Shown here: positions 1-64,000 of the stretch, in pieces
Layout of the letters: every line of letters begins with the position of its first letter
How positions within the stretch are numbered: position 1 is the stretch's first letter
Assembly: GCA_046292385.1 (NCBI GenBank)
Contig: JBKBRF010000006.1
Coordinates: 96,001-160,000, forward strand
Source: Armatimonadota bacterium
GTDB taxonomy: Bacteria > Armatimonadota > SYMT01
Direction: 5' to 3'
DNA length: 64,000 nt
The notes under the pieces: model-generated
Database searches by the model: none
What the model was told of the DNA's origin: nothing
Seen by the model: the letters and a program-made list of their open reading frames with translations, nothing else
Made by a program: the position numbers and the translations under genes

Positions 1-330
1 CTCGTGGATCAGGCGCTGGAGGTCGAACCCGGCGGCGCGGAGGGCGCGGACGATCACGTCGGTGCAGGCGCCCCGGTCGGCGGGGACGTCGCCGCCGGGG
101 TACTTCATCGAGACGTAGGAGGCGTCGTAGGAGACGCCGCGCCGCACCTCCGCCTTCGCGCCGTTGACGATCCGCTCCGCCGCCGTCCGCGGGCTCGGGA
201 TCGACGCCAGCGGATCCTCCGCGTGACCGGCTCCCTGCCGCAGCGAGGGGGCCGGACCACCGGCCACGCGCTCGGAAGGGGCGCAGCCCGCCAGCGCGAG
301 CGCACCGCAGAGCAGCGCGAGCGGGCGCAC
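1..330 (-). CDS. DUF1287 (YijF-like) family lipoprotein, 5' part only (runs off window edge)
   Basis: Hand translation from GTG at 330 gives MRPLALLCGALALAGC (lipobox) ... VSYDASYVSMKYPGGDVPADRGACTDVIVRALRAAGFDLQRLIHE, the DUF1287 motif. Absent from the ORF track because the stop is outside the window. Confidence 0.85.
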   Translation of the reverse strand, partial: MRPLALLCGALALAGCAPSERVAGGPAPSLRQGAGHAEDPLASIPSPRTAAERIVNGAKAEVRRGVSYDASYVSMKYPGGDVPADRGACTDVIVRALRAAGFDLQRLIHE

Positions 331-331
331 G

Positions 332-1072
332 TCAGTCGCCGCCGCCGAACATGCGGCCGAGGTCGCCGAAAGTGCCGGCCACCCCGCCCAGGCCGCTGCT
401 CCCCTCCGTGGTGGCGCCGGTGATGCGGCCGGCCAGGCGAGAGAACGGCAGCGTCTGCAGGATGATCTGGCCCGGACCGGTGAGCGTGGCCAGGAAGAGC
501 CCCTCTCCGCCGAAGAGCGTGTTCTTGAAGCCGCCGACGAACTGGATGTCGTACTGCACCGATTCCTCGAAGCCGACGATGCAGCCGGTATCGACCTTGA
601 TCCGCTGTCCCGGTCCCAGCGTGTACTCCACGAAGTTGCCGCCGCCGGAGATGAAGGCGGGGCCGTGTCCGCTCAGGCGCTGCAGGATGAACCCCTCGCC
701 GCCGAAGAAGCCGGCGCCGAGCTTCTTGGTGAAGGCGATACTGATCTCGACCGAGGTGCCGGAGAAGAGATAGGAATCGCGCTGGCAGATCCAGCTCTGG
801 CCCATCAGGTCGAGCTGGCGCACCTTTCCCGGCGTGGGTGAGGCGAACGCCACCATCGCCTGCGGCGCCTGGCAGCGGAAGTAGGGGATGAAGAGGCTCT
901 CGCCCACCAGCATCCGCTTGAGCCCGCCGAAGAGCCCGCCGGACATCTGCGTGTCCATCTGGACGCCGTCGGTCATGAAGAGCATCGAGCCCGCTTCCGC
1001 CCGGACCTCCTCACCGGCCCCCATCTGCACGATCACCGCCTGCATCACGTCGCCAACCACCTGAAAGTTCAT
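332..1072 (-). CDS. AIM24 / TIGR00266 family protein
   Basis: AEAGSM, GFFGGEGFILQRLSG, VDTGCIVGF, LFGGEGLFLATLTGPG, LQTLPFSRLA motifs; ATG at 1072 preceded by GGAG. Confidence 0.9.
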   Translation of the reverse strand: MNFQVVGDVMQAVIVQMGAGEEVRAEAGSMLFMTDGVQMDTQMSGGLFGGLKRMLVGESLFIPYFRCQAPQAMVAFASPTPGKVRQLDLMGQSWICQRDSYLFSGTSVEISIAFTKKLGAGFFGGEGFILQRLSGHGPAFISGGGNFVEYTLGPGQRIKVDTGCIVGFEESVQYDIQFVGGFKNTLFGGEGLFLATLTGPGQIILQTLPFSRLAGRITGATTEGSSGLGGVAGTFGDLGRMFGGGD

Positions 1073-1189
1073 TCGCTCCACGCCTCCGGCTGATTCAACG
1101 CAAACTCCCGGCGGCGGGATACGCCGCGTCTCTTCCGGTGACCGCGTCTGGCTGGTGGGAGCGGAGTGGGAGAGTGGGAGAGACTCGCT

Positions 1190-1286
1190 GCAGGTTTGCA
1201 AGTTGGCAGGTTGCAGGTTCCGAACCCCTGCCATCGGTAGGATCAACCTGCAACCTGCAACCTGCTAACCTGGAACCTGTTAACCT
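1190..1286. repeat. Inverted pair of degenerate heptamer tandem tracts (AGGTTGC)n / (CAACCTG)n
   Basis: caggtttgcaagttggcaggttgcaggttc ... caacctgcaacctgcaacctgctaacctggaacctgttaacct; a related tract occurs at about 30840-30875. Confidence 0.75.
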
Positions 1287-1331
1287 CGGCCCTCTCTCGC
1301 TCCACCCCAGAAGAAGCAACCGGTCACCGGA

Positions 1332-4331
1332 TCAGAGTACGCCGCCGGGCTCGCTCTCTCCTCGGGCAGGCGACTGCGGCTCCCGCGCCCGCCGCTGGTA
1401 GGCGTAGCTCACGCCGAGCAGCACCACCGCCAGCACCAGGAAGGAGAGGACGCGGTAGCCGGCTTGCAGGAAGCTGAGGTCGAAGAGATAGACCTTCACC
1501 ACGGCGGCCAGCAGCAGCGCCATGCCGCCCCAGCGCACCGCCTCCGAGCCGCGCCGGAAGCCGATGAGGATCGCCGCGCAGCCGTAGAGGGTCCAGACGG
1601 CGGAGAGTGCGAACTTGGCCGGGTCGCCGCCCCAACCGGTGGTGCCGAGCCGGCCGGCGGCGTCCATCGCCTCGATGCTGAGCCAGCCGAGCGCCTGCAG
1701 GTTCGCGGCGGCCACCACCGCCGGGACCAGCGCCCGCTCCGCCTCGCTCCCGCGGGTCAGGAAGACCCACGCGCAGAGGCTCCAGCCGGCGAGGGCGGAG
1801 AGGGCGGCGGCGCTCCGGCTGTGGAAGAGCACCCGGCTGCCGGGGGGCAGCGCCAGCTCTCGCACCAGGACCTCCACCGTCACCAGCAGCAGCGCCGCCA
1901 GCGAGAGCGTTCGGAGCTCCGGGCGCTCGGTCCGCACCCCCAGGTAGAGCAGGCCGAGCGCCGCCAGCGCCCAGGTGAACGGCAGCCACCCCGCGCCGAG
2001 CTCCCGCCAGGCCCAGAGCATCGAGAGCGCGGCGCCGGCTCCGGCAGCGATCGAGGCGCCCGCGCTCGTCTCCTCCTGGGTCAGGTCCTGGCCCCGGAAG
2101 AGCACCGCCGCGATGCCCCCGATGAGCGCCAGCGCTGCCGCGAATCCGGCCGGAGACGCCATCGCTCCACCGGTGAGTGCCGCAGCCGCCAGCCAGAGAG
2201 CGGTGAGGCCCGCCGCGGCGTAGCCGACGCCCCGCTGGTGCGGCGTACCGGCCAGTAGGCCCGCCCCGAAGGCGAGCGCGCCGACCGCGGACCAAGCCAC
2301 GACGATCCAGGGCCCCGGCAGGGCGGCCCACCCGTGGTTCATCGCCAGGAACGCCGCCGCCGCGGAGAAGAGCGGCGCCAGCGAGCGCTCCGGGATCAGC
2401 TCCGGATCGGACCGGTGGTAGGCCACCGCCGCGCCGGCGAGCAGCGCGACCACCATCGCGAAGGCGAGATGGCGGTCGAGCGGGATTATCTCCGTAGGGG
2501 TTTCCCAGTGCCACGCGCCGAGCAACGGCGCGAGACAGAGCACGGCGCCGACGACCCGCACGTCGCCGCTGCGGAGCCGCCCTCCGAAGGCGAGGGTCAG
2601 CGCCGCCACGGCGGAGGAGACGAGGAGCCAATCGGTGAGACGCAGGTCGATCAGCGCCCACCAGTTGAGCAGGCCGCCGATCAGCAGCCCCAGCACGGCT
2701 ACGGCGCGCTCGTGCTCCCGTCCGGCGCGGTCGGAGGCGGTCCACTCCCGCAGGGAGACCGACGCCCGCAGCGCGAGCGCGGCAATGACGGCGGCGAAGG
2801 CGAAGCTGCGCGGCTGGAAGAAGAGCCCCTGCACCGGCTCCGGGGAGAGCGCGTCGGCGAGAACCAGCCGGAGCAGCCCGAGTCCGAGGGCGATGCCTCC
2901 CCAGGTGCGGGTGCGGGCGGAGCCGGAGCGGTAGCCGACCTCCGAGAGCGCCGCCCCGAGCAGCGCCCAACCGGCGGTGACCGCCGTGCCGGAGGAGCGG
3001 AACTGCAGCGGCACCGCCAGGATCAGGAAGAGCAGCGCGAGCGCGAAGGTGACCTGTTCCAGGTAGGCCGGCTCCCCGTGCCGGGCGCGGACCAGGCGCG
3101 CGGCGGCGTAGTGCACCGCCGCCAGGCCGATGGCGCTGGCGCCGAGCCACTCCGGATGCCGCGGCTCCAGCAGCGCGTAGAGGGCTCCCGCGGCGAGGAC
3201 CGGGTTGCAGACCGCCAGCATCAGGTCCGGATCGGCGCCCGGCTCCCGCCGCAGGAGCGGGTAGAGGACCAGCGACCCGAGGAAGATCCCGAAGCTCACC
3301 ACCACGAAGCCGGTCGCCGCGCCGAAGTCGGCGGGCGAGTAGCGTCCCTCGTACCAGGTGAGGTAGAGGAGGGCGGTCGCGAGCAGCCCCGCCAGCCGGA
3401 AGCCGGGCCACTTCCGGAAGATGCTGAACGCCAGGATCGCGCCGTTCAGCGCCGTCAGATAGAGGAAGAGCGGCGCCGGGGAGGCGGTGGGGGTGCGGAA
3501 AACGAGCGGGCTGACGTAGGCCAGGATCAGCCCGATCCAGCCGATGACCGGCGAGTCATGCCGCAGCGCCATCGCCAGCGCGATCCCGCCGACCGCCGCC
3601 AGGCCCGCCGTCGCCGCGGAGGCGGAGAGGCGGCCGTACTGCGCGTGGGCGGCGTAGGTGGTGACGTAGAGCGCGGCGATGCCGGCGCCGGCAAGCGTCT
3701 GCGCGTAGAGCGGCAGGCTGGCCCGCAGGCGCTCCCCAAAGAGCAGCAGCGCGCCGCCAAGGGCCCAGCCGAGGCCGAGATACACCCACGGGTTCAGGTA
3801 GAGGAGCGGCGTGAGCCAGCCCTGGTCGTAGGCCCACTTCAGGAAGAGCGCCAGGGCGATCACCAGCGAGGCGCCGCCGAGCCAGTTGAGCCACTGGCCG
3901 CCGATCCGGTCTTCCCAGGAGACCTCCGGCCGCGCCCCCGGCACGGGCGCTCCGGCGGCCGGCGCGGCGAGCGGGGGCGGAGAAACCGCCGGCAGCCGGT
4001 GGGCCATAAACACCGGCGCCGGTGCCGGCCGGGGAGGCTCCGGGGCGGGCTGGGGAAGGAAGAAATCCGGCGAGAGAGCCACCGGCTCCGCCGGCGGGGC
4101 TGCGGCGCCGGTCCAGGCGGTCTCCGGCTCCGGCTCTGGCGGCGAGCTGCCGGTCTCCACCCGCGCGATCCGGCGGAGCGCCGCCTCCATCTGGGCCTCC
4201 AGGCGCAGGACCCGCTGCTCCAGCGTGAGGTCCGCCACCGCCGCCGACCCACCGGCGGAGCGTCCCAGCCAGACCCCGGCGCCGAAGATCAGCCCGAGCA
4301 CGAGCAGGATTAGCAGGATCAGACCTTCCAT
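1332..4331 (-). CDS. DUF2339 family multi-pass membrane protein
   Basis: SWEDRIGGQWLNWLGG, LFLKWAYDQGW, LAGAGIAALYVTTYAA, KVYLFDLSFLQAGYRVLSFLVLA; many TM helices; ATG at 4331 with GGAGG. Confidence 0.88.
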   Translation of the reverse strand: MEGLILLILLVLGLIFGAGVWLGRSAGGSAAVADLTLEQRVLRLEAQMEAALRRIARVETGSSPPEPEPETAWTGAAAPPAEPVALSPDFFLPQPAPEPPRPAPAPVFMAHRLPAVSPPPLAAPAAGAPVPGARPEVSWEDRIGGQWLNWLGGASLVIALALFLKWAYDQGWLTPLLYLNPWVYLGLGWALGGALLLFGERLRASLPLYAQTLAGAGIAALYVTTYAAHAQYGRLSASAATAGLAAVGGIALAMALRHDSPVIGWIGLILAYVSPLVFRTPTASPAPLFLYLTALNGAILAFSIFRKWPGFRLAGLLATALLYLTWYEGRYSPADFGAATGFVVVSFGIFLGSLVLYPLLRREPGADPDLMLAVCNPVLAAGALYALLEPRHPEWLGASAIGLAAVHYAAARLVRARHGEPAYLEQVTFALALLFLILAVPLQFRSSGTAVTAGWALLGAALSEVGYRSGSARTRTWGGIALGLGLLRLVLADALSPEPVQGLFFQPRSFAFAAVIAALALRASVSLREWTASDRAGREHERAVAVLGLLIGGLLNWWALIDLRLTDWLLVSSAVAALTLAFGGRLRSGDVRVVGAVLCLAPLLGAWHWETPTEIIPLDRHLAFAMVVALLAGAAVAYHRSDPELIPERSLAPLFSAAAAFLAMNHGWAALPGPWIVVAWSAVGALAFGAGLLAGTPHQRGVGYAAAGLTALWLAAAALTGGAMASPAGFAAALALIGGIAAVLFRGQDLTQEETSAGASIAAGAGAALSMLWAWRELGAGWLPFTWALAALGLLYLGVRTERPELRTLSLAALLLVTVEVLVRELALPPGSRVLFHSRSAAALSALAGWSLCAWVFLTRGSEAERALVPAVVAAANLQALGWLSIEAMDAAGRLGTTGWGGDPAKFALSAVWTLYGCAAILIGFRRGSEAVRWGGMALLLAAVVKVYLFDLSFLQAGYRVLSFLVLAVVLLGVSYAYQRRAREPQSPARGESEPGGVL

Positions 4332-4591
4332 CGCCGGCCTCCGCAGCAGAAGTCGCCGCACGCCGCAGTGTGGCGTGGAGCACCTATCGAACCGAGTCTA
4401 CCCGCGGCGCCGGGGCCCCGGCAGTGGGGCTAGCGAGCGATTCTGAAGGCAGGCAGGGTCCCGCCTGGGGTGGGTCCATGCGGGCTGGCGGGTCCGCCAT
4501 GGGTAGGTCTTCAGGCGGCAGAAAAGCCGGTGAGATTCTCCGGGCCGGAAGCTGACAATGGTGTAGGAGAAGGGTGCTCGGGCGGCGGAAG

Positions 4592-5542
4592 ATGCGACGA
4601 CAGGACGGAACAACCGGACGGCGTGGGTTTGCGCGCGGGCTGAGCCTGCTCTGCACGTGGGTGATGCTGGGCGCGCTCGGCTGCCGCATGCAGGTAGAGC
4701 AGACGGAGCGCCGCCGCGAGGTGGAGCCGTCGCCCGGCGTCGTCGTCCGCAGCCGGGACACCGACGGCTCGTTCGTCCGCGTGCTGGAGATCGACCTCCG
4801 CTCTCCCGGCCTCCGCGTGGAACTGGCAGCCGACGACATCGCCGTGCGGGAGGGGAAGATCACCGGCCGCGCCCGCACCGTGCCGGAGTGGCTCGAGGAG
4901 ACCGGCGCCGTAGCCGGCGTGAACGGCGGCTTCTTCGGGGCCGACGTCGGCGAGGAATTCAAAGAGATCCGCGGCCTCCTGAAGCGCGACGGCCGCGTCC
5001 GCGTGGCGGCGCCGCGGTACCGGTCGGAGCAGTCCGGCACCGAGTTCGCCCGCTGCGCCCTCGGCTTCACCCGCGAAGGCGAGCCGCGGATGGCGTGGGT
5101 CACCAGCGCCCCCGGCGACCCGCAGAGCCTGCGCGCGCACCCGGAGCCGGAGACCGGCGACAGCTACCGCCGGTGGAGCGTGGAGCAGGCACTGGCGTGC
5201 GGCCCACGCCTCATCCGTGACGGCGAAGTAGAAGTCACCTACCGCGGCGAGCGCCTCGCCAGCCCCGGCGCGCTGCCGCGGACCTTCCTCGGCTACGGCG
5301 GCAAAGCCGACCGGGCAACCCACCTGGTGCTCTGTACCGCCGAGGCGATGGAGTTCGAAGGGTGCGCGGAGTTCCTCGCGCGCTACTTTCGGGAGGAGCT
5401 CGGCTTCCCCTGCCGCCAGGCGATGTGCCTGGACGGCGGCGCGAGCACCCAGGCCGCCTGGCGAGACGGCTCCGACGTGCGCTCGGAGTTCGACTACGGC
5501 ACCACGGTCCCCACCGCCATCCTGATCCACCAGCAGCGCTAG
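4592..5542 (+). CDS. Phosphodiester glycosidase (NAGPA/DUF2233) family protein, probable lipoprotein
   Basis: AVAGVNGGFF, GPRLIRDG, PRTFLG, AMCLDGGAST motifs; MLGALGC lipobox-like; start could be 4574 or 4592. Confidence 0.82.
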   Translation: MRRQDGTTGRRGFARGLSLLCTWVMLGALGCRMQVEQTERRREVEPSPGVVVRSRDTDGSFVRVLEIDLRSPGLRVELAADDIAVREGKITGRARTVPEWLEETGAVAGVNGGFFGADVGEEFKEIRGLLKRDGRVRVAAPRYRSEQSGTEFARCALGFTREGEPRMAWVTSAPGDPQSLRAHPEPETGDSYRRWSVEQALACGPRLIRDGEVEVTYRGERLASPGALPRTFLGYGGKADRATHLVLCTAEAMEFEGCAEFLARYFREELGFPCRQAMCLDGGASTQAAWRDGSDVRSEFDYGTTVPTAILIHQQR

Positions 5543-5545
5543 CGA

Positions 5546-5628
5546 AGGATGAGGGATGAGGGATGAGGGATGAATCCGAACCCTCGGTGAACGGATGTTC
5601 CTGCTCCTGCTCCTACTCTTGCTCTTGC
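5546..5628. repeat. Composite simple-sequence element: (GGGATGA)n - CCGAAC - (CTCCTR)n
   Basis: Same architecture as 30679-30786 and 50727-50816. Confidence 0.65.
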
Positions 5629-5677
5629 GGGACGTGCCGACCCCGGCGCCTCCGGCACGTCTTTGGAATAGCCAACG

Positions 5678-5746
5678 GGCGGTTGAAACCGCGGCAACCA
5701 CGGCACGAAGTTTTATCCCCCGGACGGGGGACCGCCTTCGCGAACT
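5678..5746. repeat. REP-like palindrome, family A (GGCGGTTGAAACCGCGGCAAC...CGAAGT), carrying an extra 20-nt hairpin
   Basis: Near-identical 5' part at 49294-49342; related inverted copy at 21813-21862. Confidence 0.75.
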
Positions 5747-6021
5747 AAGAGGGCCTGGTTCGGGCGTCCGGAGGACGCTTGGCCGCAGGCCTACCAGCGA
5801 GGTATTTCAATGCCTCGCGGCTCCACGGGCACCCAGCCCCACTACCCGGCTATCTAGTAACGCTCTCATAAGGACCCGGCTGCCTCTACGGGAAGCACGC
5901 TGAAGCGCGCTCGGCGTCCGTTCATCCCCTCGGCTCACTGGGCGGCAGCATGACCCACGAGCAGCATTAACTTTGGGTTATTCCACAAGTTCAGGGTGGT
6001 AGACCGTGAGCGAGGTTACGC

Positions 6022-7164
6022 ATGCCCGCCCGTTCACCACTTACCCGCTTGCTCTCACTGCGACTGCGCGCCGGTCCTGGCCGGCTCTGGCTGCGGTGGG
6101 TCGCTCCGGCGCTGCTGCTCGTTGCCTCCAGCGCCGGTGTGGATAGCGGCGAGCGCGCGCCGCTGCCTCCCCGGGGCTACACGCTGCGAGATCTCGGCAC
6201 CCTCGGCGGCGAGCAAAGCGGCGCTACCGCCCTCAACAACCACGGTGAGGTAGTCGGTTGGGCCGAAACCGGCGGCGCGGTACGGGACGGGGTGCGGGAG
6301 TTTCACGCCGTCCGTTGGGCGGCCGATGGGATCCAGGACCTCGGCACGCTGGGCGAGTACCACAGTGCCGCATTCGGAATCAACAACCGGGGAGAGGTGG
6401 TCGGAGGGGTCTTGTCTGGCTTTGACCCGGAGCCATTCGTCTGGTCTACCGCCACGGGAATGCACCGGCTGCCGCTCAAAGATAATTTCGCAGGGGTCGG
6501 CCTTTCAATCAACGATCACGGGACCATCGCCGGGTACTTTGAAACCACCGGGTACGACAAGGCAGGGATGTGGACCGACCGTCTCCGCTGGCTGTCCCAC
6601 CCGTGGGACGGAAGGGCGCTCGACGTGAACAACCGCGGAGAGGTGGTCGGGTGGGGGGAAACCCTCTACGACGGGCTCCCAAAGGCGTTCCGGTGGCGCG
6701 GACGGCGGGGGCGCCGGCTGGAGCCTCCGCCTTACCGCGAGACAGACCCCTGGAGCAAGGCCCACGCGATCAACGACCGCGGCACGATTGTCGGGGAGCT
6801 CGAGGGGCGCGCCTTCATCTGGGCCGAGGGTCGGCTGCGCCGGCTGCCGGCGGGCGCAGGATACCAGAAGGCGCTGGCTGCCGACCTGAACCGCCGGGAA
6901 CAGGTGGTCGGCACCCTCTTCAACCATCGGAATTTCTTCGGTCCCTCGGAATTCCCCGCGTCTCCGACCGGAACGGCAGCGCTCTGGGAGCGAGGCCGTC
7001 TCACCGATCTTAGCGACGTGGTCCGCTTAACTTCGGGATGGCACCTGGAGACCGCGGCGGCGATCAACGACCGCGGGCAGATCGTCGGTATCGGCCGTCC
7101 GGAGGGGGAGGGGCGGGGGCCGAGGCGGGCTTACCTGCTCACTCCGGTCGAGCGGGAAAGGTAG
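6022..7164 (+). CDS. Secreted HAF-repeat (DUF3466-like) beta-propeller protein
   Basis: Signal-like N-terminus; repeated DLGTLGG..S.A..[IL]N..G..VG units; C-terminal AAAINDRGQIVG...AYLLTP. Confidence 0.85.
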   Translation: MPARSPLTRLLSLRLRAGPGRLWLRWVAPALLLVASSAGVDSGERAPLPPRGYTLRDLGTLGGEQSGATALNNHGEVVGWAETGGAVRDGVREFHAVRWAADGIQDLGTLGEYHSAAFGINNRGEVVGGVLSGFDPEPFVWSTATGMHRLPLKDNFAGVGLSINDHGTIAGYFETTGYDKAGMWTDRLRWLSHPWDGRALDVNNRGEVVGWGETLYDGLPKAFRWRGRRGRRLEPPPYRETDPWSKAHAINDRGTIVGELEGRAFIWAEGRLRRLPAGAGYQKALAADLNRREQVVGTLFNHRNFFGPSEFPASPTGTAALWERGRLTDLSDVVRLTSGWHLETAAAINDRGQIVGIGRPEGEGRGPRRAYLLTPVERER

Positions 7165-7173
7165 CGGACGACG

Positions 7174-9699
7174 ATGGCGCTTCTACACCCCCCGATGCCG
7201 ATCCTGGCGTGGCCACTGCTCGCCACCGCGGCAATCGCCTCCCTCGCGGTGCGGTCGGCGTCGCTACCCTTGCCGTCCGCAATCGAGTCTCTGCGAAGCG
7301 CAGGTCTCGGCTGGTCCGGGTTCGTACGGAGCGAGGGCCGGCTAGTCCAAGGCTCGGCTTTTTACACGCAGGATGGCGGCTCCGTCCTCTACTTCGATTC
7401 CGCGGGGGTCACGCACCAGCTCCCGACGGGAGCGCGGGAGAGCTCGGGCGCCTGGAACCTCCGGATCGGCTTCGCCGGAGCGCGGCCGGTGCAGCCGGAG
7501 GCGGAGGGGACGAGTCACCGGGTCGCCTGGTTTCACCGCGGGCGCACGCGGTCCGGCGCTCGTCCGGCGTTCTCCGGCGTCCGGTATCGCGGCCTGTGGC
7601 CGGGAATCGATCTCGTCTACCAGGCTGCGGGCTCGTCCCTGAAGTACGATCTTCACGTGGCACCGGGCGCGGATCCGGGCGCGATCCGCTTCGAGTGCCG
7701 CGGCGCCAGCTCGGCGCGGATCGACGCGGAGGGCCGGCTGCGGCTCACGGCCGGCGCGGACGAGCTGGTCGACGACACCCCCGTCGCGTACCAGGTAATC
7801 GCCGGAAAGAAGGTCGCCGTGCCGGCGCGGTTCCGGCTGCAGACCGTGCGTCCGGGCGTCTTCCAGTACGGTTTTCAGCTCGGCCACTACGACCCCACGC
7901 TGCCGCTGGTCATCGACCCCGCACTGCTCCGGAGCTGCGACTATCTCGGCTACGGACGGGCCGCCGGCATCGCGTTAGGGTCCGGCGGCGAGATCTATCT
8001 TTGCGGCGAGACCTCGGCGCCGCCCACCGAAGTGCCGCTGACTGTCGGGCCGGACCTGACCCACAACGGCGGCGAGACGGAAGCCTTTGTCGCCAGGCTC
8101 CGGCTCACGCAAGGCGGCCAGTTCGCGGTGGAGTACTTCGGCTACCTGGGAGGCGACGGCTACGACTCGGCGAAGGGGATCGCCGTCGACGCGGAAGGGT
8201 GCGCTTACCTGGTGGGGGAGACCAACTCGCGAGAGGACAGCTTTCCGGTCCTGGTGGGTCCGGACCTCACCTTCAACGGCACCAGGAGGTACACACCGTC
8301 CTCGACCGGCGATGCCTGGATCGCCAAGGTTACGCCGGATGGAAGTAGTCTCCGCTACTGCGGCTACCTCGGCGGCTCCGAACCGGACGAAGCCACGGGA
8401 GTGGCCGTCGACGAGCTGGGCCGCGCGTATGTTTCCGGAAGGACCACGTCCCCTTCCAGCAGTTTTCCCGCGACCGTGGGGCCCGTCTTGAGTCTCACGG
8501 TCGCGGAGGGGGGCGAGCTCCCCCGTCCGGACGGCTTCATCGCCCGCGTCGCACCGGATGGATCTGCCCTCGAGTACTGCGGCTACATCGGCGGCACGGG
8601 AGAGGACGTGGCCAACGCCGTGGCGGTCGACCGGGACGGGCGCGCGTACGTGGCCGGGAGCGGCCATTCGGGTTCGCCGACGTTTCCGGCCGTCGTGGGC
8701 CCGGAGTTAGTCGGCTATCCCAGCTACCCCGACGCCTGGGTGGCACGAGTTCGCGCTGACGGGACCGGGTTCGAGTACTGCGGCTTCATCGCGGGATACT
8801 ACGGCGAGGCGATTACTTCCATCGCGGTAGACGGAGAGGAGCGGGCCTACGTCGGTGGGTGGACCCGCTCGCCGGAGACCACCTTTCCGGAGAGGGTGGG
8901 GCCGGTACTCCGGTCGCGCGGGCGGGCCGACGCCTTCGTCGCCCGGGTAGCGCCGGACGGAACGCGCCTGGAGTACTGCGGCTACATCTCCGGAAAGGGC
9001 GCGGACGCGATAACCTCCGTGGCGGTAGACGCCCAGGACCGGCTGGTGGTGGCGGGAGAGACCGGCTCCGACGAGCGCAGCTTTCCGGTGCGAGGCGGGC
9101 CGGACCTGCGCTTTAACGGCGGCGGGGTGGATGGCTTCGTCGCCCGCGTCTCGGCGGATGGGCGGAAGCTCGATTACTGCGGCTATCTCGGCGGTACGAG
9201 CCGGCTCGATTCGGCCGCGGCCGTCGCCGCCGCGCCCGCCGGGGAGATCTTCGTCGCGGGTTTCACCAACTCCCCTCCGCAGAGCTTTCCGGTGCGCAAT
9301 GCCGCGCGGGCGGATCGCGGGGGCGGAATCTTCGTGGCGCAGCTATCCTGGCGCGATGAGGGCGCGCCGCCCGAGCGAGAGGCAAGGATCTTCATCTCGC
9401 CCTCGCGGCTCAACTTCGGCCAGGTGCGGGCCGGCACGCAGCGGACGCTGACCCTGCGGATCCGGAACCGCGGCCGCGGGCCGGGGCGGGTCGACGTGCC
9501 GGCGCTGCCGGCGCCATTCAGCACCGAGCCCGGAGAGCTGAGCGTCGCTCCCGGAGAGACGAAGCTGGTCCGAGTCACCTTGGAGCCGCTGAAGCCGGGC
9601 CGCTACGAAACGGGCCTGGCGCTGACTACCCCGGATGATCCCGGCAGCCCGCTAATCCACGTGCCGGTGCGAGCCACGGCGGAAAGGAGCGGGCAATGA
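7174..9699 (+). CDS. Secreted SBBP-repeat beta-propeller protein with N-terminal DUF7948-like domain and C-terminal ASH/Ig-like domain
   Basis: YRGLWPGIDL..LKYD..V.PGADP..I, YDPTLPLVIDP; repeats YCGY[LI]GG..D.A..IAVD..G.AYV.G; C-terminal SPSRLNFGQV...LRIRNRG. Confidence 0.85.
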   Translation: MALLHPPMPILAWPLLATAAIASLAVRSASLPLPSAIESLRSAGLGWSGFVRSEGRLVQGSAFYTQDGGSVLYFDSAGVTHQLPTGARESSGAWNLRIGFAGARPVQPEAEGTSHRVAWFHRGRTRSGARPAFSGVRYRGLWPGIDLVYQAAGSSLKYDLHVAPGADPGAIRFECRGASSARIDAEGRLRLTAGADELVDDTPVAYQVIAGKKVAVPARFRLQTVRPGVFQYGFQLGHYDPTLPLVIDPALLRSCDYLGYGRAAGIALGSGGEIYLCGETSAPPTEVPLTVGPDLTHNGGETEAFVARLRLTQGGQFAVEYFGYLGGDGYDSAKGIAVDAEGCAYLVGETNSREDSFPVLVGPDLTFNGTRRYTPSSTGDAWIAKVTPDGSSLRYCGYLGGSEPDEATGVAVDELGRAYVSGRTTSPSSSFPATVGPVLSLTVAEGGELPRPDGFIARVAPDGSALEYCGYIGGTGEDVANAVAVDRDGRAYVAGSGHSGSPTFPAVVGPELVGYPSYPDAWVARVRADGTGFEYCGFIAGYYGEAITSIAVDGEERAYVGGWTRSPETTFPERVGPVLRSRGRADAFVARVAPDGTRLEYCGYISGKGADAITSVAVDAQDRLVVAGETGSDERSFPVRGGPDLRFNGGGVDGFVARVSADGRKLDYCGYLGGTSRLDSAAAVAAAPAGEIFVAGFTNSPPQSFPVRNAARADRGGGIFVAQLSWRDEGAPPEREARIFISPSRLNFGQVRAGTQRTLTLRIRNRGRGPGRVDVPALPAPFSTEPGELSVAPGETKLVRVTLEPLKPGRYETGLALTTPDDPGSPLIHVPVRATAERSGQ

Positions 9700-12167
9700 T
9701 GACTGACGTCGGATGCTCTCGCTTCGGACGCGGGCGCGCGGCGCTGCCGATGCTCTTCGCCTGGCTGGCGGCGGCGGTCCTGCTCGCCGTGATCCCTCCA
9801 GCGGCTCAGGCACAGGCGGCGGCGGTCTCGCGACTCGGGTTCGTTCCGGCTCGCGCTGCCGGCGGGGGGTTCCACCTCGACGCCGGCCCGCACCGCTTCT
9901 ACTTTTCGGCGGAGGGGATTGCCGTCCGGCTGGCGGGGAGCCGGCGCGGGAGCAGCTGGAGCGTACGGATCGATTTCGAAGGAGCACGCCGCGTCGCTCC
10001 GGTGGCCGCAGGCGCCGGCGGCACCCGCGTCAGTCACTTCTCGGGTAGCGCGGCGGAGTGGACTTCCGTCCGGAGCTCCACCGAAATCGTCTATCGAGAG
10101 CTGTGGGCCGGGATCGATCTCCGCCTGAGCGCTGCGGACCGCCGCCTGAAGTACGAGTATCTCGTCTCGCCGGGGGCGAGTCCCGCCGCGATCCGGCTGC
10201 GCTACCGGGGCGCCAGCCTCTCGCTCGACGGTCAGGCGCTCTCCATCTCCACTCCGGCGGGGGTGCTCCGGGACGAGCCGCCGATCGCGTATCAGGAAAT
10301 CGACGGCGAGCGCCGCCCCGTGACATGCGCCTATCAGGTGGAAAGCGACCGGTGCGGCTTCGAATTGGGCGCATGGGACCCCACCCGCGCGCTGGTGATT
10401 GATCCGGTGCTCCTGGTCTCCTGCGGCTACTTCGGGGGCGACCTGGAGGAGGAAGTCCTCGACCTGACGGTCGATCGACAGGGCTACCTCTACCTCGTCG
10501 GAGCCGCGATCACGCGTCAGGACAGCTTCCCCGTTCGGGTGGGTCCGGATTCTACCTATAACGGCGGCTGGAGAGATGCCTTCGTGGCGAAGCTGACGCC
10601 GGACGCCGCTGAGATCCTCTACTGCGGCTATCTGGGGGGAAGAGGGTACGAGTGGGCTGCCGCGGTAGCCGTGGATGAAACCGGCGCCGCCTACCTCGCC
10701 GGCATGACCGATTCCACCGAAGCTTCCTTTCCAGTGCGGAGGGGACCGATCCTGACCCTGAGCAAGTACCGGGAGGCCTTCGTAGCCAAGGTGGCGCCGG
10801 ACGGCTCGGAGCTGGAGTACTGCGGGTATATCGGCGGGTCTGGCTACGACTACGCTGCGGACATCGTGGTGGACCGGCAGGGCCGCGCCACGGTTTGCGG
10901 AGGGACTGACTCCGAGGACCTACCGGTGCGTGTCGGTCCGTCGCTCTCGCTCTCACGCGGCGAATACTCCGACGATGATGGCTTCCTCGCCCGGGTTTCC
11001 GAGGATGGCTCGACGCTGGAGTTCTGCGGCTACCTGGGTGGGACGGGCACGGACTATGTCGCGTCGATCGCCCTCGCGCCGGACGGAAGCGTGTGCGCAG
11101 CCGGCACTACTTTCTCCGTGGACGGTCCGTTTCCGGCACCAGAGGCGCGAGCCGCGTTCCACCACGAGCCCCAGGACGGCTTCATCGCGCGGATCGCTGC
11201 GGACGGCTCCCGGATTCTCTCCACGCGCCGGTTAGGTGGGGACTCGGCGGACAGCCTTTCGTACCTCCGCCTGGACGGGAGTGGCAGGCTCTACGTGGCC
11301 GGCTACACCCGGTCCGATGAGGAGAGCCTGCCGGTGACCGTGGGACCCGACCTCACGGCGAACCGCTGGCGTTCCTCCGACTACCTGAATTACGGCGGCT
11401 TCGTGGCGCGGCTCTCCGCAGACCTGGAGACGATCGAATACTGTGGCTATCTCAGCGGCGAGCTCGAGAGCTGGATCCGCGGCATCGCCCTCGATGACCG
11501 AGACCGCCTGCTGGTGTGTGGGGTAGTATGGAGTTCCGACCGCGGCTTTCCGGTGCTTCCGGCTCCCAACCCGGTCGCCCGCGGCAGCAAAGAGGCCTTC
11601 GTCGCCCGGGTGAGCGAAAGCGGCGCGGAACTGGAGCTCAGCGGTTTCGTTGGCGGCGAGGGGGAAGACCGAGCGACAGATATCGAGGTCGGGCCGGACG
11701 GGTCGGTGTGGGTGGCCGGAAACACCACCTCCGCGCAGACCAGCTTCCCCGTACGCGAGGCGGGGGACATGGAGCTCGGGCGCGTCATTCGCCGGCATCC
11801 CCAGCAGGACGGGTTCCTCGCCCGCTTCGCGGAATGGGACCTGGCACCCGGCGACCGGGGAAAGCTCGGCGCGCTTCCGGCGCAGGTCGGGCTCGGCTCC
11901 GCGCTTCGTGGGAGCGAGCGGACCGCAACGGTGACCCTCCGCAACCGCAGCGGCCGGAACCCGCTGGTGGTGGACGTGCCCCGGCTGCCGGAGCCGTTCG
12001 AGGCGTCCCCGACCGGAGTGCTGCGGATCCCGGCACAGGGGCAGGCGGAAGTGACGATCACCTTCCGCCCCACCGCGCGGATCCGGTACACCACCTCGCT
12101 GGTGCTCACGACCAGCGATCCGAAGCGGCCCCTGGCGCAGATCCCGATCCTCGGACGCGGACGGTAG
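9696..12167 (+). CDS. Second SBBP-repeat beta-propeller protein (paralog of the upstream gene) with C-terminal ASH/Ig-like domain
   Basis: Same architecture (YRELWAGIDL, WDPTRALVIDP, YCGYLGG repeats); ATGA overlap with upstream stop; AQAQA signal cleavage site. Confidence 0.85.
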   Translation: MMTDVGCSRFGRGRAALPMLFAWLAAAVLLAVIPPAAQAQAAAVSRLGFVPARAAGGGFHLDAGPHRFYFSAEGIAVRLAGSRRGSSWSVRIDFEGARRVAPVAAGAGGTRVSHFSGSAAEWTSVRSSTEIVYRELWAGIDLRLSAADRRLKYEYLVSPGASPAAIRLRYRGASLSLDGQALSISTPAGVLRDEPPIAYQEIDGERRPVTCAYQVESDRCGFELGAWDPTRALVIDPVLLVSCGYFGGDLEEEVLDLTVDRQGYLYLVGAAITRQDSFPVRVGPDSTYNGGWRDAFVAKLTPDAAEILYCGYLGGRGYEWAAAVAVDETGAAYLAGMTDSTEASFPVRRGPILTLSKYREAFVAKVAPDGSELEYCGYIGGSGYDYAADIVVDRQGRATVCGGTDSEDLPVRVGPSLSLSRGEYSDDDGFLARVSEDGSTLEFCGYLGGTGTDYVASIALAPDGSVCAAGTTFSVDGPFPAPEARAAFHHEPQDGFIARIAADGSRILSTRRLGGDSADSLSYLRLDGSGRLYVAGYTRSDEESLPVTVGPDLTANRWRSSDYLNYGGFVARLSADLETIEYCGYLSGELESWIRGIALDDRDRLLVCGVVWSSDRGFPVLPAPNPVARGSKEAFVARVSESGAELELSGFVGGEGEDRATDIEVGPDGSVWVAGNTTSAQTSFPVREAGDMELGRVIRRHPQQDGFLARFAEWDLAPGDRGKLGALPAQVGLGSALRGSERTATVTLRNRSGRNPLVVDVPRLPEPFEASPTGVLRIPAQGQAEVTITFRPTARIRYTTSLVLTTSDPKRPLAQIPILGRGR

Positions 12168-12176
12168 CGCCGGGGC

Positions 12177-13175
12177 CTACTTCTGCGTGTAGGTCCACTC
12201 CAGGACGACGTCGCCGACCACCTTCAGCGACTCCGGGCTGCACTTGTCCGGCGTGTCTTCCAGGGTGTGCCACCAGGAGTGGCCGGGGCCGTAGTTGAAG
12301 TCGATCAGGTCGATCACGCGGAGGCCTTTGGCGTGGAGCTGCACGTGGTCGTCCTCGATCGGGCCGCCGATCCGCTTCGGGAAGTGGCGGGCGTAGCCGA
12401 GACGGTGGGCGGTGTCGTAGACGCTGTAGAGCACGTCCCGCGCGGCCTGGAGCGAGTTGCTCTCCATCGGGATCTGGAGGTCGCGGTCGCCGACCATGTC
12501 GAGCAGGATGCCCTTCTTCGGCGTGTCGGCGGGGAGGTGCTCCGCGAAGTAGCGGGAGCCGAAGAACATGTCTTCCAGGCCGGGGCCCACGTCCTCGCCG
12601 TCGAACAGGACGATCATCACCGGGACGGGCGGGGGCGAGGCCTTGAAGACGCGGGCCGCTTCGAGCAGCACGGCGACCCCGGAGGCGCCGTCGTTCGCGC
12701 CCGCGATCGGGGTGGCGCGGCGGGCGGCGGTCCGCTCGTAGTCGGCGGTGGGGCGCGTGTCCCAGTGGGCGGTAAGCAGCACGCCCTTGTCGTCGCCGCC
12801 CGTGCCGGTGCCCTTCCACCGCGCGATGACGTTGGTCATCGGCAGCTTCTTGCCGCCGCTCTCCACCGTAAAGTCCTGCCGCTCGACCCGGTCCGCCAGC
12901 GGCTTCAGCGTCTCGACCAGGTAATCCCGGCACGCCGCGTGCCCTTTGCTGCCGGGCACGCGCGGACCGAACGCCACCTGCTTCTCGAGCTGCGCGAACG
13001 CCGCCGCCTTGTCGAACGCCGGCCGCTTTCCGCCGGCAGGCGCGTTGTCCTCCCGGCTGCCTGCCTGGAACAGCAGCAGCGCGCCGAGCGCCGCGCCGGC
13101 GCCCAGCAGCAGCCAGCGCGGGCGCAGGGCGGCGGGCTGGGCGGCGGGGGCGCTACCCGGACGGCGCGCCGCCAT
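12177..13175 (-). CDS. M28 family peptidase / zinc glutaminyl cyclase-like protein
   Basis: AHWDTRP, GANDGASG, FDGED, LLDMVGD, DDH, WHTLEDT zinc-site motifs; N-terminal hydrophobic anchor; start uncertain (13175 or 13202). Confidence 0.9.
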   Translation of the reverse strand: MAARRPGSAPAAQPAALRPRWLLLGAGAALGALLLFQAGSREDNAPAGGKRPAFDKAAAFAQLEKQVAFGPRVPGSKGHAACRDYLVETLKPLADRVERQDFTVESGGKKLPMTNVIARWKGTGTGGDDKGVLLTAHWDTRPTADYERTAARRATPIAGANDGASGVAVLLEAARVFKASPPPVPVMIVLFDGEDVGPGLEDMFFGSRYFAEHLPADTPKKGILLDMVGDRDLQIPMESNSLQAARDVLYSVYDTAHRLGYARHFPKRIGGPIEDDHVQLHAKGLRVIDLIDFNYGPGHSWWHTLEDTPDKCSPESLKVVGDVVLEWTYTQK

Positions 13176-14275
13176 GGCTGCGGAACTGTTTGAGGTAGGC
13201 ATGGGTCAGCGGCTCGATCTCTCCGTCCATGACGGCGATGATGTTCCCGGTCTCGAAGTTGGTCCGGTGGTCCTTCACCAGCGTGTAGGGCTGGAAGACG
13301 TAGGAGCGGATCTGGCTGCCCCATTCGATGGCGCGCTGCTCCCCGCGGATCGCCGCCATCTGCTCTTCCTGCTTCTTCCGCTCGATCTCCGCCAGGCGGG
13401 AGCGCAGCACCTTCATCGCGAACTCGCGGTTCTTGAGCTGCGAGCGCTCGTTCTGGCACGCCACCACGATCCCGGTGGGGAGGTGGGTGATCCGGACCGC
13501 CGTCTCGTTCTTCTGGACGTTCTGGCCGCCGGCACCGCCGGAGAGATAGGTGTCGATCCGAAGCTCCTTCGGATTGATCTCCACCTCCACGTCCTCCTCG
13601 ATCTCCGGGACCACGTCCAGGCTCGCGAAGGAGGTATGGCGGCGCTTGTTCGCGTCGAACGGCGAGATACGGACGAGTCGATGGACCCCGTGCTCGCTCT
13701 TCAGGTTCCCGTAGGCGTACGGGCCCTTCACCAGCACGGTCACGCTCTTGTAGCCGGCTACTTCCCCCGGCACCTCGTCCAGGATCTCCGTGGTAAAGCC
13801 GGCCCGCTCCGCCCAGCGCAGGTACATGCGCAGCAGGATGGAGACCCAGTCGCACGCCTCCGTACCACCCGCGCCGGCGTTGATCTCCATGATCGCGTTG
13901 GCGGCGTCGTGCTTACCGGAGAGGATGTCAGCCAGCTCCAGCCGCTCCCACTCGCCCTGCGCGGCGTCCAGCTCGCCGCGGATCTCGTCCGCATAGCTGG
14001 AGGGGTCCGCCTCTTCCGCCGCAAGCTGGAGCAGCACCTCGGCGTCATCCAGCCGGCGGCGCAGCGTGTGCCACGGCTCCACCGCCTGCTCCAGGCGGCT
14101 CAATTCCTGCATTGTCTTCTGGGCGGCCTCGGCCTGGTCCCAGAAGCCCGGCTTCAGGGTCTCCGCGCGGAGACCGGCAATGCGCGCATCTTTGCCCGGG
14201 ACGTCAAAGATGCCTCCCCAGCTCTTCGACGCGTTCCGAAAGAGCTGTTACTTCTCGGCCAAGTTCTTCAAGCAT
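13153..14275 (-). CDS. prfB: Peptide chain release factor 2 (programmed +1 frameshift at codon 23)
   Basis: SPF and GGQ motifs; ATG at 14275 gives MLEELGREVTALSERVEELGRHL then CTT TGA C; the +1 frame continues DVPGKDARIA...FWDQ into the long ORF. Confidence 0.96.
14203..14219 (-). promoter_or_regulatory. prfB autoregulatory frameshift site (internal Shine-Dalgarno plus CTT TGA C)
   Basis: Minus strand reads GGGGAGG CAT CTT TGA C. Confidence 0.93.
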
Positions 14276-14422
14276 TCGTCATCCAGACTTGCGCGAGCGT
14301 GTCGCGTTTAGGGCTTCGCCCAGGGTGTAGCGTTTAGGGGGTAGGGTGTAGGTCTGTGGTGAGCCGGGGTGCCACTCGTGCACCTGTCCCTCTGTCCCTC
14401 TATCGCTCCGTCCCGAAGGGCG

Positions 14423-14644
14423 TTATTCCCGGTCCAGCCACTGCTGGTACAGCTCGGCCTGTCGCTGCACCTGCTCGCGGAACCGGCGCACGAACGGGGT
14501 GTCCTCGTCGTGCAGCCAACCATATCCCAGCGCCGCCGCGAAGGAGCGGCTCTTCAGGATCTCCGCCGCATACATCGCCGGCGGATAGGAGACGGCGTAG
14601 ACCGCCTCCTCGTTTCCGTCATTCACGCGCTGCTGATCGTCCAC
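14423..14644 (-). CDS. Small hypothetical protein (73 aa) between secA and prfB
   Basis: GTG start with GGAG upstream; GC3-rich codons; same strand as both neighbours. Confidence 0.65.
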   Translation of the reverse strand: MDDQQRVNDGNEEAVYAVSYPPAMYAAEILKSRSFAAALGYGWLHDEDTPFVRRFREQVQRQAELYQQWLDRE

Positions 14645-14692
14645 GGGAGCATCTCCGCGGCGGGACAGACTACCGCCCGCCGCGTGCCGGGG

Positions 14693-17803
<3,111 letters not shown>

Positions 17804-17824
17804 CAGGGGATCACCTCGGCGGGT

Positions 17825-17854
17825 ATTTTAACAGGCTGCACGGGTCCAGTTCAA
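17825..17854 (-). promoter_or_regulatory. Putative sigma70 promoter for secA
   Basis: Minus strand TTGAAC-18 nt-TAAAAT with TG extension, followed by a GAGGTG RBS. Confidence 0.5.
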
Positions 17855-18074
17855 TAAAGCGAGGCTGCGAGGGGACCGGGTTCCATGCTCCAGAGAAAAG
17901 ACGCGCGACGGCGGCGGTTTCCAGCAGCGGAACCGGTGCGGGCGGGGCCTGAGAGAGATACGCACCGGGCACGCCGCGCGTGCCCGGTGCGATGCGAGTT
18001 CCGCCGGCAGCAGCCGACCTCCACATGATGTCATCGCCCGGGGGTCAGGCGACCGCTCGGCGCTGCGTCGGGGA

Positions 18075-20183
18075 CTACCGGCGACCGAGCTGTACCATCA
18101 TGTGGCTCTGGCGGTCCACGAGCTGCCGGTACTCGTTTCGTTCTACCGGATTTCGCACGATCTGCTGGGCGAGCTGGGGGTAACCCACCAGGTGGGTGTA
18201 GAGAGCCACCTCGATCCGATCCGCGGACGACCAGTGCTGCGATCTCGCGCTGGGGGATGCCGCGGCCCGGGCGAGCTTCTCCGCCTTCTTCTCGTTACCG
18301 AGCCACTTCGGGTGGTAGAGCTGCAGTCCCCAGTGGTAGACGCTCGCCTGCTCCGGGAACTGCCGGAGGATGCGGCTGAACGCCTCGTCCGCCAACTCCT
18401 CCTCCCCGCAGAATGCGGCGGAGCACGAGAGCCCCAGTCCGGAGGTGAGGTTCCGCGGATCGAGCTCCGCCGAGCGGAAGTCGGCCTCCAGCCAGAACGG
18501 GTAGAGCTTCTGGCACGCGGCCAGCTCGTCCGGCTGCATCTGGTCGACCGTACGGCCGCGCCGGATTGAGTCGGCCCAGTTGGCATAGCGGTCGCCGAGG
18601 ATCGCCCACGCGGTCGGGCTCTCCATGTTGCAGCGCACCGCCTCTTGCGCTTCCTTGATACTGCTGGCGAACTTCTTCTCCTGCTGGTAGGCACCGGAGA
18701 CGGCGACCCGGAGGAGGTAGTTGGAGGGGTTGAGCGCGACGCCGCGGTGGATCGCCCGCGTGAAGCGGGGATCCAGGCCGGCACCGGTGCCGCCGAGCGT
18801 TTGCGCGTACTGTGCCAGAACGAGCGGGTGGATGTCGTCCGGCTTCAGAGCGTCCTGGATCTCGAACAGGCTGTTGTAGTCTTCGACTACCGCGCGGTTC
18901 ATCAGGAAGTAGAACGCCCCGAGCACCCCCCGCTGCGAAACCTCTCGCAGCCGCTCGGTTGCCGCCGCGCCGATCGACTCGACCGGCACCCACGGCAAGC
19001 CCCCCAGGAACGTCAGGTCCGAAGCCGACTCCTGCACGTGCGTCGGCCCCGGCTGCGGCACCGCACCGGCGCGGCGGACCAGGGCCCGCGCGGCTTCCGG
19101 AAGCTGTGCGAGAACCTGCGCGCGGGAGCCGGAGAGGCGAATGGGAGCACCGACCGCCTTGCCGGAGGGAACCTCCAGCACGCGATAGGTGAGGACGCAG
19201 CGCGATCCGCTGCCCCGGATCTCGCCCACCGCGGCGTGGCTCACTCCCAGGCCCGTCGCCAAATAGGGAGCCTCACGCGGCGTGATCCGCAGGTGGGTCC
19301 GCTTGAGGGTCCGGCAGATCGAGTAACTGGAGGTCCAGAGCGGGGTCCGCCCGAGCTGCGGGTGCGCGCCAGCGGTAAACTGCAGCCAGCGCCCGCAGCC
19401 GGCGCCGAAGGCGGCGGTCTCCGCGTTCGCGCCCTGGGGAACCGGATCGCACACCTGCAGCCCGCCGCCGGACGGTTTCGGAGTGAGCTCGTGAAGCCCC
19501 GTCGACGGCACTTCGATCGAGACCGGGTCCCGCGCCGGAGCGGGGGGCGCCGCCGTGGGGTTGAAGCTGCCGGCCTGAGAGGCGACAGTACGGAGCCGCT
19601 CCCGGAGGTAGATCCACCCGGCGCTTCCAAATATGGCGACCACGGCTACTCCCACGGCAATTCCGGCCAGGAGCCCCAGGCGCGCCGCTCCGGTGAGCGG
19701 CGGACGAGACGGCCTCGCGACCGGGGGCGCTACCGCCTGTGCTACCCGCGGGGCTGCAGGGGCCGCCGGTGCCGACGGCGGCGTGACGGCGGGCGCGCTT
19801 ACGCGAGAGGCCTCCTGCACGGGCCGACTGCCGGCACGGCTCTCCAAACGCCGGAGCGCCTCCGCCGCGGCAGCATGCGTGCGGTCCAGCATCACCGCCT
19901 GCCGGAGCCGGCCGGCGGCCTCTTCGGGCCGTCCTGCCCGCTCCAGCGCCAGACCCAGGTTGTAGTGCATCGCGGCGGAGCCGGGAGCCAGAGTCGCGGC
20001 GTGATGTAGGCACCGCAGAGCCGCCTCCGAGTTGCCCAGGTGGCCGTATGCGACTCCCAGGTAACCCCACGCACCGGCATCCACCGGCACGGCTTCCACC
20101 GCGCGCCGCAGATGCTCCACCGCCGCGCGAGGGTCGCCCCGCCGCAGCGCCGCCAGTCCCAATTCTCGATCGGATGCACTCAT
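18075..20183 (-). CDS. Membrane-anchored TPR protein (N-terminal TPRs, Pro/Ala linker, single TM, C-terminal TPR/DUF4034-like region)
   Basis: AWGYLGVAY, MHYNLGLALE TPR motifs; TM LGLLAGIAVGVAVVAIFGSAGWIYL; C-terminal NWADSIRRG...LYHPKWLG resembles DUF4034. Confidence 0.78.
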   Translation of the reverse strand: MSASDRELGLAALRRGDPRAAVEHLRRAVEAVPVDAGAWGYLGVAYGHLGNSEAALRCLHHAATLAPGSAAMHYNLGLALERAGRPEEAAGRLRQAVMLDRTHAAAAEALRRLESRAGSRPVQEASRVSAPAVTPPSAPAAPAAPRVAQAVAPPVARPSRPPLTGAARLGLLAGIAVGVAVVAIFGSAGWIYLRERLRTVASQAGSFNPTAAPPAPARDPVSIEVPSTGLHELTPKPSGGGLQVCDPVPQGANAETAAFGAGCGRWLQFTAGAHPQLGRTPLWTSSYSICRTLKRTHLRITPREAPYLATGLGVSHAAVGEIRGSGSRCVLTYRVLEVPSGKAVGAPIRLSGSRAQVLAQLPEAARALVRRAGAVPQPGPTHVQESASDLTFLGGLPWVPVESIGAAATERLREVSQRGVLGAFYFLMNRAVVEDYNSLFEIQDALKPDDIHPLVLAQYAQTLGGTGAGLDPRFTRAIHRGVALNPSNYLLRVAVSGAYQQEKKFASSIKEAQEAVRCNMESPTAWAILGDRYANWADSIRRGRTVDQMQPDELAACQKLYPFWLEADFRSAELDPRNLTSGLGLSCSAAFCGEEELADEAFSRILRQFPEQASVYHWGLQLYHPKWLGNEKKAEKLARAAASPSARSQHWSSADRIEVALYTHLVGYPQLAQQIVRNPVERNEYRQLVDRQSHMMVQLGRR

Positions 20184-20446
20184 CGCGCCAAAACCTCCAG
20201 GTCGCGGTATTGCGCTAATTCATACTCATCTGAAAGAGGAACAGTTCCTTGAGGCACCACTGACTGACCGTTTCCGCCACGAACCGGCGCGGGCACCGGC
20301 TTGTGGAGACAATAGGAATGCGGATGGCCCGCAGCCCACAGCGGCAGGAACGCACGACGCGCGCTCCGAATCTGCCCCACGGCGCACCGCGCCCTCCCTC
20401 TCACCCTCTCGCCGCGCGCTTCCCCGGCGCTTCGAAAGTCATCGAT

Positions 20447-21769
20447 ATGAAGATCTCTCTACACAACGCACTCCTCGGCGCCGCCGCCGCCGGCCTCGCT
20501 GTCGGCGTAACCGTGGGGATCGCCACCCAGGCCAGGGCGCAGGACCGCCCTTCGGAGCCGCAGCTTCCCTCGGAAGACCTGCTTCACCGGCCCGGGAAGG
20601 CCGCACGGCGCTTCGACGACTTCGTCTACACCGCGAAGGAGCGCCGGGAAGAGGCGGCGGAGAAGGTGGCCCGCGTGCGCAAGTGGCTCGCGGAGAAGAA
20701 GCTGGACGGCGTGCTGATCGCCACGGAGCGGAACCTCAACTGGATCACGGCGGGCGGCAAGGACAACGTCGTCTGGGTGCAGCGCGAGTCGCCGGTGAAG
20801 CTGCTGGTCACAGCGGACAAGCTCTCCCTGATCGCGGACAACATCGAAGGCCCGCGTGTGATGACCGAAGAGCTGGACGGCCTCGGCTACCAGTGGCTCC
20901 GGTACAACTGGCACGCGAAGGAGGCGGATGCCCTGGCGCCGCTGATCCGGGGAAAGAAGATCGCCTACGACCTCCCCGCCGTCGCCGCCGCGCAGAAGGC
21001 CGACCCGGTGGCGCAGGTAGTCGACTTCTCCCAGCTCTACTTCCCGATCACCGCGGGAGAGCAGAAGAAGTACCGCTGGCTCGGCCGGAAGACGGCCGAA
21101 GTGCTGGAGCAGGTCTCCACGGCGATCCGGCCGGGAATGACGGAGCACGACCTCCAGTACCTGCTGGCGCGCGAGCTCTGGTACTGGGACATCGTGCCGA
21201 CGGTGATCCTCTCCGCGGTCGACGAGCGCTTCCGCACCTACCGTCACCCGGTGGTCACCGGCGCCGAGTTGAAGAAGTATGCCGCGCTGAACGTCTGCAC
21301 GCGCCGGTGGGGCCTGGTCGTCTCCACCACCCGCGTGGTGCACTTCGGTCAGCCGGACGAGAAGCTGGCAAAGGCGTGGGCGGACGGCCCGAAGGTGATG
21401 GCGGCGATGTGGGCCGCCTCTCGCCCCGGCAACACGCTGGGAGAGGTGGTCCGCGCCGCGCAGAAGGCTTACGGGCAGATCGGCCACCCGGAGGAGTGGA
21501 AGCTGCACCACCAGGGCGGCCCGATCCTTACCCTGGAGCGGCTCTTCCTGGCGCAGCCGGACGACGGCACGAAGATCGTCCCCGGCATGGTGCTCGCCTG
21601 GAACCCCACGGTCCAGGGCGCCAAGTTCGAGGACACCGTCCTGGTGAAGGAAGACGGCACCCTCGAGAACCTGACCCCCGCCCTCGGCTGGCCGACCGTC
21701 CAGGTCGGAGCCGGCGGCCGCACCTACGCCGTTCCCGGATTGAAGGTGCTGCCGGCACCTGGGCGCTAA
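20447..21769 (+). CDS. M24 (Xaa-Pro peptidase/creatinase fold) family protein with signal peptide
   Basis: Creatinase-like N-domain (LDGVLI..ERNLNWIT.G), IRPGMTE, HHQGG, WNPTVQGAKFEDT; signal MKISLHNALLG...QARA. Confidence 0.82.
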   Translation: MKISLHNALLGAAAAGLAVGVTVGIATQARAQDRPSEPQLPSEDLLHRPGKAARRFDDFVYTAKERREEAAEKVARVRKWLAEKKLDGVLIATERNLNWITAGGKDNVVWVQRESPVKLLVTADKLSLIADNIEGPRVMTEELDGLGYQWLRYNWHAKEADALAPLIRGKKIAYDLPAVAAAQKADPVAQVVDFSQLYFPITAGEQKKYRWLGRKTAEVLEQVSTAIRPGMTEHDLQYLLARELWYWDIVPTVILSAVDERFRTYRHPVVTGAELKKYAALNVCTRRWGLVVSTTRVVHFGQPDEKLAKAWADGPKVMAAMWAASRPGNTLGEVVRAAQKAYGQIGHPEEWKLHHQGGPILTLERLFLAQPDDGTKIVPGMVLAWNPTVQGAKFEDTVLVKEDGTLENLTPALGWPTVQVGAGGRTYAVPGLKVLPAPGR

Positions 21770-21812
21770 GGGGTTGTGGGAAGTCATTGACACGTTTTGC
21801 AGTGGAGTTCTG

Positions 21813-21862
21813 AGCCCGCGCAGGCGGGCTTCGCTCCGTGTAGCCTCGACTTTAGTCCGAGG
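21813..21862. repeat. REP-like palindrome, family A (inverted copy)
   Basis: agcccgcgcaggcgggcttcg...tagcctcgactttagtccgagg forms two hairpins; the reverse complement parallels 49294-49342. Confidence 0.65.
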
Positions 21863-22122
21863 CGAAAGCGGCCAGTCACTCCAGCGCACCCCTTAGTTAG
21901 CCGCTCGCGCGCGCCCTGCACGGGACCCACAGAAACGTGAGACCATCATCGCGTTCGCCGAACCTGCGGAGGCGGACCGCCCGCCACGCTATTGTTTCAT
22001 TGAAGACAGCACGATACCTTGACCCCGAAAGATCGTTCCGACAGAAGGCGGCTCGGCGCGAGGTTTCGAAGTGCTGCTTCGTGTAATTAGAATTCCGACC
22101 AACGCTCCCGAAAGGAAATAGC

Positions 22123-22692
22123 ATGGCACTACAGCTCATTTGCTCGATCAGTGCTGTGTCAAGGGATTGCATCGAGGAAGTGCTCCCTTTCACCGCATCG
22201 GACGACAACGTCGAGCGAGTCCGTCGGCTTTATGGCTCCACCGGACTCCAGTATCCGTCGCAATTCGCGTGCCTCATCGCAACTTCGTCACCTGCCAAGC
22301 CGGAATGGATAGCAGCGTTTGGACTGAAGCGGCAAGCGAATGTTCGCCGGGTAACACAGATGGTGTCGCCGGCTGAAACTGCGATAACGGGTTCTTCAGT
22401 CCTGAAGCAACTAAACGGATCGGGTATCGTGATTGTCACTGTCGAGGAGCTACTGGATGAGGTAGCCGTGGCTGCACCCGGGGACATCTCGGATATCGCT
22501 TCCAAGAGTGGTCAATCGTTGGTTGATCTCAGCGCCATGGCTACCCGTGAGGAGAAGCGAAGGTTGCTCTTGGATCTGGAGCGTCGGGCGAAGAATACGT
22601 ATTGCGAGGCCAGAATCCACAGGCCGTTGATCCGCAGCGATATCAAGGAAGTCTTTAGTCTGTCCGAGTTCCATCGGTACACCAGGAGCTAA
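22123..22692 (+). CDS. Hypothetical protein in an AT-richer patch
   Basis: 189-aa ORF with AAGGA RBS; codon usage visibly unlike neighbouring genes. Confidence 0.6.
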   Translation: MALQLICSISAVSRDCIEEVLPFTASDDNVERVRRLYGSTGLQYPSQFACLIATSSPAKPEWIAAFGLKRQANVRRVTQMVSPAETAITGSSVLKQLNGSGIVIVTVEELLDEVAVAAPGDISDIASKSGQSLVDLSAMATREEKRRLLLDLERRAKNTYCEARIHRPLIRSDIKEVFSLSEFHRYTRS

Positions 22693-22842
22693 CGCCCTCA
22701 GAGTCGGCTGCGGAAGCCTCGGCGTCGGCGTATGCTCTTAATATTCTCGACGGGTGCTTCGAGGGGTGAAGCTTCGACTCCCGCGTCTCACGCGGGGGTT
22801 GTCCGGGTATAGCCAGCAGGATCTTCAGAGGAGATGCTGCGG

Positions 22843-23418
22843 ATGGCGATCGAGGTGAGGGAGACGCGAGTGCGGGGCGGGCGGGCGGCCGCGCCGGCCC
22901 CCGGAGCTGCGCCGGGGATGGCGAGCGTGGTGCGACGCAACATCCAGGCACTGCTGGAGGCGCGCACCGCCGCGGAGCAGCGGGCCAGCCGGGAGGAGCA
23001 CATCGCCGACGCGATCACGCGCTTTACCGGCTCGATGCGCTTCGTCTACCTCCACGCGGTCCTCTTCGGCGGCTGGCTCCTGATCAACGTCGGCTGGGTG
23101 CCCGGCCTGCGGCCCTGGGACCCGTTCCCGTTCGTGATGCTCGCGATGATTGCTTCGGTCGAAGCGATCTTCCTCTCCACTTTCGTCCTGATCAGCCAGA
23201 ACCGCATGTCGGTGATGGCGGAGCGGCGAGCGGAGCTCGACCTCCATATCAGCCTGCTCGCGGAGCACGAAGTCACTCGCCTGATCCAGATGGTCGACAC
23301 TCTCTCCCAGCGTCTCGGGGCCGGCTGCCACGGAGATCCGGAGACGGAGGAGCTGAAGCAGGACGTGGCGCCGGAAGCGGTGCTGCACGAGATCGAAGAG
23401 GCGGAAGCGCAGCGGTAG
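22843..23418 (+). CDS. DUF1003 family membrane protein
   Basis: ADAITRFTGSMRF, WDPFPF..L...SVEAIFLSTFVLISQNR, ELDLHISLLAEHE; GAGGAG RBS fits ATG at 22843. Confidence 0.9.
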   Translation: MAIEVRETRVRGGRAAAPAPGAAPGMASVVRRNIQALLEARTAAEQRASREEHIADAITRFTGSMRFVYLHAVLFGGWLLINVGWVPGLRPWDPFPFVMLAMIASVEAIFLSTFVLISQNRMSVMAERRAELDLHISLLAEHEVTRLIQMVDTLSQRLGAGCHGDPETEELKQDVAPEAVLHEIEEAEAQR

Positions 23419-23542
23419 CGCGCCCGCCGTTCGGAACCGCGCAGGCGGTCTCCGCGCGCTTGGCCTTGCGGAGCTCGGAGGCGAAGCCGGAGGGATCTAG
23501 ATTCTGCCGGTGAGACGGGCAGTCCTACCGTCCTCCGCCCCA

Positions 23543-23640
23543 GTCATCCTGAGCGAACGTGAAAGATCTCGGCAGCTGTATTGGACCGGGAAACGCAGGC
23601 GGGTGACCAGGACTCTGCCGTCGGTTCCCTGCCGCACGCC
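23543..23640. repeat. Partial copy of a GTCATCCTGA-ended MITE/REP element (family B)
   Basis: Aligns by eye over about 95 nt with 58051-58146. Confidence 0.75.
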
Positions 23641-24013
23641 GGACGACCCGTGCTCCGGCAGCAAGGCCGCCGCCGCAATCACTGCCGCGCTGCGGGCACC
23701 CTCTCCGGACGGAAGCGAGCGGTCCGACCCGTAGGCGCCGCCTCCGCCATTCCCCGGCCCTTCTCCCCACCAGCTCGGCGCCTTCTCAAGCAGAGCGCCC
23801 ACTCCTGACCGCCGGGGTGGCAGACGAGCCCACTTGAGCATCATCTTCTTCAACCCGGGTTTACCGCTGCTCCTGCGGGGCTACTTCTAGTGAGTGCGAC
23901 TGCCTGTCCCTTGAGTTTGCGGGGACCGGCTCGCTTCCGGTCTTTCCGCCCTGCCGCCGAGCGAAACATCATCTAGCCGCTCGCCCAGGGCGCGGCGTTG
24001 AACGAGTGAGGGC

Positions 24014-25132
24014 ATGAGCAAACAAGTCTTGATTACCGGCGGAGCCGGGTTCGTTGGCTCGCACCTGGCCGATGAGCTGCTGCGCCACGAATACCGGGTG
24101 CGGGCGCTGGACAACCTGGCGCCACAGGTCCACGGCGAAGAAGGGGCGCGTCCCGCGTACCTCGACCGCGAAGTCGAGCTGATCGTCGGCGACGTGCGGG
24201 ACCCGGTGGCGGTCCGCCGCGCGCTGGAGGGCGTGGACGCCGTCTACCACCTGGCGGCGCTCGTCGGTGTCGGCCAGAGCATGTATGAGCTGGAGCGGTA
24301 CACCAGCGTGAACAACGTCGGCACCGCGGTGCTGCTGGAGGCGCTGATCGAGCGCCCGGTGGAGAAGCTGGTGGTCGCGTCCAGCATGAGCCTCTACGGC
24401 GAGGGGCTCTACCGCCGCCCGGACGGCACGATCGCCGCCGGCGTGGAGCGCTCGCTGGAGCAGCTCAAGGCGCGCCACTGGGAGGTGCGGGACGCGGAGG
24501 GCCAGGTGCTGGAGCCGCTGCCGACCCCGGAGACGAAGACGCCGGCGCTCCCTTCGATCTACGCGCTCTCCAAGTACGACCAGGAGCGGATGTGCCTCAC
24601 GGTCGGGAAGGCGTACGGCATCCCCACAGTGGCCCTCCGCTTCTTCAACATCTTCGGGACGCGCCAGGCGCTCTCCAACCCGTACACCGGCGTGCTGGCG
24701 ATCTTCGCCTCCCGCTTCCTGAACGAGAAGCCGCCGCTCATCAACGAGGACGGCTATCAGCAGCGCGACTTCGTGAGCGTGAAGGATGTGTCGCAGGCGT
24801 GCCGGCTGGCGCTGGAGGTGCCGGAGGCGGACGGCAAAGTCTTCAACGTCGGCAGCGGCCACAACTACACCATCCGCAGCATCGCGGACCGCATGGCGGA
24901 CGTGCTCGGCAAGGAGCACCTGAAGCCGGAGATCACCGGCAAGTACCGGGTCGGCGACATCCGTCACTGCTTCGCGGACATCACCCTGGCGCGGCAGGTG
25001 CTCGGCTACGAGCCGCAGGTCTCCCTGGAAGAAGGATTGGTCGAGCTGGCGGGTTGGCTGGAGGGCCAGGTCGCGGTGGATCGAGTAGAAACGGCGCGCA
25101 ACGAGCTCGCCGCGCGAGGGCTGACGGTATGA
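24014..25132 (+). CDS. NAD-dependent epimerase/dehydratase (extended SDR)
   Basis: ITGGAGFVGS, YALSK, LRFFNIFG, QRDFV, RVGDIRHCFAD. Confidence 0.93.
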   Translation: MSKQVLITGGAGFVGSHLADELLRHEYRVRALDNLAPQVHGEEGARPAYLDREVELIVGDVRDPVAVRRALEGVDAVYHLAALVGVGQSMYELERYTSVNNVGTAVLLEALIERPVEKLVVASSMSLYGEGLYRRPDGTIAAGVERSLEQLKARHWEVRDAEGQVLEPLPTPETKTPALPSIYALSKYDQERMCLTVGKAYGIPTVALRFFNIFGTRQALSNPYTGVLAIFASRFLNEKPPLINEDGYQQRDFVSVKDVSQACRLALEVPEADGKVFNVGSGHNYTIRSIADRMADVLGKEHLKPEITGKYRVGDIRHCFADITLARQVLGYEPQVSLEEGLVELAGWLEGQVAVDRVETARNELAARGLTV

Positions 25133-26280
25133 GCGCTCCTGTAACCCGCACCAACGGCCGCACCGCGGGGGCAAACGGCCAGTCGCGACCGGTGCTCATT
25201 ACCGGGGGCGCCGGCTTCGTCGGCACCAACGTGGCGCACCGCCTGCTCTCCGAAGGCCAGCCGGTCCTGGTGTTCGACAACCTCTCGCGCGCCGGCGTCC
25301 AGCAGAACCTGCAGTGGCTCCGCGACACCCACGGCAGCGCGGTGCAGGTCGAAGTCGCCGACGTCCGCGATCCGTTCGCCCTGCGCGATGCCGTGAAGCG
25401 CGCCAGCCGCGTCTTCCACTTCGCGGCGCAGGTGGCGGTGACAACGAGCCTGACCGATCCGTTCACCGACTTCGACGTGAACGCGCGCGGCACCCTGAAC
25501 CTGCTGGAGTCGATCCGCGCCTGCGACACCCCGCCGCCGCTCGTCTTCACCTCCACCAACAAGGTCTACGGCGGACTGGAAGATGTGAAGCTCCGGCTGG
25601 CGCGGCGGCGGTACGAGCCGGTCGACGCGGCGCTGCGCGCGAGCGGGATCGGAGAGAGTCGCCCGCTCGATTTCCACAGCCCGTACGGCTGCTCCAAGGG
25701 GACGGCGGACCAGTACGTGATCGACTACGCCCGCACCTACGGGATCCCGGCCGTCGTCTTCCGGATGAGCTGCATCTACGGCCCTCACCAGTTCGGCAAC
25801 GAGGACCAGGGTTGGGTGGCGCACTTCCTGATCCGCGCGCTGCAGGACCAGCCGATCACCCTCTACGGCGACGGCAACCAGGTGCGCGACCTGCTCTTCG
25901 TGGAGGACCTGGTCGACGCGTTCCTCCTGGCGCAGGAGAGGATCGAGGAGCTGTCCGGTCAGGCGTTCAACATCGGCGGCGGCCCCGCCAACTGTGCCAG
26001 CCTGCTGGAGGTGATCGAGCAGATCGAGCGGATCCGCGGGGAAGCGCCGGAGCTGCTGTTCGGCGACTGGCGCCCGGGCGACCAGCGCTACTACGTGTCC
26101 GACACCTCGAAGTTCCGCCAGGCGACCGGCTGGAAGCCGCGCGTCTCCGTGGCGGAGGGGGTGGAGCGACTCGGGGACTGGCTGCTGGAGAACCGGCAGG
26201 ATCTCCGCGCCCCGGCGCGAGCCAAAGCGCCCGCGCGCCAGCCGGCGAAGGTGCCCGCGGCCGCAGTGGTGACGGCCTGA
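25129..26280 (+). CDS. NAD-dependent epimerase, CDP-paratose/tyvelose 2-epimerase-like
   Basis: ATGA overlap; ITGGAGFVG, AAQVAVTTS, STNKVYG, HSPYGCSKG, FRMSCIYG..QFG.EDQGWVAHF, WRPGDQ. Confidence 0.9.
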   Translation: MSAPVTRTNGRTAGANGQSRPVLITGGAGFVGTNVAHRLLSEGQPVLVFDNLSRAGVQQNLQWLRDTHGSAVQVEVADVRDPFALRDAVKRASRVFHFAAQVAVTTSLTDPFTDFDVNARGTLNLLESIRACDTPPPLVFTSTNKVYGGLEDVKLRLARRRYEPVDAALRASGIGESRPLDFHSPYGCSKGTADQYVIDYARTYGIPAVVFRMSCIYGPHQFGNEDQGWVAHFLIRALQDQPITLYGDGNQVRDLLFVEDLVDAFLLAQERIEELSGQAFNIGGGPANCASLLEVIEQIERIRGEAPELLFGDWRPGDQRYYVSDTSKFRQATGWKPRVSVAEGVERLGDWLLENRQDLRAPARAKAPARQPAKVPAAAVVTA

Positions 26281-27275
26281 TGAGCGACGGAAGGCGGATG
26301 CGCGCGGCGGTCCTGGTGGAGCCGGGCCGCATGGAGCTGCAGGAGGTCCCCGTCCCCGAGCCGGACCCCGGACAGCTCCGGGTCCGGCTGGAAGGGTGCG
26401 GGGTCTGCGCTTCCAACCTCCCCCCGTGGGAGGGCCGGGAATGGTTCCAGTACCCGATGGAGCCGGGCCGGCTGGGACACGAGGGCTGGGGGATCGTCGA
26501 CGCGCTCGGTCCCGGCACCCAGGGGTTTGCCGTCGGCGATCGCGTAGCGATCCTGAGCAACCATGCCTACGCGGAGTACGACGTTGCCGGCACCGACGCC
26601 GCGGTCCGGATTCCGGCGGCGCTGGCGGACGTGCCGTTCCCGGGCGAGCCGCTCGGCTGCGCGCTGAACATCTTCCGGCGCAGCGGGGTGGAGCCCGGGC
26701 AGACCGTGGCGATCGTCGGCATCGGCTTCCTCGGGGCGCTGTTGACCCGGCTCACCGCCCGCGCGGGCGCTCGGGTGCTGGCGATCTCCCGCCGGGAGTG
26801 GTCGCTGCAGGTCGCCCGGCATGCCGGCGCGGCGGAGACGATCCCGATGGACGACCACTGGCGCATCATCGAGCGGGTGAAGGAGCTGACGGGCGGCCAG
26901 CTCTGTGACGTGGTGATCGAGGCGGTGGGGAAGCAGTGGCCGCTCGATCTCTCCGCGGAGCTGACGCGGGAGCGCGGGCGGATGATCGTGGCGGGTTACC
27001 ACCAGGACGGGCCGCGCCAGGTGAACATGCAGCTCTGGAACTGGCGCGGGCTCGACGTGATCAACGCCCACGAGCGAGAGGCGGCGGTCTACCTGAGCGG
27101 CATGCAGGCCGCGGTGGAGGCGGTCTCCTCCGGCGCGCTCGACCCGGCGCCGCTCTACACGCACCGCTATCCGCTGGAGCGGCTGGACGAGGCGCTGAAC
27201 GCCACCCGGGACCGCCCGGACGGCTTTATGAAGGCGCTGGTGATGCTGGATCGGGGCGCGGCGGCCGATGCGTAA
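26280..27275 (+). CDS. Zinc-type (MDR) alcohol dehydrogenase family protein
   Basis: CGVCASN, GHEGWG, EPLGC, GIGFLG; starts within the TGATG overlap. Confidence 0.88.
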   Translation: MSDGRRMRAAVLVEPGRMELQEVPVPEPDPGQLRVRLEGCGVCASNLPPWEGREWFQYPMEPGRLGHEGWGIVDALGPGTQGFAVGDRVAILSNHAYAEYDVAGTDAAVRIPAALADVPFPGEPLGCALNIFRRSGVEPGQTVAIVGIGFLGALLTRLTARAGARVLAISRREWSLQVARHAGAAETIPMDDHWRIIERVKELTGGQLCDVVIEAVGKQWPLDLSAELTRERGRMIVAGYHQDGPRQVNMQLWNWRGLDVINAHEREAAVYLSGMQAAVEAVSSGALDPAPLYTHRYPLERLDEALNATRDRPDGFMKALVMLDRGAAADA

Positions 27276-27300
27276 CGGAACATACTTCGCGAGGGGACCG

Positions 27301-28443
27301 ATGCGGATCTTGATGACGGCCGACACGGTGGGCGGGGTCTGGACCTACGCCCTCGAGCTGGCGGGCGCCCTCTCCACCCGCGGCGTCGAGGTGGTCCTCG
27401 CTACCCTCGGCGACCGCCCCTCACCGTCCCAGCGGGAGGCGGCGCAGCGCGTCCCGGGGCTGCAGCTGCGGAAGGGGGCGTTCCGCCTGGAGTGGATGGA
27501 CGACCCGTGGGACGACGTCGACCGCTCCTCCGAGTGGCTGCTCGAGCTGGAGGCAGAGGTGCGGCCGGACGTGGTGCACCTCTGCAGCTTCAGCCACGGC
27601 TCACTGCCGTGGACCGCGCCGTCGCTCCTGGTCGCCCACTCCTGCGTGCTCTCGTGGTGGGAGGCGGTGCGGGGGGAAGCGGCGCCGGCCGAGTGGGAGA
27701 CCTACCGGCGGCGCGTCGCGGCGGGGCTGCGCGGCGCGGACCTGGTCGCGGCACCGACGCGGGCGATGCTCGACGCGATTACCCGTCTTTACGGAAGCTT
27801 CCCTGAGGGGGTGGTGCTGCCGAACGGCCGCGCGCCGGAGGCGTTCTCGCCCAGGCAGAAGGAGCCATTCGTGCTGAGCGCGGGCCGGCTCTGGGACGAC
27901 GCGAAGAACCTCTCAGCCCTGGCGGCGGTCGCGCCGAAGGTCGGGTGGCCGGTCCACGTGGCCGGGTCGCTGGAGCATCCCTCCGGACGCACGGAGCCGG
28001 CGGCCGGCGTGGAGTGCCTGGGCCGCCTGGAGCCGCCCGTGCTGGCAGAGCAGCTCGCCCGCGCGGCGATTTACGCGCACCCGGCGCGCTACGAGCCGTT
28101 CGGCCTGGCCGTGCTGGAAGCGGCTTACTCCGGCTGCGCGCTGGTACTCGGCGACATTCCCAGCCTGCGGGAAGTCTGGGGCGACGCGGCGACCTTCGTG
28201 CGGCCCGACGACTCGGAAGCGCTCCTCGCCGCGCTGGTCCGGCTGATCGAGAGGCCGGAGGAGCGGGCGCGCATGGCGCTGCGGGCGCGAGCGCGGGCGT
28301 TCGACTACACCGCCGAGGCGATGGCGGACCGGTACGTGGAGACCTACCGGCGCCTCTCCGGTCGGCAGGGACGGGGCTCGCGGAGCGCGGCGCAGGCCCG
28401 GAAGAGTGGAGAGCCCAGGGAGGTGATCTCGTGCGGGTCGTGA
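27301..28443 (+). CDS. Glycosyltransferase family 4
   Basis: MRILMTADTVGGVWTY, AGRLWDDAKN, YEPFGLAVLEAA. Confidence 0.9.
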   Translation: MRILMTADTVGGVWTYALELAGALSTRGVEVVLATLGDRPSPSQREAAQRVPGLQLRKGAFRLEWMDDPWDDVDRSSEWLLELEAEVRPDVVHLCSFSHGSLPWTAPSLLVAHSCVLSWWEAVRGEAAPAEWETYRRRVAAGLRGADLVAAPTRAMLDAITRLYGSFPEGVVLPNGRAPEAFSPRQKEPFVLSAGRLWDDAKNLSALAAVAPKVGWPVHVAGSLEHPSGRTEPAAGVECLGRLEPPVLAEQLARAAIYAHPARYEPFGLAVLEAAYSGCALVLGDIPSLREVWGDAATFVRPDDSEALLAALVRLIERPEERARMALRARARAFDYTAEAMADRYVETYRRLSGRQGRGSRSAAQARKSGEPREVISCGS

Positions 28444-29585
28444 TGTTCTACCATTCGCTCTGTTCCGACTGGAACCACGGCAACGCACACTTCCTACGCG
28501 GCGTCGTGTCGGAGCTGATCGCGCTCGGGCACGACGTCCGCGTCTACGAGCCGCGCGACGCCTGGAGCGTGGAGAACCTGGTCCGAGACCACGGCCCCGA
28601 GGCGGTGGAGGCGTACCGCGAGGCATATCCGCAGCTCAGCTCCCGCCGCTACGACCCGGCGAGCCTCGACCTGGACGATGCGCTCTCCGGCGCGGAGCTG
28701 GTGATCGTACACGAGTGGAGCGAGCACGACCTGGTCCGCCGCATCGGGGCGCACCGGCGGGCCGGGGGCCGCTACCGGCTGCTGTTCCACGACACGCACC
28801 ACCGGGCGATCACGGAAGAGGCGAGCATGGCCCGGTACGACCTCTCCGGGTACGACGGGGTGCTCGCCTTCGGGGAGGTGCTGCGGGAGCTCTACCTGCG
28901 GAAGGGTTGGGCGCGCCGCGCCTGGACCTGGCACGAGGCGGCCGATACCCGCGTCTTCTATCCCCGCGCCGCGGGCGCGTGCGCAGGCGACCTGGTCTGG
29001 GTCGGCAACTGGGGCGACGAAGAGCGGACCGCGGAGCTGCACGAGTTCCTGCTCGGACCGGTGAAGACGCTGGGGCTCCGGGCGCGAGTGTATGGCGTCC
29101 GCTACCCGGAGCACGCCCTCGCCGCCCTGGAGGAAGCGGGCATCGAATACGGCGGCTGGCTGCCGAACTACCGCGCGCCGGAGGTCTTCGCCCGCTTCAA
29201 GATGACGGTCCACGTTCCGCGGCGGCCCTACGTCGAGGCGCTGCCGGGCATCCCGACGATCCGCCCCTTCGAGGCGCTCGCCTGCGGCATTCCGCTCGTC
29301 TCCGCGCCATGGTTGGACGCCGAGGGGCTCTTCACGCCCGGCGAGGACTTCCTGACGGCGCGGGACGGCGCGGAGATGACGCGGCACCTCGTCGCCTTAC
29401 GGGACGACGCCGGCCTGCGCGAGCAGGTAGCGGCGCGAGGGCTGCGGACTCTCCGCGCACGCCATACCTGCGCCCATCGCGTGGACGAGCTGTTGAGCAT
29501 TTATGAGGAGCTGAAATCGGTCGGACGGGGACGCCAGGCCGCGGCCGCCGCTCCCAACGCCTGGAAAGGAGCCGTGACGGCATGA
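28431..29585 (+). CDS. CgeB-family (DUF3880/Glyco_trans_1_2) glycosyltransferase
   Basis: GTG with GGAGGTG RBS; HSL.SDWNHGNAHFLRG, PTIRPFEALACG, HTCAHR. Confidence 0.88.
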   Translation: MRVVMFYHSLCSDWNHGNAHFLRGVVSELIALGHDVRVYEPRDAWSVENLVRDHGPEAVEAYREAYPQLSSRRYDPASLDLDDALSGAELVIVHEWSEHDLVRRIGAHRRAGGRYRLLFHDTHHRAITEEASMARYDLSGYDGVLAFGEVLRELYLRKGWARRAWTWHEAADTRVFYPRAAGACAGDLVWVGNWGDEERTAELHEFLLGPVKTLGLRARVYGVRYPEHALAALEEAGIEYGGWLPNYRAPEVFARFKMTVHVPRRPYVEALPGIPTIRPFEALACGIPLVSAPWLDAEGLFTPGEDFLTARDGAEMTRHLVALRDDAGLREQVAARGLRTLRARHTCAHRVDELLSIYEELKSVGRGRQAAAAAPNAWKGAVTA

Positions 29586-30670
29586 GCCGCCCGCTGAACA
29601 TCGCCTTCTTCGGTTCGAGCCTCGTCTCCGCCTACTGGAACGGCGCGGCGACCTACTACCGCGGGATCATCCGCGCCCTCCACGAGCGAGGGCACCAGGT
29701 CACCTTCTACGAGCCGGATGCCTACGACCGCCAGGAGCACCGCGACATTCCGGACCCGGACTGGGCGAAGGTGGTGGTCTACTCCGCCGACGGGGAGGAC
29801 GAGGTCCACTGCTGTGTGGAGAGCGCCCGCGGCGCCGATCTCGTGGTGAAGGCGAGCGGCGTGGGCGTCTTTGACGAGCTGCTGGAGGCGGCGGTACTGG
29901 AGCTGCAGCAGCCCGGCACGCTGGTGGCGTTCTGGGACGTCGACGCGCCCGCCACGCTCGACCGGGTCGGCAGCAACCCGAGCGACCCCTTCGCGCCGCT
30001 GATCCCCCGGTACGACATGGTCCTCACCTACGGCGGCGGCGCCCCGGTGGTGAACGCCTACCGGGGCTTCGGCGCGAGGGAGTGCATCCCGGTCTACAAC
30101 GCGCTCGATCCGAGCACGCATCATCCGGTCGATCCGGATCCCCGCTTCGAGGCGGAGCTTGGCTTCCTCGGCAACCGGCTTCCGGACCGCGAGGCGCGAG
30201 TGGAGGAGTTCTTCCTCCGCGCCGCTGCGGAGGTGCCCGGCTCCCGTTTCATGCTCGGCGGCAGCGGCTGGGGCGACAAGCCGATGCCGCAGAACGTGAG
30301 CTACGTGGGACACGTCTACACGCGCGACCACAACGCCTTCAACTGCACACCTCGCGCGGTGCTGAACATCAGCCGGGAGAGCATGGCCCGCTACGGCTTC
30401 TCCCCCGCCACCCGCGTCTTCGAAGCGGCCGGCGCCGCGGCCTGCCTGATCACCGACCACTGGGTCGGTATCGAGCTGTTCCTGGAGCCCGGCACCGAGG
30501 TGCTGGTGGCGCGGGACGGGAACGAGGTCGCCGAGCTGGTAAGCGGCCTGGACGAGGCGCGCGCCCGAGAGATCGGTCAGGCCGCCCTGCGCCGCGTGCT
30601 GGCCGAGCACACCTACGCCCACCGGGCGGAGCAGGTGGAGGGGCTGCTGCGCGAGCGGCTGGGGGTGTAA
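29582..30670 (+). CDS. CgeB-family glycosyltransferase
   Basis: SSLVSAYWNGAATYYRG, LNISR, SPATRVFEAAG, HTYAHR. Confidence 0.88.
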   Translation: MSRPLNIAFFGSSLVSAYWNGAATYYRGIIRALHERGHQVTFYEPDAYDRQEHRDIPDPDWAKVVVYSADGEDEVHCCVESARGADLVVKASGVGVFDELLEAAVLELQQPGTLVAFWDVDAPATLDRVGSNPSDPFAPLIPRYDMVLTYGGGAPVVNAYRGFGARECIPVYNALDPSTHHPVDPDPRFEAELGFLGNRLPDREARVEEFFLRAAAEVPGSRFMLGGSGWGDKPMPQNVSYVGHVYTRDHNAFNCTPRAVLNISRESMARYGFSPATRVFEAAGAAACLITDHWVGIELFLEPGTEVLVARDGNEVAELVSGLDEARAREIGQAALRRVLAEHTYAHRAEQVEGLLRERLGV

Positions 30671-30678
30671 GGCTGCGA

Positions 30679-30875
30679 GTGTAAGAAAAGGAGATGGGGA
30701 GATGGGGAACGGGGATGAGGGGGATGGGCAGCCATCCGAACCAAGTTCTTACTCCTACTCCCACTCCACTCTTACTCCTACTCGAACCGCTCGGCGCACT
30801 CTATCCGTCCCCACGAGTGAGGGTGCCCCTCGCGTGGCACCAACCTGCAAACCTGAAACCTGCCAACCTGAAACC
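30679..30875. repeat. Composite simple-sequence element followed by an (AACCTG)n tract, inside the glycan cluster
   Basis: gtgtaagaaaaggagat...gggatgggcagccatccgaac...(ctcctac)n matches 50727-50816. Confidence 0.7.
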
Positions 30876-30893
30876 GTAGTTGAAGGAGTCAAG

Positions 30894-31976
30894 ATGCGGA
30901 TCGTAATCCTGGGGTTGTCGATCACCTCGTCGTGGGGGAACGGGCACGCCACCACCTATCGCGGGCTGGTGCGGGAGCTCGCGGCGCGCGGGCACGACCT
31001 GCTCTTCCTGGAGCGGGACGTGCCGTGGTACGCGGAGAACCGCGACCTGCCCCACCCGCCGTACGGCACTACCCGGCTCTACTCCAACCTCGACGCGCTG
31101 CGGGACGAGTGGCGGGACGCCGTTCGCGAGGCGGACCTGGTGGTGGTCGGCTCCTACGTCCCGCAGGGCGTGGAGGTGGGGGAGTGGGTCCTCGGCACCG
31201 CGCGGGGGGCGACCGCCTTTTACGACATCGACACGCCGGTGACGCTCGCCAAGCTGGAGCGCGGCGACTACGAGTACCTCACGCCGTCGCTCATCTCCCG
31301 GTATGACGCCTATCTTTCCTTCTCCGGCGGACCGATCCTGCAGCGGATCGAGCGGGAGTACGGCTCCCGGATGGCGCGGCCACTCTACTGCTCGTTCGAT
31401 CCGGAGCTCTACACGCCGGAGCCGCGGGAGCTCCGGTGGGACCTGGGGTACATGGGCACCTACAGCGACGACCGGCAGCCGCCGCTCGACCGGCTCATGC
31501 TCCAGGCCGCCGCGGCCTGGGGTGAGGGACGGTTCGTGGTGGCGGGGCCGCAGTACCCGGAGTCGATCGCCTGGCCCGCCAACGTGCAGCGGATCGAGCA
31601 CCTGCCGCCGGCGGAGCACCGCGCCTTCTACAACGAGCAGCGGTTCACGCTTAACATCACCCGCGCCGACATGATCCGCGCCGGCTACTCGCCCAGCGTG
31701 CGCCTCTTCGAAGCGGCGGCGTGCGCGGTGCCGATCATCTCCGACTACTGGGACGGGCTGGGATCGTTCTTCGAGCTGGGGCGGGAGCTGCTGGTCTCTT
31801 CCTCCCCGGAAGAGACGCTGCGCTACCTGCGAGAGATTCCGGAAGAGGAGCGCCGCGCCATCGGGGAGCGGGCGCGGGAGCGCGTGCTCTCCACGCACAC
31901 CGCCGCGCACCGGGCCGCGGAGCTGGAGGGCTACGCGCTGGAGCTGCTCGAGACCCGCGCGCCGGGGCGGGTGTAG
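30894..31976 (+). CDS. CgeB-family glycosyltransferase
   Basis: AAGGAG RBS; GLSITSSWGNGHATTYRG, LNITR, SPSVRLFEAAAC, HTAAHR. Confidence 0.88.
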   Translation: MRIVILGLSITSSWGNGHATTYRGLVRELAARGHDLLFLERDVPWYAENRDLPHPPYGTTRLYSNLDALRDEWRDAVREADLVVVGSYVPQGVEVGEWVLGTARGATAFYDIDTPVTLAKLERGDYEYLTPSLISRYDAYLSFSGGPILQRIEREYGSRMARPLYCSFDPELYTPEPRELRWDLGYMGTYSDDRQPPLDRLMLQAAAAWGEGRFVVAGPQYPESIAWPANVQRIEHLPPAEHRAFYNEQRFTLNITRADMIRAGYSPSVRLFEAAACAVPIISDYWDGLGSFFELGRELLVSSSPEETLRYLREIPEEERRAIGERARERVLSTHTAAHRAAELEGYALELLETRAPGRV

Positions 31977-32065
31977 GGCCGGAGAGCCGCGTTCGGATGG
32001 GGGAGCGTGCCTGCAGACGCCGGCCCGGGCGAGGTAGACTGCTACTGTCTCCCGGAGGGCCTTAC

Positions 32066-34636
32066 TTGTCTCAGATCGTCGCGCGCTTCCCGCTTTTCCT
32101 GATCGTTCTGCTCCTCATCACCGTCTGGTCCGCGCGACCGGGCCATGCAGTAGACCCTCCCGCCCCGCAGGGGGAGGCCAACGCGGCGGAGGTCCGGGCC
32201 GGAGCCCGGGGGCTCTTCGTGCTGGTAGGGAGCATCGGGGCGCAGTCGGCGCGCGAGAGGGCGCAGGACGCGAACGAGCGGATCGCGCAGATCCTGAGCG
32301 ACCCCGCGCTCGATCCGCAGCAGATCCAGGCGACCACGCTCCCGGACGGCAGCCCCGGCGTGGCGCTCGGCTCCATGCCGATCGTGGAGGTCACCTACGC
32401 CGACGCCCAATCCGCGGGAGAGCCGCCGGAGCGCGTGGCGGAGGAATGGGCGCAGATCCTGCGCTCCAACGTGACCCAGCTCCAGCCGCTCTTCGTGCGG
32501 GAGCGCGCGACGGTCAGCGTCAAGACCCTGAGCGAGCACCACGTCCTGCTCCTGATCCTGCAGGTGGCGATGCTGCTGGCGGTGGCGCGCATCTGCGGAG
32601 AGATCGCCCTGCGCCTGGGGCAGCCGCCCGTGATCGGGCAGCTCGCGGCGGGGATCCTGCTCGGCCACTCCGTGCTCGGCGCGCTGCTGCCGGAGCTGAA
32701 GGCGCTCGTCTTTCCGGTCGAGGCGACCCAGTCGTACCTGCTGGAAGTCGTCTCCTGGATCGGGGTGCTCTTTCTCCTGATGCTCACCGGCCTGGAGACC
32801 GACATCGCGCTGATCCGGCAGCAGGGCCGCCCGGCCCTCTACACCTCCATCACCGGCATCCTGCTCCCGTTCCTGCTCGGCGCCGGGGTAGGCTACCTGC
32901 TCCCGGACTCGCTCCTCACCACGCCTGAGTCGCGGCTGGTCCTGGCGCTCTTCCTGGGAACGGTGCTCTCGGTCTCCTCCGTGCCGGTCATCGCCAAGAT
33001 CCTGCTCGACATGCGGCTGCTCCGGCGCAACGTTGGGCAGTTGATCCTGGCCGCCGCCCTGGCGCACGATACGGTCGGCTGGATCATCCTGGCGGTCGTC
33101 GCCAGCCTCGCCGCGAGCGGGCGCGTCGAGCTGCTGGCGATCGGGAAGACGGTCCTCGGCACGGTGTTGTTCGGCCTCTTCTCCGCCACGCTCGGCCGCG
33201 TGCTGGTGCGGCGCTCGATGCGCTGGGTGAACGACCACATGCGGACCGAGTACGCGCTGCTCTCCGCGGTGGTCGTGCTCATGATGCTCAGCGCCGCCGT
33301 CACCCAGTTCATCGGGGTGCACGCCGTGCTCGGCGCCTTCGTGGTCGGCATTCTCCTCCGCGAGACGGCCGTGGTGAACGAGCGGGTGCTGCATCCGCTG
33401 GAGACGGTGACCACCGCGATCTTCGCGCCGATCTTCTTCGCCGCCGCCGGGCTGCACGTGAACCTGGGCGTGCTCCTGCAGCCGGCGCTGCTCGGGTTCG
33501 CCGTCCTCATCACCGCAGCGGCGTGCATCGGCAAGATCGTCGGCTGCTTCTTCGGTGCCTGGTGGGGAGGGGCTCCGTTCTGGAACGCGGTGAGCGTGGG
33601 GGTCGGCACCAACGCCCGCGGGGCGATGGGGCTCATCGTCGGCATCCTCGGCTTCTCGCTCGGGATCCTGACGGTCGACACCTTCTCGCTGATCATCGTG
33701 ATGGCGGTAGTGACGACGGCGATCTCGCCGCCGCTGCTGCGGTGGTCGCTGCGGAAGGTGCAGCCCGACCCGGCGGAGGAAGCGCGGCTCCAGCGGGAGG
33801 CACTGCGGGAGCGGAGCTTCCTGGGACGGATCCAGCGCGTGCTGCTCCCCACGCGCGGCGGCGACGATGCCCAGCTCGCGACGGTGCTGGTCAACTCGAT
33901 CGCGGAGCAGCAGCCGGTAGAGGTGACCAGCCTCTACGTACAGGCGAGTCCGAGCGACAACGATACCGCGGCGCATCGCTCGATCAAGGCGCGTCTGAAG
34001 GCGGAGCAGGCCTCGTTCGATTCCACTACGCTCCCTCCGGCGCCGCCCGCCGAGGCGATCGTCCAACAGGTTCGGCGGGGCTACGACCTGCTCGCGATGG
34101 GCTGCGGCCTGGACGCCGGCACCGACGGAGTGGTGTTCGGGCGGCTGGTCGACGAGGTGGCAGCCCAGGCGGCGGTCCCGCTGCTGGTAGTGCGGGCGCC
34201 GCGCGGCGAGCAGCTCCACTGGATCCGCCGCATCCTGGTGCCGACCTCCAGCGGCGCCACCGCCGTGCAGGCCGCGGAGCTGGCGGTGGCGGTGGCGCGT
34301 CACACCGGCGCGGAGGTGATCGCGCTGCACGTCTACGAGATGACCGGCGGCTCGCTCTTCTGGACCACCGACTACGAAGAGCGCGCGCGGGAGGCCGGCC
34401 AGGACGTGGTGGAGCAGGTCCGCAGTCTGGGCGACGCCAGCGAGGTGCGGGTCGACACGCTGATGGTGCAGGGGGAGCGGGCGGGGCCGGAGATCGCCCG
34501 GGTGGCGCGGGAGCGAGAGGTTGACCTGATCATCCTCGGCGGCAGCATCCGCCCCTCGCGCCGGCTCTTCCTCGGCCCCACGATCGGGACCGTGCTCCGG
34601 GAGACCGACTGCGCGGTCGCCGTGCTCAGCGCCTAG
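32066..34636 (+). CDS. Cation:proton antiporter (CPA2/KefB-like) with N-terminal exported domain and two C-terminal USP domains
   Basis: LGQPPVIGQL.AGILLG, GLETD, SVSSVPVIAKIL, LGAF..G, PIFF, NARG; RVLLPTRGG and RILVPTSSG USP starts; TTG start with GGAGG (start uncertain). Confidence 0.88.
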   Translation: MSQIVARFPLFLIVLLLITVWSARPGHAVDPPAPQGEANAAEVRAGARGLFVLVGSIGAQSARERAQDANERIAQILSDPALDPQQIQATTLPDGSPGVALGSMPIVEVTYADAQSAGEPPERVAEEWAQILRSNVTQLQPLFVRERATVSVKTLSEHHVLLLILQVAMLLAVARICGEIALRLGQPPVIGQLAAGILLGHSVLGALLPELKALVFPVEATQSYLLEVVSWIGVLFLLMLTGLETDIALIRQQGRPALYTSITGILLPFLLGAGVGYLLPDSLLTTPESRLVLALFLGTVLSVSSVPVIAKILLDMRLLRRNVGQLILAAALAHDTVGWIILAVVASLAASGRVELLAIGKTVLGTVLFGLFSATLGRVLVRRSMRWVNDHMRTEYALLSAVVVLMMLSAAVTQFIGVHAVLGAFVVGILLRETAVVNERVLHPLETVTTAIFAPIFFAAAGLHVNLGVLLQPALLGFAVLITAAACIGKIVGCFFGAWWGGAPFWNAVSVGVGTNARGAMGLIVGILGFSLGILTVDTFSLIIVMAVVTTAISPPLLRWSLRKVQPDPAEEARLQREALRERSFLGRIQRVLLPTRGGDDAQLATVLVNSIAEQQPVEVTSLYVQASPSDNDTAAHRSIKARLKAEQASFDSTTLPPAPPAEAIVQQVRRGYDLLAMGCGLDAGTDGVVFGRLVDEVAAQAAVPLLVVRAPRGEQLHWIRRILVPTSSGATAVQAAELAVAVARHTGAEVIALHVYEMTGGSLFWTTDYEERAREAGQDVVEQVRSLGDASEVRVDTLMVQGERAGPEIARVAREREVDLIILGGSIRPSRRLFLGPTIGTVLRETDCAVAVLSA

Positions 34637-34664
34637 CACGGCGACCGCGGAGCCAGGGCCGCGG

Positions 34665-36131
34665 CTACTCGGCGAGGAGGGTCTTGATCTGCGCCGTCAC
34701 GGCGTCCTCGTCGAAGCCGGACTGCAGGTACCGGAGCACGCCCTTCTTATCGATGAGGGCGATCGTCGGGAAGGCCGAAACCTCGTAGGTGGCCGAGAGC
34801 TTGCCGTCGACGTCCATCAGGGTGGGGTAGGTGACGCCGTGCTCCTTCACGAACTCGCGCGCCATCTTGTGCGGGTCCTCGCGCTCACCCGAGTTGACGC
34901 CGAAGACGGCCAGGCCCTGTCCCTTGAGCTTCTGCCACAGTTCTTTCTCTACGCGCGGAGCCTCCGCGCGACAGGCGCCTCACCAGCTGGCGAACCAGGT
35001 GAGAAAGATCACCTTACCGAGGTAGTCCTTCGCGTTCACGGAGCCGCCGTCCAGCGTCTTCAGGCTCCAGTCGGGCGCCGGCTTCCCCACGCCGACCCGC
35101 TTCGCCTCCTGCTCCGCCTGCTTCCGCGACAGCTCGGCCATAGAGAGCTCAGTCCCCGTGTAGACATACTCGACCGGCGGATCGACGCGCTGGTCCACCA
35201 CGGGAGTTCCGGCCGGGATACGGAGGGCGAACTCGCTCGAGGCGGGCTTGACGTTCACCTCGCTCTTCTGCACGGCCAGCCGGGTCTCGGCGGCGGCGTT
35301 GATGCTGCCGCGGATGTAGAGGAACTCTTCCACCAGCTTCGGGACGAGCGAGTCCCCTCCGTAGGTGAGCTGAACCTCGAAGACGCGCGTGGCGGGGCCC
35401 TGCGGCGTGGAGCCTTCTTCCTGGCGCTCGATCTTGCGGACCCGGAGCGGATTGCCCCCGACCGTGGCGGCCACCCTGGAGCTGCCCATGGTGCCGGTGA
35501 GGACGGTGCCCTCGCTGGTCTCCTCGGCGCCCGTCCAGACCGTCTCGCGGAAGTAGTCGCTGGCTCGCCCGAGCGTGAGCTGTAGGGCCGGGTCCGGGAC
35601 CGGCATGTCCCCGATCACCGCGACCCGCTCCTTGCCTTCCTCGTTGAGGAACCGGGGCAGCTTGCCGTCGGTCACCCCCGTGCCCTTGCGGCGGACCTTC
35701 CCGTCCGGCGCCAGCTGGGTCGTCTCGCGGAAGAGCCGCTCCCCGTCGTAGACGATCCGCTCCCGGCGCTGCTCCGGCTGGAGCGCCTTCAGCATCACCC
35801 GCGCCGACTCGACCGCCTCCGGAGATCCCGGCGTCCCGCCGGCAGGCGGCAGGCGGGTGGAGCGCTGCTCCACGTCGATCAGGATGCGGCCGGAGGTCAG
35901 CTTCTCCTCGGCCCGCGCCAGACGCTCGTAGATTTCTTTCGCCTTCGGATCGCTGGCCGACGCCGGCGCACCCTGTGTGGCGCCGGCGTCGGCCGCGGCC
36001 GGCGAGGTCTGCCCCGCCGGCGCTTCCGGCCTGGACGCGGTCTTACCCCCGCGGAGCAGCAGCCCCGCGACCGCCATCCCCCCGATTCCCGCCGCGACTC
36101 CGAGCGTCGCGAGCATCAACTGCCTCTTCAT
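34665..36131 (-). CDS. Exported TlpA/redoxin-domain protein, probable selenoprotein (in-frame UGA gives UxxC)
   Basis: ...APDWSLKTLDG...GKVIFLTWFASW-TGA-GACRAEAP...GLAVFGVN...YPTLMD...FPTIALIDKKG continues in the same frame; hairpin downstream of the TGA. Confidence 0.85.
34952..34982 (-). promoter_or_regulatory. UGA(Sec) codon and candidate bacterial SECIS hairpin
   Basis: Minus strand TGA GGCGCCTGT CGCGCGG-AGGCT-CCGCGCG; the G-containing apical loop begins about 16 nt after the UGA. Confidence 0.65.
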
Positions 36132-37480
36132 CGCTTCTCCTGCGCCGCATCCGGCGCGGCGGGTAGATCTTCAACCATCCGGCGGAGCACGGCGTCCGAT
36201 AGCCCGGTCTGAATCCGCCGGATCGTGCCGGCGCGGTCCACCAGCACCGCCTTGGGGGCGGCCACCGGGCCGGAGAGCCGCTCCAGCAGCCGCGCGTCGC
36301 GGTCCAGCAGCACCGGCGCGCCGACCAGCTTCCGGAGCCGCTCCAGTTCGCCGGGATCGTCGGCGCCGGCGACCGGCGAGAGCGCCACGATCCGGAGCCC
36401 CTGCTTGCGCCCCTCGCGAGAAAGCTTCTTCACCGTGCCGGCAAGCTGCTCCAGCCCCGGCGATTCGGGCAGCAGCCACACCATCAGCAGTGGGCCACCC
36501 AGGTGCGAGGAGGACTGGACGCGGCCGCCGCGGTCGTCCGGCAGCGACCACTCCACCATACGCTCGCCCTCGCCCAGCGTCATCCGCGAGACGTCGAGCG
36601 CGCGGAGCAGCTCATACGCCGCCGGCTCGGCGCCGCGGAGGTCGGTGACCGCCGTGCCCCCCGGCAGCGGCAGCGCCAGGGAGGGGGTGCCGGAAGTGAG
36701 GGGGCGGCGCTCCCGAATCTCGGTGGTCCGGTAGACCACGCTGTTGACCGGCGCCTCGCTGAGCATCCACTCTTCGATCTCGGCGGGGCTCCCTTCCGCG
36801 GCAGGACGATAGGTTAGATCATAGCGCTGCTGGAAGGGGCGTCCGTCGGCGGTGCGGAGCGAGCGGCGGATGCGCCAGCCCCGCAGCTCCGGGCGTCCGT
36901 CTCGCACCAGGCGCAGCTCGTGCTCCTCGCCTTCGCGGGTTCCGGTCAGCACCAGGTTCCGGTCGAGCTCGGTGACGCGGGTCCAGCGGAGACCTTCCAG
37001 CACGGCCGCCGTGCCCCGTCCCAGCAAGGCGTCGCCGGGGGAGGCGGAGCGGGCCGGCGCCACCAGGGCGGAGCGATCGTCCATGCCGTCTTCCGAGAAC
37101 TCCAGCAGCCGCCGCAGCTCGCCGCCGCGGCTCGCGATCCGGGAGCGCATCGGGATCGCGTTCACGCCGGCAGGGAGGATGCGCGCGTCCTTCAACCAGC
37201 CTTCCGGCGCGGCGAGCACGGTGCCCTCGGAGATGAGCGGCAGCTCGCCGGCGACTCGGGCGCGCAGCTCCGCGTCCGACTCCTTCGCCTTCAGCGCGCC
37301 GCGGCGTTCTACACTGCGGAAAGCGATCCGCTCCGGAGCCTGGGACCGCTCCGCCGCGTGCAGCTCCGAGATCCAGCGGGAAGCGGCGGCGCCGTCATCC
37401 TGCGCCCACGCGAGGCGGGGGCCTACACTCGCCAGCCCGGCCAGAACCGCGAGAGCCGCAGCCGCGCACGCGGCGCTCAC
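36128..37480 (-). CDS. Exported protein with degenerate (Cys-less) redoxin domain
   Basis: GTGA overlap with larC stop; signal peptide ending AWA; EWSLPDDRGG...LLMVWLLPESP (no CxxC)...GLRIVALS...PVLLD...PKAVLVDRAGTIRR. Confidence 0.72.
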   Translation of the reverse strand: MSAACAAAALAVLAGLASVGPRLAWAQDDGAAASRWISELHAAERSQAPERIAFRSVERRGALKAKESDAELRARVAGELPLISEGTVLAAPEGWLKDARILPAGVNAIPMRSRIASRGGELRRLLEFSEDGMDDRSALVAPARSASPGDALLGRGTAAVLEGLRWTRVTELDRNLVLTGTREGEEHELRLVRDGRPELRGWRIRRSLRTADGRPFQQRYDLTYRPAAEGSPAEIEEWMLSEAPVNSVVYRTTEIRERRPLTSGTPSLALPLPGGTAVTDLRGAEPAAYELLRALDVSRMTLGEGERMVEWSLPDDRGGRVQSSSHLGGPLLMVWLLPESPGLEQLAGTVKKLSREGRKQGLRIVALSPVAGADDPGELERLRKLVGAPVLLDRDARLLERLSGPVAAPKAVLVDRAGTIRRIQTGLSDAVLRRMVEDLPAAPDAAQEKR

Positions 37481-38874
37481 GCGGCGCCGCCGAACAGGCG
37501 CTGCCACGCCGCGGCCGCGGCCGCCGCATGCACCAGTTTCACCGCTACCCCCGCCTCTTCGGCTCGTTTCCGGCAATCTTCGTACTCCGGATGGGCGTTG
37601 CGCACCGCGCCACGCTCCTTGCCGACCTTTACGCGCACGGAGCCGAACGCGGTTTCTACCTCGACCCACTCCCGCTCCAGGCATTCCCGCTGCCACTCGC
37701 TGCGCCGTACCCCCAGCGTGGAGGTCTCCCGAAACAGCACCTGGGTAACCGATTCTACCCGGTCCGGCGGCGCGAGTACGCTGAGCAGGTGGGCGGGACG
37801 CCCCTTCTTCATCACGATCGGCGTGATCCAGGCATCGATCGCACCGGCCTGAAAGAGCGACTGCAGCGCGCCCTCGAAGAGCTGGGGAGACTGATCGTCG
37901 ATGTTCGTCTCCAGCAGCGTGACCGCCAGCGCCTCCCGGGGGGCCGACTCGGTTTCCCCCACCAGCACCCGCAGCAGGTTCGGGAACGGGAAGTCCTTGG
38001 TCCCCGCGCCGTATCCCACTTCGCGGATCGTAAACGCGGGGAGCGGCCCGAACTCGTCGGCCAGCGCCGCGGCCAGCGCCGCGCCGGTAGGAGTCACCAG
38101 CTCCGCCTGGATATCGACCGCCCGCAGCGGGCATCCTTTCAGCAGCTCCGCCGTGGCGGGCGGTGGAATCGGCATCTGCCCGTGCGCGCAGCGGACGAAG
38201 CCGTGCCCGTTCGGAAGGGGGGAGCAGACGACGCGCTCCACTCCGAGCAAGTGCAGGGCGTAAATGGCGCCGACGACGTCGACGATGCTGTCGACCGCGC
38301 CGACTTCGTGGAAGTGGACCGTCTCCAGCGTGCTGCCGTGGACCTTCGCCTCCGCCTCCGCCAGTCGCCGGTAGACCGCTTCCGCGCGCTCCTTCACCGC
38401 CGCCGGCAGGCCGCTCTCCCGGATCAGCCGCGCCACGTCGCCGAAGGTGCGGGTAACGTCCTCTCCGGCCGCCCCGCCGTGGGAATGCCCGTGGTGGCGG
38501 TGCGAGTGGGTGTGGGCGTGCGCGGCGGCGTGCTCGTGCGTGTGCTCGTGAGCGTGAGAATGCTCGTGCGTGTGAGCGTGCGCGTGCCCCACGGTGTGCG
38601 TGTGCCCGGCAGCCGGGGCCGAGAGTGGGGCGTCGGACGGCGGCACGCGCATCAGCGGCGCGTCGCCCGCCGCTTCCCCGCGCACGAGCACCTCCACGTG
38701 CGTCGCCGCGATCCCGGACTTGCTGACCCGGCTGATCTCCAGCTCCCACGGCGGCAGCGCCAGCGTCCGCAAGCCGGCGACCAGCGCCTCGGCATCGGCC
38801 CCGGCGTCGAGCAACGCGCCGAGGGTCATGTCGCCGCTGATCCCGCCCACGCAGTCAAAATAGGCAGTCGTCAT
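37477..38874 (-). CDS. larC: Nickel-pincer cofactor biosynthesis protein LarC (nickel insertase)
   Basis: YFDC..GISGDM.LGAL, His-rich tract, VHFHEVGAVDSIVD, ELVTPTGAA, LETNIDD, MKKGRP, PEYEDC. Confidence 0.95.
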   Translation of the reverse strand: MTTAYFDCVGGISGDMTLGALLDAGADAEALVAGLRTLALPPWELEISRVSKSGIAATHVEVLVRGEAAGDAPLMRVPPSDAPLSAPAAGHTHTVGHAHAHTHEHSHAHEHTHEHAAAHAHTHSHRHHGHSHGGAAGEDVTRTFGDVARLIRESGLPAAVKERAEAVYRRLAEAEAKVHGSTLETVHFHEVGAVDSIVDVVGAIYALHLLGVERVVCSPLPNGHGFVRCAHGQMPIPPPATAELLKGCPLRAVDIQAELVTPTGAALAAALADEFGPLPAFTIREVGYGAGTKDFPFPNLLRVLVGETESAPREALAVTLLETNIDDQSPQLFEGALQSLFQAGAIDAWITPIVMKKGRPAHLLSVLAPPDRVESVTQVLFRETSTLGVRRSEWQRECLEREWVEVETAFGSVRVKVGKERGAVRNAHPEYEDCRKRAEEAGVAVKLVHAAAAAAAWQRLFGGAA

Positions 38875-39305
38875 AACGACCAGTCCTTCAGCAACACCAC
38901 CTCATCTTGAGATGGTCCGAAGACGTTCACGAGCCGTTCGTCGGCGGTGACGAGGGTCCCGCCCAGCCGCTGAGCCAGCGCGATGAAAAGAGCGTCGTAC
39001 ACGGAAATCTGGTGGGTCAACGCGAGGGGAACCGCGTCGTCCAAAAGCTCACGGTTTGCGACGGAGGGAATGGACAGCGCGGAGAAGGCGGCGACTGCCG
39101 CCAGCGCGTCTGCGGCAGATAATCCGTGGAACCGAGACCGCTTCCAGAGAATGTTACCGACTTCGGCAAAGGCGAGATCTGGAACCGTGAGCTCGAGCTC
39201 GCCGCGAGTATAAGCTTCCAGAAGCTCTCGGGCTTGCTGTGAGTCCGGCTCCGGCAGGACCCACTTCACCGCGACACTGCTGTCTGGGATCACCTGGGGC
39301 GTCAT
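38871..39305 (-). CDS. vapC: VapC-type PIN-domain toxin
   Basis: DSSVAVKW..PE, AEVGNILWK, YDALFIALA, LVTADERL. Confidence 0.9.
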   Translation of the reverse strand: MTPQVIPDSSVAVKWVLPEPDSQQARELLEAYTRGELELTVPDLAFAEVGNILWKRSRFHGLSAADALAAVAAFSALSIPSVANRELLDDAVPLALTHQISVYDALFIALAQRLGGTLVTADERLVNVFGPSQDEVVLLKDWSL

Positions 39306-39538
39306 CGGACGCGATCTTCGCGGAGGCTGGTGACACTATCCGGGAACTCACCGTAGGTGTTCCGGATCTCCTCACGCACCCGATCAAGGCGTTCCACGGC
39401 TTCGAACCGTTCTTCCAGAGCCTGGTCGCGCGCCTGCCACTGGGCCAGAAGCTCTTCGACACTCGCTAACCCGCGACGGCGAGCCGCCAGTTCTAGACGC
39501 TGAAAAAGCTCATCGGAGATGGTCACGCTCTGGCTCAT
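39302..39538 (-). CDS. Cognate antitoxin (VapB-like, ribbon-helix-helix)
   Basis: MSQSVTISDELFQRLELAARRRG...DSVTSLREDRVR; ATGA overlap with vapC; GAGG RBS. Confidence 0.78.
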   Translation of the reverse strand: MSQSVTISDELFQRLELAARRRGLASVEELLAQWQARDQALEERFEAVERLDRVREEIRNTYGEFPDSVTSLREDRVR

Positions 39539-39567
39539 CATCGTCCTCGAAAACCGAATCGCATCGC

Positions 39568-40356
39568 CTACCCAGAGGATTCTACCGTGCTCCCTGCTTC
39601 CGGAACGCCGATCTGGTTCACCAGGTGGGCGAAGTAGCCGGCGCCGAAGCCGTTGTCGATGTTCACCACCGTCACGCCGGTGGCGCAGGAGTTGAGCATC
39701 CCCAGCAGGGCGGCGAGGCCCTGGAAGGCAGCGCCGTAGCCGACGCTGGTGGGGACGGCGATGACCGGCTGCTCCACCAGGCCGCCGACGACGCTCGGCA
39801 GGGCGCCTTCCATGCCGGCGACGACGATGATTACGCGGGCGCGGTCGAGCGTCTCCCGGGCACTCAGCAGGCGGTGCAGGCCCGCCACCCCGCAGTCGTA
39901 GAGGCGCTCCACCCGACTGCCGAGCGCGGCGGCAGTCACCGCGGCTTCTTCCGCGACCGGCAGGTCCGAGGTGCCGGCGCTGATCACCAGGACGTACGGC
40001 GTCTCCTCGGAGTGCTCCGGCTGCGGCTCGTTGCGGATCTCCAGCACGCGGGCGAGGTCGTGCGAGACCGTCTCCGGAAAGCGCTGCAGCACCGCTTCCC
40101 GCTGCTCCGGCGTGACGCGGGTCGCCAGTACGAAGGCGTGGCGCGCCCGCAGCGCCTCCACGATCGCCACCACCTGGTCCACCGTCTTGCCGGCACAGTA
40201 GACCACCTCCGGCACGCCGGTGCGAAAGCGCCGGTGGGTATCGACCCGCGCAAAGCCGAGGTCTTCGAAGGGTGCCCACTTGAGCGCGGTCAGCGCCTCG
40301 TCCACGCTCACCGAGCCGTCGCGGACGGCGTCCAGCACCTCACGGACTCGTTCCAA
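39568..40356 (-). CDS. larB: Nickel-pincer cofactor biosynthesis protein LarB
   Basis: DTHR..RTG.PEVVYC.GKT, AGTSDLPVAEEA, DCGVAGLHRL, AGMEGALPSVVGGL, PTSVGYG, MLNSCA, VVNIDNGFGA. Confidence 0.95.
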   Translation of the reverse strand: MERVREVLDAVRDGSVSVDEALTALKWAPFEDLGFARVDTHRRFRTGVPEVVYCAGKTVDQVVAIVEALRARHAFVLATRVTPEQREAVLQRFPETVSHDLARVLEIRNEPQPEHSEETPYVLVISAGTSDLPVAEEAAVTAAALGSRVERLYDCGVAGLHRLLSARETLDRARVIIVVAGMEGALPSVVGGLVEQPVIAVPTSVGYGAAFQGLAALLGMLNSCATGVTVVNIDNGFGAGYFAHLVNQIGVPEAGSTVESSG

Positions 40357-40360
40357 ACGG

Positions 40361-41434
40361 TCAGTCTCCTCCGAGCCGGACCGGCTTGCCGGTCCGCCCG
40401 CTCTCGTAGACGGCGGTAAAGATCTCGACGGTGTGGCGGGTGGTCTCGATGCTGTTCGGCGGCTCCGCGCCGGTCGCCATCGCCTCGGCGAACTCCTCGA
40501 ACTGCATCAGGTGCCCCCGGGTGGCAAAGGCGAACGGATCCGAGGCGGTGGTGACGCTCCGGTCACCCTTCTTTCCGAACCGCGCGAGCATCTGCTCCTC
40601 TTCCTGCTGCTCCGCATCCGGCGTCTCGCCCAGCGCCCGCCAGCGCACCAGCTCGTCATCGGTCACCACGGCGCTGCCCTTGCTGCCGTGGATCATGATG
40701 GTGCGGTCGAGGCCCGGATAGGCCGCGGTGGTGGTGGTGAGGGTGCCGATCGCTCCGTTCTTGAACGTGAGCACGGCGGCGGTCTTGTCTTCCGACTCGA
40801 TGTCGTGCGCGTAGCAGCCGAACTTGCCGTAGACCTCCACCACCGGTCCCGCCAGCCACTGGAGCAGGTCGAGTGTGTGGATTCCCTGGTTCGCCAGCGA
40901 CCCGCCGCCGTCCAGCTTCCAGGTGCCCTTCCACATCCCTGGGCAAACGTAGTAGCTGGGCGCGCGCCACCAGTTGGTCGCGCCGTGCACCCCGGCGATC
41001 GTGCCGAAGCGGCCCGACTGCAGCGCCTGCCGCCACTCGCGGTAGAGAGGCTCGAAGCGGGCCTGGAAGATCACCATGAGCTGCTTCCCGCTCTCGCGCT
41101 TGGCGGCGATCATGGCATCGACCGCAGCCACAGTCACGTCCGGCGGCTTCTCGCAGATCACGTGCTTGCCGGCCTGCAGCGCCTTTATCGAAAGCTCCGC
41201 GTGCGTGCCGGAGGGCGTGCAGACGTTGACGACGTCGATCTCCGGGTCCCGGAGGAGGTCGTCGAAGTCGGTAGTGGCGCGGACCCCGTACTGCTCGCGG
41301 GCCGTCTGCAGGCGCTCGGGAGAGCGGTCGCACACCGCCACCAGCTCGCAGCCGCGCGCGTCCTGCAGGTCCTTGCCGTGCTGCATCCCCATTCCGAGGC
41401 CCAGCACTGCGAAGCGGAACGGTCTTTCACTCAT
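40361..41434 (-). CDS. Gfo/Idh/MocA family oxidoreductase
   Basis: GLGMG, CTPSGTH, GKHVICEKP, DGGGSLANQGIHTLD. Confidence 0.92.
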   Translation of the reverse strand: MSERPFRFAVLGLGMGMQHGKDLQDARGCELVAVCDRSPERLQTAREQYGVRATTDFDDLLRDPEIDVVNVCTPSGTHAELSIKALQAGKHVICEKPPDVTVAAVDAMIAAKRESGKQLMVIFQARFEPLYREWRQALQSGRFGTIAGVHGATNWWRAPSYYVCPGMWKGTWKLDGGGSLANQGIHTLDLLQWLAGPVVEVYGKFGCYAHDIESEDKTAAVLTFKNGAIGTLTTTTAAYPGLDRTIMIHGSKGSAVVTDDELVRWRALGETPDAEQQEEEQMLARFGKKGDRSVTTASDPFAFATRGHLMQFEEFAEAMATGAEPPNSIETTRHTVEIFTAVYESGRTGKPVRLGGD

Positions 41435-41492
41435 CGTTCTTTACTTGAGCCGAGCACTCTCTGCGCTGCCGAGGAGTGGCAGCCTCTCACGC

Positions 41493-41586
41493 GGCCTCAC
41501 CCCCGGCCCCTCTCCTGAGAGGAGAGGGGAGCTATGGGTGGAAAGCCTGCCTGCCCCCCCAACGGGGAAGGACCGGGGGTGAGGCC
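41493..41586. repeat. REP-like inverted pair (CCTCACCCCCGGCCCCTCTCC...GGAGAGGGG ... GACCGGGGGTGAGG)
   Basis: Nested palindromes between carB and the Gfo/Idh/MocA gene. Confidence 0.7.
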
Positions 41587-41646
41587 CCGTGAGAACGCCT
41601 TACTCTCGGACCAGCCTTTGACCTTCGTAGGTTTTCTACGCCGGTG

Positions 41647-44600
41647 TCAGCCCGCAGCGGCGAGCTGGGCGCCGGCGCAGTACTCGTCGATCGTCTTGCA
41701 GTTGGGGCGGCCGTCGCCCTCGTGCCCCTCGGCACGGGCGGTGAGGGCGTCGAGCAGCGCCGCAGCGGTGTCGAGGCTGGTGAGACACGGCACGCCGTTC
41801 TCCACCGCCGCGCGCCGCAGGAGGGCTGCTTCCCGCTCGGACCGCTTGTTGCGCGAGACGGTGTTGATCAGCAGGTTGACCTTGCCGTCCTGGATCAGCG
41901 AGATCAGCGTGCGGCCGCCCTCGTGGATCTTGTTCGCCTGCTCCGCGTCGATGCCGTTCTGCTGGAGGTAGGTCGCCGTCCCACCCGTGGCATAGATATG
42001 GTACCCCAGCGCGTGGTACCGCCGCAGCAGCGGGAGCGCCTCTTCCTTGTCCGGATCGGCGACCGTCGCGATGATCGCGCCGTGGCGCGGCACGTCGACC
42101 CCGCTCGCCACCATCGCCTTGTAGAGGGCGCGCGGGTAGTCGAGGTCGGTGCCCATGATCTCGCCGGTCGACTTCATCTCCGGCCCGAGGCTCACGTCGA
42201 CCTTCGTCAGCTTGGCGAAGCTGAAGACCGGCGCCTTCACGGAGACGTGCTCCACCGGCCGCTCGGCGCCGCCGGCGAAGAGGCCGGTCCGGTAGCCCAT
42301 GTCGCGCAGCTTCTCGCCGAGCATGCAGCGGGTCGCCACCTGCACCATCGAGACGCCGGTGATCTTGGAGAGGTAGGGGACGGTGCGGCTGGAGCGCGGG
42401 TTCACCTCCAGGATGTAGACCTCGTCGCCTTCGACCACGAACTGGATGTTCATCAGGCCGACGACCTTGAGCGCGCGGGCGACCCGGATGGCGTAGTCGA
42501 CCATCTTATCCTGAACCACGCGGGAGAGCGACTGCGGCGGGAAGACCGCCATCGAGTCGCCGCTGTGCACGCCGGCCCGCTCGATGTGCTCCATGATGCC
42601 GGGGATCAGGCAGTCCTCGCCGTCCCCGATCACGTCGACCTCGGCCTCTTTGCCGACCACGTACCGGTCGACCAGGATCGGTGCCTCGGGGCTGACGTCG
42701 ACCACGTACTTCATGTAGTTGAGCAGGTCTTCCCGGTTGTGGATGATCTCCATCGCCCGCCCGCCCAGCACGTAGGAGGGGCGCACCAGGACCGGGTAGC
42801 CGATCTCCTCCGCCACATCCAGCGCCGCCTCGGTGGAGCGCACGGCGCGGCCGGCCGGCTTGGGGATATCGAGCTCGCGGAGGAGCTGCTCGAAGCGGTC
42901 GCGGTCCTCCGCCATGTCGATCCCCTCGTAGGAGGTTCCGAACAGCTTCACGCCGGCGTCGTGGAGTGGCTTGGCGAGGTTGATCGCCGTCTGCCCGCCG
43001 AACTGGACGATCACGCCCTCCGGCTGCTCCTCGCGGATGATCGCGAGCATGTTCTCCACCGTCAGCGGCTCGAAGTAGAGCCGGTCCGAGGTGTCGAAGT
43101 CGGTGGAGACGGTCTCCGGGTTGTTGTTGACCACGATCGACTCGTAGCCGGCCTCCCGCAGTGCCCAGACGCTGTGGACCGTGCAGTAGTCGAACTCGAT
43201 CCCCTGGCCGATCCGGATCGGGCCGGAGCCGATCACGATCACCTTCTTCTTCGCCCCCTCCGGCCGGGCCGGCTCGACGAGATCGGCCCCGAGCCGGGCC
43301 TCGTCCTCGGTCTCGTAGGTGCTGTAGAAGTAGGGGGTTGCCGCCTCGAACTCCGCGGCGCAGGTATCGACCATCTTGTAGACCGGCTCGATCCCCTGCG
43401 CCCAGCGCAGCTCGCGGATCTCCGACTCGGAGACGCCGCACCGGTCCGCCAGGCTGCGGTCGCTGATCCCGCACCGCTTCGCCTCGCGCAGGTCCGCCAT
43501 GAACTCCGGATCGTCCGCGGACGGCTTCCGGCCCTCGAACCGGTCTTCCAGCCGCACCAGGTCCCGGATCTTGTAGAGGAACCACGGATCGATGTTGCTG
43601 GCCGACTGGACCTCCCGGATCTCCCAGCCGCGGCGGAACGCCTCCGCCACCGCGAAGAGCCGCTCGTCCGTGGCGGTGCGGAGCTCGCCCTCCAGCTCCA
43701 TCTCGGTCCAGAGCGGCGCGTTCTTGCTGCGGAGCCCGTGCGTGCCGACCTCCAGCGACCGCACCGCCTTCAGGAGCGCGCTCTCGAAGGTGCGGCCGAT
43801 CGCCATCACCTCGCCGGTCGCCTTCATCTGGCTGCCGATGGTGCGGTCCGCCGTGACGAACTTGTCGAACGGCCAGCGCGGGATCTTCACCACGCAGTAG
43901 TCGAGCGCCGGTTCGAAGCAGGCGAGCGTCTTGCGGGTGACGGCATTCTCGATCTCGTCGAGCCGCATGCCGATACAGATCTTGGCTGAGACGCGCGCGA
44001 TCGGGTAGCCCGTGGCCTTCGACGCCAGCGCGGAGGAGCGGCTCACGCGCGGGTTCACCTCGATCACGTAGTACTGGAAGCTCTTCGGATCGAGCGCGAG
44101 CTGCACGTTGCACCCGCCTTCGATGCCCAGCTCCCGGATGATCTTGAGCGACGCCGTCCGGAGCATCTGGTACTCCTTGTCCGACAGCGTCTGGCTCGGC
44201 GCCACCACGATGGAGTCCCCGGTGTGGATGCCCATCGGGTCGAGGTTCTCCATGTTGCAGATGGTGATGCAGGTATCCGCGCCGTCCCGCATCACCTCGT
44301 ACTCCACCTCTTTCCAGCCCTGGAGATAGCGCTCCACCAGGATCTGGTGCCGCATGGAGAGCTTCAGGCCGAGCGCCCCGATCTCCAGCATCTCCTTCAC
44401 GTCCCGCGCGATGCCGCCGCCGGTGCCGCCGAGCGTGTAGGCGGGGCGCACGATCAGCGGCCAGGGAAGGTCGGTCCGCTCCGCCAGATCCCGGAGCTGC
44501 TCCATGCTCTCGATGATCCAGCTCTCCGGCACCGGCTCCCCGATGCGCCGCATGAGGGAGCGGAACTCCTCGCGGTCTTCCGCCATGCGGATCGACTTCA

Positions 44601-44958
44601 GCGGGGTGCCGAGCAGCTCGACGTCGTACTTCTCCAGGATCCCCTGGGCGGCGAGCTTGGTCGCCAGGTTCAGCCCGGTCTGGCCGCCCAGGCCCGGCGC
44701 CAGGCCGTCCGGACGCTCCCGCGCGATCACCCGCTCCGCGAACTCCACGGTGAGCGGCTCGATGTAGACCCGGTCCGCGATCTCCGTATCGGTCATGATC
44801 GTGGCGGGGTTGGAGTTGATGAGGACGACTTCGCAGCCCTCTTCGCGGAGAGACTGGCACGCCTGGGTGCCGGCGTAGTCGAACTCCGCGGCCTGGCCGA
44901 TGATGATCGGACCGGAGCCGATCACCATCACTTTCTTGATTTCGGGTCTCTTAGGCAT
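41647..44958 (-). CDS. carB: Carbamoyl-phosphate synthase large subunit
   Basis: [46 protein letters not shown], second ATP-grasp half, C-terminal MGS domain. Confidence 0.99.
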
Positions 44959-44995
44959 CTGAATGCTTACTGCTGGTGATTGAAAAGAAAATGTC

Positions 44996-46111
44996 TTACT
45001 TGGAGCCGCCGGCCCCGCTCTGCGCTTCGAGCGCGGCGACGAAGCGGTTGAACAGGTAGGCGCTGTCCCGCGGGCCGGGGTTCGCCTCCGGGTGGTACTG
45101 GATGGTAAAGACCGGCAGCTCGCGGTGGCGCAGCCCTTCCACGGTCCCGTCGTTCAGGTTCACGTGGGTCACTTCCAGCCCGCTCTTCTCCAGGCCGGCG
45201 GGGTCGACGGCGTACCCGTGGTTCTGGCTGGTGATGTAGACGCGACCGGTCTCCAGGTCTTTCACCGGGTGGTTGCCGCCGCGGTGTCCGAACCGGAGCT
45301 TGAAGGTACCCGCCCCGAACGCCTTCCCGACGATCTGGTTGCCGAGGCAGATCCCGAAGGTCGGCTTGCCGCTGTGGATCAGCTTCCGGGCGGTCTCCAC
45401 CACGTCGGCCAGGTGCTTCGGGTCGCCCGGGCCGGGCGAGAAGGCGATGCCGTCCGGGTTGCGCTCCAGGATCTCTTCCGCGGAGGCGGTGCAGGGAAAG
45501 ACCGTGGTCCGCACCCCCTGCTCGCCGAGCGCGCGGAGGATGTTGTACTTCACGCCGCAGTCGAGCAGGCTCACGTCGAACACGCGGCCGTCGGGACGGG
45601 TGGCGGTCGGCTCCCACACGTACGGCTCCGGAGTGGTGACGCGGCGCACGAAGTCGATCGCGGTGTAGTCGGGCGAGCTCCGCAGGTGCGCGGTCGCCTC
45701 TTCCGCGTTCATCTCGGAGGTGACGACGCCCATCATCACGCCTTGCTCGCGGAGGCGGCGGGTGAGCGCGCGGGTATCGATCCCCTCGATGCCGACGACG
45801 TTGCTCCGGTGCAGGAACGACTGCAGGTCTTCGCCGGAGCGCCAGTTGCTCGGCATCTCGCAGAGCTGCTTCACGATGAAGCCGGAGACCTGCACCCCGC
45901 GGGATTCCAGGTCGAGCTCGGTCACCCCGTAGTTCCCGATGAGCGGATAGGTGAGGGTGAGGAGCTGACCCGCGTAGGAGGGGTCGGTCAGCATCTCCTG
46001 ATAGCCCGTCATCGAGGTGCTGAAGACCACCTCTCCGGTGACGGTACCTGCCGCGCCGATGCTGCGGCCCTCGAACACGGCTCCATCTTCCAGTACCAGC
46101 AAGCTTCGCAT
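44996..46111 (-). CDS. carA: Carbamoyl-phosphate synthase small subunit
   Basis: [45 protein letters not shown]. Confidence 0.98.
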
Positions 46112-46178
46112 ACTACCTGTCCCACCTGTCCGCCCGAAGGTCCGGGCGCTCTCTCATCCAGATCTTCACGCGGTGCGC

Positions 46179-47501
46179 CTACCCGACGAGCTCGCCGTCC
46201 CGCACGAGCACCTTGCCGTCGACGATCGTCGCCACGGCCGCCCCGCGAAGCTCCCAGCCGAGGAACGGGGTGTTCTTGCTGCGGCTGTGGAGCGTCTCCT
46301 CGCTCACCACGAAGTCGCGGTCGACGTCGAGGATCGTCACGTCACCGGGGGCGCCGAGCTCCAGCGTGCCGATGCGGCGATCGACCCCGGCCGGGAGGTC
46401 GTGCCCGTCTCCGATCAGCACCCGCGCGGGGTTCACGGTGAGCTTCGCGATCGCGTCGGAGAGGGAGACGATGCCGGGGCGGACCAGCCGGTCGAGCGTG
46501 AGCGGCACCACCGTCTCCAGCCCCACCATCCCCATCAGCGCGCGGTCGAACTCGCAGTCCTTCTCCTGGATCGCGTGCGGCGCGTGGTCCGTGGCGATGC
46601 AGTCGAGCGTGCCGTCCTGCAGCCCTTCCAGCACCGCGGCGACGTCGTCCGCGCTCCGGAGCGGCGGGTTGACCTTGGCCTGTGTGTTGTAGCCGAGGCA
46701 CGCCTCGTCGGTGAGGCAGAAGTGGTGCGGGCAGCCCTCCGCGGTGACCGGCAGCCCCTGCGCCTTGGCGCGGCGGACCAGGTCGACCGAGACGCGCGTG
46801 GAGACGTGGCAGATGTGCACGCGGCACCCGGTGAGGCGGCTCAGCTCGATGTTGCGGGAGACCATGATGTCTTCCGCGGCGTTCGGGATCCCCCGCAGGC
46901 CGAGCAGCGTGGAGACCGGCCCCTCGTTCATCGCGCCGTCGCCGGCGAGCGCCTTGTCCTCGCAGTGGAGCGCCACGCCGCGGTGAAGCCCGTAGGCATA
47001 CTCCATCGCGCGCCGCATCACCTCGGCGTTCTGGATCGGGAAGGCGTCGTCGGAGAAGAGCGCGGCGCCGGAGGCGGAGAGGCGGCCCATCTCCGCCAGC
47101 TCTTTTCCGGCATTCTGCTTCGTCATGGAGGCGAAGACGTGCACCTTCACGCCGATCGCCTTCTCCGCCTTCTCCTGGATCAGCTCGACCACGGAGGGGT
47201 CGTCGATCGCCGGGTCGGTGTTCGGCATGCAGCAGACGTGCGCGAAGCCGCCCGCCGCCGCCGCGCGGGTGCCGGTGGCGATCGTCTCCTTGTACTCCTG
47301 GCCGGGCTCGCGCAGGTGCACGTGCACGTCGATGAAGCCGGGGCAGACGACGCGGTCCGAGGCGTCCAGCACCTCATGCCCGCCGTCCGGTAGCCCCTTG
47401 TCGATCGCCGTGACCCGTCCGTTCTCGATCAGGAGGTCCGCCTCCGTGTCGAGCCGCTGCGCGGGATCGATCACCCGCCCGTTCTTGATCAGCAGTCCCA
47501 T
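46179..47501 (-). CDS. pyrC: Dihydroorotase
   Basis: DVHVHLREPG, MPNT, HCED, HICHVS, KVNPPLR, ATDHAPH, SKNTPF. Confidence 0.97.
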   Translation of the reverse strand: MGLLIKNGRVIDPAQRLDTEADLLIENGRVTAIDKGLPDGGHEVLDASDRVVCPGFIDVHVHLREPGQEYKETIATGTRAAAAGGFAHVCCMPNTDPAIDDPSVVELIQEKAEKAIGVKVHVFASMTKQNAGKELAEMGRLSASGAALFSDDAFPIQNAEVMRRAMEYAYGLHRGVALHCEDKALAGDGAMNEGPVSTLLGLRGIPNAAEDIMVSRNIELSRLTGCRVHICHVSTRVSVDLVRRAKAQGLPVTAEGCPHHFCLTDEACLGYNTQAKVNPPLRSADDVAAVLEGLQDGTLDCIATDHAPHAIQEKDCEFDRALMGMVGLETVVPLTLDRLVRPGIVSLSDAIAKLTVNPARVLIGDGHDLPAGVDRRIGTLELGAPGDVTILDVDRDFVVSEETLHSRSKNTPFLGWELRGAAVATIVDGKVLVRDGELVG

Positions 47502-47516
47502 CGAGCTGTCTTTCTC

Positions 47517-49184
<1,668 letters not shown>

Positions 49185-49203
49185 CCCAACCGGATTTCCT
49201 AAT

Positions 49204-49232
49204 ACTCTATCATCCACCCCCGGGGCTGTCAC
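49204..49232 (-). promoter_or_regulatory. Putative sigma70 promoter of the pyr operon
   Basis: Minus strand GTGACA-17 nt-TAGAGT with TG extension, about 20 nt upstream of the PyrR element. Confidence 0.5.
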
Positions 49233-49293
49233 TGCGAACATCGCTCGCCGAGGGCTTTGGGGCGGTGCGGGCGTATACTGTGGGTATACGCCC

Positions 49294-49342
49294 GGCGGTT
49301 GAAACCGCGGCAACAACCGCACGAAGTCGGCCTGCGCCGACT
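49294..49342. repeat. REP-like palindrome, family A
   Basis: ggcggttgaaaccgcggcaacaaccgcacgaagtcggcctgcgccgact; compare 5678. Confidence 0.75.
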
Positions 49343-49551
49343 GAGGTGGCACCGCGGTGATTCCTGGCCGTCTGCATCGGAGTGCATCCGGTCAGTTTAG
49401 GGGCAGGTGCCTTCCGGATCGCCGGCAGTTGACTGCCGGCGGCGCCAAGGGCGGAGTTTACTCCGCATCCCTGCGCGTAACCGGGTGATGCTGCTTCGAC
49501 TTTCCGAATGCAGTACTGGAGATCAGAGAGCGGCGTCGAGAGGACGGAGTC

Positions 49552-50145
49552 ATGTCGGAGACAGCGGTACGACTACACCGGAAGACGCGGGACGACTACC
49601 GCGCGCTGCCGGAAGGGCCTCCCTACTACGAGCTGATCGACGGAGAGCTGATCGAGATGACGCGCCCTTCCGAGCTGCACAACGAGATCGCGCTTACCCT
49701 GGCGGAGTGGTGGCGGGCACATCTTCGGACCGGGGTGGGCGGCGCGCTCTCGATCGAGCCCAACCTCTACCTGCCGAATCTCGAATCGGTTTACCACCCG
49801 GACCTGGCCTACATCGCCCCGGAGCAGCGCTCGATTCGGAAGCGGGACGGCATCTACGGCGTCCCGCAGGTGATCTGCGAGATCCTCTCCCCGTCCACCG
49901 CCAGTCTGGACCGGTCGGTCAAGCTGAACGACTATCGCCGGGCTGGGGTGCCACACGTTTGGCTCGTCGACCCGGTGCGACCCGTGCTGGTCCAGGAGTT
50001 CGTGCTTGGCGAGAGCGGCGCCTACTCCCTTCACAGCAGCCTGACCGCACCGGCCGAATGGGAGCCGGCGGCGTTTCCGGGGTGGACCATCTCCCTCGCG
50101 GAGCTGGATGCTGCCGTGGCGTCGGTGGAGGAGGCTAGCGAGTAG
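49552..50145 (+). CDS. Uma2/DUF820 family PD-(D/E)XK-like protein
   Basis: YELIDGEL, P...H, PDL, P.VICEILSPST...D...K...Y...GVPHVWLVDP. Confidence 0.92.
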   Translation: MSETAVRLHRKTRDDYRALPEGPPYYELIDGELIEMTRPSELHNEIALTLAEWWRAHLRTGVGGALSIEPNLYLPNLESVYHPDLAYIAPEQRSIRKRDGIYGVPQVICEILSPSTASLDRSVKLNDYRRAGVPHVWLVDPVRPVLVQEFVLGESGAYSLHSSLTAPAEWEPAAFPGWTISLAELDAAVASVEEASE

Positions 50146-50716
50146 GGAGCCGCAGGCGGTAGAGGTAGAGATCCGAATCCGAAGCGAGGGGCTCCACTTC
50201 CACCCGCCAGCCTTCCCGCTCCGCCAGCGCGAAGAAGTCGGCGCTCATCGGGCGGTCCGGATCGGCCAGGTAGGCGGTGCCGTCCGCCGCAAGCGAATCC
50301 GCCAGGACCCGCAGCAGCGGCGCATGCAGGGCGCGCTCGTAAGCGACGTCCGCGGCCAGGACCACCGGCCAGCGCCCGCGCAGCGGCCAGGCCCGCCAGT
50401 CGGCGGCGACGCACCGCACGCCGTTAAGACCGTTCCGCAGGGCGTTCCCTCGGGCCAGCACCGTGGCTTCCGGGAAACGGTCGGTCAGGGTGACACGGGC
50501 TCCCAGCGCCGCCGCGGCGAGGCCGACGATCCCCGTACCGCAGCCTAGCTCCAGCACGGGGAGGTGAGCCCAGCCGCCGCGAGCCAGCACCCACCTCGCC
50601 AGCGCCTCCCCGGCGGGCCAGATCACGGCCCAGTAGGGGAGGGCCTCCGCGTCCCGGACCTCGCCCATCAGCGCGTCGAGGTCCGGCGCTGCGTGCAACT
50701 CCAGCCGCACCTCCAC
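50135..50716 (-). CDS. Class I SAM-dependent methyltransferase (Methyltransf_16-like)
   Basis: LPYWAVIWPAG, VLELGCGTG, TD, LAADVAYE, LADPDR; start uncertain because the longer ORF start (50779) lies inside a repeat. Confidence 0.85.
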   Translation of the reverse strand: MEVRLELHAAPDLDALMGEVRDAEALPYWAVIWPAGEALARWVLARGGWAHLPVLELGCGTGIVGLAAAALGARVTLTDRFPEATVLARGNALRNGLNGVRCVAADWRAWPLRGRWPVVLAADVAYERALHAPLLRVLADSLAADGTAYLADPDRPMSADFFALAEREGWRVEVEPLASDSDLYLYRLRLPTR

Positions 50717-50726
50717 TCCGGGGGAG

Positions 50727-50816
50727 GTGTAAGAAAGGAGATAAGGGGATGAGTTGAGGATGGGGGGATGGCCAGCCACCCGAACTTAGCTCCTGCTCTT
50801 ACTCCTGCTCCTGCTC
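50727..50816. repeat. Composite simple-sequence element (copy of the 30679 element)
   Basis: gtgtaagaaaggagat...gggatggccagccacccgaac...(ctcctg)n. Confidence 0.7.
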
Positions 50817-50890
50817 GCTGGCGACGCCCGGCGGTCCCGCATGTTGTCGCGAGCTCGCACTCTGGTTCTTGTGGCAGGACGCCGCGTTCC

Positions 50891-51160
50891 GCCGCCCCTC
50901 CAGGGCGGACACGAGGGCTTGCAGGAGTCCGGGGGCTGCGCTACGCGTTACCCCCGGCTAATCTCCTGCGCCCCTCCGGGGCGGTGAAATTCCGGATCGC
51001 CGGAGGTTGACCTCCGGCGGCACCGACGTGCGGAGCTCACTCCGCACGGTTTCCGGGTAGCCCTCCCGCCCCTCCAGGGCGGAACGTGGCGGCGGCTCCG
51101 AATCCGGGGGCTGCGCTGCGCTTGCGCCCCGGCTACCGTCTCGCGCCCCTCCGGGGCGCC
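50891..51160. repeat. Two direct copies (about 95 nt) of a REP-like element CGCCCCTCCAGGGC...CCGGGGGCTGCGCT...CCCCGGCTA...CGCCCCTCCGGGGC
   Basis: Copies at about 50891-50985 and 51066-51160. Confidence 0.75.
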
Positions 51161-51221
51161 ATGCCCGACGCCCTCTGTCTCTCTGTCTCTCCGTCTCTCC
51201 GTCTCCGAAGGTCCCTACGTG

Positions 51222-52409
51222 TCAGCGACCGGCCGGCATCTCGGCAATCTTGAGGTTGCGGAACGAGAGGTCCGTGGTCGGGTCGTGGCCCTGGAGGCTC
51301 ACGACGCCGGGGGCGGCGCGGTAGCCCTGGCGGGCGTTGTTGTTCGGCGGGCGCATGTCGGTGAAGTCGCTCACCTGGATTCCGTTCACCCAGACCGCGA
51401 TGTGCGGGCCGTGCGCCACGATCGTCTTGGTGAACCACTCGCGGTCGCTCGGAATCACGCGCCGCGCCGGCTGGCGGTTGTAGACGCCGCCGGTGCCGTA
51501 GTCGACCGGCTTGGTGCGGTCGTCGCCTTCCCACTGGTTGCGGATCTGGCTCTCGTAGCCGCTCCAGAACTCACCCGGCGTGCCGCGGAAGAAGACGCCG
51601 CTGTTCAGGTGGGTGCCGTTGGAGATGATGTCGAGCTGGAAGACGAAATCGCCGAACTGCGCCTCGCTCTGGAGGTCGCCGTTCCCGTCCTTCACGTTCA
51701 GCCAGCCTTCCGGGGTGACGGAGTAGACCGACTTCCGTCCCGGAATCTCCTTCCAGCCGGTGAGGTCCTTGCCGTTGAAGAGGCTCTTCAGGCCGAGCGG
51801 CTGGAGCTTGACGTTCCGGAAGCGGACGGTGCCTTCGCCGTTGTACTGCAGGCCGATCGTGCCGCGCCGGTACTTCGAATCGCGGGTGTCGACCGTCTTC
51901 CGCCCGTTCAGCAGGACCACCAGGCGGTCACCGTCCGCGGTGATCTCGTAGCTGTTCCAGCGGCCGGTGGTGCGGGGCGCGCGGCCGGAGGCCCTGGCGA
52001 CGTCGTTGATGCTGCCGGTCGGCCACATCGGGTGCTTGTCGTAGATGTTCACCTCGTAGGCGTTCTGCTGCGTGATCTCGCCGGAGGTGGGGCAGCGGAG
52101 GAAGACGCCGCTGTTCGCGGCCTCGTCGACCCAGAACTCCGCCTTCAGGCGGTAGCTCGGAAAGACGGTGGTGGTGCTGAGGACTCCCTTACCGCTGCCG
52201 GGCACCGCCGCCAGGGTGCCGTTCTCTACGCGCCAGGTCGCGTCGCCGCGCTGCTCCCAGCCGAACGGCGTCTCTCCATCGAAGAGAAGGATCCAGCCGT
52301 CCGCGATCTCCTTCGCGGTAAGGGGGGTGGTGCCGCGCTCCTGCGCGCCCGCCGCCGCGGCGAGCAGGGTCAGCGCTGCCAGTGCTGCAAGTCGGATGAA
52401 GTGCTTCAT
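51222..52409 (-). CDS. Secreted DUF1080 (3-keto-disaccharide hydrolase-like) protein, two domains
   Basis: GWILLFDG...GW, NSGVFLR, YEVNI, WN.YEI, IGLQ; second domain SLFNGKDLTGW, NSGVFFR, LQGHD, FRNLKI. Confidence 0.9.
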   Translation of the reverse strand: MKHFIRLAALAALTLLAAAAGAQERGTTPLTAKEIADGWILLFDGETPFGWEQRGDATWRVENGTLAAVPGSGKGVLSTTTVFPSYRLKAEFWVDEAANSGVFLRCPTSGEITQQNAYEVNIYDKHPMWPTGSINDVARASGRAPRTTGRWNSYEITADGDRLVVLLNGRKTVDTRDSKYRRGTIGLQYNGEGTVRFRNVKLQPLGLKSLFNGKDLTGWKEIPGRKSVYSVTPEGWLNVKDGNGDLQSEAQFGDFVFQLDIISNGTHLNSGVFFRGTPGEFWSGYESQIRNQWEGDDRTKPVDYGTGGVYNRQPARRVIPSDREWFTKTIVAHGPHIAVWVNGIQVSDFTDMRPPNNNARQGYRAAPGVVSLQGHDPTTDLSFRNLKIAEMPAGR

Positions 52410-52601
52410 GGATTCTCCCGCCTGGCCGCCAGGCTCCGCGGCCACACGGGTTCAGTTTACTTCATCTCCGGAGAACGTCCGCCGGGACCGCCCTCTAGTC
52501 GGCGCGAGCAGACGCCAGAATAGGTAGAGACGACGCCGGATCGACGCATGTTCCGTTTTCCCGCAGGGGATCGGCGGCAGGGGAAAGGTGGCCGGAGAGA
52601 G

Positions 52602-53168
52602 ATGCGCTGGGGCTTCTTCAGGAAGAACCGCGAGCCGGAGGCGGGCTCGGCCGGAGCGGCCCCCGCGCCGGACCTCCCGTCGGCGGAGATCGACGACGAG
52701 CTCGCCTTCCTCCGGAGTCGTCCGGACTTCGACGAAGAGGAGATGGCTTCCGTCAGCCCGACGGCCGGGCCGGTGGTGACCGAGTCTCCCCGGGACGTGC
52801 GGGAGCCGTGGCAGCTCGCGGCGGAAGCGGTGGCGGCCCTGGGCGAGCGCACTCCGGTGGCTCCCCGGCCGTTCGCTACCGGCACCACCGCCTCGGCAGC
52901 GCCCGCGGAGGAGCTGACCGAAGAGGACCGCATGCTCGGCGCGCTGCTCGCGGAAGCGATGGGGCTGCCGGGAAGGGAGCCGGAAGTCGGATCCGCGCAG
53001 GTCGAGGCATCGCCCTCGGAGCGGGTGACCGGCGAGGTACTGGCGGCCCTGGTGCCGGAGTGGGCGGACGAGGCGCGCAGCCCGGCCGACCTGCTCGACC
53101 TGGCGTTGGAACGTGGTGAGAACGCGGGGCTTATCCCCGACCGCATCGATTCACAGGCGGGTGGCTAG
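52602..53168 (+). CDS. Acidic Ala/Glu/Pro-rich hypothetical protein, first gene of the ParA-Hsp70 operon
   Basis: GGAGAG RBS; MRWGFFRK N-terminus; ends 18 nt before the first parA. Confidence 0.7.
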   Translation: MRWGFFRKNREPEAGSAGAAPAPDLPSAEIDDELAFLRSRPDFDEEEMASVSPTAGPVVTESPRDVREPWQLAAEAVAALGERTPVAPRPFATGTTASAAPAEELTEEDRMLGALLAEAMGLPGREPEVGSAQVEASPSERVTGEVLAALVPEWADEARSPADLLDLALERGENAGLIPDRIDSQAGG

Positions 53169-53186
53169 CCCGTCGTTCAGCAAGCT

Positions 53187-54296
53187 ATGCAAACGCTCGC
53201 GATCATCAGTCATAAAGGCGGCGCCGGCAAGACCAGCTCCTCCGTAATGCTGGCCGAAGAGCTGGCGGGGCGCGGCTACCGGGTAGTGCTCGTGGATGCC
53301 GACCGGCAGCGCGGCGCGGGACTCCTGCTCGGCATCGAGCAGCCGACCGGGTCGGTGCAGCAGACGCAGCACGCCCGCCTGCGCTACTTCTGCAGTGCGG
53401 GAGTGCCGCTGCGGGAGCTACCGCAGCGCGCGCAAGAGCTTTCCGGGCTCTTCGACGTGGCGGTGGTCGACACCCCGTCGCTCGACGACCCGCTGGCCCG
53501 CGGCTGGATCCAGGTGGCCTCGCACGCGCTGATGGTGATTCCGGTGGAGCCGATCAGCATGCGCACCCTCGGCGCCGCCGAGGCGACGCTGGGGAGCGTC
53601 CGGAAGCTGAACCAGGGTATCGAGGTGATCGGGCTGCTCCCGACGATGTTCGACGAGTCGGAGTCGACGCAGCGCACGCTGATGCTGGAGCTCCGCTCGC
53701 GGCAGGGCGACGTGCTGCTGCCGGTCTCGATCCCGCAGGATTCCGGCCTCGCCCACCGGGCCGAGCAGAAGGCGGAGCGGCGTACCGCGCCAGCTCCCGC
53801 TACGCTGCAGGCCTATGCCGGCGCGGCCGACTTCGCGATCCAGAAGCTGCGCCTGGAGAGCCCGGCGGCGGCTCCGGCCGCCGCGGTGCCGGCGGCGATC
53901 GGGGCGCCCGCGGCCCCGGCTTCTTCGAACGGGGCCGCCGTCCCGCCCTGGTCGGCGCGCCGCCGCCCCGAAGCTGCCCCGGCGCCGGTGGCGGCCCCGG
54001 CCGCAGCCGTGGCGGCGCAGAGCGCTGCCCAGCCGGCAGCAGCCCGCCCGGAGCCGGCAGCGGTCGCGGCTCCCGCGGCAGCCGCCCCGGCCCCGGCACC
54101 GATGCCGGCGGCCGCACCCGCGGGCGGCGCGAAGTGGACGCTGCTCCACACGGTGATCGTGGTGCTGGCGGTCGCGGTCGCGGTGCTCGCCACCGTGCTG
54201 TTCATGCGCACCCCCGACGCCGCCGTTCCGGCGCCCGGCGCCGGCGTCCAGCAGCCCCAGAACCCGGCGGGCGCCCCCGCCGGCCAGCCGAAATAG
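53187..54296 (+). CDS. ParA/MinD-family ATPase with Ala/Pro linker and C-terminal TM helix
   Basis: Deviant Walker A HKGGAGKTS, VDADRQ, VDTP, LPTMFD; TM TVIVVLAVAVAVLATVLF. Confidence 0.85.
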   Translation: MQTLAIISHKGGAGKTSSSVMLAEELAGRGYRVVLVDADRQRGAGLLLGIEQPTGSVQQTQHARLRYFCSAGVPLRELPQRAQELSGLFDVAVVDTPSLDDPLARGWIQVASHALMVIPVEPISMRTLGAAEATLGSVRKLNQGIEVIGLLPTMFDESESTQRTLMLELRSRQGDVLLPVSIPQDSGLAHRAEQKAERRTAPAPATLQAYAGAADFAIQKLRLESPAAAPAAAVPAAIGAPAAPASSNGAAVPPWSARRRPEAAPAPVAAPAAAVAAQSAAQPAAARPEPAAVAAPAAAAPAPAPMPAAAPAGGAKWTLLHTVIVVLAVAVAVLATVLFMRTPDAAVPAPGAGVQQPQNPAGAPAGQPK

Positions 54297-54312
54297 ACGC
54301 GAGGAGCCACGG

Positions 54313-55143
54313 ATGGAGTATTCAGCTCAAGCTCAGGCAGCCTCCGGATATGGGACCGCGGGCATCCACGCGCCCCAGGCCTCCGGCAGGCAGCGCGCGC
54401 TCCGGCGCATCATGTTCGCCAGCCAGAAGGGCGGGGTCGGCAAGACCGCGTCGGCGGTGAACGTGGCGGCGAGCCTGGGCCTCTCCGGCTACCGCACGCT
54501 GCTGGTGGACACCGATCCGATCGGCAGCGTCGGCGCCTGCTTCGGGGCCTCGGTCGCTCCCGGGCATCCCGGCCTCTTCGGCATCGAGCAGTGGGAGCTG
54601 GCCGACCTGGTGATCCCGGAAGTCGGCACGAACCTCGACCTGCTTCCCTACGCGGAAGACCGCCGCGCCATCGACTTGAACGCGCTGCACCGCTCGCTGG
54701 TGGAGCTGGGGCGGCGCGCGGCGGGTGAATACGACTACGTGATCATCGACACGCGCCCGTCGGTGGCGGACATGACCCGGCGGCTCTGCCAGGTGGTGGA
54801 CGAGGTGGTGGTGGTGTTCCAGTGCCACCCGCTCGCCTACCGCACGCTCGGCGGTATCCTCGGGCAGCTCCGCGACGCCCGGGCCGACGGTGCCGGCGCC
54901 AACCTGCTGGGCCTGCTGCTCACGATGGTCGACCCGTCCGACCCGAACCAGGCGCAGCTCGAAACCCACATCCGCCGCAGCCTCGGCGCGGCGATGCTCC
55001 CGATCTCCATTCCCCAGGACCAGACCGTGCAGGAAGGGCTGATGGAAGACCGGCCCGCCGTGCTCTACCGGCCCGACTCGCCGTCCGCACGCGCCTATCG
55101 GCAGTTGACGGAGCACCTGGTCAGCGCGCGGACCCTGGCGTAG
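54313..55143 (+). CDS. ParA/Soj-family ATPase
   Basis: SQKGGVGKT, VDTDP, NLDLLP, YDYVIIDT.P, G.LLTMVD, P.S.SARAY..L. Confidence 0.9.
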   Translation: MEYSAQAQAASGYGTAGIHAPQASGRQRALRRIMFASQKGGVGKTASAVNVAASLGLSGYRTLLVDTDPIGSVGACFGASVAPGHPGLFGIEQWELADLVIPEVGTNLDLLPYAEDRRAIDLNALHRSLVELGRRAAGEYDYVIIDTRPSVADMTRRLCQVVDEVVVVFQCHPLAYRTLGGILGQLRDARADGAGANLLGLLLTMVDPSDPNQAQLETHIRRSLGAAMLPISIPQDQTVQEGLMEDRPAVLYRPDSPSARAYRQLTEHLVSARTLA

Positions 55144-55172
55144 GCCCGCGGTTTCACAACAGGTAGTAAGTG

Positions 55173-56828
55173 ATGAAAACCGTCTACTCCATAGGGATCG
55201 ACTTCGGCACCAGCAATAGCTGCGTGACGTATGCGACCTACCTCGATCGTGGCGACGGCGGCGTCGTCTCCGAGCCGCTCCACCGGCCCGAGGCGATCCC
55301 GTTCCAGCACCGCGAGACGCTGCCGACGATGCTGTTCCTGGGCGACGGCCGGGAGCAGCCGCCGCTCTTCGGCGCGCTGGCGGAGGAGAAGGCGCCGTTC
55401 TATCCGGAGCTCACCCGTTCCGGCTTCAAGCTGCGCCTGGGGCATCCCCAGCACGGCCGGGAGGCGTTCCTGCTGGCCAAGCAGTTCCTCGCCCACCTGC
55501 GGGCTCGCGCCGCGGAGGTGGTGCCGCTGGGCAAGAAAGACCCGAACGTCCGCTTCGAGACCGTGATCGGCCACCCGGTCCAATGGAGCGCGGACCAGCG
55601 CGAGGAGACCCGGCGCGCCGCCGTGGAGGCCGGCTTCCCGAACGTGCGACTGGAAGAGGAGCCGATGGCGGCGCTCTTTAGCCACCTCTGCGACGACCGC
55701 GACGGGTTCCAGCCGCGCCCCGGCAGCCGCATCCTGATGGTCGACTTGGGCGGCGGCACCACCGACTTCGCCTTCCTGCAGCTCTCGATGACGCCGGAGG
55801 AGCGCCCGGTCTCGATCCCGGTCGACCCTGCCGGCAGCGTCCCGGCGTGGGGCGACGGCCGCCGCACCTACGGCGGGCGGGACCTGGACCAGCTCCTGCT
55901 GCAGTACATGACCCGGGAGTGGGATCCGGCGATGGTGAAGCGCCACCGGCAGGCGCTGCTGCGGGAGGTCCGGCGGTTCAAGGAGGCGTTCTCCAACCGC
56001 ATGCGCGACGGCGCGCACGAGCACGAGGGCCTCTGGCTGCTGGGCGAGCAGGCGGTTTCGGTGCGCCTCACCCGCGACGAGTTCGAGACGCTCGCCGCCG
56101 AGTACATCGCCCAGTTCGAAGTGCTGCTGCGCGGCGCGCTGGAAGAGGCGCGGGTGGCACCGCGGCAGGTCGGGTACCTCGTCCTCACCGGCGGTCACTC
56201 CCGCTGGTACTTCGTCGACGAGGCGCTCCAGCGGGTCTTCCCGCATCTTTCCACCGCGAGCCGCACGATCCTGCGGCACACGAACCCGGAGCAGAGCGTG
56301 GCGCGCGGCCTGGCCTACACGCCGCTGGTGCGGAGCAATGCGTCCGGCGTGATGGCCCCGGTGCGGCGCTCCGCGCATGCCGTGTGGGTAGCGGTGCCGA
56401 ACGGGTCGCTGGCGGCGCAGGGCGCGCCGTCCGGCCAGGCGTGGGAAGAGCCGGTGCTGCTGATCCCGCGCGGGCAGCAGCTTCCGTTCCAGAGCCGCAC
56501 GCCGCTCCGCATCCGCGTGGAGCAGCTCGCCCTGGATGCCCGGGAGGCGACAGTGAACATCCGCTTCTTCAGCGGACAGCGCCGCATGCCGCTGGGCGAG
56601 CGGGTGGCGCGGTTCGAGCGGGGATTCTGGGAGCAGCTCACCAAGTCGTTCTCCCTCTGTCTCCCGTGGATGCGCAACGTGAGCGCGGACCAGTTCGAAG
56701 TGCTGGTGGCGTGCCAGGTGGATGAGAACGAGCTGATCACGGCGGAAGTGCTGGTCACCCGCTACCTGAAGGGCAAGCCCCAGGAAGTGCAGCGCCAGAA
56801 GATGCAGCTCAGCAGCGCCGCGGCGTAG
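55173..56828 (+). CDS. Atypical Hsp70-family protein
   Basis: GIDFGTSNS, EEPMAA, DLGGGTTD, GGRDLD, KEAFS, LTGGHSR, PEQSVARG; short divergent C-terminus without a DnaK lid. Confidence 0.88.
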   Translation: MKTVYSIGIDFGTSNSCVTYATYLDRGDGGVVSEPLHRPEAIPFQHRETLPTMLFLGDGREQPPLFGALAEEKAPFYPELTRSGFKLRLGHPQHGREAFLLAKQFLAHLRARAAEVVPLGKKDPNVRFETVIGHPVQWSADQREETRRAAVEAGFPNVRLEEEPMAALFSHLCDDRDGFQPRPGSRILMVDLGGGTTDFAFLQLSMTPEERPVSIPVDPAGSVPAWGDGRRTYGGRDLDQLLLQYMTREWDPAMVKRHRQALLREVRRFKEAFSNRMRDGAHEHEGLWLLGEQAVSVRLTRDEFETLAAEYIAQFEVLLRGALEEARVAPRQVGYLVLTGGHSRWYFVDEALQRVFPHLSTASRTILRHTNPEQSVARGLAYTPLVRSNASGVMAPVRRSAHAVWVAVPNGSLAAQGAPSGQAWEEPVLLIPRGQQLPFQSRTPLRIRVEQLALDAREATVNIRFFSGQRRMPLGERVARFERGFWEQLTKSFSLCLPWMRNVSADQFEVLVACQVDENELITAEVLVTRYLKGKPQEVQRQKMQLSSAAA

Positions 56829-56876
56829 ATCGCCTCCAAAAGCGATCCCGCCCCGGCGAGGTGGGGAGATTCGGAA

Positions 56877-57416
56877 ATGAGCCAGATAGAGAGTTACACG
56901 ACCGAGCGGCGCGGCTGGTGGGACCGCCTGTTCGGCTCCGTGGCAGGTCGAACGGAGGGTGAGATGCAGTATGAGTTACCCGCGGACTCGCTGTTCGCCG
57001 GCACGTGGAGCGGTGGGGGCGTCTCGTCGATCGCGGACGTTCCGGAGCAGGTGAAGCACCAGATCCGGGAAGAGGCAGTCCTGGAGACGTTCAACCGGCT
57101 GGAAGCGTCGCTGCGCTTGCTGTTGTACGCCACGACGCCGGACAAGGAGCCGCCGGACGCGGAGCAGTGCCGCCAGATCCTGAACGTCTGGCGCTACGAG
57201 CTGGAGCACCGGGTGAAGCTGACGCCGGACACCTACTGCGGGGCGGTGCAGCGCTACGAGCCGGAGATGGAGCGGGCGTACACGATCGACGCGCGCTGCC
57301 AGCCGGGCGACCTGCTGCGGATCCGGGTTCCGTGCTGGAGAATGAACGAGCGGGTGGTGGTGCGCGGCGAAGCCGAGCCGATCGACTCCCCCGTCGAGGC
57401 CCCGGCCGAGCGGTAG
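56877..57416 (+). CDS. Hypothetical protein with a GrpE-like C-terminal beta domain
   Basis: GAVQRYEP...QPGDLLRIRVPCWRMNERVVVRGEA recalls the GrpE head; directly follows the Hsp70 gene; GGGAG RBS. Confidence 0.6.
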   Translation: MSQIESYTTERRGWWDRLFGSVAGRTEGEMQYELPADSLFAGTWSGGGVSSIADVPEQVKHQIREEAVLETFNRLEASLRLLLYATTPDKEPPDAEQCRQILNVWRYELEHRVKLTPDTYCGAVQRYEPEMERAYTIDARCQPGDLLRIRVPCWRMNERVVVRGEAEPIDSPVEAPAER

Positions 57417-57461
57417 AGACCCGATGCGCGGCCGCTGCCCCAACCCTCAGGAGAGCGCCGC

Positions 57462-57944
57462 ATGATCTCGCTGCACGACTACCTCCGCGCTCGCCACGGC
57501 GGCGCCTACCGCGCCCTGCTGCGGAGCCTGAACGGGCTCACGGAACAGCAGGCGCTCGAAGGCGCGTCTCCGCACTGGAAGCGCTACCGCCTGGGCACCG
57601 GGCTTGACGGCTCGATCGCGGGGATCGTCTGGCACGTCGCCGCCTGGAAGGCGGTGGCGGCGGACGGTCTCGACACCGGCCTCTTCCCGGACGCGGAGGC
57701 GGTACTGCCGGCCGAATCGACCTGGGCGGGGCTGCTCTCCTGGCTGGAGCTCTCCCACTCCCGCCTCACCCGCTACCTCGACGAGGCTCCACCGGAGGCG
57801 CTCTCCCACACCGTCACCGTGGAGGGGGAGGCGATGCGGGTCTACGAGCTGTTCGGCCACTGGATCGAGCACGACCAGTACCACGCTGGGCAGGTAAACC
57901 TGCTCCGCCAGCAGCGCGGCCACACGTTCCCCGGCGAGGAGTGA
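57462..57944 (+). CDS. DinB family protein
   Basis: GLTEQQA, SIAGIVWHVA, HWIEHDQYHAGQV His-triad pattern. Confidence 0.88.
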   Translation: MISLHDYLRARHGGAYRALLRSLNGLTEQQALEGASPHWKRYRLGTGLDGSIAGIVWHVAAWKAVAADGLDTGLFPDAEAVLPAESTWAGLLSWLELSHSRLTRYLDEAPPEALSHTVTVEGEAMRVYELFGHWIEHDQYHAGQVNLLRQQRGHTFPGEE

Positions 57945-58050
57945 CCCCTCTCGAGAGCTGTGCCACGGGGATGCGGGAACTGAAGAAACGGAGCAGCGAC
58001 GCCGGATGCGCAGATCGCCCGCGGGGTGGAGTGCGCGCCTTCCGAAAGGT

Positions 58051-58206
58051 GTCATCCTGAAGGCACTGAAGGATCTCGGCAGCCGTGCTGGTCCGGGATA
58101 TGCACGCGGGTGACGAGGACTCTGCTGCCGGTGCCCTTCCGCACGCTATGCCTCCCGCTCCGGCTCGAGCTGGGTGACGTAGATCCTTCGCTGCGCTCAG
58201 GATGAC
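58051..58206. repeat. Complete MITE/REP-like element (family B) with inverted ends
   Basis: GTCATCCTGAAGGCACTGAAGGATCT ... AGATCCTTCGCTGCGCTCAGGATGAC; interior shared with 23543-23640. Confidence 0.8.
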
Positions 58207-58280
58207 GTGAACGGAGGCGGCGCAGTGTTGCCGCAGGGCTCGTCCGACACGGATGGGGCTCCTGACACGACCAAAGAGTC

Positions 58281-58322
58281 AAAGAGGGGAGCGAAACCGG
58301 TTGACCCGGCCGCGCTCCCCTC
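58281..58322 (-). terminator. Probable intrinsic terminator downstream of the FKBP genes
   Basis: GAGGGGAGCG...CGCTCCCCTC stem followed on the minus strand by TTTGACTCTTT. Confidence 0.55.
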
Positions 58323-58344
58323 CGTCCCACTGACGATCCGGCAG

Positions 58345-58923
58345 TTAGCTGCCTTTGATCTCCAGCAGCTCCACGTCGAAGACCAGGTCCGCGTTCGGCG
58401 GAATGGGACCGCCGGGAGTACCCTGCGCGCCGTAGCCCAGGTCCGACGGGATCACGAGCTGGCGCTTCTCGCCCACCTTCATGCCTTCCACGCCAATATC
58501 CCACCCCTGGATCACCCGACCCATGCCGAGGGGGAAATCAAAGGGTTGGCCACTGTCCCGAGAGCTGTCGAACTTGGTGCCGCCCTCACGGAGCCAGCCG
58601 GTGTAGTGCATCACCACGTTGTCACCAGCCTTGGCCTCCTGGCCGCTGCCCGGCTCGATGATCGCGTAGGTGAGCCCTTCCTTCACCTGATACTTGTCCT
58701 TGTCCAGCTTCGCCCAGGGACCCTCACCCGGGATCAGCGGCTCTCCGGCGGAGGCGGTGCCGCCTTCCGGCGCGTTACCGGTTTCCGGGGTGTTGCCCGT
58801 CGCCGGCTCGCTCGCGGTGTTGCCTGCGGGCGCGTTCCCGGTGTCGGACGGCGTCTCGGCCGGAGTGCACCCCGCGGTCAGCGCGGTGAGGGTCGCCAAC
58901 ACGGCGATTGGAATCCATCGCAT
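58345..58923 (-). CDS. FKBP-type peptidyl-prolyl isomerase, lipoprotein
   Basis: LTAGC lipobox; HYTGWL, FDSS, VIQGWDIG, IPSDLGYG, IPPNA.LVFDVELL. Confidence 0.93.
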   Translation of the reverse strand: MRWIPIAVLATLTALTAGCTPAETPSDTGNAPAGNTASEPATGNTPETGNAPEGGTASAGEPLIPGEGPWAKLDKDKYQVKEGLTYAIIEPGSGQEAKAGDNVVMHYTGWLREGGTKFDSSRDSGQPFDFPLGMGRVIQGWDIGVEGMKVGEKRQLVIPSDLGYGAQGTPGGPIPPNADLVFDVELLEIKGS

Positions 58924-58942
58924 CACGAACTCTCCTTGGTCT

Positions 58943-59758
58943 CTACTTGCCAACACCGAGCAGCTCCACCTCGAAGACGAGGGTGGAGCCCGCCGGGATC
59001 GGGCCGATCGCCCGGTCGCCGTAAGCAAGGTCCGCGGGGATCACGAGCTGGCGCTTCTCACCGACCTTCATGCCGGCCACGCCTTCATCCCAGCCCTTGA
59101 TCACTTCCCCGCCGCCGAGCGTGAACGCAAACGGCTGCTCCCGGTCGACGGAGCTGTCGAACTTCGTGCCATTGGTGAGCCAGCCGGTGTAGTGGACCTC
59201 CACCCGGTCACCCTTCTTGGCGGCGCTCCCCTTGCCGGGTGTCATGATGGCGTACTTCAGGCCGCTCTTGGTCTTCGTGAACGCTTTCTCTTCCAGCTTC
59301 TGGGGCTTGGTGGGGGTCTCCACCACGTTGCCCAGCTTCACCAGCTCGATCTCGAAGATCAAGGTGGCGTTGCCGGGGATCGGTCCGCCCGGGGTGCCGC
59401 GCTCGCCATAGGCCAGCTTCGGCGGGATCGTGAGCTGGCGCTGCTCGCCCACCTGCATCCCGGTGATTCCCTCTTCGAAGCCGGGGATCACCATCTGCCG
59501 GCCGAGCCGGAACTCGATCGGCTCATTCCGGTCCCGGGAGGAATCGAACTTCTTCCCGTCGGTCAGCCAGCCGGTGTAGTGGACGAACACCTGCTGCCCG
59601 CTCCGGGCGGCGTCGCCCTTGCCCGGCTTCAGCACGGCGTATTTCAGGCCGCTCTCGGTGGTCTTGACCTTCTCCGGGTCGACCTTCGCCGGCTCGCTCC
59701 AGGCGGCGGTCGCCAGGGAGAGCGCCGCCAGCAGCGGCAGGCTCGCGCGTAGTGACAT
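58943..59758 (-). CDS. FKBP-type peptidyl-prolyl isomerase, two domains, exported
   Basis: Signal peptide; two T.SGLKY...VHYTGWL...FDSS...LAYG...L.FE[IV]EL domains. Confidence 0.93.
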
Positions 59759-59966
59759 GTCTAACTCCCTACTCCTCGTCGGCTCCGCCCCGCCGTCCTC
59801 TGCCTGGACGCTCCGAGCTGCGGATGCGTTAGAGAAAGATACGTGGGGCGGGGCGCCGCGTCTCTCAAAAAGAATGGGGCTCCCCTGTAAGATTACAAGG
59901 GCGGGGCCACTGCACGCGTCAGCCGGCCCGGCGCCCGCCCGTTCGAGCGAGAGAGGAGCAGCGCAA

Positions 59967-60929
59967 ATGAAGGCGATCCGAGTCCACGAGCCGGGCGCGC
60001 CGGAAGTGATGAAGCTGGAGGAGCTACCGGATCCGCAGCCGGGAGCCGGAGAGGTCCTGGTGCGCGTCCGCGCCGCCGGCGTGAATCCCGTAGACACCTA
60101 CATCCGCACCGGCACCTACGCCATCAAGCCGCCGCTCCCGTACACGCCCGGCATCGACGGTGCCGGCACCGTGGAGCAGGTGGGGGAGGGGGTAGAGCGT
60201 TTCCGTCCGGGAGACCGCGTCTACGTCTCCGGCGCGCTCACCGGCACCTACGCGGAGCTGGCGGTCTGCGCGGAGCGGGACGTCCACCCGCTGCCGGACA
60301 ACACCTCGTTCGCCGCGGGCGCGGGCCTGAACGTGCCGTACGCCACCGCCTACCGGGCTCTGTTCCAGCGGGCTCACGCCGCGGCGGGGGAGACGCTGCT
60401 GGTCCACGGCGCCAGCGGCGGAGTCGGCATCGCGGCGGTCCAGTTCGCCCGGGCCCACGGCATGACGGTGGTCGGCACCGCCGGCTCCGACCGCGGACGG
60501 GAGCTGGTGCTGGCGCAGGGCGCCCACCACGCGCTCGACCACCACGCCCCGGACTACCTGGAGCAGGCGCTGGCGCTGACCGGCGGCCGGGGCTTCGACG
60601 TGATCCTGGAGATGCTGGCGAACGTGAACCTGGGCAAAGACCTCCAGGTGCTGGCGCCCGGGGGCCGGGTCGCGGTGATCGGCTCTCGCGGGACCGTGGA
60701 AGTGAACCCGCGCGACGTCATGGCCCGCGAAGCAGCGGTGTTGGGGGTGCTGCTCTTCGGCGCCACCGACCGGGAGCGCACGGGGCTGCACGCGGCGATC
60801 TATGCGGGGCTGGAGAACGGCACCCTGTGCCCCGTGGTCGGCGAAGAGATCCCGCTGGCGGAGGCGCCCCGCGCCCACCAGGCGGTGATGGAGCCGGGAG
60901 CGTACGGAAAAGTAGTGCTGGTCCCCTGA
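59967..60929 (+). CDS. NADPH:quinone reductase (zeta-crystallin-like MDR)
   Basis: [49 protein letters not shown]. Confidence 0.92.
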
Positions 60930-61024
60930 GCCAGCGCAGCACCGCAACCCGGGGCGCGCCAGCACGTTGCTAGATAGACTAGGCTTACATCGGATTGACT
61001 TCTGATCACTCGTCAAGCTTTCCC

Positions 61025-61613
61025 GTAGTCGTTCATCTACCCGCCTGGGTGTATGAGGCTGGGCGCGGGCTGACCGTGGGCAGCCGCTTCGCAGGTACGG
61101 ATGAGATAATCCCAGACTTGGCGGCGGTGGAGCCGGAGTGTGGCGACGACGGTGAGGATCCGCTCCACGAACTGCGCTCCTACCTCCGACTGGTGGCCAA
61201 AGCTCCCTTTGCGCCATAGTACCGCGGCTCGCAGGCGGGTGGCGCGACGACGACCACCTGGTCTACGGCCTCGATAGGCAGGAACTCGCGGAACTTGCCG
61301 GAGTGGCCGGACTGCCCGCCCCACTTCTTGCCGGAAGGCGGTTTGGAGGGGCGCTGGCGCCAGGGCGGATCGCTGGATGGTGGGCGCGAGGAGTTGCGGG
61401 AGTTCCGGTACTGCGCTTCGGTGAGTGCCCGGACTTGCTCCTGGAGGGGGAGCACGACCGCGTGGAGGTCTCGCACCATCTGCTGGAGCGTAGGGATATC
61501 CGTCGGCACGTCGTCGGTGACCGGCTCGGGGGAGACCGGCTCGTGAGGAGGCTGGCTCACACTCCAATAGAATCACATCTCCGCCCCAGCGAGTCATCCC
61601 GGTGAATGATTAC
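61025..61613 (-). mobile_element. Internally deleted IS66-family element (non-autonomous remnant)
   Basis: Imperfect terminal IRs GTAGTCGTTCATC / GTAATCATTCACC enclosing only the N- and C-terminal transposase fragments. Confidence 0.82.
61037..61560 (-). pseudogene. IS66 transposase pseudogene (N- and C-termini fused out of frame)
   Basis: N-terminal NSRNSSRPPSSD...GGQSGHSG...PPAC; another frame gives LRAAVLWRKGSFG.QSE.GAQFVERILTVVATLR, the IS66 C-terminus; the DDE core is missing. Confidence 0.85.
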
Positions 61614-62644
61614 TCCTCATCTATCTAAACTCCACTTGAGACGATAAGCGTTTTGATACGCCGCTCGCTGGCAATCGCAACCCGACAGCTGGTCCATCCA
61701 GCCGCGAGGCCAATGCGGATGCGGCCGACCCAACACCGAGAGCAGACGATGATTGCTTGCTTCATTCAGTGGTGGACGCCCGGCACCTCCGAACGCGCGC
61801 TCATTGATGACCTCCGCTAGCAGCAGGAACCCCGGAAGCGCCGAGAGGAAGGAGATACTCACCACGTCGCCTTCCGGCTCCGGCTCGAGACGTAGCTCAG
61901 AGCAAATCTCAACTCTATCTCCATCACCTAGCAGCCTCCCAGCAACGGAGCGTTCTCCGGAGCAAGCACGCCACCCGCCTCCAGCAGTCCCGTGGACAGG
62001 GTGCTCCCGAGCGCTGGAACTCCAACACCGCGGCGATAGAGCCGAGACGGGCGGAACTTCCTCGCGGGGCTGCGGGCTCTTCAGTCTCGCTCATCGGCTC
62101 GGCGTCGAGCCGGAGATCCGCAACAAGTGGCCGGTGAGTTACTCGCTAAGCCCATCCGCCAGAGGAAGCGCCCCCTCGCTCTTCATTCACGGGAACGTGT
62201 TAGCCGACAGGCGCTCGGAGCGCCTATCATCGCTGGCTCCGAGATCCCGTACTGATTAGCTTGGTGTCAGAACCAGGAAGGCCGGCGGTTCCTCGGGTCG
62301 CACCGAGGAACGCACCCATGCCAACCAGCCTCAATCGCCGCACCCGAGAGCCCAGCAGCCAAGGCTCACGGCGATAGCCACTAGCGTCGAAAGGAAACGG
62401 TGCCCAGGAAAACAAAAACTGGCGCGTGACATGCAAGGATTGCAGAGGTCTATTGCACTCGCATCCCGAAATGGGTTCTGGTGGGCATCCTAGTCGGTGC
62501 CTCGAGCGCCAACGCAGGTGTTGGCAGCGTTGATGCCCAGTCGACCCGCCGGTGAGGCTCAACCGATCCCGACGCTACCTTGTGCTCTAGTAGGAAGCTT
62601 CATTGCGCCGGCCGCCGGCTCACGTACGAAGAAGGGAGAACAAC

Positions 62645-63868
62645 GTGCGTCACGGCTCGATAGCATTCTCGTTGTGGCTAACTGCCACCTTTGCCGCAAC
62701 GCTTACTCGCGCTGGTGCGGACCCGTCCCTCCCCTTGACTGAAGCTGTCGCCCAAGCCAAGGCGCGGAACCCAGTGGCTGCGGCCGCACGCGCCGAGGCC
62801 CGAGCCGCGCGCCGCGGCTTAATAGTTGCCAGGTCCTACCCAGCAGCTCACCTCATCTATGCTCCTGCGATCACCAAAGGTGGCGCACTGGAAGAGTTAC
62901 GAATCAGCCAACCACTTGAGTTCGGGAGGACGCGAGCGTCGCGTATAGGTGTCGCTCGCGCCCATGTGGCGGAGGAAGAAGCAACCGCCATCACAGAGAT
63001 ATCTGCACTGGTTTACGACGCGAAAAGCGCATACTTCGCCCTCGGGGAATCCCGAGCTCTTGCCCAGGCACATGCTTCAGCCATCGAGGCTACCACGGGT
63101 TTTCTTGAGACCGCCCGCAAGCGCGTTCTTTCCGGCGTGGCGCGCCCCGAGGACGAGGCTCTCCTCCAGATGTACCTCGAAGATTTGCGCATGAGCGCCG
63201 AGGAATACGCTATGAGCAGTAGGAATGCGGCAGTTTGGCTCAACACTCTAATGGCACGATCCCCTCAGGACCCAATAGGCGATCTGGAGCCGCTTTCGGT
63301 TGTGCCGATGTCCATGACGCAGGAAGAGGTGATCGCCAAGGCGCTCCATCAAAGCAGTTCACTGAGAGTGGATGCAGCGCGGCGCTCCAGCTTCGAGCAG
63401 CAAGCCAAGCAAGCAAGTAGTCTCGATGACCTCAAGGTAGCATTGCATTACCGTGCGGAAGAGGTCACGCGTGACATTCGCGAACAAGGATTCGGCGTTA
63501 CGTTCGTATTGCCGCTTGGCAGTCAGAAAGGCACACGTGCCGCGGCTGACCAGAAAAGAGCGCTTGCGTTGTCGCAGCAGCATAGGGAAACAGCGACGGA
63601 AAACGCTATTCGGAACGACGTGATCACGATCATGGGCGAACTCGCGCTCCTTGAGCAGTCCCTATCAGAGCACAAAGCCCGTATCGCATCTCGACAGCAC
63701 ATACTCCAGACACTCACGCGAGACTTTGAGACGGGTTCCGGTTCTGCACCCGCACTCATTGAAGCACACAGAGCATATCTGAAAGCCAGCAACGACGCCA
63801 TCCGGTTCCGGGCAAGACATGCTCGTGCCAAGGCCCTGCTCGATCGAGCCATGTCCGAGACCGATTGA
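62645..63868 (+). CDS. TolC/CzcC-family outer membrane efflux protein
   Basis: Signal peptide; LTEAVAQAKARNP, ISQPLE.G, KSAYF, LN.LM, FETG two-repeat OEP pattern; AAGGGAG RBS before GTG; lower-GC codon usage. Confidence 0.8.
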   Translation: MRHGSIAFSLWLTATFAATLTRAGADPSLPLTEAVAQAKARNPVAAAARAEARAARRGLIVARSYPAAHLIYAPAITKGGALEELRISQPLEFGRTRASRIGVARAHVAEEEATAITEISALVYDAKSAYFALGESRALAQAHASAIEATTGFLETARKRVLSGVARPEDEALLQMYLEDLRMSAEEYAMSSRNAAVWLNTLMARSPQDPIGDLEPLSVVPMSMTQEEVIAKALHQSSSLRVDAARRSSFEQQAKQASSLDDLKVALHYRAEEVTRDIREQGFGVTFVLPLGSQKGTRAAADQKRALALSQQHRETATENAIRNDVITIMGELALLEQSLSEHKARIASRQHILQTLTRDFETGSGSAPALIEAHRAYLKASNDAIRFRARHARAKALLDRAMSETD

Positions 63869-63912
63869 CGAAAACAACCCGGTTTAGTGTCGTGTCAGGG
63901 AAGCAAATCAAC

Positions 63913-64000
63913 ATGGGCACGGAAGTTACCAAAGTATACACTGGAGCGGTCGAGTTCAACAGCTGGGCACGTGACCACACCGTGCTTATGTATTCTGACG
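63913..64000 (+). CDS. Start of an ORF running off the window, possibly MEDS-domain-like
   Basis: MGTEVTKVYTGAVEFNSWARDHTVLMYSD...; DH...Y.D resembles the MEDS N-terminus; only 29 codons visible. Confidence 0.3.
   Translation, partial: MGTEVTKVYTGAVEFNSWARDHTVLMYSD

Follow-up and report, generated by a model that had tools for sequence, protein, structure and literature searches.

Positions 36131 to 34665 on the minus strand of the 64,000-nucleotide stretch of DNA analysed here (the window) very probably constitute a single gene, whose product is a selenoprotein of 488 residues, putatively exported or membrane-anchored, that is made by decoding UGA and is predicted to be an envelope thiol-disulfide reductase. 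Selenoproteins with a thioredoxin fold and a UxxC motif, of the Prx-like/TlpA type, are listed in Table 1 of PMC1794560 and Table 1 of PMC13188914 and have been catalogued since the mid-2000s, in agreement with the preliminary description of this DNA, which had counted such proteins as known. The protein is a sound but unannotated member of this well-known bacterial class. The gene and its decoding signals are as follows.

34665..36131, minus strand: complete selenoprotein CDS, 488 codons and a TAG stop, with TGA read as U.
34980..34982, minus strand: UGA codon for U384, which opens the U-G-A-C redox motif, placed by homologue alignment.
34952..34970, minus strand: SECIS hairpin of 8 bp (CGCGCGGA/UCCGCGCG) with a GGC apical loop, inside the R-A-E-A-P-R-V codons.

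The minus strand from 36131 to 34665 reads as a single 488-codon frame in which the only interruption is the TGA at 34982-34980. The context is ...VIFLTWFASW-U-GAC-RAEAPRVEK..., and exactly 104 codons lie between U384 and the TAG. The preliminary description had this TGA fall exactly where a TlpA motif has its first Cys (W-U-G-A-C) and had followed the frame for 104 further codons. Both statements are borne out by the frame, and matches to AhpC-TSA and Redoxin run across the TGA. The list of open reading frames splits the gene into 34980..36131 (minus strand, 383 aa ending at the TGA) and a 66-aa ORF at 34665..34865 (minus strand). Public gene calls (NCBI, Logan) also end at the TGA and give a 383-aa product (P0002), whose database cluster holds no informative name, only one 'hypothetical protein'.

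These gene calls are what would be expected if the TGA were a true stop, leaving a 383-aa LolA-like protein or a recent pseudogene with the 104 codons as an untranslated remnant. TGA is also an ordinary stop elsewhere in this genome, where it ends the paralogue upstream, and it ends the G005 and G016 orthologues. We nevertheless consider a true stop very improbable, since homologues down to 24-42 % identity retain the TGA and the frame downstream is intact, conserved and completes the fold, whereas a chain of 383 aa would break off partway through the thioredoxin fold, just past its first strand. In addition, at least six more redoxin paralogues in the genome share both the position of the TGA and the offset of the hairpin, and the SECIS co-varies among relatives (see below). 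With at least seven UxxC redoxin selenoproteins in its genome, the organism appears to be selenium-dependent and is notable for selenoproteome surveys.

Single-base errors occur in metagenome assemblies, and this is the sole point in favour of a sequencing or assembly error, with TGC or TGT as the real codon. Such an error is hardly credible here. The contig from the likely source run (depth 44.8) has no difference, a soil metagenome contig from a different study is identical over 34941-35064, which includes the TGA region, and TGA is found in the orthologues of five other genomes. A contig of about 90 % identity and a contig from another run, for which no difference at 34980-34982 was among those listed, were not counted.

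A search of 41 genomes recovered full-length orthologues in G005 (42 % identity, motif SWUGPC) and G007 (34 % identity, motif SWUAAC), each with one TGA. TGA is found at the same codon in more distant homologues from the same phylum, in G027, G016 and G017, and in a second G007 gene. The TGA and the hairpin are both kept in all six other Sec homologues, which come from five related genomes. The G004 orthologue has TGC at the Sec codon (motif SWCPPC), and the alignment therefore pairs Sec with Cys exactly at the codon 34982-34980. An order-level search added only one more Sec paralogue, a small gain because this poorly sampled order has eight genomes. A word-index protein search with residues 60-345 returned only the protein's own 383-aa record, because the N-terminal domain is too divergent for that method. 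Relatives were reached by a profile search of 1.84 billion proteins, from which 32 were fetched; 13 of these end exactly at ...SW, where they were cut by gene callers, 10 have CxxC and 9 are without the motif. That 13 of 32 relatives are cut in the same way as the 383-aa public fragment indicates that Sec-containing envelope redoxins are systematically under-annotated in this lineage.

The hairpin follows the TGA in the order CGCGCGGA-GGC-UCCGCGCG, with the stem starting 9 nt and the loop starting 17 nt past the TGA, and folded alone it has a free energy of -13.8 kcal/mol. A 7-bp stem with its loop about 16 nt downstream had been reported in the preliminary description. The hairpin is indeed present, but the stem gains an A-U pair to reach 8 bp, which reduces the loop to GGC and puts it at 17 nt. 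In the bSECIS model, as given in the legend to Fig. 2 of PMC13188914, the loop is 3-9 nt and includes a G among its two leading positions, the stem is 4-16 bp, the distance from the UGA is 16-37 nt and the MFE is ≤ -7.5. When these rules were checked by hand, the hairpin conformed to the model (loop GGC, as A-GGC-U; 8 bp; 17 nt; -13.8 kcal/mol). An Rfam scan of 34400-36400 with E up to 1 gave no match, a result of little weight as the library covers few of the described SECIS families.

The fold z-score of 0.14 relative to dinucleotide shuffles is unexceptional for G+C-rich DNA, and the generic local MFE does not discriminate either (-9.2 for Sec forms, -9.46 for Cys forms and -10.25 for chance matches to the pattern). 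For this reason, register, synonymous-site and covariation counts were used instead. For the peptide CRAEAPRV under local codon usage, the probability of at least 8 bp in register is 0.0037 and that of at least 5 bp is 0.013. The pair that closes the loop requires GCU, and GCT makes up 3.6 % of the 277 Ala codons in the window.

In all 6 aligned Sec genes the hairpin is in the same register, with 95.8 % of cells paired compared to 29-52 % when the register is slid. Four of the eight pairs have changed on both sides, compared to 0-1 in the slid controls, and the observed covariation score was reached by none of 500 shuffles. The G004 Cys orthologue has the same N-A-E-A-P-R peptide but uses the codons GAA/GCA/CCC/CGG, with which the stem cannot form. 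It is the one close Cys orthologue available for contrast (n=1), and the contig that carries it stops within the gene. Together, a SECIS within the AEAP codons and relaxed synonymous sites in the Cys orthologue make a clean natural example of dual coding and of constraint by RNA structure.

Among a broader set, at least 6 bp in register were found in 50 of 93 Sec-form sequences (motif W-U-x-x-C-x-A-E-A-P) and in none of 30 Cys-form genes, and the second Ala is GCT in 58/93 and 3/30, respectively, though Fisher-type counts of this kind overstate independence because the relatives are kin. The Cys control set consists of the loci fetched by the SWC... pattern, Cys forms only. Over the 93 Sec forms, 62.8 % of cells are paired compared to 36-48 % in slid registers. 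However, the +2 slid control gives a higher covariation score (0.171) than the register itself does (0.099), since this set mixes at least two SECIS classes. The loop-closing pair is impossible in 35 of the 93, and most of those form a different hairpin further downstream. Conservation of the hairpin is in part protein constraint, because the stem sits in strongly conserved AEAP codons, and information on the RNA comes only from synonymous and flanking positions. Nonetheless, the conservation of the hairpin and the compensatory changes among relatives exceed chance.

All four components of the Sec machinery are present in the genome, each found by profile search with a score over the curated cut-off. 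The genes selA (577.9 bits) and selD (362.3 bits, with an in-frame TGA of its own) cluster on one contig (C11) with the selC product, tRNA-Sec (66.6 bits, anticodon TCA), and selB is full-length (367.5 bits, positions 2-577 of 581 matched). The UGA at 34982-34980 would then be read as selenocysteine, with the hairpin 9 nt downstream, inside the A-E-A-P codons, serving as a bacterial SECIS that would bring SelB with Sec-tRNA(Sec) to a ribosome that has reached the UGA. Translation would proceed through the 104 codons that complete the thioredoxin fold. No RNA datasets carrying the locus were found among the sequencing runs listed as containing it. In the predicted product, a signal or anchor segment is followed by a flexible linker, then by a LolA/LolB-fold domain and, at the C-terminus, by a TlpA/ResA-type domain that includes W-U-G-A-C.

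34707..35090, minus strand: TlpA/ResA-type thioredoxin-fold domain, residues 348-475, from Pfam and Foldseek.
35184..35948, minus strand: LolA/LolB-superfamily fold domain, residues ~62-316, from the structure model, Foldseek and VIA-align.
36054..36131, minus strand: putative export signal or membrane anchor, residues 1 to ~26 (MKRQ, then a run of hydrophobic residues), from a Kyte-Doolittle plot.

The C-terminal domain matches Pfam AhpC-TSA (PF00578; 82.4 bits, cut-off 26) over residues 348-468 and Redoxin (PF08534; 75.8 bits, cut-off 26.6) over residues 348-475, in each case as one stretch across the TGA. In the full-length structure model (pLDDT 88, pTM 0.77), W-U-G-A-C follows a strand at 374-380, and a helix at 385-405 begins right after U384. 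Scores were below the cut-offs of all the specific NCBIfam models: ResA (NF002854, 86/170), DsbE/CcmG (TIGR00385, 54.3/123.15, and NF011941, 48.8/359), TlpA (NF047696, 37.9/230) and StoA (NF041202, 53.3/210). Membership of the NF041054 WAxxUGC_long family was considered and rejected (43.4/300 bits), as the motif is U-G-A-C and not U-G-C.

A reductase function is predicted from fold and family. The protein may instead be a selenium-based peroxidase (Prx/GPx-like) in which the LolA-like pocket presents oxidised lipids or acyl chains, so that lipid hydroperoxides in the envelope would be detoxified rather than disulfides reduced. The best Pfam match is to AhpC/TSA, there is a weak GSHPx match (E=0.003), the catalogued family is named 'Prx-like thiol:disulfide oxidoreductase', and LolA-fold proteins bind acyl chains according to the titles of PDB entries 7z6w (LolA-lipoprotein), 3mha (LprG with PIM) and 8t5t (LolA with fatty acid), all matched by the N-terminal domain. 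However, the structures that Foldseek places closest are ResA and other thiol-disulfide oxidoreductases (TM ~0.9 of the target, with rmsd 1.4-1.8 Å), and Bcp-type peroxiredoxins come after them (TM ~0.75). The W-U-x-x-C motif is also of the thioredoxin type, and scores are below the NCBIfam cut-offs for PrxU (23.3/270) and BCP (18.1/140). We regard a peroxidase as unlikely.

As a thiol-disulfide reductase, the protein would act in the cell envelope. The U384 selenolate would attack a substrate disulfide or sulfenate and C387 would resolve the resulting selenenylsulfide. The enzyme may be re-reduced via a DsbD/CcdA-type membrane electron transporter; a DsbD_TM protein (93.1 bits) is encoded at another place in the genome. 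In the part of the window examined for neighbours, 33.5-38.9 kb, the gene has none for cytochrome c maturation or copper chaperones next to it.

Where the preliminary description had an exported N-terminal domain of roughly 340 aa, the sequence divides into a signal or anchor segment, then a low-complexity linker, then a LolA/LolB-fold domain. The N-terminal segment is hydrophobic, with a Kyte-Doolittle average over 19 residues that peaks at 1.91 (residues 7-25). Orthologue N-termini are signal-peptide or lipobox-like, and the protein is putatively exported or membrane-anchored. The model of the N-terminal domain (pLDDT 94.9, pTM 0.90) matched LolA chains with Foldseek (E=4e-7, prob 1.0). With VIA-align, Z ranged from 14.9 to 11.6 for LolB, LolA and 3bk5 over 158-214 aligned residues, the highest being 14.9 to LolB (9tpm; rmsd 4.2, 214 aligned), followed by 14.4 to 3bk5 and 9tp6. 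The solved LolA/LolB chains at the top of the ranking share 7-13 % sequence identity with it. The LolA-like domain probably serves to hold a hydrophobic partner or ligand, or else to position the enzyme.

Pfam does not recognise this domain here, and DUF2092 (PF09865) gave no match in the protein at E up to 1. DUF2092 was matched in 2 of the 6 members of the alignment that contains the protein, and was over the cut-off, beside AhpC-TSA, in 4 of 6 distant relatives scanned (P0059, P0120, P0130 and P0031). The two papers found to mention DUF2092 are not, by title or abstract, about redoxins, and no LolA-like/redoxin fusion turned up among the papers listed by literature searches. The fusion had been called unusual, a view that does not hold within the family. 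All 32 fetched relatives carry it, complete or cut short, and it is common because Sec, Cys and redox-dead forms alike show this two-domain architecture.

One redox-dead form lies directly upstream.

36128..37507, minus strand: redox-dead tandem paralogue, ~459 aa, start GTG at 37507 or 37480; not part of the selenoprotein.

The ATG of the selenoprotein gene overlaps the TGA stop of this paralogue (ATGA). The two proteins share the two-domain layout (BLASTP 24 % identity, 348 columns, E=1e-12), but the paralogue lacks the redox motif, with LLPESPGLEQ in place of WFASWUGAC, and scores only 17.2 bits with Pfam AhpC-TSA. The pair is adjacent only in the genome studied here (G000) and in G004. An adjacent partner is absent from the G005 and G007 loci (~1.4-1.5 kb upstream) and from the G001 and G002 loci (~1.5 kb downstream). 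The LolA-like fusion and the redox-dead tandem paralogue could point to an envelope redox function directed at lipids or lipoproteins. A doubtful extension of this is that LolA-like/TlpA proteins form an undescribed envelope redox module, in which the pocket would capture lipoprotein acyl chains or oxidised lipids, the Sec redoxin would repair them, by reducing lipid hydroperoxides or the oxidised Cys/Met of lipoproteins, and the redox-dead paralogue, translationally coupled to it, would be a non-catalytic partner or substrate adaptor. Such a module would be an extracytoplasmic counterpart, in bacteria, of the GPx4-type lipid-directed selenoenzymes.

The predicted envelope reductase can be compared with several known systems. 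With the Prx-like/TlpA selenoproteins, as they are described in the catalogues cited above, it shares the AhpC-TSA/Redoxin fold, Sec as the first residue of UxxC, Cys homologues and an in-ORF SECIS directly after the UGA. Compared with those descriptions only, it differs in the added signal or anchor and the ~255-aa LolA/LolB-fold domain. It is like the extracytoplasmic reductases ResA/TlpA/CcmG (DsbE; PDB 1su9, 2h1b, 4nmu and 2b1k) in its fold, with W-[C/U]-x-x-C at the start of helix 1, in its putatively anchored or exported N-terminus and in the presence of a DsbD/CcdA-type reductant in the genome, but unlike them it has Sec as the attacking residue and an extra LolA-like domain. Like NF041054 ('ResA-like WAxxUGC motif-containing protein'), it is a long selenoprotein of the ResA-like kind, extended at the N-terminus. 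Finally, its N-terminal domain is a helix-plugged open beta-barrel, as in the LolA/LolB superfamily, but unlike LolA/LolB chains it is fused to a redox domain, and for this reason it probably does not carry lipoproteins in the Lol pathway.

In the minus-strand ORF list, a TGA at 34982-34980 closes a 383-aa ORF (36131..34980), and 34865..34665 is listed as another ORF, of 66 aa. If the TGA is read as U (U384), a single unbroken frame of 488 residues is obtained, ...GKVIFLTWFASW-U-GAC-RAEAPRVEKELW..., with 104 residues following U384. The Pfam models AhpC-TSA (82.4 bits, residues 348-468) and Redoxin (75.8 bits, residues 348-475) each give one continuous match across the TGA, and the stop is therefore intradomain, at the first Cys of W-C-x-x-C. 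The public record of the product is the 383-aa fragment. The preliminary description had reported a TGA at the first Cys of a TlpA-type motif, 104 further codons and a downstream stem-loop; all three were found where it placed them. Its observation is confirmed, and its interpretation of the gene as encoding a selenoprotein is supported.

The source genome, G000 (7.04 Mb, 98.45 % complete), includes the full set of selA, selB, selC and selD, which had been proposed as a check. These are selA (577.9 bits), selD (362.3 bits), a full-length selB on contig C16 (367.5 bits, model positions 2-577 of 581) and tRNA-Sec (66.6 bits; tRNA-SeC with anticodon tca according to ARAGORN). As selD holds one in-frame TGA of its own, SelD is also a selenoprotein. 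Three of these genes are clustered:

C11:87438-90122, selA, selD and tRNA-Sec, with a tRNA-Ala adjoining tRNA-Sec

TGA is the ordinary stop of the paralogue upstream of the target and of the orthologues in two other genomes, G005 and G016. A reassigned genetic code was rejected because TGA is otherwise a normal stop. Sequencing error at the TGA was also excluded. In the likely source run, the stretch lies in one contig (depth 44.8, 0 differences), and a soil metagenome contig from another study is identical across 34941-35064, TGA included. TGA is kept in both contigs and in the Sec orthologues.

A read-through homologue search covering 41 genomes found full-length orthologues with 1 TGA in G005 (42 % identity) and G007 (34 % identity), and an orthologue with no in-frame stop in G004, where the gene is cut by the contig end. 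More distant homologues, from the same phylum as the target, were found in G027, G016 and G017. The motifs are:

G005 orthologue, SWUGPC
G007 orthologue, SWUAAC
G007 second gene, L241 (G007:C265, + strand), SWUGPC
G027 homologue, SWUPAC
G016 homologue, SWUPSC
G017 homologue, HWUGPC
G004 orthologue, SWCPPC

A Cys/TGA pair at this position, which had been suggested as a further check, is thus present, with TGA in G005, G007, G027, G016 and G017 and Cys in G004. The thioredoxin domain of L241 is 49 % identical to that of the target and the gene carries the same SECIS (AACGCGGA-GGC-UCCGCGUU); its N-terminal ~340 aa appear unlike those of the target. When 1.84 billion representative proteins were searched with a profile, 1178 were returned at E <=1e-30, and 32 were inspected. 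Thirteen stop exactly at ...SW and are Sec forms shortened by gene callers; the G007 and G016 genes listed above account for two of the thirteen. A further 10 are full-length CxxC forms and nine are two-domain proteins with no redox motif.

The hairpin, CGCGCGGA-GGC-UCCGCGCG, begins 9 nt 3' of the TGA, and has 8 bp, a 3-nt loop and a free energy of -13.8 kcal/mol when folded alone. It agrees with all the rules in the Fig. 2 legend of PMC13188914 for the published bSECIS model, namely a 3-nt loop, GG first, an A-GGC-U pattern, a stem of 8 bp, a spacing of 17 nt from the UGA and an MFE within the <= -7.5 limit. Taken alone, it is no more than chance (local fold z=0.14 versus dinucleotide shuffles). 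Nor did mean generic local folding energy separate Sec forms (-9.2), Cys forms (-9.46) and chance pattern matches (-10.25). As the stem occupies codons of the conserved A-E-A-P motif, the synonymous and flanking positions are the informative ones. When every synonymous version of CRAEAPRV was enumerated, with weights taken from codon usage in four window genes, P was 0.013 for >=5 bp in the target register and 0.0037 for the observed 8 bp. The loop-closing A-U pair needs GCU, which makes up just 3.6 % of 277 Ala codons.

All six aligned Sec genes share the hairpin register xxxGCGGA-GGC-UCCGCxxx. In this alignment, 95.8 % of cells are paired on the named structure, compared with 29-52 % when the partners are slid, and both-sided changes occur at 4/8 pairs (C-G/G-C/A-U; G-C to A-U; C-G to U-A; C-G to A-U), compared with 0-1. 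The covariation score was matched by 0/500 shuffles. In the single Cys orthologue (G004), N-A-E-A-P-R is encoded via GAA, GCA, CCC and CGG, and the stem cannot form.

For a wider sample, metagenome contigs were scanned with a pattern fixing only the amino-acid-determined bases of W-U-x-x-C-x-A-E-A-P, yielding at least 120 loci. Among the 121 pattern matches listed, 98 were redoxin-like by phmmer, and 87 of those were distinct with 45 nt available; together with six genome sequences these make 93 Sec forms. Among these, 50/93 have >=6 bp in the target's register, compared with 0/30 distinct Cys-form genes that encode this peptide motif (Fisher P ~1e-8, but kin among the sequences are not independent). 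The second Ala codon is GCT in 58/93 of the listed Sec forms and in 3/30 Cys forms. The loop-closing pair is impossible in 35/93 of the Sec forms listed, most of which fold another hairpin slightly further downstream. The broad set is heterogeneous: in the pooled alignment, 62.8 % is paired versus 36-48 % in slid controls, and the covariation score (0.099) is below that of one slid control (0.171).

Some Sec redoxins (metagenome loci L120, L129, L142, L169, L195 etc.) form a separate clade, ...KKYILNFFASWUGPCNAEAPFLEE..., in which the second Ala is GCG. They do not have the target's hairpin, and carry a different stem-loop, GCGCCGUUCCUCGAGGAGCUGCGC, ~21 nt past the UGA. The W-U-x-x-C-x-A-E-A-P motif thus occurs with a second class of SECIS.

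The model of the full-length target has a pLDDT of 88 and a pTM of 0.77, with residues 1-53 disordered or in a hydrophobic N-terminal helix. The Kyte-Doolittle maximum (1.91, residues 7-25) is consistent with a membrane anchor or a signal peptide, and the N-termini of relatives are signal-peptide-like or lipobox-like; the protein is predicted from these features to be exported. Structural superposition matches the C-terminal domain to extracytoplasmic thiol-disulfide oxidoreductases, ResA among them (TM ~0.9, rmsd 1.4-1.8 A). The target reaches none of the curated cut-offs of the ResA, DsbE/CcmG, TlpA, StoA and WAxxUGC selenoprotein models; with its ResA-like fold, it is thus a TlpA-like redoxin outside all of the named subfamilies. 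The N-terminal domain was not recognised in a Pfam scan. Modelled alone, residues 55-345 (pLDDT 94.9, pTM 0.90) have a LolA/LolB-superfamily fold, with Foldseek matches to LolA chains (E=4e-7) and VIA-align matches to Porphyromonas gingivalis LolB (Z 14.9, rmsd 4.2, 214 aligned), 3bk5 and LolA3 (Z 14.4) and Escherichia coli LolA (Z 13.0). The N-terminal fusion had been called unusual. This is not borne out, as fusion is the rule in the family, and the DUF2092 cut-off is passed beside AhpC-TSA in the distant members P0059, P0120, P0130 and Sec-truncated P0031.

The neighbouring features are:

36128-37507, minus, upstream paralogue, with its TGA stop overlapping the target ATG (ATGA)
37477-38874, minus, 465-aa ORF with the N-terminus MTTAYFDCVGGISGDM... 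and a His-rich insert, upstream of the target and its paralogue
31721..34636, plus, convergent transporter-like ORF downstream of the target

The upstream paralogue (24 % identity to the target, E=1e-12) has the same LolA-like plus thioredoxin-like layout and is redox-dead, because LLPESPGLEQ replaces WFASWUGAC; the nine motif-less relatives (9/32) are of this type. The tandem recurs in G004 and is absent from the available flanks of the G005, G007, G001 and G002 loci, and for this reason we do not claim a complex of the two proteins. The 465-aa ORF presumably resembles LarC-type nickel-insertion proteins. An inverted repeat, GGTCGCCGTGCT...AGCACGGCGACC (34610-34660), lies just beyond the target stop, overlapping the end of the transporter-like ORF, and could be a bidirectional terminator.

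G000 also encodes three Cys redoxin paralogues. In six further paralogues, all TlpA-like redoxins, TGA occupies the corresponding position of the motif and a hairpin lies at the offset seen in the target. Their motifs include GUPPC, YUGAC, GUGAC and GUGFC, and their hairpins are of another sequence class (GUGAGGAGUUxCCUCAC). One further ORF suggests, from its sequence, a Sec peroxiredoxin.

C17:7072-7503, TGA paralogue 1
C18:43626-44030, TGA paralogue 2
C14:77507-77902, TGA paralogue 3
C14:76286-76729, TGA paralogue 4
C4:280346-280756, TGA paralogue 5
C22:72627-73043, TGA paralogue 6
C4:136407-136826, minus, redoxin/peroxiredoxin-like ORF with an in-frame TGA (EF-U-PTT)

A DsbD_TM-type electron transporter is encoded in G000 (93.1 bits); DsbD-type transporters are the usual reductants of TlpA-like proteins.

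The analysis establishes that the locus is a single gene, that a Sec/Cys pair exists at its motif, that the SECIS is conserved and co-varies and that the Sec machinery is complete; the two folds are likewise established. On the ribosome's arrival at the UGA, the hairpin would be bound by SelB with Sec-tRNA(Sec), and Sec inserted. The protein would be exported, or anchored so that its domains are extracytoplasmic; there the U384 selenolate may attack a substrate disulfide or sulfenate, C387 may resolve the Se-S bond and DsbD/CcdA may re-reduce the enzyme. The LolA-like domain may bind a hydrophobic partner or ligand. The main functional rival to this oxidoreductase cycle is peroxidase-type chemistry on lipid substrates.

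Among the open-access papers listed, we found no description of the redox-dead paralogues or of a fusion to a LolA-like domain; catalogue supplements may list such proteins. The open-access literature mentioning DUF2092 is, by title or abstract, not on redoxins. UxxC thioredoxin-fold selenoproteins of the target's type are catalogued under three names in Table 1 of PMC1794560 and Table 1 of PMC13188914, including 'Prx-like thiol:disulfide oxidoreductase' (PF00578) and 'Redoxin family protein' (PF08534). As these tables already include the type, the target is an unannotated addition to a known type of UxxC selenoprotein.
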